Source: a virus
DNA length: 64,000 nt
IMG/VR virus record: IMGVR_UViG_3300005918_000012
Strand: one strand, 5' to 3'
Shown here: positions 1 through 64,000 of the stretch, one piece after another
How positions within the stretch are numbered: position 1 is the first letter of the stretch
Layout of the letters: every line of letters starts with the position of its first letter
Made by a program: the position numbers and the translations under genes
The notes under the pieces: generated by a model
The model's input: only the letters and a program-made list of their open reading frames with translations
Told to the model about the DNA's origin: nothing
Databases searched by the model: none

Positions 1-1
1 T

Positions 2-799
2 GATTCATTACATCAATATGCAGTTTATCCTACCGTTCATAGTTCTCAGTTGAACCCCGACGGTGATGAGCGTCAGATGGATCTTCGTCCAACAAAATAT
101 CGTAATGCTGAAGGTAAATTCAATTACGTTGGCAACTATCATTCAATGAGGCCGTTCTCTTACCGAGTCATTCGACCGTCACAGTTATTCACAGACGAAA
201 CTATTGATTTGATTCTGATGATTCGAGAACGTCTGTTAGCTCTGATGGGATTGATTGGTCGTGGCTTTGAAGGAAAGAGTGGAGATTATTGGACGTTCCA
301 GAAATTCAATCATATTGAAAACCTTGGAGCTACTTGGAATGCTGAAATCGGATTAGGATTACTTTCCAATGACTATATCCTTTCAATTCTGGGTCGAACG
401 GACATCTCCCCATTCATGAACAATTCCTCTTGTATTTCGATTTTGGATCGTCGTTTCTGGGTACAGGACTCCCGGTTGGATTCCTTAACACCAACGGAAA
501 CTGCTGACAACAATCCTTATGGAATGAGGCCTCTGGAAACCCCTCATATACCTTATACAGCCTATACTGACCCTACAGGAGAGCAAGTGCTTCCAGTACT
601 GCCCGAAAAGATTGAAGAAGTGTTAGACCAACGGGATCAGTTCCGATCAGCTCGGTATGTGTGGCTGGCTTATAGAACCCATAAGATCTTAGGAGTTCTG
701 GCTGGTATCAACCGATTTGACACTGAGTATTTACAACGCCGACAGGAGCAACTGGAAAACCTGATTAAGCAAGAATCTTTGGAGAAATTAACGACATGA
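2..799 (+). CDS. Hypothetical virion-region protein, 5'-truncated by the window edge
   Basis: The frame of ORF 50..799 is open back to position 2. Its stop overlaps the next start (ATGA). Confidence 0.7.
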   Translation, partial: DSLHQYAVYPTVHSSQLNPDGDERQMDLRPTKYRNAEGKFNYVGNYHSMRPFSYRVIRPSQLFTDETIDLILMIRERLLALMGLIGRGFEGKSGDYWTFQKFNHIENLGATWNAEIGLGLLSNDYILSILGRTDISPFMNNSSCISILDRRFWVQDSRLDSLTPTETADNNPYGMRPLETPHIPYTAYTDPTGEQVLPVLPEKIEEVLDQRDQFRSARYVWLAYRTHKILGVLAGINRFDTEYLQRRQEQLENLIKQESLEKLTT

Positions 800-1032
800 A
801 ACCAAACCTAAGCCCAGAAGACCTGATAAAAGAATTGAAAAAGATAGGCATTGACCCTGATCGTTGGGTTAATGTTGAAGAAAAGATGGTCAAGCCTATA
901 GCTTTAGAGCATCAAACGAAATTGTTGGTGCAGCTAAAAGGAATGTTTGAAGGGATTGTAGAACAGGACCGTAAAAAAATACTATCTCTTAAAGAACAAG
1001 TAGAACGACTTAAACATGGTGGAGGTGTCTAA
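796..1032 (+). CDS. Small coiled-coil hypothetical protein
   Basis: 78-aa ORF with GGAG RBS. Overlaps its neighbours on both sides (ATGA, TAATG). Confidence 0.7.
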   Translation: MKPNLSPEDLIKELKKIGIDPDRWVNVEEKMVKPIALEHQTKLLVQLKGMFEGIVEQDRKKILSLKEQVERLKHGGGV

Positions 1033-3917
1033 TGCCAAATGAACCACAATGGGGCACCGTAACTATCGAAGTTCCAGATTTCCTGAAAGATACCAGAAAT
1101 GCTATTAACAGTGTAGCTGAGTTCCTCGTTACAATGTTAGACATCGTTCTGGCTTCCCTGCAACTGGTCAAAGCATTCTTGACGGCTTACATTGACCCTA
1201 TAATGTCTCTGCTTCAAAAGATCATTGATGAAATTAACGGCCTCATACACGATATCCGCCAGATGGGTATATATATCACGGGTGACTGGAAACTCATGGA
1301 GTACCCTTTTGATGATATCAGAGGCGGTTACGATGCCTTTGAACGTCGAATGGTGGCTAAACTGACGGACAGAACAGATCCTACACGACCAGATATTTCA
1401 GGTAGAACACAAGTTTTCGGATTGTTTTTCTATCTGTCTGTGGATATTTCAGACATTCAACGCTTGATTGCATTCATCATGCGTCTGGTTGGTTTCTTCA
1501 AGCAGGAATGGACCGGAAATACTTTGCCCTCAGTTATCATTAATGAAATCAGGTACGGTTCGGATGCAACGGACGCTCTCTTACACCCTGTCTCAATGGG
1601 TGAAGCTTTCAAACAGTTGGCTGGTTCAGGAGATGTCCCTCAAGTTGCTCAGGTTCGATTCAAAACTTACACTCCGAACAAGAATACTCCTTTCAGCCCC
1701 TTCCCCTCGAATGCTTTAGGTCCAGATGGTTTTGCCATTACGGTATCCACATTCCCTGATGGGATTAAAGTTCAGTATGATAAACCTCGGTCAAACACTA
1801 CGACTGATGATGAAGGCAAGCAACCTCGTGATTATGGAGTTGTTCGTGGCACGGATGGTAAGCCTGTTGTGTTGTATGGTGGCACAGGGCTGGATAAAAC
1901 AGGTATGTTGGAGTTACCTACGGATTTAGGCTACAATCATGGGACTCAAAATGGCGGTCCTGTTGCAGGAAGTACCCGGATTTATGGATACACCACTCCG
2001 GCAGCTAATGCCCCGATCCCTCTTGATATCATGGATGGGTATTTCCAGAAAACTTTCTGGCTGGATAAAACCGAAGTGGCTTTCCAGTCTTTCACTGAGG
2101 AATATTCTTTTAACATGAGTTTTGATGATATGCCCTATGAAGGGGATATTGTTGTTAATGAAGACGGGACTGTGGAAATCAAACCTGTACTTTTACCTGG
2201 GTCAGAAGGGGCAAAACAAGCATCCACTGTCTATGTTAGAGTTGCTGCTTGTAATGAAAATGCTCTTGAGAAGTTTAAATATGATTTTGCAAATACACAA
2301 GTCACTAAGATGGCTGCTGCTCCTGGATATATTGTGGTACCTCCTAAGACAGGGTGTGGAGATGTCACTGACATCGGTGCTTGGTCACAACCACAGCGGA
2401 TAACTTTCCCAACTGCTGATACAGCAATGTATTTGGAATCTGTTAAGTCGGCTCTGGTAGTCCTTTTCCTTTGTCGGCCTGATCTGGTTACAATGGAAGA
2501 ACTTAAATTAGTCCTAACCCCTGAACAGATTAAAAAAATAGAAAACGATCAGCTAATTGTTGAAGGTACTGCTAATAAAGCCTGTGGTTTAGAAGGTTTG
2601 AAACAACTACTTCAAGTCTTGTATGATGGAGTACATGGTCCGAGTTACCAATGGAAACGCTCAGGAGAAGAACCTTTAGATTTTAGGTTTTCTCTTGATC
2701 GTCGAGTACGGAAATTTGTTCAGGACATGTATGCTAAGACAGGACCCCAGCCGGATGTTGAAAGTTTTATAGTTGAAAATACCACAAACCTCCGAACTGT
2801 TCAATGGAAAAATATCCTTGAAGATGCTGAAATAGACACGACTAATGTTACGGAGGCTTTTGAAAAAGCTACTCTTTTGGAGTCCATCAATAAAGACACC
2901 GATGCAGGAAAAGATTTGACATCTGGATTGGCTATCAATCCTTGGTGTATGGGTGTGAATGGTGATATGGCATTACAGAGAAATGGTTTAATTACTGGCC
3001 GTACTCCACAAATGTTTGAGGCTTTTACTGGGGATTCCATAGTGTTACGGGATTCTGTCCCAAAAGCAGAGATTGATGAATACTTGGCAACACTCCCTGT
3101 CAATATTGCATCTATGTACCGAGCATCTTTTGTAAATGAGGATGGGGATATAGAGATCAATTGGCTGAATAAAAAGGCTATGGAATTAATGTTGAGAGGG
3201 CTGGTTGAAGGATCTGCCGACCGTTCTCCTGTGGTATTTTCAAATCAAAATGAAATCAATAAGATCATAGATCAGATAGATACCATCCACTCAAACCCAA
3301 ATCGGATTGTATTTGCTCGGACTCTCCTGACTAACTATAACGACGGCATACTCATTGAGGAAGCTAAGATTGCTCTGAGTATGGCAGGGAACTTATGGAA
3401 ACGTGGTGATGACGGGGCGTGGATTGCTATCCGATTCTTGGATGTAATGCCGGGCATCGATGATTTCCTTGAAACCATCCGTAATTGGATTGAATCTATT
3501 AAGAATGCTATCGGTTCTATTGTTGACACAATCATTAAGTATATTGAATGGTTAGAAGCTCGTGTTATTGAAACTCAGCAGTTGATCCGACGAATCAATG
3601 CTCTGATTCAGTCCCTTCTGGGTAATTTATTCCAAGTTCCTGCATGTTCTGCTTTGATGTGTGTGTCAAATGGAACTGACGGGTTATTGGCTGACTATAT
3701 GAATTCAAAATACAAACCGAGTGATGGTCCTTTGGCTTACGGAGCAGGTTTAGCTTTAGTAGTTCCATTGATGCCGTCATTTGTTTACGATCTATTGTTA
3801 TTATTCTTCAAGCCCAAAGATGGTCTTGCAGGGGCTGCACCCTCAGATGGGATTCCATTGGAAGGTCTGCCGGGACCCCCGGGAGAAACTGAAGAAGATC
3901 CCCCAGATGTTTTATAG
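1032..3917 (+). CDS. Large hypothetical structural protein with amphipathic helical N- and C-terminal segments
   Basis: 961-aa ORF with GGAGGT RBS, upstream of the baseplate genes. Confidence 0.6.
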   Translation: MPNEPQWGTVTIEVPDFLKDTRNAINSVAEFLVTMLDIVLASLQLVKAFLTAYIDPIMSLLQKIIDEINGLIHDIRQMGIYITGDWKLMEYPFDDIRGGYDAFERRMVAKLTDRTDPTRPDISGRTQVFGLFFYLSVDISDIQRLIAFIMRLVGFFKQEWTGNTLPSVIINEIRYGSDATDALLHPVSMGEAFKQLAGSGDVPQVAQVRFKTYTPNKNTPFSPFPSNALGPDGFAITVSTFPDGIKVQYDKPRSNTTTDDEGKQPRDYGVVRGTDGKPVVLYGGTGLDKTGMLELPTDLGYNHGTQNGGPVAGSTRIYGYTTPAANAPIPLDIMDGYFQKTFWLDKTEVAFQSFTEEYSFNMSFDDMPYEGDIVVNEDGTVEIKPVLLPGSEGAKQASTVYVRVAACNENALEKFKYDFANTQVTKMAAAPGYIVVPPKTGCGDVTDIGAWSQPQRITFPTADTAMYLESVKSALVVLFLCRPDLVTMEELKLVLTPEQIKKIENDQLIVEGTANKACGLEGLKQLLQVLYDGVHGPSYQWKRSGEEPLDFRFSLDRRVRKFVQDMYAKTGPQPDVESFIVENTTNLRTVQWKNILEDAEIDTTNVTEAFEKATLLESINKDTDAGKDLTSGLAINPWCMGVNGDMALQRNGLITGRTPQMFEAFTGDSIVLRDSVPKAEIDEYLATLPVNIASMYRASFVNEDGDIEINWLNKKAMELMLRGLVEGSADRSPVVFSNQNEINKIIDQIDTIHSNPNRIVFARTLLTNYNDGILIEEAKIALSMAGNLWKRGDDGAWIAIRFLDVMPGIDDFLETIRNWIESIKNAIGSIVDTIIKYIEWLEARVIETQQLIRRINALIQSLLGNLFQVPACSALMCVSNGTDGLLADYMNSKYKPSDGPLAYGAGLALVVPLMPSFVYDLLLLFFKPKDGLAGAAPSDGIPLEGLPGPPGETEEDPPDVL

Positions 3918-3926
3918 GAGGTTACT

Positions 3927-4784
3927 ATGAGTTCTTTTGATAAAATGGTTACTTGGCCAGTTGGGTATTTCCGAAGCACGACCAGTTGGCTTTTACGAAA
4001 CCGAAAAGAAATAGGGGCTCGGATAAGTACCCTCCGAGCTGAGATTGATCGTATCGGTCATGTTTCCGTTGGTTATGAAGTTTCAACTTCGGAAGATGGG
4101 AAAACTGAAACTCGGAGTTCTCTGGATGTGACAAGGGGTTCTAATGTTGGGATGTTGATGCAGGCTTATGTGGCTAATGGAGGGAATCCTTTAGATATTT
4201 CCCCATTTATGCACCCACAAGAGAGCTTTCCTCACGGCGGTGTTGTTTATCCTCTGTCTGTGGATGACCATGAAGACCATTTGCCTGTCATGATTAAAGA
4301 CGGGGACACAGAAACAGATTCTGGTTATGGAGCTTCTATGGGTGGTTGGTTGAAAACCGACCGGTATTATGCACCCCGACAAGGTGGCCGTGTTGATCAG
4401 GGTTCATATGATTCTGATACAATCGTTACCGGAATGCATCAGGTTCGGAAATGGGCTAATCAAGAGATCAAAACCCGGCTTCAAGATATGGAGTGGAGAA
4501 TTATGAAACAGTGTGATTTGAGGGAACAACTTACAAAGGAAGCTGACGATGTTCTTCGTGAAGCCTTCGGAGGTGTCGTCAGTGGTGTAGATGAACCTGA
4601 TGACGGTCGGTTTGATAGTAACCTTCTGGTACAGAACATCGTTCAGGAAATGTACCAGCTAATTTATCAGACAGGTGAAAGTGGGTTAGTTTCTTCTTTT
4701 GCTCCTAACCCCCTAGTTCCGCTGTATGGATTCACATTTAAGAACGTAGAATCAGAAATGAACCGGTTTGAGATGGGCTGCTGA
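3927..4784 (+). CDS. Hypothetical protein (virion module)
   Basis: 285-aa ORF with AGGAGGT RBS. Confidence 0.7.
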   Translation: MSSFDKMVTWPVGYFRSTTSWLLRNRKEIGARISTLRAEIDRIGHVSVGYEVSTSEDGKTETRSSLDVTRGSNVGMLMQAYVANGGNPLDISPFMHPQESFPHGGVVYPLSVDDHEDHLPVMIKDGDTETDSGYGASMGGWLKTDRYYAPRQGGRVDQGSYDSDTIVTGMHQVRKWANQEIKTRLQDMEWRIMKQCDLREQLTKEADDVLREAFGGVVSGVDEPDDGRFDSNLLVQNIVQEMYQLIYQTGESGLVSSFAPNPLVPLYGFTFKNVESEMNRFEMGC

Positions 4785-4787
4785 TTC

Positions 4788-4808
4788 GGTGTAAAGCCTA
4801 TAAAAACC
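4788..4808 (+). promoter_or_regulatory. Putative phage late-promoter motif GGT-N7-YTATM-N4-CC (copy 1)
   Basis: GGTgtaaagcCTATAaaaaCC in an intergenic gap. Four further copies have identical spacing. Confidence 0.6.
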
Positions 4809-4836
4809 TATCAGTGGATTAAGGAGGAGTCCTTCA

Positions 4837-6015
4837 ATGAGTCGAGAATTTCAAATCGCGTGGCCGTGTGACCACCGGACAGTCGAGGAAAGTGTTCAAC
4901 TTGGCACTGACCGACGTTCGTTACTCACAAGGCAGCCTATAGCGGGGTCAGGAACCGTCCGAGTGATGGTTAATGATGAGCTGTATGTTCCTACCGGAGG
5001 TTTGTTCTCTGCTGCTCAATTATATAGTACTGCTTCGGGACCGTTCGATCTGACTGAGGGTGATGACACTCTGACAGTGGAGACTCCTGTAGGTTCCAAA
5101 ACTATTTCATTCGGGATCACTGGGGTTGCTCGAATGACCACCGACCAAGTTATTAGCTACCTCAAAAAGAATAGTTTTCAAGTAGCTATTGTCGAAAACG
5201 TCAATGGGCATTTAGTATTCTCTGACGGTTCAAAGATCGGGCCTGATTCTTATGTAAAAGTAAGTGGTCGAGCTGCCGAGTCCTTGGGCTTCGGGTCCTC
5301 TGAGTGCAATAAAGGAGCTTCAAATCAACGTGGTGCCAGAGGTATTCAGTTATACCCAAGCTGGAATCTTGCCAGGCGTCCTGATGATTTAGTGAATCGT
5401 TTCCCAGTATTTGATTACCCTGTGAAAGGGAATCCTCTCTTCAAGGTGTCTTATACAGTCATTCCAGAGAGATGTCTTCGGTGTGGTGGTTCTTGGGTTG
5501 AGAATGATTATCGTTACGGAACTGATGGTCAGTCCCTTATGATTGAGAATGAGAATCTCTTATATCAATCTTGTTTGAAGATGTTGTTAACAGACATCGG
5601 AAGCAATCCATATCATACGTGGTATGGTACTAATATTATGAGTAGGATTGGAGCAAAGGCTATCTCTGGGGTGTCCATGTTACTGAGTGAGGATGTCCGA
5701 AAAGCTTTGTCTAAATACCAATCCTTACAGGTTGAACAAGGAAAATATCAAAAAGTTACATTGAAGGAGCAGCTGTATTCCATTTTGAATGTTCAAGTAG
5801 CTCCTCACAAGCAAGACCCTACAACATATTTGATTGATGTAACGGTTCAGAATGCTTCGGGAAAACCTGTGGCTTTGAGTATTGTTTATACAGCACCTTC
5901 AGCGGTGTCTTTAATGGGATCGAACGGACTTATGTTGGGAACCCAGTCGGTTGGGTTGGAAGACGATAGAGTGTATCCTAACCAACTGACTATTAACGGT
6001 GTTCCTACGGAGTGA
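4837..6015 (+). CDS. Baseplate wedge protein with C-terminal gp25/GPW-like domain
   Basis: C-terminal 'ENENLLYQSCLKMLLTDIGSNPYHTWYGT...' matches the gp25-like pattern. Directly upstream of the baseplate J-like gene. Confidence 0.7.
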   Translation: MSREFQIAWPCDHRTVEESVQLGTDRRSLLTRQPIAGSGTVRVMVNDELYVPTGGLFSAAQLYSTASGPFDLTEGDDTLTVETPVGSKTISFGITGVARMTTDQVISYLKKNSFQVAIVENVNGHLVFSDGSKIGPDSYVKVSGRAAESLGFGSSECNKGASNQRGARGIQLYPSWNLARRPDDLVNRFPVFDYPVKGNPLFKVSYTVIPERCLRCGGSWVENDYRYGTDGQSLMIENENLLYQSCLKMLLTDIGSNPYHTWYGTNIMSRIGAKAISGVSMLLSEDVRKALSKYQSLQVEQGKYQKVTLKEQLYSILNVQVAPHKQDPTTYLIDVTVQNASGKPVALSIVYTAPSAVSLMGSNGLMLGTQSVGLEDDRVYPNQLTINGVPTE

Positions 6016-6019
6016 TGAT

Positions 6020-9000
6020 ATGACGACAGAAGATACAAGAACACCAAAATTCTATGGACCTGATAATGTTCTCAGGACCGAATACATTTTTTCGACCGAT
6101 CAGTCGTTTCGTACTTTCACAGGAATTGTGGATGCTGACACTGTAGATGTCCAAGTCTCCCTTCGTGGGGGTGCTTTCACGTCTGATCCTGATATGGTTT
6201 CCTTTGAAGGGACAGAATTCATTATTCCTAACCCTTCCGCTTTCCCTGACGGCCTTCAACTTCTTCCGGGTGAGAACCCTATAGAAGTCCGAGCTGTTAT
6301 GTCCAACGGGAGTACATCCTCAATAGGAAGCATTCAAGCTAACCTATCCTTAGAACAGGATGTGAAAGCCGGAGTTATAGCTCCTAGTGGTATCTATGTC
6401 GAACGATTAGACCAATTGGTTCAGATATATGTGGATGGGCTTGTAGATACCAACGTCACAGGATATCAATTTTATGCTTCAACCGAACCTGGTGGTGGAG
6501 CTGTAGGGTATCGAAGGATCTCAATATCTCCAGTTATTTCTGGGGACACTTATGAAAAAACGGCTGACCTTGGGGAATTGAGTGTAGATGCTCAGGTTGC
6601 ACGGGATGAAGACGGAGAGATGCTCTCAGAGCCTCAGTATATTCATATGCTCAGTACTCAGGTTGACCGAACAGGGACAATCTTTCAAACAGATTTGAAT
6701 CAACGTATCAGTATACCTGATACCGTGGAGCAGTTTAGAACGAGTATTGCTTTTGAATCAGTGCAGGAACTCGAACGGTTTTCTTTTGTCCATAACCGAC
6801 AAGCTACCCCCCTGATAACAGAGACTTACCCAGCTGTCCCTTATGCAGATTTTTCAACTTTGTTGGATACTGACCCGATATATTATGTGGTCACGGCTCT
6901 CTATGTGATTGATGAGAAAGAATATGAATCAGCTTATTCTCCCGAAGTGTCTGCTACTCCTATTATAGTATCTCCTTTGGTGTCGTCTTTACCATCAGTT
7001 TCCCGACAGCAGATTGTTCAGGATGTCACTTTATCTATTCACCGGTCACACCCTGAATTGGATGTGAAGCCCGGTGCTATGATTCGGGACGTATTTGTAG
7101 ACCCATTCTCAACAGAAGCTGAACGTATCCGATTTATCTTGGGGTTCGTCCAATCTTGTCAGGCATTCTCTACATTACTTGATATTGATGACCCTAACAA
7201 TACAGGAACGTCACTTGAAGTAACTAACTCTCCATATAAACTAGCTTTGAAACAGGCTTTCTATCTGCAATCCAACATAGATGTGCAGAATATGATTGAC
7301 AATGCATTCGACAAACTGGCTTCTCAACGGGGGGCTGTTAGATTGATTGGTAAGCGTTCTCGTGGTGAAATCACAGCCTACGTTACAACCAAGCCTGTCA
7401 CTTCTATATTTGTTCCTCTAGGTTCTGTTGTTACGGCAGGTACTCAAACATTCAGGACTACCTCTGCTGGTTATATTACTTCGACAGGCATCGGATCATC
7501 TTATGATCCTGTTACAGGCCGATATTTCATTCAGTTATTCATTCAAGCTGCTGACACAGGCACGGGTGGAAATTTAGCTGCTGGTCAAATCAGGTCTTTC
7601 CAAGGCGGTCCTGCAGGAGTTTTATGTTATAACTCCGTTGCAACCTACGGTGGTCGGGATGCTGAAACTAATCATCAGTTGGCCACTAGGGCTGACGGTG
7701 TTCTTTCTAGTGTAGATACAGGGACTTACCGTGGATATGTCCAGACCACAAACGATATTAGTGGTGTGTTGGAAAATACCGTAGTAGATGCAGGGCATTC
7801 TTTGATGCTTCGAGATTACAACCCTGAAACTGAAAAACACACAGGTGGTAAAATAGATGTGTGGATACGTGGTGAAAATCTGGCCACAATTAAAGACAGT
7901 TTTGCTTTTTCCTTTGAGATTGTGAACCGAGGTCAATTTGAACCTCTTGGTTCATTAGCAGACCTTCGATTCCGAGCGGTCAACTCAAACTTGTCAGTTG
8001 ACAACCCCATCATGGAGATGTTGGATAATGAAGCTTGGGGATTTATGTTTGCTGATGATACCACAGGCAAAATATTTGATCTCACTGATGTCGAGATTTT
8101 GACTTATGACACAATTCAGTTATCGGCTGATTACAATGACCCGGAGAATATTGCTCTGACAGACGTGTTCCGAGGATCATACCGGTATCGAACGAGCAGT
8201 GCTTATGTCTTCCAGCGTCAACCAGTACGATCCCTGACCAGCTTGGTCGGAACTACTGGGACTGTAGACCCTGATTATTACAAGCTTTTTGCAGGCAGCC
8301 CGCCTTTGGATTTAGGGCGTTCTGAGGAATCGGGTGATTACTTACAGGTAGTTCAACCTGTGGGTGAATACATTTCGATCCCTTCTGGTGATCCTATTGA
8401 GGTTTCCGATGAACGCCACGTCTTGTTAGATGGGACTGAGTATCTGGATAACCTTGGGATTAATCCAATCACGGTTCGAGTTTATAACGTGGAAAGGTCT
8501 ATAGAATATTATGGTCCTTATCATCCTGATGGAGAACCTGATTATTCATTCGTGGATGAGTCTGGTGATTACCCATTAGGCATCGTACCTACTACTTTGA
8601 GTAGATTTACAGAAGGTCAAACGATTTCAGTAGATTACAGCCACGATGAGAACTTTGTTGTTACTTATGTAGTCAACTCCTTAGTTGGGACAGCCCAGCA
8701 GGATCTTGATGCTACTCGGAATATTATGGCCGATGTTCTGGCCAAAGACTCTTTCCCGATTGGGGTTGATATTACTGCAACTATCGTCACCACGAGTAGC
8801 ACGGCAAGTAGTAATGTGACTGTTGTGGATAGTAATGTTCGGACAGAACTCTCTCGGTTGTTCGGTACTTTCAGTCAGGGGACTCCTGTTAGGCAATCGG
8901 ATATTATCAAGGTTATAGATAAAGTTGATGGTGTTTCCTATGTCGTTGTACCTTTAACTGAGATGAAGCGTACAGACGGCTCTCAGGCTCTTTTAGAACC

Positions 9001-9547
9001 TGTTTTGACAGACACTGAGATTGATTTCACAGAGATCACGTATTGGGCTACGGATTTGATTAAGGTTTACATTCTGGAGAATCAGTTAGAGTCCGGATGC
9101 GTCAATGGTGGTGGTGAGTTTAATGAAACTAAAGGGGTCTATTTTAATTATATTTCCTTGGAAACATACAACACGACTCCAGATGCTCACGGCATTCCGT
9201 TGAATCGGAGTACCTACGGTGCTTACATCATCGGAAATGATGGCATGAATATTCAAGGTTACAGTGATGATGCAACTTTAGCTCTCCTTTATCCGTTTGC
9301 TACGGATGCTGAACTCTATCAGCATCGAATTGATCTTACGGCAAACAGGGTGTTAGTGGCACTTCCTACAGCCGTGACTCCTTTAGATAATGATTTCTTA
9401 GTAACTTATGTGGTGTCTGGTGATACAGGGGTGAAGAATATTAACCCTAACTCCATTCAATACCTCCAACTGGGGGATTTAGATTTCACTTATGATGAGG
9501 ATACAGATTCCTCGTTAATGGTTAGCGGAGGGCGTCGGAGTACCTAA
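6020..9547 (+). CDS. Baseplate J-like (T4 gp6 / P2 gpJ family) protein, extended
   Basis: Motifs 'LDVKPGAMIRDVFVDP', 'A..TGTGGNLAAGQI', 'GGRDAETNHQLATR' and 'PVRQSDIIKVIDKVDGVSYV'. Start placed at ATG 6020 after GGAG; the ORF track starts at 5999. Confidence 0.8.
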   Translation: MTTEDTRTPKFYGPDNVLRTEYIFSTDQSFRTFTGIVDADTVDVQVSLRGGAFTSDPDMVSFEGTEFIIPNPSAFPDGLQLLPGENPIEVRAVMSNGSTSSIGSIQANLSLEQDVKAGVIAPSGIYVERLDQLVQIYVDGLVDTNVTGYQFYASTEPGGGAVGYRRISISPVISGDTYEKTADLGELSVDAQVARDEDGEMLSEPQYIHMLSTQVDRTGTIFQTDLNQRISIPDTVEQFRTSIAFESVQELERFSFVHNRQATPLITETYPAVPYADFSTLLDTDPIYYVVTALYVIDEKEYESAYSPEVSATPIIVSPLVSSLPSVSRQQIVQDVTLSIHRSHPELDVKPGAMIRDVFVDPFSTEAERIRFILGFVQSCQAFSTLLDIDDPNNTGTSLEVTNSPYKLALKQAFYLQSNIDVQNMIDNAFDKLASQRGAVRLIGKRSRGEITAYVTTKPVTSIFVPLGSVVTAGTQTFRTTSAGYITSTGIGSSYDPVTGRYFIQLFIQAADTGTGGNLAAGQIRSFQGGPAGVLCYNSVATYGGRDAETNHQLATRADGVLSSVDTGTYRGYVQTTNDISGVLENTVVDAGHSLMLRDYNPETEKHTGGKIDVWIRGENLATIKDSFAFSFEIVNRGQFEPLGSLADLRFRAVNSNLSVDNPIMEMLDNEAWGFMFADDTTGKIFDLTDVEILTYDTIQLSADYNDPENIALTDVFRGSYRYRTSSAYVFQRQPVRSLTSLVGTTGTVDPDYYKLFAGSPPLDLGRSEESGDYLQVVQPVGEYISIPSGDPIEVSDERHVLLDGTEYLDNLGINPITVRVYNVERSIEYYGPYHPDGEPDYSFVDESGDYPLGIVPTTLSRFTEGQTISVDYSHDENFVVTYVVNSLVGTAQQDLDATRNIMADVLAKDSFPIGVDITATIVTTSSTASSNVTVVDSNVRTELSRLFGTFSQGTPVRQSDIIKVIDKVDGVSYVVVPLTEMKRTDGSQALLEPVLTDTEIDFTEITYWATDLIKVYILENQLESGCVNGGGEFNETKGVYFNYISLETYNTTPDAHGIPLNRSTYGAYIIGNDGMNIQGYSDDATLALLYPFATDAELYQHRIDLTANRVLVALPTAVTPLDNDFLVTYVVSGDTGVKNINPNSIQYLQLGDLDFTYDEDTDSSLMVSGGRRST

Positions 9548-12500
9548 TGGCTGATAAACCACAAGATAAAAATCTATTTCCGTCTTCTATTCCTCAGAAC
9601 CCATCTTCTCTGAAAGATAGCCAAGATCGAAAAAATGCTGTCCGGAGTCAAGTTGATCGGATTATGTCAGCATTTATGAAAGTGCTGCCGAGTAACCTGG
9701 TCTCTCAGGTATCCGGTCCATTCTACTCCCTTCAGTTCCAGTCAGCAGCCGAGGAAATTGCTGATTTCCAGATAACTGCTCAGGAAATGATGGCTGATGC
9801 TTTTACTGATTACACTCGACCTGAATATCTCTGGCAGATTATTGGCTCTCTGGTATTTCCAGATGCCAAAACTGATGGATGGCCTGACATTGAGGGTGAT
9901 TTATCATACCGTGATTTCCTTCAAAGAATGGTGCTGCTCCTTCTTCAAGGGGCAAGGCCGGATGTTATCAAGGACGGAATTGAGTTACTGACAGACGCTA
10001 CGGTTGAAGTAATTGAACGTGGCATCGAAGCCCGGAAACTCAAAGGAACATCAGCTTGGAAGGGTGATGATCAGTTCACCTTCGAGATTAACATCAGTGA
10101 AGAAGCCGGTACAGTTGATATCGATGGGGTGGATATCCCTATTCAGAAATTCCCTTCTGACGACCCCTTCAAGTTAGCTCGGAATGTTCAGATAGTTCTG
10201 AGAGCTCTAAAGCCCGGGCATACTTTATACGACTACAGACATTTATTCTATGATTCATTCCAGACGTTGTTCACAGATACTTGGTCATATGATTTTTCAA
10301 CCTACCATTATCAAGATTTCCGTCGTTTTTGGTTAGGTGCCAAGAGTGTGACTGGAACGGCTGGGGAAACTCTGGTTGATAAAACTTTGTTCACGGATAC
10401 AACACGGGATTTCACATCTATTCAACCCGGAGCTATCCTGACGATTCTGGATGGACCGAACTCCCTTCATGTAGGGACAAATGACGGAATCCCTGTCCAA
10501 GTACCCGAAGATTACACAGGGAACTTCCGAGTAGACGAAATTCTTTTCTTCCCTGTTGGGGATGATTCTGTTCCACGAGCATATACTACTTCACCAACAC
10601 TGTTAACCGGAACGGCTACTGTAGTTGGTGATGAGTTAAACGATCCTTACCAGAATTGGGCAAATGCTGTTGAGGGAGAGACCCTCACATTTACAGCCGG
10701 ACCGAACTCAGGTTCATACAGATTGAAGACCGTAGCAGGCGTAAACGGTGGTCCTGTTGGTTTTGTTACTGAGTCATCTACCAAAGTAAAAATAGCTCCT
10801 AGTATCCTACGGTTATCAAGAAGGATGGCTCAAGCAGCTGAGGGTCAGACTTATCAAGTTGATGTTGATCGGTTAGGTGTTCAGACACCTCGTCAAGTAG
10901 AAGTAGAGGATGCCAGTGTTTCCTTTATAGGTTCTTCTGGTACCCGTGATTACATCATGACTCAACGTGGCCCACTGACTAAAGATTGGGGTGATGGGAC
11001 TCCGGCCACGAAACAAGATGTGGAAGTTTCAGTAGATGGTTCTGTAGTTGCGGTATCTGAGGTCAATCCTTATTTAGGTAAAATCACTTTAGCTACCCCG
11101 ATTGCATTAAGCACCCCACCACCTGAAGTCAAAGTAAATTATTACTGGATGGCCACTCCTATGATAGGTCTGGCCGGGCTTAATACTTCAGGCTTAGTGT
11201 TGAACCAGTGGGATAGACAAGCTGGCCACACAATGCCAGCTAATCATGGGCAGCCTCCTTTAGGACCGTTACATACACCACCACAACCTCCACAAAGTCC
11301 TATTGCTGAGGATGATGAGATACCAACACGATTCCCAATGGGGATTGTCTTAGGACCGATTGGCCGTCCTGCACCATTGCAGATTGGCCATAGATATATT
11401 GGTTTCGAGAGAGATGCCTCTTCTCTGTTGAATGATCCTACAAGTATGGTTTTGAATCAAAATCCTTTCCAGACCGCTGAGGATGACTTTGAACGGACAA
11501 TGACCGGTGAGACAGTTGCTTATGAAGGAACTGAAATCCCGGTAGAGTCTTCTCCAATATGGTTGCTGGAAGGTCAAGATAATGGCTATGTAGATGTCGG
11601 CCTTGGAACTTACACCTTGATAGATGCTCTGCCGGCTGAATTTGAGCCTGACCTCCGAACTGTGACAATGTATCATCGGGAAACGGATCTTACTTTCCCA
11701 GCAGCAGCTACTTTAGCTGCTAGATTTATTGTTGAAGATTACACCCTTGAAGGAGTATTTACCGGCATAGGGTTCGGACTCCACGATAACCATAACTTAT
11801 ATCAAGTAGGACTCCTAGTTATAAATGGTGTCCGGCATCTTGGTGTTTTGTCTGATCCGAAGAAACTTGAGCTTCGTGAGGCTTGGATTTTAGGTCCCAC
11901 GTCAGCTTCTTCTGTGTCAGGTGCTCATATAATCAGTATTAATACTGATTTAGTTCCGCTTGGTTTCCAATCTGGGATGCAATTTCAGATTTTCGACCAT
12001 GCTCAAGCTGGTGTTTATACTGCTACCTCTGTTGTTCATCAATGTGAGGGTTCTACTACAATCACCGTCGAGGAAGCCTTCCCAGCAGACTTTAAACTAT
12101 GGGATCAGGACAATCCAGAGGTCGTGTTCGAAGTACGTTGGGACGAGCATCCTCTAACTTACCGTTTTGTAGCAGACCTTGAGAATGAGATTGCTTCTTT
12201 AGAGATATCAGGAGAGATATCAGCAACGGCTTTTGATCTGAATGGGGTAACAAACCCTTGGCCTGTTCCGTCTGAGTCGGCTCTGGTTCTGGATACCTCC
12301 GGTACAGGCCAAGCATTCTGGGGTTCTCTGAGTTATCTTGCAGCTAATCAGACGAAATGGTCATTTTTCCGTTATGGGATTACCCCAGATTTTACGACTT
12401 TGAATGTACCAGCTATTGTTGTTCAGACAGAAATGGGCGTCATTCCTCAAGATAATCCTGACTATCCTTGGTTTACTACTCAGTCCTTCGGTACAGGGGT

Positions 12501-15393
12501 GATTGACCAGACAGGAGATACTCTCCTTCTTAAATCTCCTGTAGCCAGTGAGACTTTGGAATACACATTTGGATTCTCTCGGCTGGAACCCTTCATGAAT
12601 GAAGGTGCAGGCGTTGATGTTCGAGCAGAGTTTCGATTAGACTCTGGTGTTTTAGGGTCTGGGGATGCTGAACTCGTTATCAATAATGGAACTAAAGAGG
12701 TTCGATTAGCTACCCTTCTATATGCCGAAGGATACTCCGGGACAGAATACCGTCGATTGTTCTCTATCCCTACGGTCACTATGGCTGGTCTTCAAGACCC
12801 AGACCAACAGGACTGGGAGATTATTTCGGGATCAGATGCCACAGTTCTCCGAAGTGAATATGACCTTATTATTACACAAGGAGCTGACCAGACTCAACGG
12901 TATCGAGCATACCTCGATCTTACTGATTTCACTGTGGATTCTGGTTATCGTATTGTAGAATCTCAGATCGGTGTGGACGATTACACAGCAGATTCCAGTG
13001 ATCTGACAGGCATCTTTTTCCAAGCAGATATTGGACCGACCCACTCAATGAATTTGAGACTCAAGGCCGGAACAACTCCAACTATTCAAATGCTTGATCT
13101 AGCCGGTACCATTGTTCATGAATATGACTTTGATTGGACAGATGAGGAAACCCACACTTACAGAGTTGTAGGTGCTACAGGAGCCTTGTCAGTATTCGTT
13201 GATGATGTGTTAATGCTCCCTACCTTGGATATAGCTTTGTTCTCAGGAGGTTCTGGGACAAACACTACTATTCTGTTTGGGGCTACAAGCCTTACAGGTA
13301 TTTCAAGTACTGTTCGGTGGAGGACAATATCCTATCATCCAACTCCTGCTGCGGGATGTTTCCGGACGGTGGGTATTTGGAATGGTGGGGAAAAAGATCA
13401 TATCAATTCCTGGGAAATCCCTCGGATAGATACCTCTACAGCTCCAAACTCAGCTCAGGTTGGACCGAGTGTTGTAGAGATGGATTGGCTTTCAGATCAG
13501 GAGTTTAGACTCCTTCTGAACCCTGACTGGGGTGTTACGATGTACCGGCCTGACCTTAGCCTTCCTCCGTATTACCAACCGGAGTCGGATGTGGTCGGGA
13601 CAGGCTTCATTAATCAAACGAACGAACCTTCCGCTGGGTGGATCAACCTTCAATATTCTCAGCTGCCTGATGTGGATCAAACCTTTGGCTCGATTGAGTT
13701 CGGATCTTTTGATACTCAGTCTGTCACTCAACAGAGATGGAGTTGGGTCAGGTATCGAATCTTTAAGGCTCTGACAAATGATTTCATAGCCCCTCAACAT
13801 ATGATCCTTAACTATGCCAACGTCATTACCAGCGGAGAGCTGACCAAAGACATAACGATGGAGAATGTCATCGTGCAGACGATTGATACTCGTCGGGTGT
13901 CTCTGTTGCCAACTCACCTGTATGCTGAGGATATTTACAAGATTGTGGATGAGGGGACTATTTATACTCGGGAGTCTTGGACTTTTGACCCAGAAACTCA
14001 GTTGATTATGTTGGGTCAAGATGCCAACTACAACGATCTGTATTTCTCTGGGGAACATGTCCCAGTTACTATTATTTTCCAGGCAGGTAAACCTGTTACC
14101 ACAACTTATCTTGAGAATCAGCCTCTGGCCGATAGTGTGACTCGATTGAATGAGGGTACTCCCCCAATTCCGTTGCATCAATCCAATGGCATTGACAAGG
14201 AGATCATTTATAGGGATCTTTTAAACGACCCTTATGACCCGACAGACACCAGTGTGATGGATAATCCTTATAGGGTTCTGGAACATGAAGTTGATGCTGA
14301 AACCTTGTATGAGTCTATGCAGTTCATGGAAATCTCAAATGGTGGCCAGAGGGGCCTAATAAAGATTGCAGGAGAAGGAACTCTCCCCGAAGGTTTCTCT
14401 GGATACTCTGAAACTGAAGGAAAAGCAGTCGGTGCTTATGTTTTAGAAACGTCAGGTACAAAGTTCAACGAGAAAGCAGCTTTCCCTAAACCAGAGCCTT
14501 TTGAACAAGGCGGAGGCTCTCCAGGTCAGACTCTGTTCTGTAGTGGTGGAGATTATATGGGGCCGACAGCCGTAAATATTGGTACCGTTGGGAGTCCTGT
14601 TTGGGTAGCTGGGGTGGATGCTCCTTTAGGTGGAGTTCTTGGTCCAGGTTCTGCTATCTTAAATCCGAACTTCCCCTCTGAAAATGCAACTCGTGGAAAA
14701 GATGAAGGTAAAGTTAATCGAAGTACTGAATGGTACATGAGAATTGACCCGTTGACAGAAACAATTCAATGGCCTTTGATGGATAATACTCCCCCAAGCG
14801 GCCCCCCAGAAGACGACCCTAATATTAACGGAACCCCAAACCCAAGTGGTGATGGTGCTTGTTTAGCAGTCTTGACAGGTGGTTCTGGTTACTCTGAGGT
14901 TGAGACAGATTGGTGGTTCTGGGAATCTTTAGTAGATGAGCCAGGTGTAGGGTATTTATTGTTCCCTGGAACTCTTACTGACGGCACTCAAGTAACAATA
15001 CGAAATGAATCTCTTTCTATAGAAGCTACTTTCACAGCTAGGGCGATTCCCGTAGGACCAAACGACTTTGGTATTTTAATTAACCCTAATGAAAATCTGG
15101 CTGAGATTATTAGTGGGAACCCATTTCATGTGCCACCTATTAGCCCTAACCCTGTTATCAGCCCTTATGTTACGGCTACCGCAACGATGGTGGGTATGGT
15201 AAAGGCAGTGAAAATTACTGCTGTTAATCCGATTACAATAACTAATATTCTGGTTTTAGAAACCAGTGATCCGAATAGAATTGGTTTATCGGGTGTTGTT
15301 TTTGATGGTCCAGAATCAGGAAGTTTAGGCGGTGATGTTTTGCCTCCAGGGGTAGAAGTCAGTTTCACAATTTATGCCGCTACAGGGGTTTAA
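9547..15393 (+). CDS. Very large baseplate wedge protein (gpI/gp7-like N-terminus plus beta-rich domains)
   Basis: 1948 aa, coupled to the baseplate J gene by TAATG. N-terminal 'YRDFLQRMVLLLLQGA...VLRALKPGHT' resembles gpI-like wedge proteins. Confidence 0.6.
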   Translation: MADKPQDKNLFPSSIPQNPSSLKDSQDRKNAVRSQVDRIMSAFMKVLPSNLVSQVSGPFYSLQFQSAAEEIADFQITAQEMMADAFTDYTRPEYLWQIIGSLVFPDAKTDGWPDIEGDLSYRDFLQRMVLLLLQGARPDVIKDGIELLTDATVEVIERGIEARKLKGTSAWKGDDQFTFEINISEEAGTVDIDGVDIPIQKFPSDDPFKLARNVQIVLRALKPGHTLYDYRHLFYDSFQTLFTDTWSYDFSTYHYQDFRRFWLGAKSVTGTAGETLVDKTLFTDTTRDFTSIQPGAILTILDGPNSLHVGTNDGIPVQVPEDYTGNFRVDEILFFPVGDDSVPRAYTTSPTLLTGTATVVGDELNDPYQNWANAVEGETLTFTAGPNSGSYRLKTVAGVNGGPVGFVTESSTKVKIAPSILRLSRRMAQAAEGQTYQVDVDRLGVQTPRQVEVEDASVSFIGSSGTRDYIMTQRGPLTKDWGDGTPATKQDVEVSVDGSVVAVSEVNPYLGKITLATPIALSTPPPEVKVNYYWMATPMIGLAGLNTSGLVLNQWDRQAGHTMPANHGQPPLGPLHTPPQPPQSPIAEDDEIPTRFPMGIVLGPIGRPAPLQIGHRYIGFERDASSLLNDPTSMVLNQNPFQTAEDDFERTMTGETVAYEGTEIPVESSPIWLLEGQDNGYVDVGLGTYTLIDALPAEFEPDLRTVTMYHRETDLTFPAAATLAARFIVEDYTLEGVFTGIGFGLHDNHNLYQVGLLVINGVRHLGVLSDPKKLELREAWILGPTSASSVSGAHIISINTDLVPLGFQSGMQFQIFDHAQAGVYTATSVVHQCEGSTTITVEEAFPADFKLWDQDNPEVVFEVRWDEHPLTYRFVADLENEIASLEISGEISATAFDLNGVTNPWPVPSESALVLDTSGTGQAFWGSLSYLAANQTKWSFFRYGITPDFTTLNVPAIVVQTEMGVIPQDNPDYPWFTTQSFGTGVIDQTGDTLLLKSPVASETLEYTFGFSRLEPFMNEGAGVDVRAEFRLDSGVLGSGDAELVINNGTKEVRLATLLYAEGYSGTEYRRLFSIPTVTMAGLQDPDQQDWEIISGSDATVLRSEYDLIITQGADQTQRYRAYLDLTDFTVDSGYRIVESQIGVDDYTADSSDLTGIFFQADIGPTHSMNLRLKAGTTPTIQMLDLAGTIVHEYDFDWTDEETHTYRVVGATGALSVFVDDVLMLPTLDIALFSGGSGTNTTILFGATSLTGISSTVRWRTISYHPTPAAGCFRTVGIWNGGEKDHINSWEIPRIDTSTAPNSAQVGPSVVEMDWLSDQEFRLLLNPDWGVTMYRPDLSLPPYYQPESDVVGTGFINQTNEPSAGWINLQYSQLPDVDQTFGSIEFGSFDTQSVTQQRWSWVRYRIFKALTNDFIAPQHMILNYANVITSGELTKDITMENVIVQTIDTRRVSLLPTHLYAEDIYKIVDEGTIYTRESWTFDPETQLIMLGQDANYNDLYFSGEHVPVTIIFQAGKPVTTTYLENQPLADSVTRLNEGTPPIPLHQSNGIDKEIIYRDLLNDPYDPTDTSVMDNPYRVLEHEVDAETLYESMQFMEISNGGQRGLIKIAGEGTLPEGFSGYSETEGKAVGAYVLETSGTKFNEKAAFPKPEPFEQGGGSPGQTLFCSGGDYMGPTAVNIGTVGSPVWVAGVDAPLGGVLGPGSAILNPNFPSENATRGKDEGKVNRSTEWYMRIDPLTETIQWPLMDNTPPSGPPEDDPNINGTPNPSGDGACLAVLTGGSGYSEVETDWWFWESLVDEPGVGYLLFPGTLTDGTQVTIRNESLSIEATFTARAIPVGPNDFGILINPNENLAEIISGNPFHVPPISPNPVISPYVTATATMVGMVKAVKITAVNPITITNILVLETSDPNRIGLSGVVFDGPESGSLGGDVLPPGVEVSFTIYAATGV

Positions 15394-15396
15394 GTT

Positions 15397-15417
15397 GGTA
15401 ATACCTCTATCTTAACC
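15397..15417 (+). promoter_or_regulatory. Putative late-promoter motif (copy 2)
   Basis: GGTaatacctCTATCttaaCC, intergenic. Confidence 0.55.
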
Positions 15418-15448
15418 ACCCTTGTAGGAACTTATAAAGGAAAAGATT

Positions 15449-15646
15449 ATGTTTTTTAAAGAACGGATGAAAAATATGAGTCAGGGGATGAAATCTATGT
15501 TGCAATCTCGTTATGAAGAGGTCGTCCCGTTGATGTCTAAAGCTAACGGGTCATTTCGTCTGAAAATGTGGGATGCCAAGACAGGGGAAATATTAGTAGA
15601 GTGGGATAAACTTAATAAAAAAAGGATTAAGTCATGTTTGATGTGA
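15449..15646 (+). CDS. Short ORF duplicating part of the N-terminus of the next gene (alternative 5' end or remnant)
   Basis: Shares KMWDAKTGEILVEW with 15634..16224. AAGGA RBS. Confidence 0.5.
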   Translation: MFFKERMKNMSQGMKSMLQSRYEEVVPLMSKANGSFRLKMWDAKTGEILVEWDKLNKKRIKSCLM

Positions 15647-15732
15647 ATGAGAGAGGATTAACAAGATCTGCAAAAGGTCGTTTTTTTGTGAAAATGTGGG
15701 ATGCTAAAACAGGGGAAATATTAGTAGAGTGG
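15561..15732 (+). repeat. 44-bp direct repeat (15561-15604 / 15689-15732, 2 mismatches)
   Basis: tgaaaatgtgggatgc(c/t)aa(g/a)acaggggaaatattagtagagtgg. Confidence 0.9.
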
Positions 15733-16224
15733 AATAGACCTCAAGTAATCACATTAGATGCTGGAATTCAGGCAGCCGGGTTGTTTAAGAACAGTTTGGA
15801 GCCTACAGCATTAGCTAGTAACGGTATTGCAATGTTGGCTATTGGGACAGGAGCCGCAGGTAACCCTATAAACCCAGATGCTCCTGACGAACGTCAACGG
15901 GCATTGAATATTGAGACAACTCGTAAAGCTTTTTCATCCAGTCAGTTCAGAACTGCTGCTGGTGTTGCTGTTGCTTATCCGACGAACATTGTGGATTTCA
16001 CGACTGTTTATGGAGAAGCTGAGGCTGTTGGTGCTTTGAATGAGATGGCTTTGATACGTCCAGCCACCCCTGCAAATCCAATCCCAGCAGCATTCGGCGG
16101 TGTTGATTATGATGCTACATTTGACACCGCTAGCTATGATCTGATGGCTAATTACCTGACATTCGGAGTAATCACGAAGCCCTCGACGGCCATTTTGTCG
16201 ATAACGTGGCGGTTAACATTCTAA
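15634..16224 (+). CDS. Baseplate / tail-fibre attachment protein (tail-collar-like)
   Basis: 'AIGTG...ALNIETTRKAF...TTVYGEAEAVGALNEMAL...ITKPSTAILSITWRLTF' is the pattern typical of myophage fibre-attachment proteins. Confidence 0.6.
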   Translation: MFDVNERGLTRSAKGRFFVKMWDAKTGEILVEWNRPQVITLDAGIQAAGLFKNSLEPTALASNGIAMLAIGTGAAGNPINPDAPDERQRALNIETTRKAFSSSQFRTAAGVAVAYPTNIVDFTTVYGEAEAVGALNEMALIRPATPANPIPAAFGGVDYDATFDTASYDLMANYLTFGVITKPSTAILSITWRLTF

Positions 16225-16259
16225 TTTGCCGAATTATGAAAACCGTCAGAAGGTGAGAT

Positions 16260-19200
16260 ATGGCAACCAAAGATTATAAAAAGAATTACTCTGGGATTCG
16301 TGGGGCAGGGAGTGTACTTCCTGTTGATAATACAGTTTCCAGAAATTTAAGTGCTGGGGACAAATCTCTTGAGTCTGTCATTTGGCAGTCCGGTAAACCT
16401 ATCCTTGATTCCGAGCTTGAGATACATCAAGATGCAGCTCGGTGGGAGAATCGTCTTTACCGTTCCCAACATATGAACTCCGGCTGGCTTCGAGGTCAGT
16501 CCCGAGATGATGGGTATCTTGAGTATACCACAGTAGATGGCTCAGGTATATCTGATGATTCAGGTGTCTCCCCACCTCTGATTGATGGGACTACTCTGGT
16601 TAATTCTTTTGTTCTTCCGAAATTGACAGCTTTAGTAGCTGGTCGGATGATTGTTATTGAATATACAAACACAGAAACAGCAGAAGCAAATCTAATCCAA
16701 TTACCAGAACCTCGGCTTTATGCAACGGGTATAACAAAACGTACTGATTTCGTATGGTTAGAAGTCTGGTTGTCCTTGGTAGCTCCGAGTCCCCGAGCTT
16801 CCGGTTATGTTCGAGTAGTGGATGCAGACCCCGCTGTTTTAGTTACAGGTGGAGCAGTTATCACTCTCAACGGAGTTTCGATCACAGCTACTCTGACAAG
16901 TCCTGCTCCGGTAGGTTTCTTTACAGTTACTTCAAATGATGAAGTAACTACGGCATCAAATATTGTGACAGCTCTTAATGACCCTGCAAATGGCTTTGAT
17001 GGCTTCATAGTAGCCAGAGCTAATGCAGATGAAGTTTGGATTGAGGCAGTTGTAGCGGGCGTTACTGGAAATGCTATTACCCTGAGTGCCACTACAGTAG
17101 GTCTTTTAGCTTCTGGGGTGACATTACTAAACGGTGCAGACAGACCAAATAAACCTGCAGCTGACCAAAGCAAACTGTTTCGACATGGAAACACTCTGTC
17201 ACCTGAAAGTACTTGGCTTGATGATGAGATGATTGATCCTGTTGTGAATCAGGAAACTGCTCAACGTGTTCAAGTTCAATATAGATTCAGATACACAGAT
17301 GCAGAAGATATCAATTATAAAACTCACCCTGATGGGTTCTCTAATGGGGTGTCGGGAGATCCTACTACCCCTCTAGTAATTGCTCAGGGTCCACGATTGA
17401 CACCAGCCTTAAATGTAGGTGGTAGCCGGACATATCCTTTCGTACCAGCCGATCAAGATTCTGATTGGTTGGAGTCCGATGCTGTAGAATATGCTATTAA
17501 AGATAACGGTTTGTGGGTTTCAGGAAACGGTTCAACTCAATCTGTGGAAGATTTGGGTACGCTTGATGGGTATGTATATGCAATCCCTCTGTGTTTCGTT
17601 TTCCGTCACAATGATGTTTCTTCTATTGGAACAGCTCAGTATGGGTTTGATCCCGATGATAATAGTAACGGAGCTCCTCTCCATGACCATCTTTCTTATG
17701 ATGGTCCTTTAGGGGTTATTGGAGTAGGTCTTTCTGACCGTCCCGATGGTGAGTTTGCTGATGTCATTACTCAAGAGAACCTTTTAGATCTCCGCCGTTC
17801 AATCGTTCCCCCGGGAATTGATTTAACCAGTGAGCTTCAATATCAAATACAGTCCCTTCTGGATGCCAATAATCAGACTTGGGCTATAGATTCTCATGAA
17901 AAACATTCTTATTCAGGTACTGAAAACGGAGATGTTTCAACAAGGTGCTTGGTTTGTGATACTATAGGTAGAAATACCTCTCAAGCAGGAGAACACACCA
18001 GAGATTTCGACCATATCTCCCGACGTTTTGGAGATAACCCTGTTATAGAACGAGTGGTTTTTTCTTACTGGCCTGGTGATCGTGTAGCAGCAGCTGTTCC
18101 AGTTACTCCCGGACTTGCCAATGATGCCAAGTATGTTACAAAAGCTGGCGGTTCTGTTTCTGATGTTTGGACAGAAGGAGATGTTCTTCATCTTGATCTG
18201 GCAAATTTCGATACCGGTGGCCTCGGATCATTTTTCCAAGGTGGGTCAATGGGCGGTTTACCGTTGCCATGGGGTCCTTTTTACTTTACAGATGTTGTTC
18301 CTCCGGGGACAGTAATTAGTGATGTACTTTCGATTTATCACGATGACGGAAATTATAATGTAGTTTACGATCAGCAAGTCGAAGCTTCTTCAATAAGAGG
18401 AATAGGCACGAGCCATCTGGAGATACATTTGGATGCCAACGACACTCCTGTAACAGGAGGTTTAAATGTGGCTGAGTATCCGATGGTGGATAGAGATGTA
18501 ACTTTCCCCGGAACTGGTTCACAACGGCGTATCTTTATTGAAGTCGAGATTAGTTACCCAATAGGGGATGAACTACATCAAGGGCTGACAGATACTCCTT
18601 TGCTTGATTTAACTACTCCTGATGAGATAGTTTATAATACCGACCCTGCAAATTCAGGAACGGTGGGTGATTTTCTTCCGGGTCCCGGAAATGCTATTGT
18701 AGTTGATCAGTTACAAGCCCCAGCAGATACAGCTTTAAGAAACCCTCCAGGCTTCCGAGAAGGCTTTAGAGAAGTTCGGTTGGATTATGTGACTGATGCA
18801 ACAGATGACGTGACTTTGCCTGATACAGACCCTGTATTTGAAGAAGCCTCCATATTGAATCCGTTAGGTGGATTGGTCAGTCGTAACAAACAAAATGTTT
18901 ATACCCCTCGTCGTTTGTATGGGGAGCATTACAGTTCCGGTGGTGGTTACCCGACCGTTTACGATGTTCCGGCAGCCGTTAATGTTAATGTGGATTACGA
19001 TCTTACCGAATACGGCAGTAGTTCTCGGAAAATTGTACTTGAAACTGCTAATCTGTCAGGAGTTGGTAACACTCTTTGTGACGTGGAATACTATCCTCAA
19101 GACCCGATACCCAACTATGGAGATGCAGGTTACAGTGTGATGATTTATTACCGTGCAGCAGCTCCTCAGACGGCAGGAGTTATTGATGGTATTATGGATA

Positions 19201-19880
19201 CTGATAATGGTGGGACAGTTCCAACAGAACTATCCATCGAGCCTCTAGCCATTAGCCCTCATACTTGGACTTCTCAGGTAGGGATGGGTTCGACAGATGC
19301 TGCTTTCCCGTATGCTTCTCCACTGGATCAGATTCCGATTATGGAAGGTAAGCCTACTTTGGATACTTTGCCTACTATTGGAGAGTGGCATTTCTGTGCT
19401 TCGGCCATGGTTACTATTGATGATTTCAATACTGATACTGGTATGTTGGCTTTGCAATCCATGATTCAAGCTGACCAGCAACCGACTTGGACTTTGGGTG
19501 GTGATGATGCTTATCAGAAACCTTACAAAGATAATGAGTTCAGGGCATTGTATCCTTACGTAACAGGTTTAAATGGCTATCGTCCAACGATTATGGCTCA
19601 ACCTTTGTTTGGTTCAACCAGACATAAAGTATTCGTACCTGTTCTAGCACGGGTGAAAGAAACCGTACCTGGTGCTCTGAATGGTATCTTATTTAGACAG
19701 GATGAGTTGGTTTTAGTTGTATTGACCCGATTTGCAGAATTAGATGAAGACAATCATATCCGATTCGTTGGTGGATTAGCTTCGGACGGCTCAGAGGGTG
19801 ATACTGATGCTTATGCAAATAGAACTTGTGCTGCTGTGTATAGAACCCGCAACCTGCTTTTGACTGTGGGTGGAAGATAA
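16260..19880 (+). CDS. Baseplate/tail-fibre protein, paralogue of 30285..36692
   Basis: Blocks 'VIWQSGKPILDSEL', 'RTDFVWLEVW', 'TAQRVQVQYRFR', 'GTLDGYVYAIPLCFVFR' and 'RPDGEFADVI...LLDLR'. Confidence 0.65.
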   Translation: MATKDYKKNYSGIRGAGSVLPVDNTVSRNLSAGDKSLESVIWQSGKPILDSELEIHQDAARWENRLYRSQHMNSGWLRGQSRDDGYLEYTTVDGSGISDDSGVSPPLIDGTTLVNSFVLPKLTALVAGRMIVIEYTNTETAEANLIQLPEPRLYATGITKRTDFVWLEVWLSLVAPSPRASGYVRVVDADPAVLVTGGAVITLNGVSITATLTSPAPVGFFTVTSNDEVTTASNIVTALNDPANGFDGFIVARANADEVWIEAVVAGVTGNAITLSATTVGLLASGVTLLNGADRPNKPAADQSKLFRHGNTLSPESTWLDDEMIDPVVNQETAQRVQVQYRFRYTDAEDINYKTHPDGFSNGVSGDPTTPLVIAQGPRLTPALNVGGSRTYPFVPADQDSDWLESDAVEYAIKDNGLWVSGNGSTQSVEDLGTLDGYVYAIPLCFVFRHNDVSSIGTAQYGFDPDDNSNGAPLHDHLSYDGPLGVIGVGLSDRPDGEFADVITQENLLDLRRSIVPPGIDLTSELQYQIQSLLDANNQTWAIDSHEKHSYSGTENGDVSTRCLVCDTIGRNTSQAGEHTRDFDHISRRFGDNPVIERVVFSYWPGDRVAAAVPVTPGLANDAKYVTKAGGSVSDVWTEGDVLHLDLANFDTGGLGSFFQGGSMGGLPLPWGPFYFTDVVPPGTVISDVLSIYHDDGNYNVVYDQQVEASSIRGIGTSHLEIHLDANDTPVTGGLNVAEYPMVDRDVTFPGTGSQRRIFIEVEISYPIGDELHQGLTDTPLLDLTTPDEIVYNTDPANSGTVGDFLPGPGNAIVVDQLQAPADTALRNPPGFREGFREVRLDYVTDATDDVTLPDTDPVFEEASILNPLGGLVSRNKQNVYTPRRLYGEHYSSGGGYPTVYDVPAAVNVNVDYDLTEYGSSSRKIVLETANLSGVGNTLCDVEYYPQDPIPNYGDAGYSVMIYYRAAAPQTAGVIDGIMDTDNGGTVPTELSIEPLAISPHTWTSQVGMGSTDAAFPYASPLDQIPIMEGKPTLDTLPTIGEWHFCASAMVTIDDFNTDTGMLALQSMIQADQQPTWTLGGDDAYQKPYKDNEFRALYPYVTGLNGYRPTIMAQPLFGSTRHKVFVPVLARVKETVPGALNGILFRQDELVLVVLTRFAELDEDNHIRFVGGLASDGSEGDTDAYANRTCAAVYRTRNLLLTVGGR

Positions 19881-19892
19881 AGGAGATTCGGG

Positions 19893-22800
19893 ATGCCGAG
19901 AAATGTGAATCCGAAAAATATTAAACTTGGTTCAGGGCAAACAGTTCCTGACCGAGGTGCTGAAGTTGGTTTAGATGCCGGAGCAGCAACGGGCGGTGGG
20001 GGTGGTGGGGATGCTAGTTTAGTTCTGGCAGCTCTGAAAGCCCACATCATTGACCCGAAAGATGCTCATAATAGTTCAGCTATCAGCATCGAACCATTTT
20101 CTCCGTTTGTCGGTGATGATATAGAGAGCCTCAGCCAAGAAATTGGTGGGGGTATGCCTTACGAACCTCCGAAGTTTGGTCAATACAGCCGGTACGTAGA
20201 TTTCCATTGTATTCCTGATTGGGGTTCTCTGAAATTGAATGACACTCCGATTTTTCTTCGGGATGGGGACTTTGATGATCTCGTTAACCTAAATTCTTCA
20301 AGGGATACATTTCCTTATTTTCTAGCTATTCCTTCTCCCACTATTGATTTCACGTTATTGAATTACAATGTAGGTTTGACAGAGAGTCAAGATTACTCTC
20401 CCGGATTTACTCCTTCGAATCCTTGGGTTACTCCGGAGTTCGATGGGCAGGTTCAGAACTCAAAATACGATATTGCTCTTTATGGAACGATGTTCCCCGA
20501 AGGAGCTGATGTTTTTGCAGACAGGCTTTTCAATTACCCAACTGTTTTAGGAGCAGATAATCCTTTTTCCGGTTATGAATCAGGTGGCTCCGGTCGGTGT
20601 TATTCTGGCGGTTTCACTCGTACTGACGGGGAAGTTCAAAAGACTTTCCGTATTATGGAGAATGGTTTAACTGGTGCAGAGCCTTGGCCGATGTTAGCTA
20701 CGATTTCTGGGTGTGTTTATCCTGCTGATCGTGGTGTTCTTGCCCTTTTACATTTCCCGCATTTAAGTGCTCCTACTTCGACTGATCCTTGGTCGGATCA
20801 AATGAAAAGTGATTTCCTTAGTCAAGATTTACTCGACCGATGCATAGCTGCCCTTCTATTGGGTCAAGGTGTTTTGGGAGATGCTTGTATAGGAGATGGT
20901 TCTGTCGGTGCTTCTGGGACTTGTGACGGTGAATGTGGTGGGATATTTGGTCCGGGTGTAGATGATGAGGCTGAGTATGACCCCTTTGCTTTCCCTGGGA
21001 GAGCTTCGGGTCAATATAATCTGAAAGAACTTCATTCTGGGATCTCTTTGGTTACTCCAGCTCAATTACCTGAACCTTGGAACCATCTGACAGGTCAAAC
21101 TCTTGGTGCTAAACGAGAAGATTATGTGGCTACTGGGAACTATTACCCGGCAGCAGGCCAAGTCCGACTTGGTTCTGATGCTGATACCAACGGTGGTGTC
21201 ATCCTACAATGGGGTGTTCCTGTTCTGGGTGGTACTGATGAAGCCTATGATGGTGTTATTACTGGTTTTTCGGATTACCCAGCTATTGGGGAACTTGGGA
21301 ACTCGGCCATACATGACTCTAATTTCTTTAAGTATCGTTTGCCGACACTGGACGATTACTCGGATGTTTCCGGGATAAAATACACACCACAAAGCCCGCT
21401 TTCTCCTTTAGGTGGTGAGGGTGCTCGTTACTTCTATGCTACTGGGGCAGTTATTCCAGATAACACCCCTTATGATTATGGAACGACTACTACAAGTAAT
21501 TTCGATACGGCTGGAAACTATCCTCCGTTCCAACAAGATTGTATTACTTGGCAGGTTGCCCGTTACAGACATACATTTGCTTTGAACGGAACTGAGTCTG
21601 TGAGCAGCCCGTTGGGTTCTTATGCTATGATGCATTTCAAATCCGAACGTGACTTTGAGGCTTTCGTTGAAGAAGGTGTCGTCCCTGAAGAATATTACGG
21701 GATTCATTTCTTGACTGACCACTCTAATGTGGTGAATGATTACTTAACTGAGACAACTGATCCTGTTTATACTGGGGTAGTTCCAGGTTTCGGTTGGGGT
21801 TCCAGATTCTTTAATGGTATCAAGAACGAAGTCTTTGTGGGCGGTGCTATAGATTCTCATGAAGTTAATCGTGCTGGGGATATCGTCACTAATGAGTTTA
21901 CGTGGTCGGCTACAGGCATTGCAGGTAGTCCAGGATATACAATGATATCTGGTATTGGATACTTTACTCCTATCCAAACTGTTTTAGGAGCAACTTGTTT
22001 CTGGGTTGATTCTGTGGATGTAGAAGTAGATAATGCTTGGGTCAATGGCTACAGAACAGATAGTGCAACAGCAACAGGGACTCCTCCTGTCGATCCGCCA
22101 GCATTAGAAAACAGTCCTGATCCAGGTTCAATGAACTTCAAACCTTTCACTTCGAGCGTGGCTGCCGTACCTCTGCCTGTTTCTTACCCAGGTGATTTTT
22201 ATCGTCATGATTATCAAGTAGAGTTTCCATTTACCTATCTTGGTTCAAACGGTGGTGGTGTTTTCAGTTTAACAAACGGTCCTGCTACTGTGGATGCTTT
22301 AGTGATCTCGAACAGTGACCCGATTGCTTTAATAGGTGATGACAATCCTTCATTCTCAGTGAATGCAAAACCTTGGTTCTATATCCGTCGTCCTCTGACA
22401 CACGGAGTTGATTGGGAAAACGTCATTCAACCGGCATGGACAGAAGCTACCGGACACGGCTTTGATCTTCTTGATGCTGGTGGAGATACCATTCTATTTC
22501 ATTCTACAGGTTTCTACTGTGATGATATTGCTGACGAAACTACAGGCCATGGAGAATACGGTAACTTTGTTTCGACTAATATAACTACCACTTTCACCAT
22601 TGACCATTACCCTGCATTTGATTCTCTAATGACAGCGGAGAAGGATGTTGAAGAACGCTTCTTGGATGAGATATATCGTCACCAAGCGGATGTTGATCTC
22701 AGCTCCATCACAGCTCCATACAAACCTATCTTCTTAGCATTACGTGGACCAGGGATGGGTACTTGGAATTCTGGTTTGGTACCAGTTCCAGTTCAAGCAG

Positions 22801-23729
22801 GAAAATATAGTGTAGCTGCTGATTTCCCAGCTCCTTGGGACACATTAGGTTTGGTTTTAGGGTCTCAGGTCGTTGAAGCAATCAACAATCTTTCATGGAC
22901 ACAGTTAGAGAAGAATCAAGATACCCTAAAAGACTCAGAACTAGATAATGAGCTTCAAGTTTGTGGGTTACCTCCGAGGAATCCCCCAGTGTTGGATTGG
23001 GCAGAAGTTCCTTACCCCTCGGCTGGTTTATTGAGATACCCAGCTATAGATTATACGGCATTACCTATCCGTCCAGATAATACAGATGTTACAGCAGTAA
23101 CTCTTTTGGATTACTCTGGTTCGTATGGTGCATATGACAAGAATTACGTTCGATTCTTTGATGCTGCCTTTAGCCGATGGAGTTCTTCAAGTTCTACACC
23201 TCCAGTTGATGCTGCCGGACAACCTTTCGTGACGTTTAGGATTGATGGTATTACATTAGAAGACCTCACCTACGTGACTCCGGGGCCTGGTACAATAACT
23301 TCGGGAGGGTTCCCAGCAATAGCTTTCCAAGTGAAAGTCCCTGGACTGACAACTTGGATGGATGCTGGCCGTCCTGACGGCTCTGGTCCAAGTAAACAAG
23401 ACCTAGATTTTGATGGTGCTGGTTGTCAAGTGATTGGGCAACATACTTTTGACAGTATTGACTCTGAGACGGGTATGGTGTACTGTCAGATTATGGTGAA
23501 TGTTGGTCCTTTTGCAAATTTAGGGACAGGCATTTCATCGGGTGTTGCATATGAAGTACCTGTAGGTGTAAAAGTAACAATGGCCGAAATGGTTGCCGAA
23601 CAATATGACTTAACGGCCAATTTCGACGGATCTAAGGTAGGGGCAGGAGTAGCTGCCTCTGAAGTTCGTGGGATCACAGGGATTAAAATTGTGCATCCAA
23701 CTGAAGTAGAAACAGCTCCTACATCTTAA
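19893..23729 (+). CDS. Large virion structural protein (tail/baseplate associated)
   Basis: 1278-aa acidic G/P/T-rich ORF with AAGGAG RBS. N-terminal 'LKAHIIDPKDAHNSSAIS' motif is of a type seen in phage fibre proteins. Confidence 0.55.
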   Translation: MPRNVNPKNIKLGSGQTVPDRGAEVGLDAGAATGGGGGGDASLVLAALKAHIIDPKDAHNSSAISIEPFSPFVGDDIESLSQEIGGGMPYEPPKFGQYSRYVDFHCIPDWGSLKLNDTPIFLRDGDFDDLVNLNSSRDTFPYFLAIPSPTIDFTLLNYNVGLTESQDYSPGFTPSNPWVTPEFDGQVQNSKYDIALYGTMFPEGADVFADRLFNYPTVLGADNPFSGYESGGSGRCYSGGFTRTDGEVQKTFRIMENGLTGAEPWPMLATISGCVYPADRGVLALLHFPHLSAPTSTDPWSDQMKSDFLSQDLLDRCIAALLLGQGVLGDACIGDGSVGASGTCDGECGGIFGPGVDDEAEYDPFAFPGRASGQYNLKELHSGISLVTPAQLPEPWNHLTGQTLGAKREDYVATGNYYPAAGQVRLGSDADTNGGVILQWGVPVLGGTDEAYDGVITGFSDYPAIGELGNSAIHDSNFFKYRLPTLDDYSDVSGIKYTPQSPLSPLGGEGARYFYATGAVIPDNTPYDYGTTTTSNFDTAGNYPPFQQDCITWQVARYRHTFALNGTESVSSPLGSYAMMHFKSERDFEAFVEEGVVPEEYYGIHFLTDHSNVVNDYLTETTDPVYTGVVPGFGWGSRFFNGIKNEVFVGGAIDSHEVNRAGDIVTNEFTWSATGIAGSPGYTMISGIGYFTPIQTVLGATCFWVDSVDVEVDNAWVNGYRTDSATATGTPPVDPPALENSPDPGSMNFKPFTSSVAAVPLPVSYPGDFYRHDYQVEFPFTYLGSNGGGVFSLTNGPATVDALVISNSDPIALIGDDNPSFSVNAKPWFYIRRPLTHGVDWENVIQPAWTEATGHGFDLLDAGGDTILFHSTGFYCDDIADETTGHGEYGNFVSTNITTTFTIDHYPAFDSLMTAEKDVEERFLDEIYRHQADVDLSSITAPYKPIFLALRGPGMGTWNSGLVPVPVQAGKYSVAADFPAPWDTLGLVLGSQVVEAINNLSWTQLEKNQDTLKDSELDNELQVCGLPPRNPPVLDWAEVPYPSAGLLRYPAIDYTALPIRPDNTDVTAVTLLDYSGSYGAYDKNYVRFFDAAFSRWSSSSSTPPVDAAGQPFVTFRIDGITLEDLTYVTPGPGTITSGGFPAIAFQVKVPGLTTWMDAGRPDGSGPSKQDLDFDGAGCQVIGQHTFDSIDSETGMVYCQIMVNVGPFANLGTGISSGVAYEVPVGVKVTMAEMVAEQYDLTANFDGSKVGAGVAASEVRGITGIKIVHPTEVETAPTS

Positions 23730-23736
23730 CTGAGTC

Positions 23737-23757
23737 GGTGAAATGGTTATAGTCACC
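23737..23757 (+). promoter_or_regulatory. Putative late-promoter motif (copy 3)
   Basis: GGTgaaatggTTATAgtcaCC, intergenic. Confidence 0.55.
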
Positions 23758-23795
23758 CCTCGGTAGGATGTATGGTTTGAACATGAGAGGCTGAT

Positions 23796-26700
23796 ATGGC
23801 ATTTGATCCAAATAAAGTGAATTTAGGGGCTGACCTTCTAACGAATCCGACAGCTTCAGATAGAGACCCTTGGCAGGAAGCGTTTAAGCGTTTCTCTGCT
23901 GTTCCTGACTCCAAGACTTTACGGGCATCCGAAGCTCTGTCTGGGATGACAGGCTCGTGGGCTGCTCAATATAAATTTGGTCCTACAGTATCTGATAGCT
24001 CCACACAACCTGAACCGACAACACCTTCTAATTTCAGTATGAAGTTGAATAAACTTGGGCGTCCTGGTATGCCTGAGATCGATTTCGTTCCATATAGTCA
24101 CAACACAAACCGATTCGGTAATAAAGGTGGGGCACTTCTTGGTGAACCTATTTCGTTCTCTGTAGTCGGCCCGACTGCTAAAGTTGGTGGTGAGAAAATG
24201 GTATGGCAGTGGGTAGTTGATATAACTACTGTGCCTGGCAGCACTATCGTTCGTTTGGATGATATTGTTGTGGATACCTCAATAGCTACTTGGTCAACGA
24301 CAGCTCTAACTTTAGATATATCGGACTATTATAATATCCAGGCTGCTGATTTTGGTGAAGATGCACGATTTGATGGTGGTTTGTACTTAATGGTGAGTGA
24401 GACCGGAAAAACCGAGGAAATAAACCCTGCTGCTCCTGTTACGGGTGGTATTGGTGACGGGGCTATCATTGATGATGGTATCACGACCAGAGTACCGATT
24501 ACGGCATTAACTTCAAGCAGTAAAACGGAATTGTTCCGTGTTACAGGTTTGTATGAAAATGCTGGTAATGTTCTTGGGTTTATTCTGGATACCAGCAAGT
24601 ACTTGGAAAGTTACTTCTCTATACAAGGTAACCCAGCAGAACCAGATATTATTCGTCATATTACATTGGTAGAACCGGCTGCTACTCGTTTGGTAGCTAT
24701 TCCTGACTCTGGGGATGGGCGTGGACAAGAACAAGTGTTTGCATTTACACCCCCACGTCAAGCATTAACGTCAGAACACCAACCATTAGCTAATGAATGG
24801 AATCCTTCTGCTTCACCATGGCCTGCTGAATATCCTTGGGGTGTTGAAGCAAGTGATGGGCTTTCGTTATTTTATTATGATTACGGTCCTCAGTTGCCTG
24901 TTTTAAAACCTTATGCTGAATGGTCTGATGTTTATTTGACAAACAGCACAGTATGGGCTGCTGCTAATGGGATCTTAGGTTCTATGGATATTATCTGGTC
25001 AGCCGATGCTACAGATGGTGAGCCTGTTCCTGAAGTAGGGGATGTTCTGAAAATACATTCCATTAAAACGAATGATAGTACTGTATGGGTTAATACCGAT
25101 AGCCGTTCTGTAAAATGGGGTAGTCTTCTTGGATTCTTTGAAGTTATAGTAAATACACAAACAGCCTCAACCAGTTACACCTTAACTTTGAAACGGTATG
25201 CCGAAGTAGAGCCTGAAACTGGAAACTCTATGTGGGGAACCAGCATACAATTTAGTGCTGATGTCACTACTTTTGTTCCTCAGTTAAAATGTTCTATCCA
25301 TAAGCCTGTTAAAGAACTTTGGAACAGTCCTTGGTTTGATGCAGACTCATTAGATTCTACACGTATAACGAACCTTATTGACCCCAGATGGGTCGAACGG
25401 GCAGGATACACACCAACGGTATCAACTGACCCTACAGTCAGAGATATGGGAGTAAGTCCTTACCGTCCTGACAGAGCTATTTTTGATACAGCTTCTTCCG
25501 GGATCGGGGCTGCCGGAACTAATGCCAATCCAGGAAACCTTCAAAACTTAGGTTTCCGAGTGGTATTATTCCCAGGTAAAATAAAAACAATCCCTACTGC
25601 CCTTGGTGGCACAGAAGATATTATTGCTCCTGATTGGGACCGCCCGATCACTTCAAATGAGTTGGTAATTGATCCAACGGTTACTGAAAAACAGTATGTT
25701 GAAGTGGACTATGCAAACGGTTTCGTCCGTTTGTCACATCCCCCACAAGCTGTGGATGTTTCGGATGCCGGTGCTGGTGATTTAGCTCCTGCTGACGATA
25801 TCTTTACGCTCGGTACGGATGATAATCCTCGTGGTGAGCAAGTATTGTTTGCAGCCTGTGTCCCTTACACTCAGGATATCGGACAAATCGGTACTGGCCC
25901 TCGTGTGACCTCGAACCCTTCGTCTGTGTCTGATACAGATGCTTGTGCCGGAAGTGCTAACAGTGCTGGCTCAGGTGAGTTTTATGATGTGTATGGTGAC
26001 AGAGTAGCATTTGATGTTGACACGATTTCAGAACAAGTCTTGAATTGTATAAATGTTGTCGGTACTTCAGATGAACAACTGACTCTGACTGGGTTAGTTG
26101 CTGACCAGCTTCCTCCGACAGGATTCTTTGAAATATTCCAAAGTGGTGACCCTGTTCTCACAACGGGCAGCACCCGTGGTTCTTTGTTCAGTTACTACGG
26201 AATTGAAGAAACTGGTGGTGATACTATTCTCCACGGTGTTCACGGTGGTTTAGAATCCGGTGTTGATATTGTAACTATTAATTCTGCTGCTCCAGCTCAG
26301 ATTATTCTTCGACGGGAATTGTTTACACCGAATGACCGTTACGGGACAGCAACAGTTCGATACCAAGATGATGTATCTTATGGTGATGCTAAACGAGCCG
26401 GAGTCTTCCGGTTCACAGGAGTTGAAACTGTAGTAAATCTTGATGGTTCTATAACTATTCAGATTCAGGATAGTGCTGCAGATGCTTACGACAACTTAGG
26501 TGATTTGTTTTCATCTTGGGTGTTAGATGGTGGTGAGTTAACTGGCCATAGAGTACCTACCAATCACGACTACATTAGCTATACCGAAACAACCGTTATT
26601 TATCAAGGACATAGATTGGTTATTCCTGCAGGGGAGTTTTGGTTTGCAGGGATGTCGGGGGATGGTTATTTGTACATTGATGGGTCTGATTGTTCTGTTA

Positions 26701-29432
26701 ACCAGTCAGACAATATTCCATTACCAGACCCTGAGTTCATTCTTTTAGGGGCTTACACTCAAAATGTTTTTGCAGCACCCTTTACATTTGATTTAAGACA
26801 TCCTTTGTTGGATATTGACCGTCGATTGGATATCTTCGTAGGTCTTCGAAATGATGGGTCTGGCGTTCCTTTGGCAGGACCTCATTTTTCAACTTTGACT
26901 GATGCCGTTACTTATGCTAATGAGATTCAGAACCCATTGGTAGGAGAACCTGATTTCAGAGTCAGAATCCGAGTAGTTGGTTACACCGATGAACCTGAAG
27001 CAGGGTTACCTATTATGATAGGTACGGATGGGTTGATGATTGAATCTGACCCTCTACTTGAAGATGCTATCCAAACTTCTATCACTTGGGATGCTGATGA
27101 TAAATGCCTGATTGATTTGAATGGTCACGATGACTTAACTTTTGATGGGTTATCGTGTCACAATACCAGTACAGACTTATCTCAAACAGAGCCTTTGAGG
27201 GCATTGTTTACCAATACTGGAGGTTCTGTAGAACGGTTGACTGTTAATAATTGCCGATTGGTTGGGTCACAAGGTTTCATGGTGATGACTGCTAATCCAA
27301 TTGAAGATAGCCATATAACAAACAATTATGGTGAAGAATTATTGGATTTTGGTATCTATCTGACTAATGAGTCTGATGATCCTATTACAATGACTATTAC
27401 AGAAGTTACTACTATCAATGTTGATGCTGGTGAAACTATAGATATTCTTTATGGTGGGGAGTCTCTTACAGTAACGGATTTAGGTGGGACTATTACTTAT
27501 AATGTCGGGACTGATACTTGTACAGTGGCAAATGACCCTGGTGCTGGGGATTCTTTTATTATTAAACCTAATCAGACTGCTCGTATAATAGCTAATGGGG
27601 GTGGTTCCATTGTTCGAGGTGCCGATACTATTGCATTTGAGGAAAACACTGTTGGTAGTATTTTTCACTCAGTAGCATCTTCAGTTGTTATTCAAATGGC
27701 TGGTAGGTTACTAGAACGGACAGTTATTCAGGATAACACATTTATTCAAGCGGGTATAATTGGAAACATGGCCGACAATGACCACACATTAGCAGTGGCA
27801 GTAACCGCTACTATAACAACAACAGCCGGATTTGATTTAAGAATTGGTGATGCTTCCAAGAGTATAACTATTCCTGCAGGTACCTCTTCTTGGGTTATTG
27901 ATAATGATGGTACAGATGCTAAAGTTTGGGAGCCACCCGGTCCAAGTCTCCAGGTCGTTTTCCCAGCAGATATGGACACTGCTGCATTTTATCCTGTACC
28001 AGGGTCAACAGGCACAGCTACTATTAGTATCCCAGGACAGGAAGATATTGTTATGACTCCTGATACATGGGGTTATATGTATTATTCAACGGGGGTTGCC
28101 CCAACAAGAGAATTACGTATTGTACACGGCCCCAACGGAGTAGCAACAGCTGGTGGTATTGTAGCATACACAGGTCTTCTTGTAACTCCTTATTGGGATC
28201 TTTTGGTTGGTAGTGTTATGGTAAACATGCATAATAAAATCAACCATAATATAATTAAAGGATTCCATGTTGGTATTTTTGCAAATGTTATCTGGAATTC
28301 TGATGTGGAAAACAATTATATTTCGGATACCAAAAATGTAGGTATTTATTTAGGTGCTTATGCTGGATACCACAACACCAATAATAATGTGTTAGAAAAT
28401 GTATTTACGGTTGACCAATTAGATATCGAAATATTCCAATGGCCTGGTCAATTTTCTGTGACGCCAGTCTTACCTGTTCCAACAGGGTTCGGGGAGGCTG
28501 AAAAACATGGATTAGTTGCTAGTGGTCTTTATAGTGAGATCAACTCAAACGTAATCTCAACAGCAGCAGCTTTATCAACTGGTGAGGGGACTCCACCATC
28601 TTATCCCATTTTAGATATTTGGATGTTCGGGGGTTGGCTTGATGCCAAATTAAATACTCTGAGTTGGTGTCTTGGTGGTGAAGGGTATGCTCTGGGAGTA
28701 GAAGATAATACCATCTTGAGTTATGGTGGTACTGGATATGCTTTTGAGGCAGGTGTGGTAATTTCAGCAGCTTACAGTACAATCAGGGGAAATAGTTGTA
28801 CTTATGATATTATATTAAATGAGTCATTAGGTTCTGTTATTGCTCATAATTTTGCAAGGGATGTTTACACAGCAAATCCTAACTTAGCAGTGGCCGTTGG
28901 CAGTTCTTATACAAACCTTACAGGGAATCGGGTTAAGGATATCTATTTAAACGGGCCATTAGGGGATGAGTCCACCAATTGTACGGTGGATGCAAATACA
29001 ACTTCTGGATCTATTTTTAATGGTGACCCTGGATTAGGTCCTAATGGGACACGTATTGTTAATAATATGGTAGGTACTAATATTACATCTTTTACAAATG
29101 GTACAAATGCTAATATTCTTGGGAATACTGTATTGGGTACCATTGATGTTAATGCAGATGGTTGTATAGTGAGTAATAATTATGCAACTACCATTGATGT
29201 TAATGCTGTTGCAGGTCCTCCTGATGTTAGAAAAGTAATTTTGATGGGGAATAATGCTCAGGTGATTACAGGGGAAACTGCTGCTGCTACACCTAACAAT
29301 GTTGTGGCTATAGGAAACACTGTATCTGTTGCTGATTTAGGTGCTGGTGCTGGCCTGAACTTTTTTGGGCATGATCCAACAGGAGTTCATAATTCAGTTA
29401 ATTTTGAAGAAGCACACAATCGAACTTGGTAA
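23796..29432 (+). CDS. Tail fibre/spike with C-terminal right-handed beta-helix (pectin-lyase-like) repeats
   Basis: 1878 aa. The C-terminal third is rich in 'I.NN.I', 'I.GN' and 'V.NN' repeats. Confidence 0.65.
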   Translation: MAFDPNKVNLGADLLTNPTASDRDPWQEAFKRFSAVPDSKTLRASEALSGMTGSWAAQYKFGPTVSDSSTQPEPTTPSNFSMKLNKLGRPGMPEIDFVPYSHNTNRFGNKGGALLGEPISFSVVGPTAKVGGEKMVWQWVVDITTVPGSTIVRLDDIVVDTSIATWSTTALTLDISDYYNIQAADFGEDARFDGGLYLMVSETGKTEEINPAAPVTGGIGDGAIIDDGITTRVPITALTSSSKTELFRVTGLYENAGNVLGFILDTSKYLESYFSIQGNPAEPDIIRHITLVEPAATRLVAIPDSGDGRGQEQVFAFTPPRQALTSEHQPLANEWNPSASPWPAEYPWGVEASDGLSLFYYDYGPQLPVLKPYAEWSDVYLTNSTVWAAANGILGSMDIIWSADATDGEPVPEVGDVLKIHSIKTNDSTVWVNTDSRSVKWGSLLGFFEVIVNTQTASTSYTLTLKRYAEVEPETGNSMWGTSIQFSADVTTFVPQLKCSIHKPVKELWNSPWFDADSLDSTRITNLIDPRWVERAGYTPTVSTDPTVRDMGVSPYRPDRAIFDTASSGIGAAGTNANPGNLQNLGFRVVLFPGKIKTIPTALGGTEDIIAPDWDRPITSNELVIDPTVTEKQYVEVDYANGFVRLSHPPQAVDVSDAGAGDLAPADDIFTLGTDDNPRGEQVLFAACVPYTQDIGQIGTGPRVTSNPSSVSDTDACAGSANSAGSGEFYDVYGDRVAFDVDTISEQVLNCINVVGTSDEQLTLTGLVADQLPPTGFFEIFQSGDPVLTTGSTRGSLFSYYGIEETGGDTILHGVHGGLESGVDIVTINSAAPAQIILRRELFTPNDRYGTATVRYQDDVSYGDAKRAGVFRFTGVETVVNLDGSITIQIQDSAADAYDNLGDLFSSWVLDGGELTGHRVPTNHDYISYTETTVIYQGHRLVIPAGEFWFAGMSGDGYLYIDGSDCSVNQSDNIPLPDPEFILLGAYTQNVFAAPFTFDLRHPLLDIDRRLDIFVGLRNDGSGVPLAGPHFSTLTDAVTYANEIQNPLVGEPDFRVRIRVVGYTDEPEAGLPIMIGTDGLMIESDPLLEDAIQTSITWDADDKCLIDLNGHDDLTFDGLSCHNTSTDLSQTEPLRALFTNTGGSVERLTVNNCRLVGSQGFMVMTANPIEDSHITNNYGEELLDFGIYLTNESDDPITMTITEVTTINVDAGETIDILYGGESLTVTDLGGTITYNVGTDTCTVANDPGAGDSFIIKPNQTARIIANGGGSIVRGADTIAFEENTVGSIFHSVASSVVIQMAGRLLERTVIQDNTFIQAGIIGNMADNDHTLAVAVTATITTTAGFDLRIGDASKSITIPAGTSSWVIDNDGTDAKVWEPPGPSLQVVFPADMDTAAFYPVPGSTGTATISIPGQEDIVMTPDTWGYMYYSTGVAPTRELRIVHGPNGVATAGGIVAYTGLLVTPYWDLLVGSVMVNMHNKINHNIIKGFHVGIFANVIWNSDVENNYISDTKNVGIYLGAYAGYHNTNNNVLENVFTVDQLDIEIFQWPGQFSVTPVLPVPTGFGEAEKHGLVASGLYSEINSNVISTAAALSTGEGTPPSYPILDIWMFGGWLDAKLNTLSWCLGGEGYALGVEDNTILSYGGTGYAFEAGVVISAAYSTIRGNSCTYDIILNESLGSVIAHNFARDVYTANPNLAVAVGSSYTNLTGNRVKDIYLNGPLGDESTNCTVDANTTSGSIFNGDPGLGPNGTRIVNNMVGTNITSFTNGTNANILGNTVLGTIDVNADGCIVSNNYATTIDVNAVAGPPDVRKVILMGNNAQVITGETAAATPNNVVAIGNTVSVADLGAGAGLNFFGHDPTGVHNSVNFEEAHNRTW

Positions 29433-29442
29433 AGAGGTTTAG

Positions 29443-30270
29443 ATGAGAGTACTTGTAGATCAAAAAGAATTGATGGTAGGTGGCCCAATAGCAGTTCCAT
29501 CTATCACTCAGATTGGTAAAACTCCCACACCCGAAGACGGTTTGGCCATCAATGGCCGTTTTGTTCTTCCTGTTGTGGATGGGGTTGAGTTTCAGGTTGA
29601 GTCTGATTCCTACGTTCTTCCCGTTGACGGAGAAGACATCAGCAGTCAGGCTTTCGGTTACCTGTTAGCTACTTTCCCGATGTACGGGCATATTTTCTTT
29701 AATCCTTTCCTGACTTATGAAGATATTGAAAATGATGGTGGTATTGATTACACAAAAACTTTCAAGGATGACAGTAGCACACCTCCAGACCCTCCGGTAT
29801 ATTATAGCTCTCGGTTGCAGACCGGCAGAGGTATCTCAGAGGGTTCTGATGCGGGACTTTTCCCAACCCATACGGCTTTGTTGCCGATTAATAATACTTT
29901 AGGTGCTGGTTCAGATCGTCCAGGCCTTATGGTAACAAGAGAAATTGATCTGACCCCTTATACAGGGTTAGCTGGGACTGATGAGTTTTGTCTTTATTGG
30001 AAACTATTTGATTTTGAAGTCAGTGAGGATCATGCTGGAGATTACGGTGTTGTGGGTGATAATACTCCTGCAATCCGTCGAATTTTCGAGACAGACCCAG
30101 AACCGGATGACTTAACTGTCTATATTTCTCCTGATAATGGAGTACATTGGTGTGAGGCAGGGTTTTTAGAGCCCGTTGCTTTCACCTTGAAAACTACAAG
30201 CATTCGTCTGGCTTTCCTGAATAGGGGAGACAGCAAAATCCACATTGCCAACTTTGCGGCAATGTTCTAG
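29443..30270 (+). CDS. Hypothetical virion protein
   Basis: 275-aa acidic ORF with GAGG RBS, between tail genes. Confidence 0.6.
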   Translation: MRVLVDQKELMVGGPIAVPSITQIGKTPTPEDGLAINGRFVLPVVDGVEFQVESDSYVLPVDGEDISSQAFGYLLATFPMYGHIFFNPFLTYEDIENDGGIDYTKTFKDDSSTPPDPPVYYSSRLQTGRGISEGSDAGLFPTHTALLPINNTLGAGSDRPGLMVTREIDLTPYTGLAGTDEFCLYWKLFDFEVSEDHAGDYGVVGDNTPAIRRIFETDPEPDDLTVYISPDNGVHWCEAGFLEPVAFTLKTTSIRLAFLNRGDSKIHIANFAAMF

Positions 30271-30284
30271 TGAAGGATTGACAC

Positions 30285-33200
30285 ATGAGTAATTACGGAT
30301 CAGATATATCTAGGACACTTGATGCTGTAAACAGACAGTTCTCTAACATCCTGTTTAGAAAAGGGAAGCCCCCATTAGATGCTGAGTTCAATCTTCAAGA
30401 TGACATATGTTCTGAGGAGATGAGAGATGTTGTCCGTGCAATGATGCCTTCAGGCTTCGTTATGGACCCGACACGCTCTCTGGAAGATTTCCAATTCGAT
30501 CCTACATGGTCGAATATGTTCGTTCTGGGCAACCCTATGAAACGAACTATTGGTGCAACTACCACAATCGAACCGAACCCTGTCATCTGGGCTAATGTCA
30601 ATGGTTGGATGATTCCTGTAACAGGGACAGATATTGATGCTGCTGCCACTTGGATAACAGACCAAGGTGCAGCTACAAATATTGTTCGTTTGACTCCACC
30701 TCCTGAATCTGATGCTCGAATTGATTTCGTATTCTTGGAAGCTTGGCAATCCCGGGTAGATGCTAACCCAGCAACCGTTAACAAACCTGCTGCCGATAAG
30801 CTCTGGAAATATGGTAATACCAAGTTCGGTGGGACTAATCTCAGTGACGATCTTGAAGATCCTACTATTGGTTATCAGACTACAGCTCGTGTGCAGATTC
30901 AGTACAGAATCCGAGTATACAGCTCAGGTGCGGACCTTACCAATTACCCTGACGGATTAGGATATCCTAATATTCATGGCCAAGGAGCCGAAGATAGTCC
31001 TGTTTCAGGATACCCCTTCGAGAATATGCGTCAAGAACTGGGAGACCCTTCTCTGTGGAGAGCTGGAAGCCCAACTTCGACCGATATGGGAACCATTGAC
31101 GGTTACACCTATGCTATTCCAATCTGTGCTATTTTCCGACGGAACTCACGGTCATATGTGGCTGTGGCTGCCGGTGGAACTCCGAATCATAACGGTAGCT
31201 TTAACCGTATGCCTGGAACTGGCTTGCTGCCTGATCCGTTAGTTGGTGCAAAACCTCTGACAACGGCAATAGTTGATGGTGTTCTGACTCATGATGGTAT
31301 TCTTGCTTCTGATGGTTTCAGTTCTGCTAGTTTGGTTATCCCTACGACCCCTGCTGAGATTCAAAGACCTTACGGGAACTCAGTTACGTTTGATATTGCT
31401 GTGGATGCTCTGGACGGTTCTGGATTAGAAGACACTCAACACAGTGGACTCTATGTTAAGATTGATGATGAGATTCTCAGTGTCTCTGCTGTAGATACTG
31501 TTGCTGGGACTATCACAATCCCTGTAAGTGGTCGGGGAAGATTCGGTTCTGCCGTTACAGGTCATAATAAAGACTCTGTTATATCTTTCTTCAATACTCG
31601 ACCCGATGGTTTATATGCCGATCAGATTGCTGATAGTGATCTGTTGGATCTCCGTCATGGTATCAATGCTAATGACTGGGACTATGGCCGTTTGCTAGAA
31701 CGTGGGGTCACTGACCTCTTGACTGGTAAAATGAAAACAACTTGGAAACGAGAATCTGCTGGTGGCACTCAAGGTCCTGTTATACATGAAGTGGATGCTT
31801 TGTATGCTAATGATGCCTTACACCCAGCCGGTACTGACCCAGTAGATGGACCAGATGGCGTTCGGACGGTGTGGTCAGATGCAGCTGCTGTTCAACCAAA
31901 CGTCACTATCCTATTAGATAACGGAGCTCCTATAGTTCCGGGTCCTCAAACAGTTGATAGTTTCAATGCCTCTGTAGAGTGGGACGTTGCTCCTGGATTT
32001 AGTCCTTCAGGGTTCTTGAATACTGGCAGCTTGGATGAAGAACAATCCTTCTCGAATGGTTCAGTCCTTCTATTTCACATTGGTGGGGAAGATGGAACTG
32101 GTGGTGCCCGTGGAACTTTCCGAGATGGAAGTACCCGAGCAGTTCGATTCCTGATGCCTAAAGAAGCATGGCGGTCAGGATACCCTGTTGTAGATTTGGA
32201 AAATGGCCAACAGCATCCGATTCAACTTCGGTTCGGGGGTGAACGAGCCTTTGAACCTGCTCCTGATAATTTGGTAGCTACCAAGACTTCATATCATGCA
32301 GGTCCGATGTATCCTTGGAAAGACTTGTCCTTTGAATATCCTTTCATTGCTTTGGGAGGAATCCTGAAGTCAGGTGAAAGTCTGATGAAGTCGGATGTTC
32401 TTAACTCGTCTTATCAGAGTGCTAGTGATTACGATACTGATGTGTTTGCCAATTACACTATCATTGAGATAGACCTCAACAATTATGACTTCGATACACT
32501 TGGTGATTATGGCCGATGGGTGGCTACAGAACCCACAGGGACAAAACAATTCACCAATGACCCAACTACGGTCAACTATTCTCTCCTGAGAGGAGAGAGG
32601 ACCTTGTACGGCCTTTTAACTGACAATGGTCGTGACCTATCAGGTCTGTCTTCGGAAGTTTACTTAACCATCTACGGTGACCTCACATATCGTCATAACA
32701 ATGGTGCTTTCCAAGTTATCGGAGTCGGTACAGTAGGTTATACGACCAATAATGCTACAAATAGTACAAGCTTAGTTCTCCGACCACTATCGGCTGATTT
32801 CGATGGTTACGACTCTGATGTAGCAGCAACTTTGAGAGTAGAGTTTAGAACTCCTTATCATAATGCTGACGACACTTCAAATGCTGTAAGTGAAGTAGCC
32901 GATCTGGCCATCGTTTTAACTGATTTGGGTGGCATTTTAGATCAAGAGATCCAAGTCAGTAATATGGTAATTTCAACCGGGGATCATCCTTGGAAACAAG
33001 CATATTTGGGTTTTGGTACTAATTACGATTTAACACTCCCTTATGATGCAAGTGCTGGGACAGTTAACATTGCAGCCAGTAAAGCTCTGATAAATCTTAC
33101 ATTGGTCTATCACCCTGGCCGAGGTGCTATGAATCGTGTCCCGGATGAACTGAATAGATTTGCTTTGAGAGGTAGTAACACTGCATCTCCTACAGGTGGG

Positions 33201-36200
33201 TATCTGAGAGGTAACAAGGCTAGTATTGATACAAGTTTCTCAGCAGCTCCTACCGATGAGATTTGGTGGAACCCTGTTCACATGCAGTTGTGGAATCGTC
33301 TACCCTCCTTGGGATGGGCAGCCCCTTCGGCTGAAAACTACGGCGGTAATGTTGTAGGTTACACAGAACAAGACCGAGAATCTGAATTATTCTATGACCG
33401 TGGCAGCAAGTCTGCTATTTTCAGACCTTTCCGTGACCGTCAGATGACTCTCCAAGCTATGAGTATCTCGGATACTGATGGAACTACGGCATTCCCACTT
33501 GCCACTACAGGTTTACAAGGTGCTTTCCGATACCTATCCAATCTTATCTATAAAGATGCTGGACAACTCTTTACACCAAACAAATATGCAGCTTTCCCAG
33601 TACCTTTCGAGTTCATGCCACGATTTGGTCGGCAGGATATCCCTTACTATGTGGATATCAACTCCGGTGGGGGTCCATTCCTGAGTGGTATCAACCACTT
33701 GTTCGAGGATACTATCAATGTGACCTCTAACATTTTCAATATTATTGGTGGTGAACCTGAGACTTCGGAAATAAAGACACTGATCTTTAGAACGGATACT
33801 CCTGCTCAGTATGCCGAATACGATACTACCTACACAGGTATTGAGAATGCAAGACCTGTGATGTTTGCCCGTAAAACAACGGACATCAACGTCCCTGCAA
33901 CTCAGTATGGTCCAGAGATTCTGGCTCAATTAGCAGCAGTAAACTCATCCGACTTCGGTAAAGGACTCAAAGGAATCCAGTTGCCACCATATATCGGTCC
34001 AGCTCGTGTTCTTGGTGTCTATGAGAAAGCAGACTTCGAATCCAAAGGAGGTCATACTTTTAAAGGAAACCGCTGGCAGATGGAAGAAGAATCCCCACCA
34101 AACTTGCTGAGAACAGATGCTGATCGTCAGACTTTGTTCATCCTTCAAGATGGGGCAAAAGACCTTACATTAGAGGATGAAGACCACACGTACATCATTC
34201 CGTCGAATGCAATCGACTTTACCCGATCCCTGACTTATATTGCAGCAGGAGACGCAAGTAAAACCTTCGAGGATTACGATTATATCGTAGAATGTACCGT
34301 CTTTGGGTTTGCCAAGGGATTCATCACCGAGAATAACTACGTCCTAGTACGTCGTTTGAATGGCCAAGGCGGAACAAACGTGGATAACTTCCTCAATCCT
34401 ATTGAGTATGATGACATCAAGATGGTCATACCATGCCCAGCAGGGGATAGTCACCAACTGTACTCAGCCTACAACAGGACTGTTTATCAGGGAGATCCTT
34501 ATTTCTCTGTAGATGGAACTGTTACTGACTATTCAACCCGATACGGACAAATTAGCGTCCGTCATCAGTATGACCTTCGTGTCCCGATTCAGCAATACGA
34601 TACCAACGGGAACTTTATGCCGGAAACTCCTAACCCAAGAGCTTTTGAAGTTCTTGCTTCGATGGACTTTTACACCACGATGGGAACCGGCAAAATGGGT
34701 GGAGACCTTTATCCTGGAACTCCTTTGGATATCGGCCACACCGAATTAGGATTGAATGCTTCGGCTCGATATCCTCTGACAAATTCAAGTCCTGCTTGGA
34801 GAATTGAACCAAGGACGTACACTGAGGGTCAGAAATCTAACTCTAGCAGAGCTGGGTTAGATGTTATATGCCAAGACAATGCCAATTGGAGTGTTGATGG
34901 TGACCCTTACTATACTTTCACTCGTTTCCGTTTCGGCTTGATAGACGGAACTTTAGTAGATATCTACGGGGCTACAACAGATCTGGCAGCCATTTTAACT
35001 GATCCTGTAACAGGTGGGTTGGCTATTGATGGAGACGATGTGTTTGTGGTAGATTCCATCTCTAAACAAATCGTTATGGAAGGTTCAGAAACCAAGCCTA
35101 CTATTACTATTCCTGCCGGAGGATATCACGAATATACCGTAGCTGTGACAGGAGGAACTCCTGTTGACGGTGACCACGTACTCTTTACTTCATCGAATCT
35201 TCATTCTGCTGGTGATGGTCGGCTTGTCACCATGTGTAGAGTTGCTACTGAAGTAACTGTTACAATCATTGACCCTGGTGAAAAGACAGAGACATACTTA
35301 ACTGATGATGAAACCGTGACCTTTGCTAATCCTGTTGCTGCTAATACTACAGTGCCAGCTGATGCCGTTATCCAGATTCTTCTGGCCGATTTACCAGATG
35401 GTGACTTCACATTGTTTGTGCAGGATACTGACCAAGCTGTTGGTGCTCCTGACGGAATGATCTTTACTTGTGAGTCCGTTATTAGTGGTACGTATTTGGA
35501 TGTTCAAGTGTATGCTCATAATACTTCAAGTGTAGCAGTTACCGGCGGTACACGAGACATTAGAATCGGTGTGGCTGGTAAACAAGATGACATTACAGCA
35601 ACAGATGTTGATCTGAGTGTTAAAGTATTCCAAACCACAGGAGATATGGCTACAACCATAGCTAACCTGACGGCTGCTGTTAATAACCATTCCAAGCTTT
35701 ACCAGAACCTGAAATCTTTCAGTGCCGGTGCTTCGGCTATCAGATTCGTAGCAGTCCCAACGGGTCAAGAAGGTAATGATGTTACCGTGACTGTTCAAAA
35801 GGTTGTTGTCGAGATAGATGGTGGTGTTGCTTCCATCTTTGGAGAATACACAGCTCAAGATCAGGCTTATCCTGTGAATGCTATCCCATCCAATAGTAAC
35901 CCACAACCATTCGTGGCTTCTTCTGCAACTCCGCTCATTGGGGGGACTAACTTCCCAATGAATGCTGGAGACGGAACGAGTCAAATTGGTTTGACAGGTA
36001 TGACAGAGAGATTACCTCTCGGGGCATTGCTCCAAGATAGTGATTTCTGCTGTGAAAACCCATTGAACGATCATGCTTCTGCCGTTAAAACAAGCCCGAC
36101 TGGTCCACGGCCTATCCAGACTTTGATGCCGATGACTCAGCAAGGTGAGGAATTTGAAAGGTTTAACGGAGCTCCTGGTCAGCTTTTGGCTCTTTCAGAT

Positions 36201-36692
36201 GGTCATCTCTGTATTGACACTTTCAGTTCATGGACAACTACAGACCCAACGGGTACGAGAAAGTATCGTATTTTCCGTGGTTCTGGTGCTGCTTATGTGT
36301 TGTCTGGGGATAATCCAGGTGGTCCGATTGACTGGGTATCTGATACATTCCCACCGTCTGCTCAACCTGTTCTTAAAGGTGGGGTGTTAGCGTGTCGGGC
36401 TATGTTGGTGAGAAACTTCCCAGAGCATTTCGACACCAGTTACCCGTCAGAGGGTGACGAAATTCAAATGGTCGTACTTACCCAAGGTCATATTGGGAAC
36501 GGAAAATCCCAGATTGAGGGTATAACATTAGATGGTATAATTTCTCCATCAGGTTATGGAGAAGGTTATGCAGCAGCTGACAGGTACAGGATAAGTGGTC
36601 ACCCGATGTTTAGGGGCTTCACTCGTCAAGTGCCGGATTTGGCTGATGTTCAATTAGCGGTTTACCCGGATAGTCTCCGGGAACCAGAATAA
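30285..36692 (+). CDS. Very large baseplate/tail-fibre protein, paralogue of 16260..19880
   Basis: 2135 aa. Blocks 'ILFRKGKPPLDAEF', 'RIDFVFLEAW', 'TTARVQIQYRIR', 'GTIDGYTYAIPICAIFR' and 'RPDGLYADQI...LLDLR'. Confidence 0.65.
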   Translation: MSNYGSDISRTLDAVNRQFSNILFRKGKPPLDAEFNLQDDICSEEMRDVVRAMMPSGFVMDPTRSLEDFQFDPTWSNMFVLGNPMKRTIGATTTIEPNPVIWANVNGWMIPVTGTDIDAAATWITDQGAATNIVRLTPPPESDARIDFVFLEAWQSRVDANPATVNKPAADKLWKYGNTKFGGTNLSDDLEDPTIGYQTTARVQIQYRIRVYSSGADLTNYPDGLGYPNIHGQGAEDSPVSGYPFENMRQELGDPSLWRAGSPTSTDMGTIDGYTYAIPICAIFRRNSRSYVAVAAGGTPNHNGSFNRMPGTGLLPDPLVGAKPLTTAIVDGVLTHDGILASDGFSSASLVIPTTPAEIQRPYGNSVTFDIAVDALDGSGLEDTQHSGLYVKIDDEILSVSAVDTVAGTITIPVSGRGRFGSAVTGHNKDSVISFFNTRPDGLYADQIADSDLLDLRHGINANDWDYGRLLERGVTDLLTGKMKTTWKRESAGGTQGPVIHEVDALYANDALHPAGTDPVDGPDGVRTVWSDAAAVQPNVTILLDNGAPIVPGPQTVDSFNASVEWDVAPGFSPSGFLNTGSLDEEQSFSNGSVLLFHIGGEDGTGGARGTFRDGSTRAVRFLMPKEAWRSGYPVVDLENGQQHPIQLRFGGERAFEPAPDNLVATKTSYHAGPMYPWKDLSFEYPFIALGGILKSGESLMKSDVLNSSYQSASDYDTDVFANYTIIEIDLNNYDFDTLGDYGRWVATEPTGTKQFTNDPTTVNYSLLRGERTLYGLLTDNGRDLSGLSSEVYLTIYGDLTYRHNNGAFQVIGVGTVGYTTNNATNSTSLVLRPLSADFDGYDSDVAATLRVEFRTPYHNADDTSNAVSEVADLAIVLTDLGGILDQEIQVSNMVISTGDHPWKQAYLGFGTNYDLTLPYDASAGTVNIAASKALINLTLVYHPGRGAMNRVPDELNRFALRGSNTASPTGGYLRGNKASIDTSFSAAPTDEIWWNPVHMQLWNRLPSLGWAAPSAENYGGNVVGYTEQDRESELFYDRGSKSAIFRPFRDRQMTLQAMSISDTDGTTAFPLATTGLQGAFRYLSNLIYKDAGQLFTPNKYAAFPVPFEFMPRFGRQDIPYYVDINSGGGPFLSGINHLFEDTINVTSNIFNIIGGEPETSEIKTLIFRTDTPAQYAEYDTTYTGIENARPVMFARKTTDINVPATQYGPEILAQLAAVNSSDFGKGLKGIQLPPYIGPARVLGVYEKADFESKGGHTFKGNRWQMEEESPPNLLRTDADRQTLFILQDGAKDLTLEDEDHTYIIPSNAIDFTRSLTYIAAGDASKTFEDYDYIVECTVFGFAKGFITENNYVLVRRLNGQGGTNVDNFLNPIEYDDIKMVIPCPAGDSHQLYSAYNRTVYQGDPYFSVDGTVTDYSTRYGQISVRHQYDLRVPIQQYDTNGNFMPETPNPRAFEVLASMDFYTTMGTGKMGGDLYPGTPLDIGHTELGLNASARYPLTNSSPAWRIEPRTYTEGQKSNSSRAGLDVICQDNANWSVDGDPYYTFTRFRFGLIDGTLVDIYGATTDLAAILTDPVTGGLAIDGDDVFVVDSISKQIVMEGSETKPTITIPAGGYHEYTVAVTGGTPVDGDHVLFTSSNLHSAGDGRLVTMCRVATEVTVTIIDPGEKTETYLTDDETVTFANPVAANTTVPADAVIQILLADLPDGDFTLFVQDTDQAVGAPDGMIFTCESVISGTYLDVQVYAHNTSSVAVTGGTRDIRIGVAGKQDDITATDVDLSVKVFQTTGDMATTIANLTAAVNNHSKLYQNLKSFSAGASAIRFVAVPTGQEGNDVTVTVQKVVVEIDGGVASIFGEYTAQDQAYPVNAIPSNSNPQPFVASSATPLIGGTNFPMNAGDGTSQIGLTGMTERLPLGALLQDSDFCCENPLNDHASAVKTSPTGPRPIQTLMPMTQQGEEFERFNGAPGQLLALSDGHLCIDTFSSWTTTDPTGTRKYRIFRGSGAAYVLSGDNPGGPIDWVSDTFPPSAQPVLKGGVLACRAMLVRNFPEHFDTSYPSEGDEIQMVVLTQGHIGNGKSQIEGITLDGIISPSGYGEGYAAADRYRISGHPMFRGFTRQVPDLADVQLAVYPDSLREPE

Positions 36693-36712
36693 CGTCTTAG
36701 GAGGACAAAGAA

Positions 36713-37252
36713 ATGAAACATGTTTTATTTTTGATGCTTTTGGTGGCTTTTATGGTGAGCGGTTGTTCAACCATGGATTACTTCAAACGAGCAGAGAACC
36801 AACAGGTTCTGATGGATGCTGGTGTTACCTGTTTTGCAAGTGACAACTACACGATTGGTATTGAGTATGGTTTAACCAGAGATGGTGAAACAATTACGAA
36901 TGCTACTCAAGTTGGTGGGGTCATCGGTTGTGACAATAAGAAGTTTTCGGTTATTTGTGATGTTACCAAGAAGCCTGGTGAGAACCCCTGTCCTAATATA
37001 AGATCATTTACCGAAGACCCACCACCTAATGCTGATGCCGAAGTTGCTCCTGAAGTAATACCTGAGCCTGTCCCAGCAGTAATACCTGAAGTAATACCCG
37101 AAGTAACACCTGAAAAAGTTGTTGAAGAACCTATAGCTATAGAGTGCTTAAACAGAGATGTCCTTGCTTTAATTTGTGAGATCAGAGGAACTCAATCGTT
37201 TATACACAGAGATGTTCCCGGTGAAATTTGGATGGCAACTCAAAATGGCTGA
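36713..37252 (+). CDS. Predicted lipoprotein with Pro/Glu-rich repeat linker
   Basis: Signal peptide ending in VSGC (lipobox). PEVI/PEVT repeats at about 37045-37115. Confidence 0.7.
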   Translation: MKHVLFLMLLVAFMVSGCSTMDYFKRAENQQVLMDAGVTCFASDNYTIGIEYGLTRDGETITNATQVGGVIGCDNKKFSVICDVTKKPGENPCPNIRSFTEDPPPNADAEVAPEVIPEPVPAVIPEVIPEVTPEKVVEEPIAIECLNRDVLALICEIRGTQSFIHRDVPGEIWMATQNG

Positions 37253-37589
37253 TAGTCCTTATGATATCAAAACTTCAATGACCGTTGGTGCGGTCATTGA
37301 CTTTTTGAATAGTTTGCTCCTGATAGACAGGGGAGCTGTAACCGAGCTGGTAGGGGCTAGAGTCCTATGTAACGACTCTATGGCCAATCATCCTTCGGTA
37401 CAGGTATCTGCTGACCCGAACGGTAAAAATGCTGCTGTGGGCTTCTTAGGTGTCCTGAATGGTATTTTTGGAGCAGATTATGAAGGCTGGGGTCAAATCA
37501 TGATTGAGTTTGATGATGATACTAATCTCATCCAAAAATTCGTGAAGACTTCACCCGTGCAAAGAAAGTGGGGGTCATGCCTTTTATAA
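37245..37589 (+). CDS. Hypothetical phage protein
   Basis: ORF track gives 37176..37589. ATG 37245, overlapping the upstream stop, is the likelier start. Contains 'CNDSMANHPSVQV...VGFLGVLNGIFG'. Confidence 0.65.
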   Translation: MADSPYDIKTSMTVGAVIDFLNSLLLIDRGAVTELVGARVLCNDSMANHPSVQVSADPNGKNAAVGFLGVLNGIFGADYEGWGQIMIEFDDDTNLIQKFVKTSPVQRKWGSCLL

Positions 37590-37786
37590 AACGAGAAGAC
37601 CTCGACAAGAAAGTTAGGGCTCCCCATGAGAAGTCCTATAAAGCTAAATTAAAGAAAGCTTTAACTGATCCATTGATAACTCCTGAAGACCGGGAGCATA
37701 TCAAAGAACAGTTAGCCACTCTCGGGAAACCGAAAGTGTATCGTAGAGATTCACCCATTAAACCAGGTGCTGTTGACCTGTCTTAG
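37568..37786 (+). CDS. Small basic hypothetical protein
   Basis: 72-aa ORF overlapping the upstream gene. Confidence 0.6.
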   Translation: MGVMPFIKREDLDKKVRAPHEKSYKAKLKKALTDPLITPEDREHIKEQLATLGKPKVYRRDSPIKPGAVDLS

Positions 37787-37837
37787 GGTAACATAGTCTC
37801 GGTTGTCCTTTCGGATGACCTTTGACAAGGAGGAAAG

Positions 37838-38248
37838 ATGAAGAAAATATTGCTTGTGATGATGATGTTCCTGTTGCTGACCTCAGTTGGTCTGGCAGAA
37901 GATAACACGGAGCAAGAACCTACGGATCTAGTCCCAATTGTGGGAGTAGACGGACCAATTGAAGTTGCTGCTGTGGAGATTGCTACCGTAGTGGTAGTAG
38001 CTCCTGTAGAATCCACGGAGGTACCGGCTGATGCTGAACTTACTCCGGCAGTAGACGAACCTATACTAAAGGTTATTCCGGCTATTATAAAAGAATTGCC
38101 CAACATGCCGGATATTGAGAAGGTTACTGAGATTGCAGAAGAAGAAGGTGCTCCTTGGGGTACTTATGGTGGTGTTTTGGTATTGATCCTAGCAGCTATT
38201 GTTGGTTTCATTAAAGTACAACGAAAAAAAGAAAAAAACTTGAAATAG
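37838..38248 (+). CDS. Exported acidic protein with signal peptide and C-terminal membrane anchor
   Basis: AAGGAGG RBS, N-terminal signal, C-terminal TM helix followed by a basic tail. Confidence 0.7.
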   Translation: MKKILLVMMMFLLLTSVGLAEDNTEQEPTDLVPIVGVDGPIEVAAVEIATVVVVAPVESTEVPADAELTPAVDEPILKVIPAIIKELPNMPDIEKVTEIAEEEGAPWGTYGGVLVLILAAIVGFIKVQRKKEKNLK

Positions 38249-38266
38249 ATTGTTGTGAGCCTGAGC

Positions 38267-38301
38267 AAAAAACCCCGATAGGTTCATCCTATCGGGGTTT
38301 T
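38267..38301. terminator. Bidirectional intrinsic terminator between convergent operons
   Basis: AAAACCCCGATAGG-ttcat-CCTATCGGGGTTTT perfect hairpin, flanked by A and T runs. Confidence 0.85.
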
Positions 38302-38318
38302 GTTGTTGGGTATTGGTG

Positions 38319-38903
38319 TTATTTGCCCTCAGTAATGAGAACTGTGGACTTGGCACCTTCAGCTTGTCGGGCAGTATTGTTCTTGTAGTCTATAATCATA
38401 GGGAACGGGTAGGTCGTGACCTTGGATTCAACGTAGACTGGAGCCATCTTCATAACCCCCTGATCTTTCACGGCACACATAACCCAAGTGGCAGCCGTAG
38501 TCTTAGATGAAAACATACCATTTGGTTCAGCTTGTTCAATGATTGCACTGGAACCATTATAGAGTCTTTTTAGAGGGTTCGTCAGTTGTACGTCATAAGG
38601 TATAGGGAATCCAATAGAAGGGCAATCTCCTTCAATCATACCGGTGTTGCTTCTCCAGATTGTATGGGTGGCAACTGTTTTGTTTCTGGCCTGATAGATT
38701 TGAGTGTAGACCGATCTTTCTCGACTATCATCAAACCACGGGATAGGGTGGACTTTGGCATACTGTTCCTGTTGGCTGTTGACTTTGATAGCATCTTGAC
38801 GTTCTTGGCTGCTTGAGCCACCACATCCACCGTCGGCTCCGATGAGCATAGTGAACATGGCCAGAATGATGACAATGTAAAGTACACGTTTAAAGTTTAT
38901 CAT
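38319..38903 (-). CDS. Predicted lipoprotein, 'QAEPNG' family, paralogue 2
   Basis: Hydrophobic N-terminus plus Cys. Shares 'GDCPSIGFPIPYDVQLTNP...QAEPNG.FSSKTTAATW' with 38906..39499. Confidence 0.75.
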   Translation of the reverse strand: MINFKRVLYIVIILAMFTMLIGADGGCGGSSSQERQDAIKVNSQQEQYAKVHPIPWFDDSRERSVYTQIYQARNKTVATHTIWRSNTGMIEGDCPSIGFPIPYDVQLTNPLKRLYNGSSAIIEQAEPNGMFSSKTTAATWVMCAVKDQGVMKMAPVYVESKVTTYPFPMIIDYKNNTARQAEGAKSTVLITEGK

Positions 38904-38905
38904 AA

Positions 38906-39499
38906 TTATCTACCTCCTTCGGTAATAATAACACTGGGTTTTGCAACAAGGTCCGCTGGAAAAACTCGGTTGGTTTCGTAATCTACGTTGACAGGGTAGG
39001 GGTAGGTCGTCACCTTACCTTCAACGTAAACAGGCATCATTTTGGCAATCCCTTGATCCATGAAAGCACACATAATCCAGGTAGCTGCTGTAGTCTTTGA
39101 CGAAAATAGTCCGTTAGGTTCAGCTTGTTCAACTGTCCCATCCACATAATCATCTGCACGGCCAAGGCTTAATAAGGTTATCTTCTCAGGGTTTGTCAAT
39201 TGGACATCGTAGGGTATAGGGAAGCCGATGGACGGACAATCTCCTTCAATGATACTCATACTTCCACGCCAGACAGTATGGGTAGCCACAGCTTTGTTTC
39301 TGGCTTTGTATATCTGGGTATAGACCGACCTCTCTCTACTGTAGTCGAAGAACGGCACGGGTTGAGTTTTGGAATACTGCTCCTGTTGAGCATTGACAGC
39401 TTTCGAGTCTTCCATTTCCTGTTGGACACTGGAAGTGTCTACACAGCCAGTTAAGGCCAGTAGGGTCATCATAATGATGAATAGAATAAAGTTTTTCAT
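38906..39499 (-). CDS. Predicted lipoprotein, 'QAEPNG' family, paralogue 1
   Basis: Lipobox LTGC. Tandem paralogue of 38319..38903. Confidence 0.75.
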   Translation of the reverse strand: MKNFILFIIMMTLLALTGCVDTSSVQQEMEDSKAVNAQQEQYSKTQPVPFFDYSRERSVYTQIYKARNKAVATHTVWRGSMSIIEGDCPSIGFPIPYDVQLTNPEKITLLSLGRADDYVDGTVEQAEPNGLFSSKTTAATWIMCAFMDQGIAKMMPVYVEGKVTTYPYPVNVDYETNRVFPADLVAKPSVIITEGGR

Positions 39500-39528
39500 A
39501 GCACAAGTTTCCTTTCGTTAGGGTTAAG

Positions 39529-39939
39529 TTAGAGGCCACAGATTCCACGAACCACGGCTGGAACAGCACTTTGGGTCGTAGCCATCTGAGCAATAATACA
39601 CAATTGGTTTTTGATAGCAGCACGTTGGATCTCCAACGACTGAGCAAGCTGAGGCTGGTTATCTATGTTAGCTTGGGCAATACGACTCCCAAGGCCAGCA
39701 TAGCTGGTTTGCATGGTCAGCATTTCTTGCATTTTGCCTTCGGTGTACTGGAATGAGGTTTTCGTGATAATGCGGTCTCCGTAGAGGAATGCAGGTCTCA
39801 CGGCCATACTCAGGCCACCAAGGACGAGGCTAATGAGGAAGAGGCCAATAATAATCTTGAACCCCAACCACATACCTTTTCCAGCATGGTAATTGGCTTC
39901 TTTGTAATTTTCTTCATACTCACGGTCAAATTTGGACAT
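39529..39939 (-). CDS. Membrane-anchored helical protein
   Basis: One TM helix, AAAGGAA RBS, co-oriented upstream of the two lipoproteins. Confidence 0.7.
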   Translation of the reverse strand: MSKFDREYEENYKEANYHAGKGMWLGFKIIIGLFLISLVLGGLSMAVRPAFLYGDRIITKTSFQYTEGKMQEMLTMQTSYAGLGSRIAQANIDNQPQLAQSLEIQRAAIKNQLCIIAQMATTQSAVPAVVRGICGL

Positions 39940-39954
39940 TTCAGTTCCTTTCAG

Positions 39955-40887
39955 TTAAAGTTTCATTACTTTTACTACTACCCCATAATGAGATAGAATT
40001 AAATCTTTTACAACTTGTTTGTAGATGATACCAACCTCCCATCTTTTATCACCTTGATTCCATTTTCTAGCCCTTGGAGGGACTTTAGTTTTCAATTCAG
40101 TTAAGAATGTTTCATTATAAGGAGTCTTGACAAGTAAAGTGTTTCCGTTACGAGTCAGGGCATCTGGCTCGATAGTACCCTTGTAGGGTTTCTTGACAGA
40201 CTTGGTGTTTTTGTGTTGATACCGATGGAGATCTCCCCATTGATACTTACGGAGTTTCCAAACACCCGTAGTCCAATCTTCTTTCAACCCACAGGCCAAA
40301 CTTCTTCCATAAAAGATACCAAGGATAATATCCAAGTGTTCTCTTTGTTTAAATGGGATGTTCCAGATATATTTCCTGCCTATTTTCAAATCCGTTTTGA
40401 TACTACCTGGGATTTCAAGAAGGGCTGCATTCATTTTCCATTTTGATCCTTTGACAGCTACAGAATACATCTGGATTTCTTCATCCTTGGTGATGGTTAC
40501 TTCTGTTCGGTCAGTTTCCAGACGATCAGCCAGCTCAGTATAACCAAGTTCACGGATCATTCTGGAACATTTGAAGACTTCTTCCTTGTTATGATACTGA
40601 CAGGAAGCCCAATAGATCAGCAAATTAGAGCCCTTACGAGCATTTGTGTGTTTATAATTGACGAGTTTTCTGAATCCTAAGATGATATGGTCAGGAAGTT
40701 TAGAGATCATCAAGAGGCCAAGAGTGGACATTACCATCTCAGATGTAGTTTCATGGAGAGGGTCATAATACCGTTTAGAGCAAGTCGGACCAATGCCGTG
40801 CTCAACAGACTCTGCATCCGTTAAGGATTTCCCACATATACAACAGCGGGTGGCAGTGATTTGGGTAATTTGATTTAAAGCCTCCAT
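39955..40887 (-). CDS. DUF6011-type zinc-finger protein with C-terminal HARP-like domain
   Basis: 'CCICGKSLTDAESVEHGIGPTC' at the N-terminus. C-terminal 'TPYNETFLTELK...RKWNQGDKRWEV'. Confidence 0.65.
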   Translation of the reverse strand: MEALNQITQITATRCCICGKSLTDAESVEHGIGPTCSKRYYDPLHETTSEMVMSTLGLLMISKLPDHIILGFRKLVNYKHTNARKGSNLLIYWASCQYHNKEEVFKCSRMIRELGYTELADRLETDRTEVTITKDEEIQMYSVAVKGSKWKMNAALLEIPGSIKTDLKIGRKYIWNIPFKQREHLDIILGIFYGRSLACGLKEDWTTGVWKLRKYQWGDLHRYQHKNTKSVKKPYKGTIEPDALTRNGNTLLVKTPYNETFLTELKTKVPPRARKWNQGDKRWEVGIIYKQVVKDLILSHYGVVVKVMKL

Positions 40888-40891
40888 AGTC

Positions 40892-41206
40892 TTATACCAC
40901 GAAATCTATGGCAATACGGGTCAAGTCCTCAATAATCGGCTTGAAGGCATCTGGATTGCTAAAATCGGTATTGGTTGTGATTTTGAACTGGCTGGGGTAT
41001 TTACTAATAAGAGTAGCAAAACCATTGTTCTCTGCCCATTTCTTCAAAGTGGCATAAGATTGGAAATCATAGCTTTCAACATGGATAGTAATTTTGAATC
41101 TGTCAGAACCTATTTTAAACAGGATTTTCTGGTCAACAGTTCTAGTGTCTTTCAGACCTTTTATAAGTTTAGTATCTTCTATAATTTCGATTTTTGTTTT
41201 AGCCAT
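40892..41206 (-). CDS. Hypothetical protein, first gene of the leftward operon
   Basis: 104 aa, AAGGAG RBS. Confidence 0.7.
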   Translation of the reverse strand: MAKTKIEIIEDTKLIKGLKDTRTVDQKILFKIGSDRFKITIHVESYDFQSYATLKKWAENNGFATLISKYPSQFKITTNTDFSNPDAFKPIIEDLTRIAIDFVV

Positions 41207-41240
41207 TGTGTTCTCCTTTTAGAACTGCTATCGTTTTATT

Positions 41241-41277
41241 CTTACTACAACAACCCACGACTTTTGAAAACTAAGCC
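41241..41277 (-). promoter_or_regulatory. Putative phage early-promoter motif GCTTAGTTT-N11-GGGTTGTTG (copy A, leftward)
   Basis: Reverse complement reads GGCTTAGTTTTCaaaagtcGTGGGTTGTTGTAGTAAG. Confidence 0.7.
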
Positions 41278-41290
41278 GTGAGATGGATTT

Positions 41291-41320
41291 GGCTTAGTTT
41301 CTTATTTTTGTGGGTTGTTG
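41291..41320 (+). promoter_or_regulatory. Putative early-promoter motif (copy B, rightward, back-to-back with A)
   Basis: GGCTTAGTTTcttatttttGTGGGTTGTTG. Confidence 0.7.
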
Positions 41321-41358
41321 GGGTGTAGTATAGAAACATTAACAATGAAGGAGAACAA

Positions 41359-41952
41359 ATGTCACTTTTAATGTTACAAGATGCTGAGGACATTGCTCGA
41401 AAGAATCGTCCTTGGTCTATAAGGCTGGAATTCACAGGAGTCAATGCCAATAACAAGACAGGTATTAGTGACAAGTACTGGTATGCTACCGGTCGGGGGC
41501 TGAATGAAGCAGTCGAGGTTGGTTGGGGTGCCTTTGGAAGTAAACCACAAACACAACTCACAACATGGGCTGAGTTACAGAACAGAGTACCGGACAAGCT
41601 CGCCAAGGGCTATATGTACGTTGCTCATCCTTTTGTCCGAATGTCCGCTGGTAACATAGCCAAGATACTCGGTCAGACTCCTGTAGCCCCTCAGCCTATC
41701 TCACCTAAAACGGCAACACCAGCAAAACCGAAGCTGGTGGCCTTGCCGTCCCAATCTTGGGTGATGGGTGCAACTCAAATAGCTTTAGGTAAGCCTTGGG
41801 ATTTGATCTATAGCCTCAAAATATCTCTTGACGGGACGAAGGTTAAGGGCTTTAAAGCACTGGATAAAAAAGGTAATGAAGTCTTGATGTTCGATGAAGA
41901 TGGTGGACGGGAATTTGCCATTGATTATGATCTTGACATAGATTTTACATAA
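41359..41952 (+). CDS. WGR-like domain protein
   Basis: 'SDKYWY...VEVGWGAFGSKPQ...KLAKGY' resembles a WGR domain, followed by a Pro-rich linker. Confidence 0.55.
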   Translation: MSLLMLQDAEDIARKNRPWSIRLEFTGVNANNKTGISDKYWYATGRGLNEAVEVGWGAFGSKPQTQLTTWAELQNRVPDKLAKGYMYVAHPFVRMSAGNIAKILGQTPVAPQPISPKTATPAKPKLVALPSQSWVMGATQIALGKPWDLIYSLKISLDGTKVKGFKALDKKGNEVLMFDEDGGREFAIDYDLDIDFT

Positions 41953-41965
41953 ATAGATAGATTTT

Positions 41966-42002
41966 GGCTTAGTTTTCATTTTTTGGGGGTTGTTGTAGTA
42001 AG
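41966..42002 (+). promoter_or_regulatory. Putative early-promoter motif (copy C)
   Basis: GGCTTAGTTTTCattttttGGGGGTTGTTGTAGTAAG. Confidence 0.7.
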
Positions 42003-42037
42003 AAGGCAACAAAGCCCTCGAACAAAGGAGTCAGACA

Positions 42038-42820
42038 ATGAAAAAATTAACTTTAACAATAATGGCAATGATCTTAGTAAGCGTCTTAACAGGATGCGGA
42101 ACTACTGTCGTAAATACAGCAGGAAGTTCTTATGTAGATGGTGACACAGACGGCTCGGAAGTCACCGAGGATAATGAAGGTGGGAACATCCCTCTCCCTG
42201 ACGGTGACACAGACGAAGTTACTGAGGAAGGTGAAGACACCGAAGTTACAGAGGATGCTGAGGGTGACACAAACGAAGATGCCGAAGTTACTGAGGAAGA
42301 AATTGAGGAATCAGAAAATTTTGATGGTGATACAGACGAAGATGCCGAAGCTGCCGATGATGAAGATTCGGAAAATGACTTGATAAGTCTAATGTGGCAA
42401 AACCCTCCCTCCCCTGATAATGAGATGTCTTGGCAGGAGGCAAAGGTTTATTGTGATGAATTAGTCCACGAAGGATACGAAGATTGGCACTTACCTACAG
42501 TTAATGACCTACGTTCGTTGATTGTAGGATGCCCCACAACCGAAACAGGTGGTGAGTGTGGTGTTACGAATGAATGTCTCGAACCAGAATGCTACGAACA
42601 TTCTAAATGTGCCCCTCAAGAATGTCCTTTGTGGGAAGGTCCTAGTCAAGGATGTTACTTAATACCTAATCTTTTCGGTTGCTCTAGCTCTTGGTCCTCA
42701 AATGAAACAAGTGATGGTGCATGGCTAGTTGGTTTTGAAGGAGCCGATGTTTTAAATATGGAAGTTGCAGTTGGTAAAAGTGGTGTACGTTGTGTACGTG
42801 AAACGAATGGTATCTTATAA
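42038..42820 (+). CDS. Lipoprotein with acidic DGDT repeats and C-terminal DUF1566 (Lcl-C) domain
   Basis: Lipobox LTGC. 'LMWQN...MSWQEAKVYCDEL...WHLPTVNDLRSL...GVRCVRE'. Confidence 0.8.
   Translation: MKKLTLTIMAMILVSVLTGCGTTVVNTAGSSYVDGDTDGSEVTEDNEGGNIPLPDGDTDEVTEEGEDTEVTEDAEGDTNEDAEVTEEEIEESENFDGDTDEDAEAADDEDSENDLISLMWQNPPSPDNEMSWQEAKVYCDELVHEGYEDWHLPTVNDLRSLIVGCPTTETGGECGVTNECLEPECYEHSKCAPQECPLWEGPSQGCYLIPNLFGCSSSWSSNETSDGAWLVGFEGADVLNMEVAVGKSGVRCVRETNGIL
42137..42362 (+). repeat. Imperfect coding tandem repeats (DGDTDE / EVTEE / EDAE)
   Basis: ggtgacacagacg-type units occur four times. gaagttactgaggaag and gaagatgccgaag each occur twice. Confidence 0.75.
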
Positions 42821-43029
42821 TGCCTATTTATAGAGTAGCCATAACGGTCAGCCCTGACCCTACAGATGATACTCCACAATACCGAGAGGTCACTGCCGAT
42901 AGTGACCTCTTGGCTATTGGTGAGGCTCTCAAATTAGCCCACACAATGACCCCACCCAAGGCTCCGAAAGAAGTTTGGGTTCATGCTTGGGGTAAAGTTT
43001 TCCATGTGATAGAAACCCCTAATGGGTAA
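42820..43029 (+). CDS. Small hypothetical protein
   Basis: 69 aa, TAATG coupling to the upstream gene. Confidence 0.6.
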   Translation: MPIYRVAITVSPDPTDDTPQYREVTADSDLLAIGEALKLAHTMTPPKAPKEVWVHAWGKVFHVIETPNG

Positions 43030-43050
43030 GGTTATCTTATTATAACTCCC
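43030..43050 (+). promoter_or_regulatory. Putative late-promoter motif (copy 4)
   Basis: GGTtatcttaTTATAactcCC. Confidence 0.5.
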
Positions 43051-43064
43051 CCTGCCTATAAGAG

Positions 43065-43418
43065 GTGGCACTTGTGAATGATTTTGTAGACGTTGAAAAT
43101 GTTAGAACAGAGGGCAAATATATTGTCATTTTTGAAAAAAGCTCAGGGAAGACTCCAGAGTATGGTTCACTATCCCAATTAAAGATTGGGGATATTGTAT
43201 GTATCCATAATTCCGAAGGGCATCAATCATTAAAAGTCGGTAAGATAACTGGTTCTAAATGGACAAAAAAGATACGTTCGGTATCAACAAATTATCAAGG
43301 GTTTGTCCTTACCCCCTCACAGATCATAGACACCCGAACTATTCGGCGTATTTTACGATTGAAACTTGGTGAAAAACCTACCCTGACATTAGAAGAACGT
43401 GATGACAAAGAAGAGTGA
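43065..43418 (+). CDS. Hypothetical protein
   Basis: 117-aa ORF. Start uncertain (GTG 43065 or 43074). Confidence 0.55.
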   Translation: MALVNDFVDVENVRTEGKYIVIFEKSSGKTPEYGSLSQLKIGDIVCIHNSEGHQSLKVGKITGSKWTKKIRSVSTNYQGFVLTPSQIIDTRTIRRILRLKLGEKPTLTLEERDDKEE

Positions 43419-43425
43419 GGTTTCT

Positions 43426-44160
43426 ATGAAGATTCAAATCATGAGTGATATTCATGCCGAGTTCCATCAAGATCGTGGGCATTCCTTCGTGCAGAGCTTG
43501 ACCCCTAATGACACCGATGTATTGGTAATTGCCGGAGATTTCGGTTTAATGAGCCAATACTCAGAACTCATACCTATCTTAGTTGATAAATACCCGCATA
43601 TTGTTCTCGTTGTCGGCAACCATGAGTTCTATAATAGTGATAGAGAAACTGTCATGGCCGAGCTAGGAAAACTGTTACTTAAATATGATAATTTTCATGT
43701 TCTGGAAGATAGTCATGTTACCATTGACGGCCAACGATTCATCGGTTCAACTCTGTGGTTCCCTGATACGAAGTCAGCTCGTCCTAATTGGAGGATGCTT
43801 AATGATTTTAATGTTATACATGGTTTCCGGGACTGGGTGTTTGAAGTAAACACTAAATCTGTAGAGTTTCTCGTAAAAAATGTGAAACCTACAGATATTG
43901 TTGTGACTCATCATCTGCCGACTGCTCAGGCTTCTGACAAGAAGTGGTGGGACTCTCCATTGCAACCTTTCTTTGTTTGTAATATGGAGCGTGTTCTTAT
44001 TATGCAGCATCCGAAACTGTGGGTGTTTGGCCATACCCATGACAATTACAATAATCTGTTCCTTCTCCCTTCGAGGCAACGTACTCGGCTGATCTGTAAT
44101 CCTTTTGGGTATGCTGGTGAAAACCCTGACTATCAAGACAATCTGGTCATCGAAGTATGA
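43426..44160 (+). CDS. Calcineurin-like metallophosphoesterase
   Basis: Motifs SDIH, AGD, GNHE, THH and GHTH. Start ATG 43426 follows GAGG. Confidence 0.9.
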   Translation: MKIQIMSDIHAEFHQDRGHSFVQSLTPNDTDVLVIAGDFGLMSQYSELIPILVDKYPHIVLVVGNHEFYNSDRETVMAELGKLLLKYDNFHVLEDSHVTIDGQRFIGSTLWFPDTKSARPNWRMLNDFNVIHGFRDWVFEVNTKSVEFLVKNVKPTDIVVTHHLPTAQASDKKWWDSPLQPFFVCNMERVLIMQHPKLWVFGHTHDNYNNLFLLPSRQRTRLICNPFGYAGENPDYQDNLVIEV

Positions 44161-44513
44161 GGATAGCTATTGTTGGATCTCGTCAATGTGATGCTCAAGG
44201 GGCAGTTGAGTACCTAATAGGCTCTCTGGCTGCAAAAGACCCTGACATAACCATAGTATCAGGTGGGGCTCGTGGAGTGGATTCATGGGCTGCTCAGGCA
44301 GCAGAACGGGCAGGTTTGAAGGTTGGAGTTTATCTGGCTGATTAGAATACTCATGGTAAAGGAGCAGGTTTCATTCGGAACACTACCATTGTTGAAGAGT
44401 CTGATAAAGTGATTGCTTTTTGGGATGGTGTGAGCCGAGGGACCAACGACACCATTAGAAAAGCTCAGAGTGCTGATAAACTGGCTAAGGTTTTTATGGT
44501 TAAAGCCCTATAA
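44157..44513 (+). pseudogene. SLOG/YspA-like (DUF2493-type) nucleotide-binding protein with an in-frame TAG
   Basis: MRIAIVGSR...SGGARGVDSWA...YLAD[TAG 44343-45]NTHGKGAGFIRN...VIAFWDGVSRGT...TAA 44513. The stop replaces the W of the ADW motif. Confidence 0.8.
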
Positions 44514-44518
44514 TAACC
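44498..44518 (+). promoter_or_regulatory. Putative late-promoter motif (copy 5)
   Basis: GGTtaaagccCTATAataaCC, upstream of 44556. Confidence 0.55.
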
Positions 44519-44555
44519 TAAAGTAGAGTTAGTAGGTGTTAGAGGAGTTTTTAAC

Positions 44556-45095
44556 ATGAGTGATAGCCAATTTGATATAGCCCATCGTGGTGCTGAAAAC
44601 ATTACGAAAGCATTTTCAAAAAGAGTTGAGAAATATGCTAAACCTTATATGAGGCATTTGACGGCTGAGATCCTTGGTGCGGGAGTCCCTTCCCAATACA
44701 TGCAGTATGCTTTCCGTATAGTTTTTGAAGGTCGACGTGGATGGAAAGTCCCTCCCAAATACAAATCTGCTATATTTGCTATGAACCGTGTTGTGATTGA
44801 CAAGCTATTAGTCCCAAACTACAATCGAAATGCAATTGCAGACAAAGATTACAGTGCTAATATGAATGAGGCTCTTGTGGAGACGGGTAAGTGGGTTTTG
44901 ACTCAGCTTGCCAAGAATCTCCAAAACGATTATAATAAAATTGCCGGTAAACAAGCCAAACTAGCTGTGCGGGAGATGCCTGATCTTTCGTACAATGAAT
45001 GGCTTGAGGAATACAAAGACCTTATTTCCCATCTATCTTCTTTATATTTAGGTGGGACTCGGACTGCAAACATACTTAATGCCATCCTTCATTAA
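44556..45095 (+). CDS. Hypothetical protein
   Basis: 179 aa, GAGGAG RBS. Confidence 0.7.
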   Translation: MSDSQFDIAHRGAENITKAFSKRVEKYAKPYMRHLTAEILGAGVPSQYMQYAFRIVFEGRRGWKVPPKYKSAIFAMNRVVIDKLLVPNYNRNAIADKDYSANMNEALVETGKWVLTQLAKNLQNDYNKIAGKQAKLAVREMPDLSYNEWLEEYKDLISHLSSLYLGGTRTANILNAILH

Positions 45096-45159
45096 AATTC
45101 TTTTGGGGTAAGATAAGAAACTGTTTTGATAACCCTCTTTGCAAGGGAGATGCATCTCT

Positions 45160-46767
45160 ATGTCTATGGAACAAGTTCAAGCTGCTTTAAAGAAGTTAAT
45201 GACCCGAAAAGATTTAACAGTCAAACCAACCAAACACCTTAAACCTACATTTACAGACTTCGATGGCTCTGAGAAACCATTAAAAGTCAGGTATTACCAG
45301 ATTCAGGGAATGCTTCATCTGGTTTTGATGAGGAATTTTGTCCTTGGTGATGATACGGGTTTGGGAAAAACCTTGGAGGCTATCGTAGCCCTCTGTTACA
45401 TTTGGGAAAAGGAGCCAGATCGAAAAGTTATTATCCTGACTACCAAGTCAGCCACGAAACAATGGGCTGGGGAATTCTCGAAGTTCACCACCGGGGTTAC
45501 AACATTCCTTGGTATGGGGACTCCTGTTGCCCGTACAAAAGCCCGTGAAGCTTTTGCTGCTTCAACTGGACCCACGGTAATGATTATGGGATACCGGTCG
45601 GCAGTTCAAGATTTCACACACCTTCAACATTTCGATGATTACATCATGATCTGTGATGAAGCTACCGCCTTCAAAAACCCCAAGACTCAGGTTCACCAAG
45701 TATGTCGGCATATGGCTGACCGATCTGCCAGAGCTTGGGGCTTAACAGCCACTCTCATTAAAAACAACCTGCTGGAAGGTTACGGAATTTATCAGGTGTT
45801 AGTGCCTGAGTTGTTCCAGATGACCTACAATCAGTTTATGATGTATTACTGCTTGGTTCGGATGCAGAAACTTCCAAGAAGTAACCGACAGATCCCCGTC
45901 GTTATTGGGTATGCCAAACCTAGAGTTTTGGAATTCAAAGATAACATTGCCCCTTATTTCTTGGGGAGGCCAAAATATGAAGTGGCTTCTGAGCTGCCTT
46001 CTTTGTTGATTCAAACTCTTAATGTTGAGATGACTGGTGAGCAGGACGACAGATACAAAGATGCTCTGGATGGATTGCTGGAGATTGGGACAGAAGCAGG
46101 ACTAGAAGAAAAAGAAGTTTCTAAACTCACAGCAGTTACATACTGTCAAGAGATTGTCAATGATTTGGAACTGATTGGAGCAATGGATTGTAAATCTCCG
46201 AAGTTGGAGACCTTGATAGAACTGCTCTCTGACGGAGATTTTGCAGAAGAAAATGTTATCATTTTCAGCCGATTCCGGAAAATGGTAGATATTATTATGC
46301 CTCGTCTGGCTAAAGCCAAAATCCCTGCTGTTCGAATCACAGGTTCAGAAGGAGCAGATGAACGAGAGGACGCCAAAGCTGCTTTCCAAGACCCTAATAA
46401 TCCTGTCAGGGTGGTTTGTATCACAATGGCTGGTTCGGATGCCATTAACTTGCAGGCTGCTAAGGCTTTGATTTGTTATGATACTCCGTGGTCGGCTGGT
46501 GATTTCATCCAGTTGATCGGACGGATGATCCGCATTGGTAGTCTCCACGATACTTGTTATGCTATCCATCTTGTAGCCAAGAGTTTCCAGCATAAGATTA
46601 CGATTGACAAAAGGGTTATGGAAGTGTTGGGTAAGAAGATGAAGCTGATTGAGATGGTTCTTGGTAAACGCTTCAAAGGAGAGGATGATTCCTCTGTTAT
46701 TGAAGTTCAGAATGACATCTCAGACATTTTCAATGGATTATTGGATGATGCCCGTGGAGGCCGATAA
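45160..46767 (+). CDS. SNF2/SWI2-family helicase/translocase
   Basis: 'LGDDTGLGKT', 'ICDEAT', 'LTATLIKN', 'IIFSRF', 'AGSDAINLQAA' and 'QLIGRMIRIG'. Confidence 0.9.
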   Translation: MSMEQVQAALKKLMTRKDLTVKPTKHLKPTFTDFDGSEKPLKVRYYQIQGMLHLVLMRNFVLGDDTGLGKTLEAIVALCYIWEKEPDRKVIILTTKSATKQWAGEFSKFTTGVTTFLGMGTPVARTKAREAFAASTGPTVMIMGYRSAVQDFTHLQHFDDYIMICDEATAFKNPKTQVHQVCRHMADRSARAWGLTATLIKNNLLEGYGIYQVLVPELFQMTYNQFMMYYCLVRMQKLPRSNRQIPVVIGYAKPRVLEFKDNIAPYFLGRPKYEVASELPSLLIQTLNVEMTGEQDDRYKDALDGLLEIGTEAGLEEKEVSKLTAVTYCQEIVNDLELIGAMDCKSPKLETLIELLSDGDFAEENVIIFSRFRKMVDIIMPRLAKAKIPAVRITGSEGADEREDAKAAFQDPNNPVRVVCITMAGSDAINLQAAKALICYDTPWSAGDFIQLIGRMIRIGSLHDTCYAIHLVAKSFQHKITIDKRVMEVLGKKMKLIEMVLGKRFKGEDDSSVIEVQNDISDIFNGLLDDARGGR

Positions 46768-47667
46768 ATGAATGATTACCCACAAGGTGATGGACTTCCC
46801 AACTGCCCGTTTTGTCATGGCAGAGGAGTTGTTCCTGTAACAAAAGAAGAACGACCTCCAATGGCTATTGGGGAAGTTACGAAGTTTTGCAACTGTGTGT
46901 TGATTCGAGATGTCATGCATAATCTTGAACGAGGCTGGAAAGGGCTATCGAAAGCTAAACCTATCAAGTCCTCTCCTTTGGCTGGCAGGCACACAGAAAA
47001 CCTGATGATTACTTCTTCAACTTTTCAAATGAAAGAACATATTAGGCATATTGCTGCCCGGATGGGGCCACGGTGGAATTTCCTCGTGGTTTCCGATGCA
47101 ACTCTTATGGATGCTTGGCTTTCTAAAGGTCTGGATGTTTATGACCCTGATATCTCAGGTATGAGAGATGATGAACGTCGAAGATTAGACAAATCTCCTA
47201 TTGAGGCTTTGTCTGAATTGGTAGAGCACCCAGCTCTCTTGATTGTTTGTCTGGGAGTTAAAGCTGCTCGAAATTCAGCTATGCCGGAAGTTCTTTTGGA
47301 GACTCTGACATTGCGGGAGTTCCGAGACAAAAAGACTTGGCTGATAGATCAGCCTGTGTATCCCTTGATGGAAGGGCATATCTCTTATAGTCCTTATGTC
47401 GGAAGCCATATTGAAGATTGGGAAGCCGTTGCTTTAGATGAAGGTATTCAGAAAATGGATATGGGGACTGATGCTCCGGGTGAAAGAGCACCAACGGCTG
47501 CACGAAAAGATAAAGCCCCTCCTCCCTCTAAAAGAGCAAACGTGATCCGAGCCCCTGTCCAAAGAACCGAGGAGATTTCAAACACTCCTGGTGATGATTG
47601 GGCTAGTGACGAACTTCGAAAGATGGAGAAGAATGCTCGTAATAAGAAATGGAAGGGCAAAAAATAA
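46768..47667 (+). CDS. Degenerate DnaC/DnaI-like helicase loader with N-terminal Zn finger
   Basis: CPFC...FCNC. 'LVEHPALLIVCLG...LLETLTLREFRDKKTWLI' resembles the DnaC Walker B region without its acidic residues. Lies directly upstream of dnaB. Confidence 0.55.
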   Translation: MNDYPQGDGLPNCPFCHGRGVVPVTKEERPPMAIGEVTKFCNCVLIRDVMHNLERGWKGLSKAKPIKSSPLAGRHTENLMITSSTFQMKEHIRHIAARMGPRWNFLVVSDATLMDAWLSKGLDVYDPDISGMRDDERRRLDKSPIEALSELVEHPALLIVCLGVKAARNSAMPEVLLETLTLREFRDKKTWLIDQPVYPLMEGHISYSPYVGSHIEDWEAVALDEGIQKMDMGTDAPGERAPTAARKDKAPPPSKRANVIRAPVQRTEEISNTPGDDWASDELRKMEKNARNKKWKGKK

Positions 47668-49305
47668 ATGAAAACACTATTAAGATCCACATTCATAGGT
47701 GCTCCGGGTGATAATCCTGATTTATTTCTCCGAAATTACATTAAATTAGATGATTCAGGGTTACATTTTGATCTTCCTGAAGACGTGGTTATTTGGGAGT
47801 TCGTGAAACAATTTGTTCGGGCACATAACCACGCCCCTGATCTGACTACTTTAAAAACTCAGTTTGCTCGAACGAATGAGGATACGGTTACTGAACGTCT
47901 TCGAGTCTTGGAAAATATCAAAGGCTTCTCTCAGGGTGATTTTGATACCCGATTAGGAGCTAAAGTTGAAGAGCGTCGTATCCGTGAAGTCACAGAACTG
48001 ATGAAAGACTCCAGTACTATCTTAACGACAGGGCTGGAGATCAGGAATGGCAAAGAGAAAAGGATACTGAAAGGACCGATGGAAGCGGTTCATTATTTCT
48101 TAGAGAAAAGTCATTCCGTTGTTGCTCCTTCTTCTGGTTCCCGGCTTTCAGGTGAGGTAACGGGAGATGGAGAAGACTTCTCCCGCCGGTATGAGAAAGT
48201 TGAAGCTGACCCTCTGGCTGGAATCGGTCAGCATACTGGACTAACTCAGATAGATGTTGCTACCAATGGGGCCAGAAAGTTTGAGCTGTGGATTCATGCA
48301 GCTTTTACAGGTGGTATGAAATCCACTTGGGTTCTTAATTGGATTTACAATCAGGCTATTTACCATCTCCATTCTAATCTGTTATTCAGTCTGGAGATGC
48401 CTTATATCCAATGCCGTAATATCCTGTGGGCTATCCACAGTAGTCACCCTAAATTCAGGCTTATCAGATATTTCCTTGGCCTTCAATCTAACCCAACAGA
48501 AACAGTCGGGTTGAATTATGAACAAATCCGTGATGGGACGCTGGAGCCGAATGCTAGAAAGTTCCTGTTTGATTATGTCACACCTGATTACAATGGTAAA
48601 CCTGTTGATGTGGATACCTGTCCTCTGACGGGTGATAAATATCACGACCCTCAGACTAAAGAAATTTTGACTTGTACTGTGGATGAGTTTGGCAAACCTC
48701 ATCCTAAGTCAAGTGACTACGGAAAAATATTCATTGAGGTTGCAGACCCGACCAAAATGGACTTCACGATGGACCAGCTCAGGCAGAAGGCCGAGCTTAT
48801 CTATTCTAAAACTCCATTCAGGATGATTGTCATCGATCACGTTAGTTTACTTTCACCTCGTAAATGGGTGGCAAGTCGTACTGACCGAGATAATGAGATC
48901 ATTCGTGATACAAAGAAGTTGGCTATGTCATTCAATCGTGGTGCAGGAATGGCTGTTGTGGCATTGTTCCAGATATCTCGTGAGGGTTACAGGTCGGCTC
49001 TGAAGATCAAGGAGAAAACGGGTACGGCTCGATATGAAGTTACGGCTTTATCTTATGCCAATGAAGCTGAGAGGTCAGCGGATATTGTCACATCCTCGTG
49101 GATTGATGATGATCTGATGGGAGCTAACAGGGTTCAGTTCCAGTGCTTAAAATCTCGTGATCAGAAGCCCTTTGAGATGTTCTTAGCTCGTGTAGAATGG
49201 CCTTGTCGTCGTGTACTGACATGTTTCGATATGCCAATGACGACTAATCAAAATCAAGCTGTTGGAGCTGAAGTTGATGCCGCAGTGAATATTTTAGATT
49301 TATGA
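47668..49305 (+). CDS. dnaB: DnaB-like replicative helicase
   Basis: 'AAFTGGMKST', 'FSLEM', 'IVIDHVSLL', 'LFQISREG', 'SYANEAERSADIV' and 'LKSRD'. Confidence 0.85.
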   Translation: MKTLLRSTFIGAPGDNPDLFLRNYIKLDDSGLHFDLPEDVVIWEFVKQFVRAHNHAPDLTTLKTQFARTNEDTVTERLRVLENIKGFSQGDFDTRLGAKVEERRIREVTELMKDSSTILTTGLEIRNGKEKRILKGPMEAVHYFLEKSHSVVAPSSGSRLSGEVTGDGEDFSRRYEKVEADPLAGIGQHTGLTQIDVATNGARKFELWIHAAFTGGMKSTWVLNWIYNQAIYHLHSNLLFSLEMPYIQCRNILWAIHSSHPKFRLIRYFLGLQSNPTETVGLNYEQIRDGTLEPNARKFLFDYVTPDYNGKPVDVDTCPLTGDKYHDPQTKEILTCTVDEFGKPHPKSSDYGKIFIEVADPTKMDFTMDQLRQKAELIYSKTPFRMIVIDHVSLLSPRKWVASRTDRDNEIIRDTKKLAMSFNRGAGMAVVALFQISREGYRSALKIKEKTGTARYEVTALSYANEAERSADIVTSSWIDDDLMGANRVQFQCLKSRDQKPFEMFLARVEWPCRRVLTCFDMPMTTNQNQAVGAEVDAAVNILDL

Positions 49306-51500
49306 GAGTTATAACTGTTGGTAGAACCCCATTGATTAAGACCACCCCGATGAACTGTGCTATATTGGGTACAGGAGCTTTAAACATCGATGGGTGTAGG
49401 ATTGGGGAAGACCAGCAGAATCCTGGAGGTCGTTGGCCTGCTAATGTTATTTTGAGTCACCCTAAAGAGTGTCGATCTGGGTATTGTATATCAAGTTGTC
49501 CAGTGAAACAACTGGATATTGACAGCCTTGAAGCAGGTATCCATGCTGCGGGTAATAAGAAGAAGGCTTCGACCACGAAAAAAGGTAATACTTTTCACTT
49601 TGAAGCTTTCGATCACAACCCTGACTATTATAATGATTCAGGTGGTGCTTCACGATTTTTTAAATGCTTAAAGGAAGATGAGTTTATGAATATCCCACAA
49701 GAACTTTTAGATTACCTCTTAACGATGATCTCTACTCCTGATATGAAAGCTCTTTACAACGATGACATCAGTACCTGGAAGGTCGGGGAAGAAAAAGATA
49801 ATTCATATCCAGGGCTTGTAGCTTATGGGCAACCGACTGAGGAACAAGCAGCAGATCTGAAAAGAGTTTTAATGCCTGGTGCTCATCTTTTACTGATTGC
49901 CCCAGAGTCAGAACCAACAGGGCATACTGGAACTTGTAGGGTTGAGGATGCAGGCTTTGAAATTCGTGATGCTATCCTATGGATCAGAGAAGCAGGTCAT
50001 TTCCATTATGTTCCCAAAGCTTCACGTTCAGAACGTGAAGCAGGCTGTCAAACAGTTTCTGTAAGTGGTGCTGAGGCTGTAGGGCGTAAAGAGGGGTCTG
50101 ATGGTTTAGATAGTCCACGAGCAGGGGCTATTAAGAACTTCCATCCTTGTTTACACCCTGATACATTAGTGATGACTATAAGAGGTTATCGTCCTATAGG
50201 TGAAATAAAAATTGGAGATCAGGTGTTTAGTGCTGATGGGGGATTTCATATTGTAAAGGATGTTAGCCGTCACCTTTACACTTCTAGTCACCTGTATGAC
50301 ATTGGTGTTCATGGGACTAATTATTCGGCCCCCTCTTCAGATAACCACCCCTATTTAATATGGAGACCTGAACGAAAACGGAATTCCATTGTAGGAGGTT
50401 GTGCTTCTTGGATTGAGGCAAAAGATATTAAAAAAGGGGATTATACCATGACTCCTTTATGTAATTCATTTTCTACTGATGTGATATATCCTGATGATAT
50501 TGAACTTTGGTTTATGTTTGGATTGTATTTAGCTGATGGGGTTCTTCAACAGGCAGGACATGGATCTAACAGATATCCTTCGTATTCATTGGGTCTTGAT
50601 AAACCCCAACTAATTAAAAGAGTACAAAAATATTTTGAAAATACTGGTGTGAATGTTGGGGTTTATCCAAAATCTCGAAGTAAAGCAGTTCAATTAATAG
50701 CTTTTAATCCCAAAATAGGGCAGATGTTTGATTTGTATGGGGGTCAACATGCAGATACTAAAACATTAGCTCCTGACTTACTTGTAGCTAATGTTTCAAT
50801 TAAAAAAGCAATTTTGGATGGGTATTTGGCAGGAGATGGTTGTCAAGTAAAAGGCCGTTTATACAAACAAGCTAAAACGGTTTCTCCTGATCTTGCTTCC
50901 TTGATGGCTTTATTAGGAGATTCTATAGGGTATCGGACTAATTTGTTCAGATATGACCCCTTAATGGGTAAGGGTATTGGAGATCGAAAATTTAAGACTA
51001 CACTACCAACTTACCATTTATATTTTTATAGTCAAAATCAGAAACGGGTTGACCGTAAAAACTCACGTCCTACTTATATCGAGTATCAAGGCCAAACATA
51101 CCTTCTTCGATATGTTAAAGAAATCAAATCTGTTAGTTATACTGGGGTCGTTGTCAATTTGACTGTAGAAGGGTCACCAACTTTTCAAACCGTTGTAGGA
51201 ATGAGCCATAATACGGTTAAGCCTATTAAGTTGATGGAATGTTTATTGGATGGTATTCCTGTGGATAATGGTCCAGTAATGGACCCGTTTATGGGCAGCG
51301 GCTCAACTGGGATTGCGTGTCTCCATACTGGCCATGATTTTATTGGGACTGATAGAGAAAAAGATTATGTTGGTATTGCTACTTCCCGAATTCGTCACTG
51401 GGATAGTGAACAGGGGTATATAAATAGAGAAGTGGTTTCAGATTTCAAATCCGAAACCGAAGAAAAAGAACCTGTGGATTTGTGGGATATGGAAGATTAA
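49302..51500 (+). CDS. Permuted beta-class DNA amino-methyltransferase subunit: ARKP module + degenerate catalytic half + intein + SAM-binding half
   Basis: MRVITVGRTP...GTGALNIDGCRI...GRWPANVI...SRFFK; LKRVLMPGAHLL...VEDAGFEIRD; KASRSER; NFHP|intein|TVKP; VMDPFMGSGSTG. No DPPY motif. Confidence 0.85.
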   Translation: MRVITVGRTPLIKTTPMNCAILGTGALNIDGCRIGEDQQNPGGRWPANVILSHPKECRSGYCISSCPVKQLDIDSLEAGIHAAGNKKKASTTKKGNTFHFEAFDHNPDYYNDSGGASRFFKCLKEDEFMNIPQELLDYLLTMISTPDMKALYNDDISTWKVGEEKDNSYPGLVAYGQPTEEQAADLKRVLMPGAHLLLIAPESEPTGHTGTCRVEDAGFEIRDAILWIREAGHFHYVPKASRSEREAGCQTVSVSGAEAVGRKEGSDGLDSPRAGAIKNFHPCLHPDTLVMTIRGYRPIGEIKIGDQVFSADGGFHIVKDVSRHLYTSSHLYDIGVHGTNYSAPSSDNHPYLIWRPERKRNSIVGGCASWIEAKDIKKGDYTMTPLCNSFSTDVIYPDDIELWFMFGLYLADGVLQQAGHGSNRYPSYSLGLDKPQLIKRVQKYFENTGVNVGVYPKSRSKAVQLIAFNPKIGQMFDLYGGQHADTKTLAPDLLVANVSIKKAILDGYLAGDGCQVKGRLYKQAKTVSPDLASLMALLGDSIGYRTNLFRYDPLMGKGIGDRKFKTTLPTYHLYFYSQNQKRVDRKNSRPTYIEYQGQTYLLRYVKEIKSVSYTGVVVNLTVEGSPTFQTVVGMSHNTVKPIKLMECLLDGIPVDNGPVMDPFMGSGSTGIACLHTGHDFIGTDREKDYVGIATSRIRHWDSEQGYINREVVSDFKSETEEKEPVDLWDMED
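50148..51212 (+). mobile_element. Intein with LAGLIDADG endonuclease (355 aa) in the HP|TVKP motif
   Basis: Starts CLHPDT, ends MSHN, +1 residue is Thr. Contains 'FGLYLADG' and 'LDGYLAGDG'. Confidence 0.92.
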
Positions 51501-51529
51501 GCTTAGTTTTCCCTGTCCGTGGGTTGTTG
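51500..51529 (+). promoter_or_regulatory. Putative early-promoter motif (copy D)
   Basis: AGCTTAGTTTTCcctgtccGTGGGTTGTTG, followed by AGGAGG and ATG 51545. Confidence 0.7.
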
Positions 51530-51544
51530 ATGTAGGAGGATAAC

Positions 51545-52030
51545 ATGACAAAAAAATTAACTCAAGCAGAAACTGATTATAACACTGAAATCATGATTCA
51601 TCGGACGGATGTTTTTGAACAAATGCAGATTGTATCTGATGAGATAGAACATCGTCAGGCTACTCATGATCTATCCAAGAGTAGTGATGAGGAATTCTCA
51701 ACATACGCCGAGGTTATTCCTAAAGTCAAAGGGCTACCATTTGGATCACCAGAGGCCAGAACGATCATAAAAGAACTGGGTCCTGCTCTTAAACACCATT
51801 ATGAAAACAACAGACATCATCCTGAGCATTTCAAGGACGGAGTTGCAGGGATGCATTTGATTGATATAATTGAGATGGTCTGTGATTGGGTGGCTGTATC
51901 TGGAGCCAAAGGCACTGATGTCAGAAAAGGAATGATAGAAGTTCTGTTTCCCAAGCACGGGATCGAAGAACCTCTGGCCACAATCCTTTTAAACACTGTG
52001 GATTTCTTGGAAAAAGGTGACAACGAATGA
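51545..52030 (+). CDS. HD-superfamily protein (DUF5662-like)
   Basis: 'HDLSK...HHYENNRHHPEHF...MHLIDIIEMVCDW'. Confidence 0.8.
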   Translation: MTKKLTQAETDYNTEIMIHRTDVFEQMQIVSDEIEHRQATHDLSKSSDEEFSTYAEVIPKVKGLPFGSPEARTIIKELGPALKHHYENNRHHPEHFKDGVAGMHLIDIIEMVCDWVAVSGAKGTDVRKGMIEVLFPKHGIEEPLATILLNTVDFLEKGDNE

Positions 52031-52269
52031 AAAATAGCATTACAGTACAAATAACAGATGGCATTATTGAAATTGGCATCAACAAGAATGTGGCCATCGA
52101 TACAACATCTTTGATAAGGATGCAAACCCAAGAAGGTTGGGAGACAGGACTTAGCAGGGTTATATCAAGACTCCTTGACCCATTAGCCTCGGAGGTTCAG
52201 AAAGAATTGGAACAAACACTCCATCAAACAATTATTTATGATGGTTTTAATTATAAGGTAAATGAATGA
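52027..52269 (+). CDS. Hypothetical protein
   Basis: 80 aa, ATGA coupling at both ends. Confidence 0.6.
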   Translation: MKNSITVQITDGIIEIGINKNVAIDTTSLIRMQTQEGWETGLSRVISRLLDPLASEVQKELEQTLHQTIIYDGFNYKVNE

Positions 52270-52463
52270 CCCACTATTATCTATGTGCCTTCTGTGGGCA
52301 AAAATGGACTGAGGATGAGGCAGCATTGTTACCTCAGAGTGACAGTACCGCATCGATGCCTATATGTTGTGGTTATCCTATTTTTCAACAAACTTGGGAA
52401 GGTGAAGAACTATCCGATTGGATATCAGAAGCCGTGGCCGAAGCCGTGGGAGAAAAGGATTGA
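52266..52463 (+). CDS. Small zinc-ribbon-like protein
   Basis: CAFCG...ICCG. Confidence 0.55.
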   Translation: MTHYYLCAFCGQKWTEDEAALLPQSDSTASMPICCGYPIFQQTWEGEELSDWISEAVAEAVGEKD

Positions 52464-52466
52464 TAA

Positions 52467-52763
52467 ATGTCTAAACTTTTAACCACTGATAAAGAGAGAA
52501 AAGATTTATCTTTTCTGGACTGGAGTTCTGAATCTATTGGTAATGCTGTTAAAGATTCTGCTGTTAAAATATGCCAGTATAACAAAGCTCCTTACGATGC
52601 ATCAGGTAAAGATCTAATTCGTCTGAAAGCTGCTATGCTCGTAGTCCTTAATATTATGGAAAAGTCAAATGCTGAGACATTTACCCAAGAGATGCTTGAT
52701 GTAACAATCAAAGAGGTAAATATCGGAGATTACCAGATGAAGGTAACTAAGGTGAAAAGATGA
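52467..52763 (+). CDS. Hypothetical protein
   Basis: 98 aa, AAGGA RBS. Confidence 0.65.
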   Translation: MSKLLTTDKERKDLSFLDWSSESIGNAVKDSAVKICQYNKAPYDASGKDLIRLKAAMLVVLNIMEKSNAETFTQEMLDVTIKEVNIGDYQMKVTKVKR

Positions 52764-52791
52764 AACAGAACCCAGTTCCACAAACACTCCA
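52760..52791 (+). repeat. Remnant original 5' end of the methyltransferase gene, duplicated at 53600-53649
   Basis: atgaaacagaacccagttccacaaacactccatt (MKQNPVPQTL) versus atgaaaaggaaacagaacccccgtagggtggttccacaaacacttcaatt (MKRKQNPRRVVPQTL). Confidence 0.8.
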
Positions 52792-53535
52792 TTATGTTGG
52801 GGGCTTGTATGTACGAACATCTTCTATTTCCTTTTTCATCTGTCCCATACGAACCCACACACTTTTCCCTGGTTTAAAGGATGTCCACAAATGAACAGCC
52901 TTTTTCCAAATACGGAAATCATTAGCTTTCTTAGCCCTAATAGGGTATTGGTCGATAATACTAACCAAGGTAGGACAGTCGGCTTTAGTATCTACTATCC
53001 AAACCATACAAGGCTTACTATTCCCATTTCTCGATCTGTCAGGTTTCAATCTACCAAGTTGGAGTTTATTGACAATCTCAGTCAAAATAGGGGTGTCATC
53101 ATCTCGAAGTTTCAACGAGAAGGCACAACCGAAATATGCACCTTTTCGAACTTTGTGGATTCGAAAACACCCTTCTCCGGCAATGAAACCTGCCAACCAA
53201 TGTCCGAAACCATTAGTCAAGACAGGAGTAGGAGTTGGTGGGGGTGGTTGATAGGGGCCGCAGATAGGACGTGGAGACAGACCTTGTGTACGTGCTTTAT
53301 AATGGCATTCTTTGGAACACAAAGGAAGTCCTGCATCAGCTTTTTTAGCTGTCGAGGGAGGGCGTTCAAAAACAGTTCCACAGATAACACAGGTGTAAGA
53401 TTTAGATTTTTTAAGTTGTTGGGCTCGGAATTTATACGAGCATTTACGGGAGCATGTGGTTTGTCTTCCGTGTTTAAGACGTTTAGGATCAGCTTGATAG
53501 GTTTTTTTACATATCGGGCATGTTCTAGTTTGCAT
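52792..53535 (-). mobile_element. Free-standing single-motif LAGLIDADG homing endonuclease with two N-terminal Cys4 zinc-finger repeats
   Basis: 'WLAGFIAGEGCF'; CPICK..CSRKC and CVICG..CSKEC; AGGAGG RBS. Antisense to the surrounding operon. Confidence 0.85.
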
Positions 53536-53553
53536 TATTAAACCTCCTGTGAT

Positions 53554-53583
53554 ACTGTATCATGGACTAGGTTTTATTGTCAA
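53554..53583 (-). promoter_or_regulatory. Sigma70-like promoter of the homing endonuclease
   Basis: Minus strand reads TTGACA-N18-TACAGT with an extended TG, just upstream of AGGAGG. Confidence 0.6.
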
Positions 53584-53599
53584 GAGATAGGATGAAATA

Positions 53600-54481
53600 A
53601 TGAAAAGGAAACAGAACCCCCGTAGGGTGGTTCCACAAACACTTCAATTGCTCATGGGAGATTGCAAAGAAAAAATGCAATCTTTTGCTGAAGGCAGTAT
53701 TGGAAGTATTGTTTGTGATCCGCCCTATGGCTAACTTAGCTTATCCTTTATGAACAAGAAATGGGATAACCTTGATGAATGGAAGTCAGGGGCAGGGATG
53801 AGTAAACCTGGTATTGGCCAACGTGAGATTGAATGGCCTTCTTTAGGAGGAACTCAACCTTTCGGTGGAGCCAATCCAACATGTAAAGCCTGTGGTGGCC
53901 GTCTAAGAGGGGCTAAGAAATGTACCTGTGACGAACCAGAATGGGTTGTGGCTGGTGAACCTGTAGGAGACGGTGCAGACGCAGCCTTAAACATCTCCTT
54001 GGACAATATACACACTCAACAGGCTTGGCATCTGAATTGGTTGGTGGAAGCCTTCAGGGTATTGAAACCTGGAGGTGTCCTAAAAGCTTTCGGTGGCACC
54101 CGCACTTACCACCGGTTGGCAGCAGCTATGGAACAGGCAGGCTTTGTAGAAATTCATATGGATGCCTGGATATACGGATCTGGATTTCCGAAGTCATTAA
54201 ACATATCAAAGGCTTTGGATAAGAAAATTGGAGTTGAACCACAAGTAATAGGAACTACAACAGGTAAAGGTGGGGATAATGTCAACAATCAATCCCGACC
54301 AGGCAAAGGTGATAGTCTTTCTGCCAAAGGGTGTGGAGCTTATGGGGCAGGGGTAAAACAAGTCAATATTCAAATACCACTGACCTTACCTACTTCGGAT
54401 ATTGCCAAGAAGTTTGAAGGCTATGGGACGGCACTCAAGCCCGCTTGGGAAATAATAGTGGTAGGGAGGAAACCAGAATGA
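53600..54481 (+). CDS. Catalytic (DPPY) half of a beta-class DNA amino-methyltransferase, interrupted by an in-frame TAA at 53732-53734
   Basis: LLMGDCKEKM...SIVCDPPYG[TAA CTT AGC]LSFMNKKWD...FRVLKPGG...GGTRTYHRL...WIYGSGFPKSLNISKALDK...GYGTALKPAWEIIVVGRKPE*. No FxGxG motif. The 44-codon 5' part is missing from the ORF track. Confidence 0.85.
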
Positions 54482-54726
54482 ACAAAGTGTTTGAAGAAAA
54501 CGGAGAATGGTTTTTCAGATGTGGTCCTTTCCTAACGGAAAATGTTGCAACTAATCGTCTGGCGGAGCATACTGTAGAAACAGAGCCAGAGACTCAAAGA
54601 ATAGTTACTCCTGAAAAAGTTTGTCGGGAGTGTGCTTATAAAAAATCATCGAAAATCTGGGAAGCTCTTATTTGTAGAGGTACTTGTGATAGTTGTGGGA
54701 AAGTAAATATACCTTTATGGGGGTAA
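54478..54726 (+). CDS. Small protein with WFF/GPF motif and C-terminal CxxC pairs
   Basis: ATGA coupling to the upstream gene, GGGAGG RBS. Confidence 0.6.
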   Translation: MNKVFEENGEWFFRCGPFLTENVATNRLAEHTVETEPETQRIVTPEKVCRECAYKKSSKIWEALICRGTCDSCGKVNIPLWG

Positions 54727-54731
54727 CAGTA

Positions 54732-55190
54732 ATGGATCCTATAATTGAAAAAGATGGCCAATGGTTTTTTTCCGATGAGAATTGGTCGGATATTATTGGA
54801 CCTTTTAATACCGAGGAAATAGCCAGACATCAGTTGGCAGAATATGTCAAATATCTGAATGAGGGTTCTGAGCTGATATGCAAAACGATGGCAGAGTGGA
54901 TTAACAAATTGGCTGATGCTCACGATGCTGGGAAGAAAGTTACGTTAAACGATAACCCTCTGGACCGCTTGTTAGGGTTCAAAGTAGGTGGGACAACTAT
55001 TTCAGTTTCTTTGGTTTTAGCCCAAGGACGAGGATGGAATACCACAGAAGGTCTTAAAGCTCTAAAACGTATTGATTTTGACGACTATTCTTTTGGACAC
55101 TCTCTTCAGAGTCCTGGTAGAAGAGAAGCTCTTGTTACGAAATTATATCACGTAAAAAGGAAATATTGCAGGGGAGGAGACAGGAAATGA
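54732..55190 (+). CDS. Hypothetical protein sharing an N-terminal WFF/GPF motif with the upstream gene
   Basis: 'EKDGQWFF...GPFNTEEIARHQLAEY' versus 'EENGEWFF..GPFLTENVATNRLAEH'. Confidence 0.6.
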   Translation: MDPIIEKDGQWFFSDENWSDIIGPFNTEEIARHQLAEYVKYLNEGSELICKTMAEWINKLADAHDAGKKVTLNDNPLDRLLGFKVGGTTISVSLVLAQGRGWNTTEGLKALKRIDFDDYSFGHSLQSPGRREALVTKLYHVKRKYCRGGDRK

Positions 55191-56023
55191 AAAGACTTGT
55201 AACAATGGGACATTGGACGACGTTCAACCGTATGTTGACCATCAAAGATGAAATCGTCGGTCACCCAAAATACCCTGGAGAATCTGAGGAGAAACTTTTG
55301 GCTTTGATGCCGTGGGCAAAAGACCGAGCAAATGACCCCATCTCAATCTCTACGGCTATGAGACCGCTCCTGTCTTTGGGTGTTGATAAAGTTTTCCTGC
55401 TCCTGAAAGTAAATATGCAACCTTACCAGTACCAAGAAGGACTAGAGTACGGCTTTCGGGTCATGAAACATGGTGCCCCTGATTATATTTCAGCACAGGA
55501 ATTTCTTCAAAAAGCATCTAATGCTTTTAAGGACACGGGTGAAGAAAACCCTAAACTCACTCCTTTCAATGTTGTTTCCAGTTGTTACACCACAATACAA
55601 GCCCGAATGAAACAGCAAGGGAAAGAAGATCAGTGGGTTGATGAGAAGGACTGGCAGTTCCAAGAGTTCCTAAACGTGTTTGGGTTGTTTCCTGCCAATG
55701 ATGCAACGATGGCACGAATTGATGGTTGGACAGGGAAACCTTTCCGAGGTCCTTTGACACGAGAACTTATGGTTGATGCTTTTGCAGCCATTGGTACAGA
55801 TAGTGTTTCTACTCTTCTTGTTTCTGAGAAAACTCGTGGGACTCTCTTTCACGGCTTGGTTGTTAAATCTGAGGACGATGACCAGTATATTGACCTTGGT
55901 GGAAACTCCCTTTGGGGTGCTCATATTGAAACTGCTGATATCCCTGATAATAAGATATATTTTATCGGTGCAGATAAGGACAACCGTGTGCAGAGAGTAG
56001 ATATTCAACAGAAGGAGAGTTAA
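55187..56023 (+). CDS. Hypothetical protein
   Basis: ORF track gives 55166..56023. ATG 55187 follows GGAGGAG and overlaps the upstream stop. Confidence 0.65.
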   Translation: MKRLVTMGHWTTFNRMLTIKDEIVGHPKYPGESEEKLLALMPWAKDRANDPISISTAMRPLLSLGVDKVFLLLKVNMQPYQYQEGLEYGFRVMKHGAPDYISAQEFLQKASNAFKDTGEENPKLTPFNVVSSCYTTIQARMKQQGKEDQWVDEKDWQFQEFLNVFGLFPANDATMARIDGWTGKPFRGPLTRELMVDAFAAIGTDSVSTLLVSEKTRGTLFHGLVVKSEDDDQYIDLGGNSLWGAHIETADIPDNKIYFIGADKDNRVQRVDIQQKES

Positions 56024-56025
56024 AG

Positions 56026-56394
56026 ATGGCAGAGAAACAATGCCCGTTTTGTAATGAACTTAGATTTGAAAAAACACAGGGTCTTGCAGCTTGTTTATTT
56101 GATGGATATCCTGTGAATAAAGGCCATAGGCTGATTGTTCCCATTCGACATGTTGAGGAGTTTTCGGATATCACAAGTGATGAGATGAGGGATATTTTAG
56201 AGCTGGCTCAGTTGGAAATAAAAAATCTTGTAAACGTAGATGGGGTAAATGTTGGATGGAATTTGGGATATGCTGCTGGACAGACTGTACCTCATATTCA
56301 TTTACACGTCATCCCAAGGTTTTTAGGTGATGTCCCTGACCCTGTGGGTGGTATTCGGGGAGTTATCCCTGAAAAAAGGGTTTATGAAAAATGA
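56026..56394 (+). CDS. HIT-family nucleotide hydrolase
   Basis: CPFC, 'YPVNKGHRLIVP' and 'AGQTVPHIHLHVIPR'. Confidence 0.92.
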   Translation: MAEKQCPFCNELRFEKTQGLAACLFDGYPVNKGHRLIVPIRHVEEFSDITSDEMRDILELAQLEIKNLVNVDGVNVGWNLGYAAGQTVPHIHLHVIPRFLGDVPDPVGGIRGVIPEKRVYEK

Positions 56395-57389
56395 ACCCAG
56401 AGAATGCTTTAGAAGAGTGGCAAATGAAAACCCGGTCTGGTTACCCATTGGATCTTAAAATTCAAATGAGTCTTAGCCGGATTAGAAGTTGGTACGAACA
56501 CCACCAAGGTAAAGTATCAGTGTCGTATTCAGGAGGTAAAGATTCCTCCGTCCTACTTCATCTGGTTCGTCAGTTGTATCCTAACACTCCGGCAGTATTT
56601 TGTGACACAGGATTAGAATACCCTGAAATCAGGAGGTTTGCCAGAGAAACAGAGAATGTAATTGTCCTCAAACCTAAGATGAACTTTCAAGAAGTTGTTA
56701 AGAAGTATGGATGGCCAGCTGTATCTAAACGGAATGCTCAGTATATCCATGAGGCTGGGTGTGGTTCTATTGGTTCGGCTACCCACACCCTCCGCTTAAC
56801 AGGAATGACAAGCAAGGGTGAGTATTTATCCTTGGGCAAAATACCTAACAAGTGGTTGTATTTAGTAGATGAGGTTCGAGCTGGAAACCTGAAGATAAAT
56901 CACCGTTGCTGTCATGTTATGAAGAAAGCACCTTTACATAAGCATATTAAGGAAACGGGACAGTATCCTTATGTCGGAGTCACAGCAACAGAGAGTAAAG
57001 ACCGAGAACTATCTTGGAAAAGGTTTGGGTGTAATGCTTATAATATGAAGAACCCGATGTCTCGGCCATTAATGGCTTGGACAGAGCAAGATATATTGCA
57101 ATACCTTCTGGATAATAAGTTAAAGATGTCCAGTGTCTATGGTAATATAGTTAAAGATGATACAGGGAAGCTTTCATTGACCGGAGTATCCCGGACAGGT
57201 TGCATGTTTTGTATGTTTGGTGCTCATATGGAGAAATACCCAAACAGGTTTGAGAAAATGAAAAAGACTCACCCAAAACAATGGGCTTTCATCACTCAAA
57301 AGATGGGTGGTGGTAAAGTCTTAGACTTGTTAAAAGTTCCGTGGGGAGACCCAGAGGATTTAAGTGTTTTTGAAATAATTGATTCATAG
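56391..57389 (+). CDS. PAPS-reductase-family (PP-loop) protein
   Basis: 'SYSGGKDS', 'DTGLEYPE', 'CCHVMKK' and 'RTGCMFC'. Confidence 0.9.
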   Translation: MNPENALEEWQMKTRSGYPLDLKIQMSLSRIRSWYEHHQGKVSVSYSGGKDSSVLLHLVRQLYPNTPAVFCDTGLEYPEIRRFARETENVIVLKPKMNFQEVVKKYGWPAVSKRNAQYIHEAGCGSIGSATHTLRLTGMTSKGEYLSLGKIPNKWLYLVDEVRAGNLKINHRCCHVMKKAPLHKHIKETGQYPYVGVTATESKDRELSWKRFGCNAYNMKNPMSRPLMAWTEQDILQYLLDNKLKMSSVYGNIVKDDTGKLSLTGVSRTGCMFCMFGAHMEKYPNRFEKMKKTHPKQWAFITQKMGGGKVLDLLKVPWGDPEDLSVFEIIDS

Positions 57390-57873
57390 GTAAAAGAATG
57401 ATAGTTATTACCGTAGCCCGAAAACCTATTTCAGGTTCTGTGGTGGGAAACATAGTCCAATGGGGTACTTGTGGACTCAATATTGATGCCTGCCGTATCG
57501 GATATGAAGACACCCCTAACGTAGCATCAAATCCATTGTTTCGAACACAACAAGGATATTCATTCAAGCATGGTTCAGACCGTGGGGCAGCTTTCCAAAT
57601 TCAGAAAAAAGACGGTGACATCAAGATTAACCCTGCTGGCCGTTGGCCTTCTAATGTGATTTTGGGTCAAAATGCTGTAGCAGCAATGGATAAACAGTCT
57701 TCAGTTACAAAGAACATAGTCCGACACATGAGTTACCAACGGTCAGGTGGAGAATTCATTGATGGGATACCTTCTCAACCTGAGAAAGGCTGGCATGTGA
57801 CTGAACCTAACAAACCTTCCAGATTCTTCAAGCAGGTAAAAGAATGATAGTTATTACCGTAGCCCGAAAACCT
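57388..57873 (+). repeat. Perfect 40-bp direct repeat at module junctions (57388-57427 / 57834-57873), with a near-copy at about 62615-62660
   Basis: aggtaaaagaatgatagttattaccgtagcccgaaaacct. Confidence 0.92.
57398..57847 (+). CDS. Stand-alone ARKP module (middle, TRD-position region of a phage beta-class MTase)
   Basis: MIVITVARKP...GTCGLNIDACRI...GRWPSNVI...SRFFKQVKE. Confidence 0.8.
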   Translation: MIVITVARKPISGSVVGNIVQWGTCGLNIDACRIGYEDTPNVASNPLFRTQQGYSFKHGSDRGAAFQIQKKDGDIKINPAGRWPSNVILGQNAVAAMDKQSSVTKNIVRHMSYQRSGGEFIDGIPSQPEKGWHVTEPNKPSRFFKQVKE

Positions 57874-60624
57874 TTCCCGAAGACACTGGTGAGCAACATC
57901 CAGAAGAACGGGACAGGCTGCATCAACATTGATGCTTGCCGAATAACCCCAACAGGGGAATGGTTGGGTGGTGGGGACGAACGGCCTGAAACTATTGACA
58001 AGAAACAGAGTCATTGGAGTCAGCCGTGGATGCATCGTTCTGAAGATGCCAAACGTCATGCTGAAATGATGAAGGAAGATATCAAACGACATTCATTGAT
58101 GGGTAGATTCCCTGCCAATATTATTTTGGAACATAACCCTGACTGTGTCTCTTTAGGTCTGGCCAAGATCAAAGGTTTTCCGCAAGTCAATGTTGATAAA
58201 CTCCCTGTAGAAGAACGTATCCAATCTGGAGAACAACATGGCCACATCTGGGGTCGTGGTGTAGGGATTGGTGTGAAGGGTGTCAGCTATACCGTTGGGT
58301 TCGGTGACGAATCAGGTCAGGAATCCGTTGAATCTTGGGAGTGTGTGGGTGATTGTCCTGTACGGCAGATTGACGTACAGAGTGGCAACTCTTTATCTTC
58401 TGGTGGCCGAACTGCTAATATCTCTACTACTTCTAAAATCTATGGTGGTGGGAAAGGTTTGGGGCAGGATCTTTTAGCTGATGATGTGAAAGGAGACCCG
58501 GGCTACGGTGATTTAGGCGGGGCTTCCCGATATTTCAAACAGATAAAACAGGAGTCTAAATTGGAAAAAGGAATTAATGTATTATCTTTATTTGACGGGA
58601 TGAGCTGCGGGCAAATAGCTCTTAACCGACTGGGCATTAAATATGATAAATACTTTGCCAGTGAGATTGATAAACATTCTATGGCCGTTACTATGCATAA
58701 CTATCCCGACACAATTCAACTGGGTGATGTCACACAGGTATTTGCTAAAGACTTGCCTCAGATTGATCTCTTGATAGGTGGTTCTCCATGTTTTGTGGCT
58801 GGTACAAAAATCATTTGTGAAAAGGGTATTCGGTCAATTGAAGACATTTGTGTTGGTAATAAGGTGTTAACTCATAAAGGTCGTTACAAGAAAATTATAA
58901 GAATAGGTAATGATAGTAAGCCATTATGCACTTTATTAAGTCAAGGGGCCACTGAAACTACAACTACAGCCAATCACCCCTATTATGTCAGAACACGAAA
59001 AAAATTATGGAATAACAATAAAAGAACTTATGAATGGGTTTTTAGTGATCCTGAATGGGTAGAGGTTTGTGATATAAAAATTGGTGATTATATTGGGACA
59101 CCGATCTTGAGAACTGAAAAAAACCCTTTAAACTTGTCTTCTGATGAATGTTATTTATTAGGGCTTTATATAGGAGATGGACATACGAGAAAAGACTACA
59201 GGACCTCAGAAAACCGACCTAATGATAGACATTGGCAGTTAATTATATCGGTAGGGAAACACGAAAAGGTTTCATTTAAGAAGAATATAAAACTAAAACA
59301 TTCTTTTTACGAACATACCAAAAGTGTTTACAGGGCTGTTTTTTCCAGTAAACACCTAGTGAAAATAGCGGAGAAACATTGTGGGGTAGGGGCTAAAAAC
59401 AAATATCTGTCTAAAATGCTGTTGGATTTACCAAAACCTTTATTAGAGAAAGTTCTGGAGGGTTATCTTTTTGCAGATGGTAGTTGTAGAAGAGAAACCT
59501 ATAGGACCACAACAATTTCCAAGAGTCTGGTAGAAACTTTAGCATTAGCAGTAGCAAAAGTATATAGGACAACTTGTTCTATCGAGTATACAGTTAGACC
59601 TGCAAAGACCATCATTGAAGGACGTGTTGTAAACCAACAAAACACATATACAATAACTTACAGGAAATACCATACAAAACAATCTCGTGCTTGGGTCATT
59701 GAGGATGTAGTATGGAATCCAGTGAAGAAAATAAAAAATATAGGGGTAGTAGATACCGTTTATAACCTTGAGGTGGGTAAAGATAACTCCTATGTGGCTA
59801 ATAACCATATAGTACATAATTGTCAGGGGTTCAGTTTTGCTGGGAAGCAGTTGAATTTCAAAGACCCTCGGAGTATGTTGTTCTTTGAGTTCGTTCGATT
59901 GCTCCGAGAATGCAAACCTAAATACTTCTTGTTAGAGAACGTCAAGATGAAACGAGAGTATGAGTATGCTATCACTGAGCTGTTAGGTGTAAGCTGTGCT
60001 CGAATCAATTCCAACCTTGTATCAGCTCAGAATCGTTCCCGTTTATACTGGACAAATATTCCAGGTGAAGGTGATTACGTTATTGGGAGTTTTATTGATC
60101 AGCCCGAAGACAAAGGAATCCTTCTTCAAGATATTTTGGAAGATAACCAGTTAAAAGAACCAGTGGTCTTGAGACCTGCTCGAAGTGAAGAAGGGAAAAG
60201 GATACGGAAAGAACATCAAGCTACACACGGTACTGATTATACTCCGTTCCAAGCTAAAGTCCAACTCCCTAGGACTGATGGGAAAGCAAATTGCCTTACC
60301 ACTTCTCTCTTAGACAATAAGATCATTGACAAAGCATTATGGAGAAAGACAGAGGAATTCCCATATAAAGCAGACACTCCTTCCAGCCCGGAAGGGAAAG
60401 CTAAATGTTTGAGAGCCGAAGCTGGGGGGAAGACTAGAGGGATTGGGGTTTTCAATGAAGATAAAACTCAGTATCGGCTATTAACCCCGGAAGAATGTGA
60501 AGCTTTACAAACCGTCCCACGAGGATATACGTCCCCAGCTTCAAGATCACAAAGATGCCGGATGCTTGGAAACGGTTGGACTATAGATGTTATTACACAT
60601 ATAATGAAAGGTATGGAGCTATGA
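57844..60624 (+). CDS. ARKP module fused to an intein-containing C5-cytosine DNA methyltransferase
   Basis: Residues 1-~235 are an ARKP module. Then 'VLSLFDGMSCG', 'SEID', 'GGSP|intein|CQGFS', 'LLENV', 'QNRSRLYW', 'RLLTPEECEALQ' and 'LGNGW'. A possible internal TTG start at 58561 has AGGAG upstream. Confidence 0.9.
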   Translation: MIVITVARKPFPKTLVSNIQKNGTGCINIDACRITPTGEWLGGGDERPETIDKKQSHWSQPWMHRSEDAKRHAEMMKEDIKRHSLMGRFPANIILEHNPDCVSLGLAKIKGFPQVNVDKLPVEERIQSGEQHGHIWGRGVGIGVKGVSYTVGFGDESGQESVESWECVGDCPVRQIDVQSGNSLSSGGRTANISTTSKIYGGGKGLGQDLLADDVKGDPGYGDLGGASRYFKQIKQESKLEKGINVLSLFDGMSCGQIALNRLGIKYDKYFASEIDKHSMAVTMHNYPDTIQLGDVTQVFAKDLPQIDLLIGGSPCFVAGTKIICEKGIRSIEDICVGNKVLTHKGRYKKIIRIGNDSKPLCTLLSQGATETTTTANHPYYVRTRKKLWNNNKRTYEWVFSDPEWVEVCDIKIGDYIGTPILRTEKNPLNLSSDECYLLGLYIGDGHTRKDYRTSENRPNDRHWQLIISVGKHEKVSFKKNIKLKHSFYEHTKSVYRAVFSSKHLVKIAEKHCGVGAKNKYLSKMLLDLPKPLLEKVLEGYLFADGSCRRETYRTTTISKSLVETLALAVAKVYRTTCSIEYTVRPAKTIIEGRVVNQQNTYTITYRKYHTKQSRAWVIEDVVWNPVKKIKNIGVVDTVYNLEVGKDNSYVANNHIVHNCQGFSFAGKQLNFKDPRSMLFFEFVRLLRECKPKYFLLENVKMKREYEYAITELLGVSCARINSNLVSAQNRSRLYWTNIPGEGDYVIGSFIDQPEDKGILLQDILEDNQLKEPVVLRPARSEEGKRIRKEHQATHGTDYTPFQAKVQLPRTDGKANCLTTSLLDNKIIDKALWRKTEEFPYKADTPSSPEGKAKCLRAEAGGKTRGIGVFNEDKTQYRLLTPEECEALQTVPRGYTSPASRSQRCRMLGNGWTIDVITHIMKGMEL
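58789..59820 (+). mobile_element. Intein with LAGLIDADG endonuclease (344 aa) at the catalytic P|C of the C5 MTase
   Basis: Starts CFVAGT, ends IVHN, +1 residue is Cys. Contains 'LGLYIGDG' and 'LEGYLFADG'. Confidence 0.93.
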
Positions 60625-60899
60625 AAAAAACTTTGAAACAATATTTAGAAGATTGGCAGTCTCTGGAGAGTGCTGCTTTTTACATTATGGTGGTGATGGG
60701 TTTGGCTACGGACGACACCCCTGAGAGGTATCAAAAATTCCGACATCTTATAGAAACTAATAATCCTCTAAGTGAGCTGGTTTACCCAATCCTTAACCAG
60801 ATGATTGAGATTGGGATTCTGGACGAAGACACTGAACATGAGAATGGGGAACGAGTCAGATGGACGAAGACACTAGACATGAGAAAGGAGAACGATTAA
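60621..60899 (+). CDS. Hypothetical protein
   Basis: ATG 60621 overlaps the MTase stop. ORF track gives 60555..60899. Confidence 0.6.
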   Translation: MKKTLKQYLEDWQSLESAAFYIMVVMGLATDDTPERYQKFRHLIETNNPLSELVYPILNQMIEIGILDEDTEHENGERVRWTKTLDMRKEND

Positions 60900-61675
60900 T
60901 GACTGACGGAATCAAACTTGACGGTTATATGCCAGAACCTATGAAAGACGGACAATGGAGTTTTGAGGCTGCCTTAAAAGGCCGATTAGAAGATGGTACG
61001 GAAGATGTAAATCTCCGTGAGTTCTCTAGTCCTGTGCAGAACCAACGCTGGACAAGTTCTTGTGTTGCTCATGCTGTGGTCAAGGCTCTGGAATTAAAAC
61101 GGATCAAAGAATATGGTCGTGATGCCCATGTGGATTTATCCATTCTGGCCGTCTATTATCTGGCCAGAGAACTCCAGCTCCCTCAGACAACGGGTTTAGA
61201 TGCTGGCACTTATATCTCATTAGCTTGTGATGTCCTCAGACGTTGGGGAGTCTGCCCTGAGAAAGATTGGCCTTTCAACACCCTGAGAGTCAACCAGACT
61301 CCATCGTGGATGGCTATGAGGAAAGCTTATCAGCACAAGATAGCTGCTTTTTATCGAATCAAATCCTCTGGGGACAACCGAGTAGAGAGTATCATTCAAG
61401 CTTTGAACAACGGAAACCCGGTCGTATTCGGGACAGCCGTTGGTAAAAACTGGAATCAATACAAGCTTGGAGAAGTATTATCCAAGCCTGATGCTATCAC
61501 AGGCCGTCATGCAACCTGCTTGGTCGGGTATGAAAACGGTAAGTTCATTGGTGAGAATAGCTGGGGTAGCCATTGGGGTGATGACGGTTTCTACTTAATG
61601 GATGAAGATTACATCAAATGGGGTGAGACCGCCGACATCTGGGTACTTACAGCTCCTTGGGAGGAAGTGAAATGA
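60899..61675 (+). CDS. Papain-like (C1) cysteine peptidase
   Basis: 'NQRWTSSCVAHA' (Q, C), 'GRHATCLVGY' (H) and 'ENSWG..WGDDGF' (N). AAGGAG RBS. Confidence 0.9.
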   Translation: MTDGIKLDGYMPEPMKDGQWSFEAALKGRLEDGTEDVNLREFSSPVQNQRWTSSCVAHAVVKALELKRIKEYGRDAHVDLSILAVYYLARELQLPQTTGLDAGTYISLACDVLRRWGVCPEKDWPFNTLRVNQTPSWMAMRKAYQHKIAAFYRIKSSGDNRVESIIQALNNGNPVVFGTAVGKNWNQYKLGEVLSKPDAITGRHATCLVGYENGKFIGENSWGSHWGDDGFYLMDEDYIKWGETADIWVLTAPWEEVK

Positions 61676-61950
61676 GAAAACTATTTATTTTGATAATGGT
61701 CGTTATGTTGTCAGGAGTATCTTGCAAGACTATGCCGCCGATACCCATCGAACCGCCCGGTACTTCATCGTGTCAGAATGCTTGTGACAGATTGAAAATG
61801 CTTAGTTGTCCCGAAGGAGAAGATCTCCCAGACGGAACAACCTGTACGGTTTTCTGTATAGAGACTCAGGAAAAAGGGCATTCTTTAAATCCTCAGTGCT
61901 TGAAAGCTATAGATACCTGTGAGGAAATCTACACTAAGTGTGGCCAATGA
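61672..61950 (+). CDS. Small Cys-rich lipoprotein
   Basis: Signal peptide ending GVSC, with 8 further Cys. ATGA-coupled to the peptidase. Confidence 0.7.
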   Translation: MRKLFILIMVVMLSGVSCKTMPPIPIEPPGTSSCQNACDRLKMLSCPEGEDLPDGTTCTVFCIETQEKGHSLNPQCLKAIDTCEEIYTKCGQ

Positions 61951-62195
61951 TTAACTGGAAAAAGATAAGTGATAATGAATACAAGGTAAGCCTTGATACT
62001 GAATCCTGGGAACTGTACAGGATCAGTCGGGGGGATAATTGGTGGCTTGGTACAAAGTACTCTGAGGTTTCCATGCAGTTAAAGGTAAAAAAAACAAAAT
62101 CAGCCCTTACTGTAGCTGAACAGGAGATTATTAAGTATTACAAGAATAAGATCGTACAATCACAAAAAGTATTGGATGAAATAATCACATCATGA
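61947..62195 (+). CDS. Hypothetical protein
   Basis: ATGA coupling on both sides. Confidence 0.6.
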   Translation: MINWKKISDNEYKVSLDTESWELYRISRGDNWWLGTKYSEVSMQLKVKKTKSALTVAEQEIIKYYKNKIVQSQKVLDEIITS

Positions 62196-62638
62196 TTGTT
62201 ATCACTGTAGCAAGAAAACCTATCACAGGGACTGTAGTAGATAACATCCAACAATGGGGTACGGGTGGACTCAACATTGGTGAATGTCGTATTGCAAGTA
62301 ACCCCGGTGAATATGATATCAGACATTATACAAATGAGGATTGCTTTACATCTGTGGGTAAAGAAAAGAAAAGTAAATTTCAGGTGAAACCACAACCCTC
62401 TGGCCGATTCCCTGCTAACGTCATTTTTGAACATAATCCTGAATGTGTTGATAACTGTCCTGTACGGCAACTTGACGTACAAAGTGGTATTTTAACAAGT
62501 GGTGGGAAAGCAGGAAAACAATATCTTTGGAAAAAAAACCACGGTGCAGTTACACTCGGGCGAACAAATGCCGTAACGAGTCCTGTTTATGCGGATTCAG
62601 GAGGAGCTTCTCGTTTCTTCAAGCAGGTTAAAGAATGA
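62192..62638 (+). CDS. Stand-alone ARKP module
   Basis: MIVITVARKP...GTGGLNIGECRI...GRFPANVI..HNPEC..CPV...GGASRFFKQVKE. Confidence 0.8.
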   Translation: MIVITVARKPITGTVVDNIQQWGTGGLNIGECRIASNPGEYDIRHYTNEDCFTSVGKEKKSKFQVKPQPSGRFPANVIFEHNPECVDNCPVRQLDVQSGILTSGGKAGKQYLWKKNHGAVTLGRTNAVTSPVYADSGGASRFFKQVKE

Positions 62639-63249
62639 TAGTTATAACAGTAGCCAGAAAGCCCTTAAAAGGGGCTGTGGTGGACAATATAGTCCAATGG
62701 GGTACTGGTGGGCTTAATCTTGATGCAAGTCGTGTAAGAGGGCCATTAGGTCCAGGTGTTTGGGGAACCAGCAATGCTACTGTTCGAGATGATCGGATGT
62801 TCAACAGCTCCCCTGAGATGCGGGAGTGGAAGTCTCAACCTCATGATGCTGGTCGATTCCCTACCAACGTCATTCTGGAACATAAGCCCGGGTGTCAGAG
62901 TACAGGCTCTCAGAAAATGAAACCTAAAGAAGGTTATCGTCCGAACCCTGTTAATGTTCAGTCAGACGGAGCTATACAATTCAGTCAGAAACCTCCAGGT
63001 TATCAAAAAATTAGTTATACTGACGATAATGGTTTGGAGACCATGGAAACATGGGAGTGTGTGGATGGATGCCCTGTCCGTTATCTGAATGAGACAGTCG
63101 GTATAACTAAAACAGGTACAATGAAAAAGTGGTTTGACCCGGGAGAAAAAGGTAGAGTCTATGGAACACCCCAAGGTCGTTATAAGCAAAGTGTCGGCAA
63201 TGAGGGCTATGTTTCTCGGTTTTTTAAGCAATTTCGGGTAAAGAAGTGA
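62635..63249 (+). CDS. Stand-alone ARKP module
   Basis: MIVITVARKP...GTGGLNLDASRV...GRFPTNVI..HKPGC...WECVDGCPV...SRFFKQ. Confidence 0.8.
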   Translation: MIVITVARKPLKGAVVDNIVQWGTGGLNLDASRVRGPLGPGVWGTSNATVRDDRMFNSSPEMREWKSQPHDAGRFPTNVILEHKPGCQSTGSQKMKPKEGYRPNPVNVQSDGAIQFSQKPPGYQKISYTDDNGLETMETWECVDGCPVRYLNETVGITKTGTMKKWFDPGEKGRVYGTPQGRYKQSVGNEGYVSRFFKQFRVKK

Positions 63250-63881
63250 TGGCAGATGAACGCACAAAAAGACGAATAGCTCAGATCAAGGACATGGTTC
63301 CTATTGCTCAGATTCTATTTGATTACGGTTACCCTGTAAGAACCGATGGAGAAGACCGAGAAGAACAGTTCCCGTGTGACCTACACGGAGATGGTCACGA
63401 CAACAAACCGTCAGCTCGTATGTATCCTGAGACCAGTTCCTTTTACTGCTTTGCCTGTGGTGTAAGTAGAGATGCTGTTGATTTAGTTAAAGCCAAAGAA
63501 GGTGTGAACTTCGGTGAGGCTCTCAAGATACTAGAAACTCAATATGATTTACCACATATCTCATGGGAAGAAGGGGATTACGAAACAGCTCCGAAACCAG
63601 AGGAAGAAATTCTAGCCCTTCTCAAATATCCGGAACGGACGTTTGCTGATGATCTTCGAGTTTTCTTATCCGTGATAACTGGGGAAACTCAAGACAGATC
63701 CCTCCCTATGAGGGTAGTAGCTGCTTTCTGGGAAGGTGCAGATCAGGTTGCTTATTTAGTAGAAAAAGAAATTTTATCAGAAATCAAAGGTCGGGCCGTC
63801 ATGCAAAACATGTTGGAACGATTACACAAAGCAATAAAAGAGGCCTCGGATGCTGGAACACCTAGTTCGGTTCAGTCTTGA
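63246..63881 (+). CDS. Stand-alone CHC2 primase zinc-binding domain protein
   Basis: 'CDLHGDGHDNKPSA...FYCFACG...DAVDLV....F.EALKIL'. No TOPRIM domain in this ORF. Confidence 0.8.
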   Translation: MMADERTKRRIAQIKDMVPIAQILFDYGYPVRTDGEDREEQFPCDLHGDGHDNKPSARMYPETSSFYCFACGVSRDAVDLVKAKEGVNFGEALKILETQYDLPHISWEEGDYETAPKPEEEILALLKYPERTFADDLRVFLSVITGETQDRSLPMRVVAAFWEGADQVAYLVEKEILSEIKGRAVMQNMLERLHKAIKEASDAGTPSSVQS

Positions 63882-64000
63882 TAGTGAGGAATGGGGTCAT
63901 GTCCTCATCTTACGCCCCATCCTTTTAGATGGTGATATCTGGGGAGATTTAGCCTGCCTAAAAGACACTCCTTGGGGTAAATTGATTCCTATTGTTTCCG
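63850..64000 (+). CDS. Partial hypothetical protein running off the window
   Basis: ATG 63850 after GAGG; frame stays open to the end (MLEHLVRFSLDSEEWGHVL...). Confidence 0.45.
   Translation, partial: MLEHLVRFSLDSEEWGHVLILRPILLDGDIWGDLACLKDTPWGKLIPIVS

What the first reader, a model, noticed from the sequence alone, without database searches (positions are those of the whole stretch)
49302..63249. Disassembled, modular beta-class DNA methyltransferase with a library of five TRD-position cassettes
Seen: all parts of a common phage beta-class (N6_N4_Mtase) enzyme are present, but on different genes. 53600-54481 carries the catalytic half (DPPY to LKPAWEIIVVGRKP) and stops exactly where the middle region normally begins. 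Five ORFs begin with that same strand (MIVITVARKP at 57398, 57844, 62192 and 62635; MRVITVGRTP at 49302). They share GT-x-x-(L/I)N-x3-(C/S)R, GR(W/F)P.N(V/I)I and SR(F/Y)FK but have unrelated sequence between these blocks. Only 49302-51500 has HPTVKP and DPFMGSGS. Established: beta-class order is catalytic motifs, then TRD, then SAM-binding motifs. Beta-class enzymes such as CcrM and EcoP15I Mod act as dimers with divided labour, and Bacillus phage SPR/phi3T C5 MTases gain multispecificity from several TRDs in one chain. Inference: this phage may build a multi-subunit methyltransferase whose specificity comes from interchangeable, separately encoded modules, giving combinatorial anti-restriction methylation. 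I do not recognise this architecture as described.
Basis: partly seen in the sequence, partly recalled or inferred. Interest (0 to 1): 0.92.

Follow-up and report, generated by a model that had tools for sequence, protein, structure and literature searches.

The report
Three-part phage methyltransferase with swappable readers
A salt-lake jumbo phage encodes a DNA-methylating enzyme as three kinds of separate parts (a catalytic half, a cofactor-carrying scaffold and five alternative, probably DNA-reading, plug-ins); dozens of uncultured phages share the layout, which may let one enzyme mark many DNA sequences, but no activity has been tested.

Summary
Largely confirmed; the architecture needs correcting. 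A 402-kb salt-lake phage encodes a beta-class amino-methyltransferase as three kinds of part. C (53600-54481) is the DPPY half. S (49302-51500) is a DPPY-less copy of the catalytic half joined to the SAM-binding half. Five middle modules (M) follow: three free, one fused to S, one fused to a C5 methyltransferase. The same breakpoints recur in 28 distinct S chains from uncultured phages, with up to 8 free modules per locus. All parts testable against an orthologue show dN/dS near 0.1, and module loops are reshuffled between sibling phages. A complex model (0.92 vs control 0.49; stand-in C and S) places the module's first strand into S's dead half-fold, as a swappable recognition protomer would sit. 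Nineteen other genes have similar gaps, resembling the T4 gene 60 bypass, but this copy lacks the matched landing codon and helix. Activity and specificity are untested. I found no paper describing the system; this scan noted it, and the gap, earlier on other DNA.

The parts
49302..49685 (+). Module M1 (beta-7 strand + TRD-position loops), fused to the scaffold chain S
   Evidence: orthologue fused in L019, L087, L389; dN/dS 0.115
49686..50147 (+). Scaffold S: degenerate catalytic half without DPPY and without beta-7; predicted docking site of modules
   Evidence: (HHalign to C, E 4.8e-5); dN/dS 0.099
50148..51212 (+). Intein with LAGLIDADG-like region splitting HP|TVKP
   Evidence: absent in L019
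51213..51500 (+). Scaffold S: SAM-binding half (motifs X, I, II; DPFMGSGS)
52760..52791 (+). Stub of the original 5' end of the C gene, left upstream of the endonuclease cassette
   Evidence: matches the start of the intact C gene in sibling L389
52792..53535 (-). Free-standing LAGLIDADG homing endonuclease; promoter-like site at 53583-53554
   Evidence: PF00961 E 1.4e-14; also beside gap-bearing C in L087 and L390, absent beside intact C in L019 and L389
53600..53731 (+). Catalytic chain C, 5' piece (44 aa, ends DPPYG)
53732..53740 (+). 9-nt insert beginning with TAA; candidate coding gap
53741..54481 (+). Catalytic chain C, 3' piece (Met at 53750; ends at the beta-7 strand, RKPE)
   Evidence: dN/dS 0.09-0.11
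57398..57847 (+). Free module M2 (149 aa, no Cys cluster)
   Evidence: dN/dS 0.096 vs L087; first loop matches a different L087 module; missing in L389 and skipped in contigs of runs X4/X5
57844..58548 (+). Module M3, fused to a C5 methyltransferase
   Evidence: fusion conserved in L019, L080, L087, L389; dN/dS 0.117
58549..60624 (+). C5 cytosine methyltransferase with an intein at 58789-59820
   Evidence: PF00145 E 3.2e-37
62192..62638 (+). Free module M4 (148 aa)
62635..63249 (+). Free module M5 (204 aa)

Best explanation
The beta-class methyltransferase homodimer has been rebuilt as a C + S + M hetero-trimer. In beta-class dimers one protomer reads DNA and the other methylates. Here the active protomer is C (DPPY half) completed by the SAM-binding half of S. 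The reading protomer is the dead half-fold of S completed by whichever module inserts its first strand as the missing beta-7. Each module brings up to three variable loops at the TRD position, so one catalytic core can serve several specificities, and loops are reshuffled between modules by recombination at the conserved blocks. The likely purpose is to protect a 400-kb genome from several host restriction systems. SHOWN: gene layout, conservation, purifying selection, loss of DPPY in S, loop mosaicism. MODELLED: module-into-S strand insertion. INFERRED: C-S pairing and assembly (about 0.8), modules set specificity (about 0.7), anti-restriction role (about 0.6). In this phage C must cross a 9-nt stop-bearing gap: ribosome bypass about 0.4, re-initiation at 53750 giving two complementing pieces about 0.25, read-through about 0.05, inactive about 0.3.
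For: The same three-way breakpoints occur in many contigs. There are 28 distinct S chains at 90% identity, none with DPPY. Free modules number 0-8 per locus; complete genomes of 436 and 536 kb have several modules and one C gene each. Single-chain relatives carry 2-3 tandem modules, each with its own beta-7 strand. dN/dS is 0.09-0.12 for C, S, M1, M2 and M3, against 0.08 for DnaB. The fused relative L171 folds as beta class (pLDDT 79.5; Z 26.7, rmsd 2.6, 234 aligned to M.BceJIV; Z 26.2 to CcrM), with the module starting at core strand 132-139. In the S model the SAM half (261-389) aligns to beta-class enzymes on its own, not as one fold with the dead half. Complex model: 0.92 vs best control 0.49; the mark was reached by 58 of 80 solved and 2 of 110 mismatched pairs; runs agree in at least 91% of contacts; partner pLDDT 64; module residues 4-9 pair with S 66-72 and 93-98. 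Loop mosaics: 41 of 62 modules with a close first-loop match do not share the last loop with that match, and window/L389 swaps are visible directly. Division of labour in beta-class dimers: PMC7544214. Phage multi-TRD enzymes as anti-restriction devices: PMC12707154.
Against: No activity, methylome, RNA or protein data. The complex used C and S from relative L019 and my own alignments; pieces of a split gene can pass by likeness to solved folds, and the C-S contact was not scored. The variable loops are low-confidence in the models and not enriched in basic residues (R+K 0.10-0.13, D+E 0.12-0.14), so DNA reading is assigned by position only. The window's C has a stop, with neither a matched landing codon nor the upstream helix (z -0.12). 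Only 64 kb of the 402-kb contig could be searched for a second C.
Confidence: 0.7

Rival explanations
1. The complex forms, but modules are not specificity readers: the enzyme is broad or non-specific (EcoGII-like) or acts on another substrate, and modules tune assembly, timing or partner recruitment (for example tethering the C5 enzyme through M3).
For: Loops are glycine-rich, unstructured in models and not basic. One module is fused to a C5 methyltransferase that has its own variable region. C chains also carry variable inserts, and some phages have up to five C genes, so specificity may lie partly in C.
Against: The loops sit at the beta-class TRD position, and such TRDs are disordered without DNA (PMC7544214). 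Specific loop sequences are conserved across distant phages and reshuffled as units, as target-recognition segments are.
Confidence: 0.14
2. Free modules are a silent DNA library that recombines into an expressed position (the module slot of S, or the end of C), as in domain movement or invertible hsdS loci; diversity is made at DNA level rather than by subunit exchange.
For: Conserved DNA blocks flank the variable loops. Loop mosaics occur between siblings. Contigs in the same runs show other module layouts.
Against: Modules are whole ORFs with start codons, several with stop-start overlaps, under protein-level purifying selection. Many phages have an S with no fused module at all (L011, L023, L042, L072), so a free module is needed there. 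Paralogue repeats are only 60-80% identical, and no recombinase was seen nearby.
Confidence: 0.12
3. Debris of decaying methyltransferase genes broken by mobile elements.
For: A stop in C, two inteins and a homing endonuclease lie in the cluster.
Against: The same breakpoints recur in 28 distinct lineages, dN/dS is about 0.1, split-type C chains form a 100/99 clade, and S has a specialised, conserved dead half. Decay could still be true of this phage's C gene alone.
Confidence: 0.04

Closest known systems
Beta-class N6-adenine/N4-cytosine DNA methyltransferases (CcrM, M.BceJIV, M.RsrI, M1.MboII, EcoP15I Mod; Pfam PF01555), including the single-chain phage enzymes with this middle segment (PHROG 67/3008; about 400 phage records, mostly mycobacteriophages)
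   Same: Motifs, fold, order IV-TRD-I when the parts are summed, and division of labour between protomers (PMC7544214).
   Different: Known members are single chains forming homodimers. Here no chain holds both DPPY and motif I, the partner half has lost DPPY and beta-7, and the TRD-position segment is a separate, multi-copy gene. No cultured phage record covers 80% of S.
Multispecific C5 methyltransferases of Bacillus phages (SPR, phi3T type)
   Same: Several recognition modules serve one catalytic core, as an anti-restriction device (PMC12707154). Single-chain relatives here with 2-3 tandem modules are the direct parallel.
   Different: Those are C5 enzymes with TRDs in one polypeptide; this is an amino-methyltransferase with modules on separate genes.
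Type I HsdM/HsdS and H. pylori domain movement (PMC3077401, PMC3983042; abstracts seen)
   Same: Specificity on a separate, exchangeable subunit; variable segments shuffled between conserved flanks.
   Different: No HsdS or HsdR homology seen; the module completes the Rossmann sheet itself; phage orphan system.
METTL3-METTL14 and MTA1-MTA9 heterodimers
   Same: An active beta-class subunit paired with a catalytically dead one (PMC7544214; fold hits Z about 15).
   Different: There the active chain has its own SAM site; here the dead chain carries the SAM half and needs a third chain.
Naturally two-chain C5 enzymes M.AquI and M.EcoHK31I (named in PMC3404938; details from my own knowledge)
   Same: A methyltransferase made from complementing polypeptides.
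   Different: C5 class, two fixed chains, no alternative modules.
T4 gene 60 bypass beside a homing endonuclease; phage Hau3 terminase gaps (PMC5009743; PMC10732093 abstract)
   Same: Gly codon followed by a stop, a short insert, and an adjacent homing endonuclease.
   Different: Gaps are 7-17 nt, not 50. The window's copy lacks a matched landing codon and a 5' helix. Untested.

Membership tests
Beta-class amino-MTase | Motif IV (D/N/S)PP(Y/F/W) | tested here: met
   DPPY at 53717, but followed by a stop in this copy
Beta-class amino-MTase | Motif I FxGxG with motifs X and II | tested here: met
   DPFMGSGS at 51282; PF01555 E 4.5e-15
Beta-class amino-MTase | Order IV-TRD-I within one polypeptide | tested here: not met
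   No chain in the window has both motifs; met only by fused relatives
Beta-class amino-MTase | Seven-stranded class-beta fold | tested here: met
   Fused relative L171 model: Z 26.7, rmsd 2.6, 234 aligned to M.BceJIV; shown for the relative, not for the assembled trimer
Beta-class amino-MTase | Dimer with division of labour | tested here: inconclusive
   Model supports module docking on S and touching C; C-S pairing not scored
Beta-class amino-MTase | SAM-dependent methylation of A or C in DNA | not testable with these tools
   No assay or methylome
Bacillus-phage multispecific C5 MTases | C5 catalytic PC motif in the multispecific core | tested here: not met
   The C/S/M core is a DPPY enzyme; the C5 enzyme at 58549 is a separate fusion partner
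Bacillus-phage multispecific C5 MTases | Several TRDs arrayed in one chain | tested here: not met
   Modules are on separate genes here; tandem arrays occur only in relatives such as L033
Type I R-M (HsdM/HsdS) | Specificity on a separate subunit | tested here: inconclusive
   Layout fits; specificity not shown
Type I R-M (HsdM/HsdS) | HsdS homology and an HsdR partner | tested here: inconclusive
   No Pfam or PDB hit for modules; modules instead match the middle of beta-class enzymes; no HsdR seen in the scanned genes
T4 gene 60-type translational bypass | Take-off codon directly followed by a stop | tested here: met
   GGC TAA at 53729-53734; Gly+stop in 18 of 20 gap genes
T4 gene 60-type translational bypass | Matched landing codon before the resume codon | tested here: not met
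   AGC in the window. Exact match in 9 and another Gly codon in 6 of the 18 Gly+stop genes, which may simply be the recipient's original Gly codon
T4 gene 60-type translational bypass | 5' mRNA stem-loop | tested here: not met
   Window z -0.12; present in 11 of 20 gap genes vs 3 of 40 intact C and 12 of 140 fused genes (rows are related, not independent)
T4 gene 60-type translational bypass | Adjacent homing endonuclease cassette | tested here: met
   LAGLIDADG between the old and new 5' ends of C; absent with the insert in L389 and L019
T4 gene 60-type translational bypass | Joined protein product | not testable with these tools
   Needs mass spectrometry or a reporter

The most novel reading that the evidence does not exclude
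Jumbo phages have turned a beta-class methyltransferase into a programmable chassis: one catalytic core, plug-in reader subunits that dock by completing a beta-sheet, reader loops shuffled by recombination, alternative catalytic chains adding a second combinatorial layer, and output of the catalytic chain limited by a short ribosomal hop carried on a homing-endonuclease cassette.
Probability: 0.4. Interest if true: 0.92.

Novelty: new variant of a known kind. Interest (0 to 1): 0.8.

Why it matters
If right, this is a naturally three-part, retargetable DNA amino-methyltransferase in which specificity is a small exchangeable subunit. That would give a direct test of how beta-class enzymes divide reading from catalysis, a natural library of more than 100 recognition loops that can be mapped to motifs, and a candidate route by which very large phages cope with many restriction systems. 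Annotation misses it: modules have no Pfam hit and gap-bearing catalytic genes are called as truncated. The recurring 7-17-nt gaps would also add natural cases of translational bypassing, of which few are known.

Tried and rejected
Assembly or sequencing error for the TAA: rejected. Alternative genetic code: rejected; neighbouring genes end normally in TAA, TAG and TGA. Group I/II intron or known RNA at the gap: no credible Rfam match, and no removal rule restores the frame with a terminal G across the inserts (by inspection). The insert as a repeated mini-element: only one other 1-mismatch match in the window. Strong structure around the window's stop: none. A general link between gap and nuclease: only the window, L087 and L390 had a LAGLIDADG upstream; other upstream ORFs had none, so the link is shown only for the close clade. 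No whole genome is held and the 402-kb record could not be searched. No RNA holder listed. The module profile found no solved structure by sequence. M4 and M5 have no clean orthologue in L087, so their dN/dS rows are not orthologue values. The tree uses 99 columns, a third of the fused genes, and drops several split C genes and L389, so a single origin of the split is suggested, not shown. Eight paper searches found no description of this system; most subscription papers are not in the library. Host not identified; the only DnaB match is an uncultured 485-kb phage that has two fused enzymes near DnaB.

Full report
SETTING. The window is part of a 402-kb contig held by salt-lake metagenomes. 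It has long structural-type genes in its first 37 kb and helicase, DnaB, primase-like and polymerase genes around the finding, which I read as a jumbo phage. The host is unknown. The only DnaB match among phage records is an uncultured 485-kb phage at 50% identity.

1. OBSERVATION. The five ORFs and their shared blocks are real and confined to 49.3-63.2 kb. Three points were missed. (a) The catalytic gene has an in-frame TAA directly after DPPYG, within a 9-nt insert; contigs from four other runs carry it with no differences. (b) The 49302 product is module + degenerate catalytic half + intein + SAM half. (c) The 57844 module is fused to a complete C5 methyltransferase. So there are three free modules and two fused ones.

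2. CONSERVATION. Searches with a module and with catalytic halves gave ordinary single-chain enzymes (134 complete ORFs in the census, not de-duplicated) and a recurring split form. C chains end at the RKP strand. Modules begin with the same strand and end at SRFFK. S chains have the SAM half preceded by a catalytic-like half with no DPPY. There are 28 distinct S chains at 90% identity. Free modules number 0-8 per locus, some phages have several C genes (five in L011), and in many S has no fused module. Complete genomes of 436 and 536 kb have one C gene with several modules. Some single-chain relatives hold two or three tandem modules, each with its own RKP strand, so the module is a natural repeat unit. 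Split-type C chains form a 100/99 clade in a rough tree. No cultured phage record covers S.

3. SELECTION AND SHUFFLING. Against L019 and L087, dN/dS is 0.09-0.11 for C, 0.10 for the dead half of S, 0.115 for M1, 0.096 for M2 and 0.117 for M3, with DnaB at 0.08 (dS is high, so values are rough). Each module has up to three variable loops. M2's first loop matches one L087 module and its last loop another. Sibling L389 combines M4's first loop with M5's second loop, and gives M5's first and last loops a different middle. Overall, 41 of 62 modules with a close first-loop match do not share the last loop with that match. L389 lacks M2, and contigs of two runs skip the same stretch.

4. STRUCTURE. 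A fused relative folds as a beta-class enzyme (pLDDT 79.5; Z 26.7 to M.BceJIV, 26.2 to CcrM); the module starts with the last core strand and its loops are low-confidence. In the model of L019's S chain (pLDDT 66) the SAM half aligns to beta-class enzymes by itself rather than as one fold with the dead half. A three-chain model (L019 C, L019 S without its module, window module M4, SAM) scored 0.92 against a best control of 0.49. That mark was reached by 58 of 80 solved and 2 of 110 mismatched pairs; runs agree in at least 91% of contacts; partner pLDDT is 64. The best contacts put module residues 4-9 between S residues 66-72 and 93-98, the place of the strand S lacks, and the module also touches C residues 174-196 and 211-228. 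I had expected this placement from the sequence. Limits: stand-in chains, my own alignments, split-gene pieces can pass by likeness to solved folds, and C-S was not scored.

5. MECHANISM. [quoted passage not shown] The parts map onto this: C plus the SAM half of S give the active protomer (inferred); the dead half of S plus a module give the reading protomer (modelled). Exchanging modules would change the target (inferred, about 0.7). Anti-restriction is the likeliest purpose, by analogy with multi-TRD Bacillus phage enzymes (PMC12707154) and because siblings also pile up C5 enzymes (three in L389). The conserved M3-C5 fusion may tether the cytosine enzyme to the complex; this is unexplained. 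Overall confidence 0.7.

6. THE GAP IN C. Many homologues are called as starting just after DPPY. Their DNA shows 20 distinct genes with 7-17-nt inserts there. Eighteen have a Gly codon followed by a stop, and 17 have a Gly codon just before the resume point. Four were found by a pattern requiring Gly+stop, and one lies in a fused enzyme. A helix covering the DPPY codons occurs in 11 of 20, against 3 of 40 intact C and 12 of 140 fused genes; an earlier scan note prompted this test. In the window the original 5' end of C survives as a stub at 52760, followed by a reversed LAGLIDADG gene and a new 5' piece. Sibling L389 has neither nuclease nor insert. This parallels T4 gene 60 and its homing endonuclease (PMC5009743). 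For function: the window, L080 and L087 gap genes form a 99/89 clade under purifying selection, and a complete genome has only a gap-bearing C. Against, in this copy: the landing triplet is AGC, there is no helix, and the downstream Gly seen elsewhere may just be the recipient's own codon. I put bypass at 0.4, re-initiation 0.25, read-through 0.05 and an inactive gene 0.3. The modular system does not depend on this, since intact C genes occur in the same layout (L012, L019, L023, L389).

7. COMPARISON AND NOVELTY. It works like a beta-class dimer, and in logic like Type I HsdS and the multispecific C5 enzymes, but it fails the single-chain order test of the first and the class tests of the others. 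Eight literature searches found no description; coverage of subscription journals is poor. This scan reported the same kind of split enzyme and the gap on other DNA; those notes are not independent support.

8. VERDICT. A real, selected and widespread feature; new variant of a known kind; interest 0.8. Function awaits the co-expression test.

Noticed in passing
window 53732-53740 and 19 other genes (L005, L032, L044, L048, L080, L087-L091, L107, L108, L110, L111, L113, L234, L390-L392): Short stop-bearing or frameshifting inserts right after DPPY(G), often with a covering RNA helix; candidate translational bypass sites.
   Followed up: yes
window 52760-53731: Homing-endonuclease cassette (reversed LAGLIDADG plus a spare 5' end of C) inserted into the C gene, leaving the old 5' stub upstream.
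   Followed up: yes
window 57844-60624; L019, L080, L087, L389: Conserved fusion of a module to a C5 methyltransferase; its variable region has two similar short units (60283, 60397), hinting at two targets. L389 has three C5 genes in tandem.
   Followed up: partly
window 53867-53935 (within C): Cys-rich insert (CxxC...CxC) after the DPPY loop of C, variable between C paralogues in L011; may be a second specificity layer.
   Followed up: no
modules M1, M3, M4, M5: Conserved His/Cys cluster (H..C ... C..CP) suggests a zinc site framing the second loop; absent in M2.
   Followed up: no
window 56026-57389: HIT-family gene and PAPS-reductase-like gene lie just before M2; absent with M2 in L389 and skipped in contigs of runs X4 and X5. 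PAPS-reductase-like proteins occur in DNA-modification pathways (own knowledge).
   Followed up: partly
L057:16111-20229: ORF of more than 1370 aa with three repeated DPPY/DPF methyltransferase units.
   Followed up: no
L043:4200-6946: Another permutation: module, then DPPY half with a probable intein, followed by an overlapping module+SAM ORF without a dead half.
   Followed up: no
L005, L032, L048, L073, L110: C genes of 400-630 aa, apparently with inteins; some carry both a gap and an intein.
   Followed up: no
window 60860-61675: Papain-family cysteine peptidase (PF00112) conserved next to the methyltransferase cluster in L087, L389 and L390.
   Followed up: no
window 60820-60895: 35-nt direct repeat (89% identity) at the junction before the peptidase gene.
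   Followed up: no
window 55166-56023: 285-aa gene with no PHROG hit; its orthologue in L389 is 94% identical in DNA, above the surrounding 77-86%, and is fused to the upstream gene there.
   Followed up: no
L089:6163-6759: An MT-A70 family gene lies directly upstream of a split system with four C genes.
   Followed up: no
L394 (LR745208.1): The 485-kb phage with the closest DnaB has two fused, single-chain enzymes of this family beside DnaB rather than the split form.
   Followed up: partly

Follow-up and report, generated by a model that had tools for sequence, protein, structure and literature searches.

Do two incomplete, separately encoded methyltransferase-like proteins of a phage constitute a single enzyme, and how would one of them be translated when a stop codon interrupts its frame directly after the catalytic motif? 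These questions are raised by a stretch of viral DNA of 64,000 nucleotides, referred to here as the window. Matching DNA is found in salt-lake metagenomes, and a 402-kb contig that carries the same genes identifies the source as an uncultured jumbo phage. The two genes, A and B, lie in a replication and DNA-modification cluster together with genes for an SNF2 helicase, DnaB, methylases, a primase zinc finger and DNA polymerase A. A HIT-family gene and a PAPS-reductase-like gene (56026-57389) within the same cluster may have further DNA-modification roles. A tRNA search detected no tRNA genes in the 64,000-nt window.

Gene A: a module, a degenerate duplicate domain and the SAM-binding half

Gene A encodes a protein of 732 amino acids that corresponds to the back half of a beta-class amino-methyltransferase (MTase) and has no DPPY motif. 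Its parts are as follows.

49302..51500, plus strand: gene A, an open reading frame with a middle module, a dead duplicate (pseudo) domain and a SAM-binding C-terminal half, with an intein (Pfam PF01555, E 4.5e-15)
49302..49670, plus strand: middle module of gene A, at the TRD position of single-chain relatives; it opens with a second copy of the last strand of B, and its paralogues match PHROG 3008
49686..50000, plus strand: pseudo-domain, a degenerate copy of the catalytic half without DPPY (conservation table, profile match and fold match)
50148..51212, plus strand: intein with a LAGLIDADG-type endonuclease, inside the HPTVKP motif (Cys1, His-Asn end, Thr+1, two LAGLIDADG-type motifs)
51213..51500, plus strand: MTase motifs X, I (SAM binding) and II; the model aligns with M.RsrI 208-304 (rmsd 1.9) and CcrM 135-258

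The motifs that an earlier note had quoted from gene A are all in place, with DPPY absent and the intein between HP and TVKP; the degenerate motif-IV site lies at 49794-49835 and the SAM motif at 51282-51311. We found 303 homologues of this gene. The pseudo-domain, approximately 105 residues between the module and the SAM half, matches the profile of the B family (E 2e-4), and DPPY occurs in this segment in none of 231 homologues. According to the conservation table, its motif-IV columns are variable, its helix motif PTGH.G.C..ED.GFEIRD is strongly conserved and several core residues are also near-invariant. The domain is widespread, with 165 clusters (50% identity) at E 1e-10 or better; no full-length match to it was found in 50,697 phage records. 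The AF2 model of an intein-free orthologue of gene A (pLDDT 81) contains two separate MTase-like parts: residues 147-260 are the pseudo-domain, whose fold resembles that of class I MTases in structure comparison (Z 5-6.5), and residues 261-388 correspond to the C-terminal region of M.RsrI and CcrM. Foldseek searches with A alone returned low TM-scores, because A is less than a whole domain.

The intein has the features of class 1 LAGLIDADG inteins, namely Cys1, a terminal His-Asn, a Thr/Ser/Cys residue at +1 and a Hint domain. It is missing in the close relative L003 and present in a short form at the same site in L002. Its persistence had been taken as a sign that gene A is expressed and under selection; the intein is indeed intact, but it is a weak sign of either, being a selfish element that L003 lacks. 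Gene A is altered in other ways elsewhere: in L090/L091:6630-9033, a DUF559-type nuclease gene on the opposite strand interrupts it between the pseudo-domain and the SAM half, and in L002:5560-5700 it lacks most of the N-terminal module through an apparent deletion and frameshift, while stand-alone modules remain.

Gene B: the catalytic half

The frame at 53600-54481 has DPPY (at 53717) and a Cys4 insert (53882-53929) and lacks a SAM motif, as had been reported. It is not, as had been assumed, a single open reading frame: an in-frame TAA (53732-53734) directly 3' of DPPYG breaks it into 44 and 243 amino acids.

53600..53731, plus strand: gene B part 1, from the start supplied by the element through the catalytic DPPYG; the last codon, GGC, is the presumed take-off codon
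53732..53740, plus strand: 9-nt insert TAA CTT AGC, with the in-frame stop and the presumed landing triplet AGC; absent from the endonuclease-free allele
53741..54481, plus strand: gene B part 2, with a variable Cys4 loop and motifs V-VIII, ending at the split point of the family (by sequence comparison)

In single-chain phage enzymes of this family, the catalytic half is followed by the middle module and then by the SAM half. Chain B stops after the last strand of the catalytic half, and so do most of its 120 listed homologues; B has no remnant of a SAM half, and its end falls exactly where the module begins in the single-chain enzymes. In a tree of 97 columns and 64 rows, a branch with support 100/99 separates the split B halves from the single-chain enzymes. 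Between part 2 and the corresponding region of L259, pN is 0.08 and pS is 0.51. In the family comparison, the loop after DPPYG accommodates insertions of 6 to about 250 residues.

Two claims of the earlier note give way here. B had been described as a mirror-image degenerate enzyme and is simply half of one. The N-terminal, TRD-position module of A had been read as a permutation; it is rather the segment that follows the last residue of B in single-chain relatives, and the window holds four more copies of it (at 57398, 57844, 62192 and 62635). These copies had escaped the earlier note, as had the stop in B and the homing-endonuclease gene beside it. The arrangement of A and B, as judged from the sequences, is that of gene fission, and the N-terminal place of the module results from fission, not from permutation.

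A and B as probable parts of one enzyme

Gene A is present in 25 of the 26 loci that have a stand-alone B and at least 5 kb of upstream sequence (about 20 distinct genomes), and the sole exception has only 475 nt downstream. Many co-occurrence loci were reached from the B side; when loci were found from the A side, all eight distinct A-type loci showed a B hit within 10 kb. Natural fusions were found in seven proteins, with the order B-module-A in P0051, P0067 and P0373 and the order A-B in P0068, P0323, P0336 and P0346. In the AF2 model of fusion P0067 (pTM 0.79), the two ends build one domain that matches CcrM with Z 20.9 (rmsd 3.7, 228 aligned residues); Z is 18.7 against M.PvuII and M.RsrI, and the domain has the seven strands of an MTase.

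We also modeled the complex of the L003 chains, which are free of both the intein and the stop. The score was 0.87, compared with 0.00 for the best control; the mark applied to this score was reached by 51 of 78 solved pairs and 2 of 108 mismatched pairs. Because split-gene halves tend to pass via resemblance to solved structures, the score is a measure of fit and not of binding. The runs agree in at least 77% of contacts, and the partner pLDDT is at least 69. The best contacts join A332-334, in the strand before motif I, to B26-29, in the strand before DPPY, and A234-238, in the invariant helix of the pseudo-domain, to B158-162, in the equivalent helix of B. A check of the heterodimer for a shared SAM pocket had been proposed; in the models, DPPY and the SAM motif fall within a single CcrM-like domain. 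Co-occurrence across related phages, also proposed as a check, gave the near-constant pairing described above.

Neither A nor B by itself has the beta-class order of motif IV, TRD region and motif I; this order arises when B, the module and the end of A are read in succession, and it is present in the natural fusions. The C5-cytosine motifs (PC and ENV) are absent, A/B being a DPPY amino-MTase. A and B are two chains with complementary, non-overlapping motifs and near-complete co-occurrence, as expected of a split MTase. In the models, one catalytic domain is assembled from chain B, with DPPY and motifs IV-VIII, and the end of A, with motifs X, I and II. The enzyme would be an N6-adenine/N4-cytosine DNA methyltransferase of the beta class whose pieces the phage encodes separately. 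Beta-class enzymes act as dimers with a division of labor, in which the catalytic site of one subunit faces the recognition domain of the other (PMC7544214). The dead duplicate in A is predicted to pack on B, probably at the position of the second subunit of the homodimer, and A plus B would then be a version of the dimer with one active site. We propose, as the simplest reading, that B and the end of A may form the catalytic protomer, and the pseudo-domain and the module a recognition-only protomer. Sequences and models together argue strongly for a split enzyme with an A-B complex and a built-in pseudo-protomer, and we regard this part of our account as very probable.

The earlier note had pictured two full-length degenerate paralogues, one of them permuted, that pair in the manner of METTL3/METTL14. 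This fits the degenerate catalytic half and intact SAM motif of A and the presence of DPPY alone in B. It is largely refuted by the fusion model, which forms the domain from B and only the C-terminal part of A; moreover, B has no SAM-half remnant and ends exactly at the module start of single-chain enzymes, the module is often separate or missing from A (44 A-type proteins begin at the pseudo-domain), and the model of A consists of two MTase-like parts. Nor does the arrangement match a METTL3-type enzyme, with catalytic and SAM motifs on one chain, as B is without the SAM half and A is without DPPY. We consider the paralogue-pair explanation very improbable. What survives of it is that a conserved dead domain exists; its METTL14-like role, however, would belong to a third element inside A, the active domain being cut as in M.AquI. 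The claim that A and B complete one active site in trans is most likely correct in view of the co-occurrence, the fusions and the complex and fused-protein models. It is equally improbable that A and B are independent remnants or partners of other proteins: on the one hand, their order is reversed and a stretch of 2.1 kb with unrelated genes separates them; on the other hand, they co-occur almost completely, are fused in both orders, have complementary motifs and are both strongly conserved.

A homing-endonuclease cassette in gene B

Upstream of gene B lies a nuclease gene on the opposite strand, preceded by a short remnant.

52760..52791, plus strand: left-behind original 5' end of gene B, the first 10 codons, matching the start of B in the uninvaded L259
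52792..53535, minus strand: free-standing homing-type endonuclease with a zinc-finger N-terminus and LAGLIDADG_1 (Pfam PF00961, E 1.4e-14), with its own SD; absent from L259 and L003

L259 and L003, the closest relatives, have neither the insert stop nor the neighboring LAGLIDADG gene. A contig recovered in run X5 has a joint that skips 855 nt and lacks the nuclease and the insert together, beside an invaded allele. The remnant at 52760-52791, the new start at 53600 and these empty alleles are the hallmarks of a cassette. A homing-endonuclease element has entered codon 11 of gene B, supplying both a new 5' end and the 9-nt insert, and the insert probably shields the presumed target site from recutting. 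Two observations count against this account: an adjacent nuclease was detected in only 16 of 53 insert alleles, with an HMM built from those same loci, and nuclease-adjacent genes without an insert occur in L352, L373 and L375. When the nuclease was the starting point of the search, its neighbor was an insert allele or an insert-free gene, or else the nuclease lay antisense within a methylase.

The antisense type, in which a nuclease of the same zinc-finger family lies inside the methylase a few codons after DPPY, was seen in L338, L341, L342, L346-L348, L351, L353 and L356-L362. In these loci, the methylase frame stays open for approximately 250 codons, and the arrangement resembles the ShiLan insertion on the opposite strand; five of them were searched for introns, with no Rfam match. 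Different phages combine this zinc-finger N-terminal domain with a LAGLIDADG, a Vsr/DUF559-like or an HNH nuclease domain (window 52792-53535, L090, L117, L156, L171, L200, L215 and L260). These nucleases always adjoin methylases of the A/B family, which can be read as swapping of nuclease domains on a fixed targeting domain.

Stop-led inserts and probable translational bypass

The stop in gene B is not a sequencing error, since it recurs across contigs from several samples: at least 12 contigs carry the downstream 243-aa protein, and the six of them that were inspected all have the 44-aa plus 243-aa split. Genome-wide stop recoding is rejected as well, since relatives have TAA, TAG or TGA at this site and all three also terminate ordinary genes.

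With no stop demanded of the pattern, a search found extra DNA between DPPYG and Phe-Met in 101 distinct contexts; these counts, and those that follow, were drawn from related sequences and are not numbers of independent events. An in-frame stop opens all 65 frame-shifting inserts and 14 in-frame ones (79 stop-led inserts), and TGA, TAG and TAA are all used. [quoted passage not shown] In insert alleles, the mRNA upstream of the site folds more stably than its synonymous shuffles do, with a mean z of -2.55 (n=90) as against -0.53 in insert-free B genes (n=29). Downstream of the insert, the pooled dN/dS is 0.27 across 21 disjoint insert-bearing pairs, including pairs with different inserts. The two codons between the insert and Phe-Met keep the family residues with synonymous variation, which indicates that they are still translated.

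The codon match, the position of the stop and the upstream structure are marks of tRNA re-pairing, and bypass is likely to operate in this family of inserts. The window copy has a stop (TAA) directly after the take-off codon like all 65 frame-shifting inserts, and its upstream fold has z -1.84 against synonymous and -1.09 against dinucleotide shuffles. Its landing codon, AGC, mismatches the take-off codon, GGC, at position 1; a Gly take-off with an AGY landing is found in 9 of the 66 inserts. A ribosome paused at TAA with peptidyl-tRNA-Gly would slide 9 nt and re-pair at AGC, giving full-length B. For the window itself, we judge from its sequence that production of gene B by this route is somewhat favored, with less assurance than for the family.

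The best surviving alternative, which we nevertheless consider unlikely, keeps the split enzyme and takes gene B of the window as dead, with the insert as the lethal scar of a selfish nuclease in a dispensable gene. An in-frame TAA shortly after the catalytic motif and an imperfect landing codon would be expected of such a scar, uninvaded alleles exist in the same lake, and synthetic stop hops need slow decoding while natural cases are few (PMC5009743). A dead gene does not account for downstream frames that remain open and under purifying selection in insert-bearing pairs, whatever the insert, nor for the non-random stop position, codon match and upstream structure.

Slightly less probable still is rescue of gene B by readthrough, or by re-initiation at Met 53750 to give a third small peptide. 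The window insert is 9 nt long and in frame, so that readthrough could rescue this copy too; the loop after DPPYG tolerates insertions, and a Met lies three codons past the insert. Readthrough, however, is unable to repair the 65 of 79 stop-led inserts that shift the frame, and re-initiation is at odds with the family residues and synonymous variation retained in the two codons before Phe-Met.

Removal of the insert at the RNA or DNA level, by a mini-intron, trans-splicing or excision, we regard as highly unlikely: although inserts are flanked by short repeats and homing nucleases often travel with introns, inserts can be as short as 4-5 nt, have no fixed terminal base (their ends track the take-off codon) and carry an obligatory in-frame stop, there is no Rfam match, and the sole insert-free DNA seen is a diverged allele. 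A group I or other self-splicing intron was rejected as well, as the insert has 9 nt and no fixed ends, and Rfam gave no match within 49000-56000.

Bypass is our preferred reading of the insert. The explanation as a whole, comprising the split enzyme, the homing element, the 9-nt insert and bypass, we hold with moderate confidence.

Several other sites deserve mention. In L092:6540-6570, beside a LAGLIDADG gene, the Tyr and Gly codons are separated by a variant insert of 7 nt that has no stop and opens with CCA; it may be a decayed or a different hop. In a methylase of another subfamily (DPPYG-TTAC type), a stop-led insert of 9 nt occupies the equivalent position, with AGT as the landing triplet (L119:645). 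In the window, a DprA/YAcAr-like gene (44157-44510) has an in-frame TAG, after which the frame stays open for about 55 codons, and the same is seen in L084. The family usually has Trp at this position. A point mutation to a stop is the likeliest origin of the TAG, although the context GAT-TAG-AAT would also suit a stop hop.

Middle modules and their possible exchange

The window holds five copies of the module, that of gene A and four more, with conserved ends and unrelated middles.

57398..57847, plus strand: stand-alone middle module, paralogue 2 (sequence match)
57844..60624, plus strand: paralogue 3 of the middle module, joined to an intein-bearing C5-cytosine MTase; the same fusion occurs in L002, L003, L092 and L259
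62192..62638, plus strand: stand-alone middle module, paralogue 4 (sequence match)
62635..63249, plus strand: stand-alone middle module, paralogue 5 (sequence match)

In the fusion at 57844-60624, the module is at the N-terminus of the C5-cytosine MTase. The module is commonly a separate gene, as the 44 A-type proteins that lack it imply. Each locus has one A, one to six B and up to nine modules. In the tandem arrays of L005:9545-18704, L146:5390-10552 and L269:5052-11363, one gene A is flanked by as many as six B genes and as many as seven stand-alone modules. The module has no family in NCBIfam or Pfam, and its look-alikes in the Atlas are unnamed viral clusters.

Judging by its position, DNA recognition is the likeliest role of the module, both within A and as a separate chain; the Cys4 loop of B is an alternative candidate. 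The presence of one A with many B genes and modules, the latter with conserved ends and unrelated middles, suggests that modules are exchangeable specificity parts, a tentative proposal drawn from sequence comparison. More speculative, and on the doubtful side, is the extended version in which one constant chain combines with exchangeable catalytic chains and a library of recognition modules to methylate several motifs, the catalytic chain being made by a natural short stop hop of a widespread minimal-bypass family.

Comparison with known systems and implications

The nearest relatives of this enzyme are the single-chain beta-class methylases of actinophages and other phages (PF01555; PHROG 67; Gosselin et al. 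2023, PMC9957025). They have the same motifs and the module, and B, the module and the end of A tile the single chain; in contrast, the pieces of A/B are encoded by separate genes, a dead duplicate has been added, and the module and B each have several paralogues. Simple halves occur elsewhere, in PHROG 6025 and 3008. Cultured phages (INPHARED) gave only single-chain or distant hits, with no gene A and no full match to the nuclease. The PF01555 phage methylase family is a known target of inteins, homing nucleases and selfish insertions (PMC9957025, PMC11855218).

M.AquI and M.EcoHK31I, natural two-polypeptide C5 MTases (PMC3404938), likewise distribute one catalytic domain with complementary motifs over two chains. 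A/B differs from them in being an amino-MTase, in having catalytic and SAM motifs on different chains, in its dispersed genes and in its gene stoichiometry, with as many as six B and as many as nine modules per A. In METTL3-METTL14 and MTA1-MTA9, compared with the homodimers CcrM and M.EcoP15I (PMC7544214), a dead MTase-like domain takes the place of the second protomer, as it appears to do in A/B, and catalysis is divided from scaffolding or recognition, as proposed for A/B. METTL3 has DPPW and the SAM site in one chain, whereas the dead domain of A is fused to half of the active domain.

T4 gene 60 and its MobA cassette (bioRxiv 10.1101/2022.08.31.505936; PMC5009743) have a take-off codon followed by a stop, a matched landing codon and upstream structure, as the methylase inserts do when taken as a family, and there too an adjacent free-standing homing nuclease supplies a new N-terminus of about 44 residues. 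The gap in the methylases is 4-24 nt and not 20-50, the host gene encodes a methylase and not a topoisomerase, and bypass of the methylase inserts is deduced from sequence; unlike MobA, the nuclease on the methylase side combines a common zinc-finger domain with a LAGLIDADG, Vsr-like or HNH domain. In the hidden-HNH insertion of phage ShiLan (PMC11855218), the same methylase family was invaded by a homing nuclease and not destroyed. That insertion is same-strand, stop-free and in frame, whereas the nuclease of the window lies upstream on the opposite strand and has left a stop-led gap.

Split C5 enzymes (PMC3404938), METTL3/14 dead-partner dimers and T4 bypass with a homing nuclease are thus each known separately. 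A literature search of incomplete coverage turned up neither a split amino-MTase that has an internal dead protomer and paralogous modules nor any account of short stop-led gaps after DPPY or of bypass in methylases.

If the split holds, A/B would be a natural amino-methyltransferase with its catalytic and SAM motifs on different chains, an obligatory dimer turned asymmetric by a built-in dead protomer and a phage parallel to METTL3/14 reached via a different route. Exchangeable modules, if true, would provide a new means of varying methylation specificity, of use to a phage against many restriction systems and in the engineering of split or targeted methylases. If the hop holds, it would answer a standing question in recoding, namely whether the short stop hops of synthetic constructs serve in nature, and would offer dozens of variants of 4-24 nt that can be tested in a simple reporter.

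Follow-up and report, generated by a model that had tools for sequence, protein, structure and literature searches.

A stop-containing gap beside a homing-endonuclease cassette in a phage methylase gene, and a possible ribosomal hop across it

How can a DNA methylase gene stay under selection when a stop codon interrupts it directly behind its DPPYG motif? The question is raised by a locus in the window analysed here, that is, the whole 64,000-nucleotide stretch of IMG/VR virus record IMGVR_UViG_3300005918_000012. The window matches a 402-kb contig, read here as a jumbo phage, that carries baseplate, helicase and primase-like genes. A 44-codon ORF from 53600 stops at a TAA and the same frame resumes six bases on, into a 243-aa ORF. 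The codons run from GAT (53717) through GGC (53729–53731, the candidate take-off codon), TAA (53732–53734), CTT (53735–53737) and AGC (53738–53740) to a resumed L-S-F-M, whose ATG lies at 53750. A first-pass annotation had suggested that the ribosome might hop from GGC to AGC. The gap also explains why such genes are recurrently mis-annotated, with a 44-aa ORF followed by a truncated methylase.

The interrupted gene and its empty sister allele

We found the 9-nt insert in all eight ENA/JGI assemblies fetched, one of them a variant with eight nearby substitutions, which rules out an assembly error. Its excision (53732–53740) restores the family consensus, as first noted, and yields the sequence of the intact sister genes (L277/L278 and L001). 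The eight substitutions of L012 near the gap are all silent, but the look-up demanded an identical protein and they were not counted as selection. Compared with 53812–53932 of the window, L012 has a cluster of silent changes, several of which match the sister phage L277, suggesting recombination just 3' of the gap. The features of the locus are as follows.

52760..52791, plus strand: leftover 11 codons of the original methylase start, MKQNPVPQTL (alignment with intact L277)
52792..53535, minus strand: free-standing single-motif LAGLIDADG endonuclease, 247 aa, with a Cys-rich N-terminal region (Pfam LAGLIDADG_1, E = 1.4e-14)
53543..53583, minus strand: Shine-Dalgarno and sigma-70-like promoter of the nuclease gene (promoter scan, 10/12)
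53600..53731, plus strand: replacement for the 5' part of the methylase, 44 codons up to DPPYG (ORF and dN/dS against L277)
53714..53744, no strand: disrupted candidate nuclease target, a 22-bp pseudo-palindrome in intact alleles centred on the Tyr codon (7/11 pairs)
53732..53740, plus strand: coding gap with TAA stop, G-free spacer CTT and candidate landing codon AGC (codons as written)
53741..54481, plus strand: 3' part of the catalytic half, beta-class amino-methyltransferase, from L-S-F-M to GRKPE (Pfam N6_N4_Mtase)
49302, 57398, 57844, 62192 and 62635: five partner-module ORFs (shared starting strand)

In the sister phage (L277 and L278, from two of the same samples), an intact methylase lies directly behind a 98-aa neighbour, with no nuclease. 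Compared with L277, the window carries an 837-bp insertion (52792–53628) flanked by two copies of an 18-bp gene-start stretch, 53629–53646 repeating 52774–52791 (16/18). The insertion holds the minus-strand LAGLIDADG gene and a duplicated methylase start (new start 53600), which is preceded by a Shine-Dalgarno sequence (AGGA, 53589–53592). The 32-nt remnant ahead of the insertion aligns to the start of the intact gene in L277, with similarity stopping at 52791. The nuclease promoter is a consensus match only, both of whose boxes recur in L279 and L281. A 216-codon open frame runs antisense to the nuclease (52891–53541, plus strand), with no evidence of being a gene. The nuclease gene is absent from L277, L278 and L001; the empty sister allele lacks nuclease and gap alike, and a cassette without the gap was not seen in any assembly. 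For the insert, the first-pass annotation had offered a bypass element and, among the alternatives, an insertion footprint; bypass still leads, but the immediate cause, the edge of a LAGLIDADG cassette, had been missed.

Single-motif LAGLIDADG enzymes act as homodimers with pseudo-palindromic targets. The candidate target at DPPY pairs at 7 of 11 positions in the same register in intact L277 and L001 (background 0.7%), the Pro and Gly codons contributing part of the symmetry, and the insert displaces its right half. The nuclease would cleave at this pseudo-palindrome, and the insert most likely confers immunity to the nuclease's own cut by destroying the target.

The enzyme belongs to the beta-class amino-methyltransferases, relatives of M.RsrI and CcrM (Pfam and solved structures), and the break sits in the variable loop that follows the DPPY strand. 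Purifying selection acts on both halves of the gene, and neither has a second lesion, in agreement with the initial impression that both sides are intact. Against the sister L277, dN/dS was 0.18 for the 5' part (53600–53731) and 0.12 for the 3' part. Neutral decay of the downstream part was not seen in the window (dN/dS of 0.06–0.15 against seven relatives), although homing replaces the 3' flank with sequence from intact genes and downstream conservation may therefore be inherited. Family-wide, dN/dS is ~0.1–0.4 in both halves, also between gap-bearing starts, and the downstream frames of gap alleles are as intact as those of uninterrupted genes.

The methylase is modular: its catalytic half (53600–54481) ends in GRKP, and a shared strand (M-I/R-VITV-A/G-R-K/T-P) opens all five partner ORFs. 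Only the partner at 49302 has the FxGxG end, and that at 57844 is fused to a C5 methylase. The layout is repeated in L001, L002, L277 and L279. Apart from the interrupted gene, the 64-kb window contains no DPPY gene. Inteins occur in two methylase ORFs of the window (49302–51500 and 57844–60624) and, at 308–1282, in the gap-bearing gene of L281, whose gap is 8 nt with a matched landing, so methylase genes have been repeatedly invaded by homing elements.

A family of gap alleles at one methylase codon

Contrary to an insert unique to this genome, short stop-containing inserts recur at the DPPYG position. Pattern scans and look-ups gave 86 distinct gap alleles of 40 types, 5–24 nt long, in all three frames and in at least three methylase subfamilies; because the alleles are related, these counts overstate independence, and p-values treating types as independent are too small. 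The layout is a Gly codon, a stop and a near-G-free spacer, after which the family sequence resumes, with the conservation of Gly-stop being partly circular because the scans required it. A viral scan for a stop at this position returned 16 matches, 14 of them methylases, compared with two matches and no methylases for a control pattern of equal specificity with the stop one codon later. The stop at this position is therefore beyond chance. A bacterial genome scan contained one methylase (L246) among 95 matches, and a search of cultured phages found distant relatives only. Several paralogous methylase genes can share a contig (L014, L145 and L320), with intact and gap copies in L014 and two different gaps in L145.

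Since 27 of the 40 gap types shift the frame, stop-codon readthrough cannot be the family mechanism. It could be considered for the window allele, where it would add three extra residues to the catalytic loop: this gap, like 13 of the 40 types, is in frame, has one stop and falls in a loop that varies. Yet TAA is the commonest stop of this phage, ending 19 of its 36 long ORFs, and no tRNA is found in the 64-kb window, which together with the frame-shifting types makes readthrough improbable here. Stop-codon reassignment was rejected, with the long ORFs of the window ending in TAA (n = 19), TGA (n = 14) and TAG (n = 3). Removal of the gap from RNA or DNA ahead of translation would be consistent with the consensus restored by precise excision, but we consider it very improbable: gaps as short as 5–6 nt without shared sequence cannot be ribozymes or bulge-helix-bulge introns, no Rfam match was found, and the cassette always comes with its gap in the assemblies. 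A self-splicing or bulge-helix-bulge intron was rejected on the same grounds for the full range of 5–24 nt.

The stop in the first 84 alleles was TGA in 74, TAA in 9 and TAG in 1. Spacers contain 6 G in 200 nt, compared with 27% G in the flanks, and are often C-rich. In 38 types no GG precedes the landing codon, leaving the gap free of premature landing sites, and a mini-Shine-Dalgarno 5–7 nt before landing is absent, the spacers being G-free. Such spacers permit neither premature landing nor a Shine-Dalgarno sequence, and so suit a sliding tRNA-Gly and are the reverse of what would signal re-initiation.

A Gly codon occupies the landing position in 30 of the 40 types, and three alleles (L058, L128 and L165) are exactly Gly-stop-Gly. 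The 10 non-Gly landings mostly have base 1 changed (AGC, AGT, TGT and CGC), and the residues that follow are still conserved. Across the family, the third bases of take-off and landing codons showed no significant matching (13 types go from GGY to GGR; Fisher p = 0.22); neither in those 13 types nor in the window (GGC to AGC) is the landing codon matched to the take-off tRNA. Landings similar to the mismatched AGC recur in seven lineages, and AGC or AGT occurs in three others besides the window's, two with frame-shifting gaps (L029, and L526 with AGT), suggesting that a two-of-three match is tolerated.

Gaps and nucleases are associated beyond the window. Of 32 gap loci, 10 have an HNH or LAGLIDADG gene immediately upstream, and none was found directly upstream of 59 intact loci among the families listed (25 of 39 shown). 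Most gap loci have no adjacent nuclease, so a gap can persist without one. Homologs of the window nuclease, picked regardless of any gap, adjoin methylases divergently, with Gly-stop gaps of 17 nt in L522 and 14 nt in L526; among the viral contigs searched, no relatives of this nuclease were found. L526 retains an old methylase start that runs up to DPPY, which places the original insertion point there. A 14-nt gap in L528 lies beside a protein sharing the N-terminal region of the window nuclease.

In L528/L529 (161–2325), the Cys-rich N-terminus of the window nuclease is combined with a different, Vsr-like C-terminal region, and the adjoining 14-nt gap has TGT as its landing codon; in P0174–P0199 this N-terminus is joined to HNH, amounting to modular nuclease swapping. 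Within the TTAC subfamily, the HNH gene continues in frame from the stranded old methylase start (L015, 1150–1758; L019, 5230–5850; L053, 3931–4611, minus strand) and may use the initiation signals of that fused start.

Crossing the gap in the window allele

For the window allele we lean towards the following account. A homing-endonuclease cassette would have invaded the methylase at its DPPY codons, stranding the old start and supplying a duplicate one. The cassette ends in the short insert with its stop codon, which would destroy the site that the nuclease itself recognises, and a short ribosomal hop would keep the methylase expressed. With peptidyl-tRNA-Gly on GGC and the stop in the A site, the codon would be released and the tRNA would slide across a spacer with no competing Gly codon. 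It would then re-pair at the next Gly-like triplet (here AGC, at two of three bases), and decoding would resume at Leu to give DPPYGLSFM. The first true GG 3' of the stop is at 53763, out of frame. We infer both the hop and its efficiency from comparison of sequences. The GGC-to-AGC bypass suggested at first thus stays the leading mechanism, given family gaps in all frames and G-free spacers, while its proposed hairpin fell away and the window gap is in frame with a mismatched AGC. Throttling or switching of methyltransferase output, also suggested at first, found nothing in support; a regulatory switch was set aside, with no evidence either way.

The hairpin, GCTAA-C-TTAGC, does form on paper (5 bp, 3-nt loop, ~-3 kcal/mol) but is weak and not beyond chance: it is gone in 36- and 101-nt folds (z of -0.4 to -1.0), and 9% of alternative 9-nt gaps reach an equally good fold. 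Several gap types have no hairpin at all and no take-off stem-loop is conserved across the family, so we rejected it as the defining signal. A different structure, a 5' helix formed by a G-rich stretch with Pro-Pro codons and showing compensating changes, occurs in 14 of 31 LxFM gap genes versus 0 of 126 intact genes. Only this helix differed, overall upstream folding being alike in gap and intact genes (p = 0.25 and 0.71), and it is missing from the window allele (3 of 5 pairs, z = +0.98).

Being in frame, with a TAA stop, a landing codon mismatched to its take-off GGC at the first position and no family 5' helix, the window allele is a weak, atypical member of its own gap family and may be inefficient or decaying; it probably hops less efficiently than matched alleles do. 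Taken further, the allele could be decayed or dead: the family would hop, but mutation of the landing to AGC would leave this copy yielding little or no enzyme, and the nuclease would spread the allele all the same. The mismatched landing and missing helix fit this, an intact nuclease could drive a costly allele, and odd alleles have precedents in L525 and L279. Nonetheless, two halves without a second lesion (dN/dS of 0.18 and 0.12 against the sister), a sole DPPY gene whose five partner modules are kept, and AGC or AGT landings recurring even with frame-shifting gaps (L029 and L526) argue against decay, which we judge unlikely but worth keeping in view.

Alternatively, the 44-aa DPPYG peptide could terminate, translation re-initiate at ATG 53750 and the two pieces assemble. 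A second split already divides the enzyme, which makes assembly in trans not far-fetched, the break lies in a loop, and an ATG stands three codons past the landing in 36 of 38 LxFM alleles. However, the Phe between gap and first Met, invariant in 65 homologs, would be lost, spacers avoid G where a Shine-Dalgarno sequence would lie (and ATG 53750 indeed has none, as originally remarked), and TTACKWD is kept in the TTAC subfamily, where 39 of 46 alleles have their first start as far as 14 codons away. We regard two polypeptides as an unlikely explanation too, although they fit two exceptional alleles better than a hop. In L525, on the minus strand near a 44-aa ORF (2260–2394) and beside an intact LAGLIDADG gene, the stop comes straight after the Tyr of DPPY, with a second stop two codons later and then G-I-S-F-M. 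In L279 (3970–3995) and L280 (21–46), two assemblies, a 7-nt insert follows the Tyr codon with no Gly take-off and no adjacent stop; it shifts to the +1 frame, and its stop overlaps the downstream ATG. These alleles, misfits for a hop, would be either dead or pointers to two-piece assembly.

Returning to the hop, we put forward, tentatively and with less assurance than for the window allele, that the gaps could be programmed stop-hops of very short length, forming a natural family that is widespread. At least two unrelated endonuclease families would have carried them into a single methylase codon, and they would work without the structures of gene 60 and even, as in the window allele, with a two-of-three landing match.

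Relation to known systems

Natural translational bypassing is known from few cases (PMC5009743). The present family would offer 40 natural gap designs of 5–24 nt, with matched and mismatched landings and sized for a simple reporter, and would give homing endonucleases a further way, next to introns and inteins, of entering conserved codons without killing the gene. Within the open-access literature searched, we found no description of a gap-bearing methylase family.

Among known cases, synthetic stop-hops, in which 9 nt specify one amino acid, were low-level and artificial (Weiss et al. 1987, as cited in PMC5009743). They have the codon-stop-codon geometry seen here, exactly so in the three Gly-stop-Gly alleles, and no natural in-frame stop hop was known to a 2016 review (PMC5009743). 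The 10-nt bypass in the terminase of Streptomyces phage Hau3 is likewise a short frame-breaking gap in a phage gene, and its junction peptide was seen in E. coli with a UAA version; unlike the methylase gaps, it has the hungry codon UUA as its trigger, is proposed to be regulatory and has no endonuclease cassette (PMC10732093). The mitochondrial byps of Magnusiomyces resemble the gaps in being short mobile inserts that tolerate imperfect landing, but they place an unused sense codon in the A site, use mitochondrial ribosomes and occupy many genes (PMC5009743). In mycobacteriophage methylases, the ShiLan HNH insertion is also a homing endonuclease targeting a phage methylase without intron or intein, although it is in frame, with no stop and no bypass proposed (PMC11855218).

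The closest parallel is T4 mobA/gene 60. Its host gene is a topoisomerase rather than a methylase; the window nuclease is a LAGLIDADG enzyme (HNH in other gap alleles), and the gap is 9 nt (5–24 in the family) as opposed to 20–50. The gap family, known here from sequence alone, also differs from gene 60 in having no conserved take-off stem-loop, no mini-Shine-Dalgarno and no strictly matched landing, whereas third bases of take-off and landing are matched in gene 60 homologs. Common to both are a free-standing homing endonuclease, a stranded old start and a cassette-borne replacement start (PMC5009743; bioRxiv 10.1101/2022.08.31.505936), as well as a Gly take-off codon with an adjacent stop and a gap without premature landing sites (PMC5009743). 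In both, too, the insert lies at an invariant residue, where it plausibly blocks re-cutting, with ~44–46 codons before take-off. By this analogy, the best account of the window system would be a miniature of T4 mobA/gene 60.
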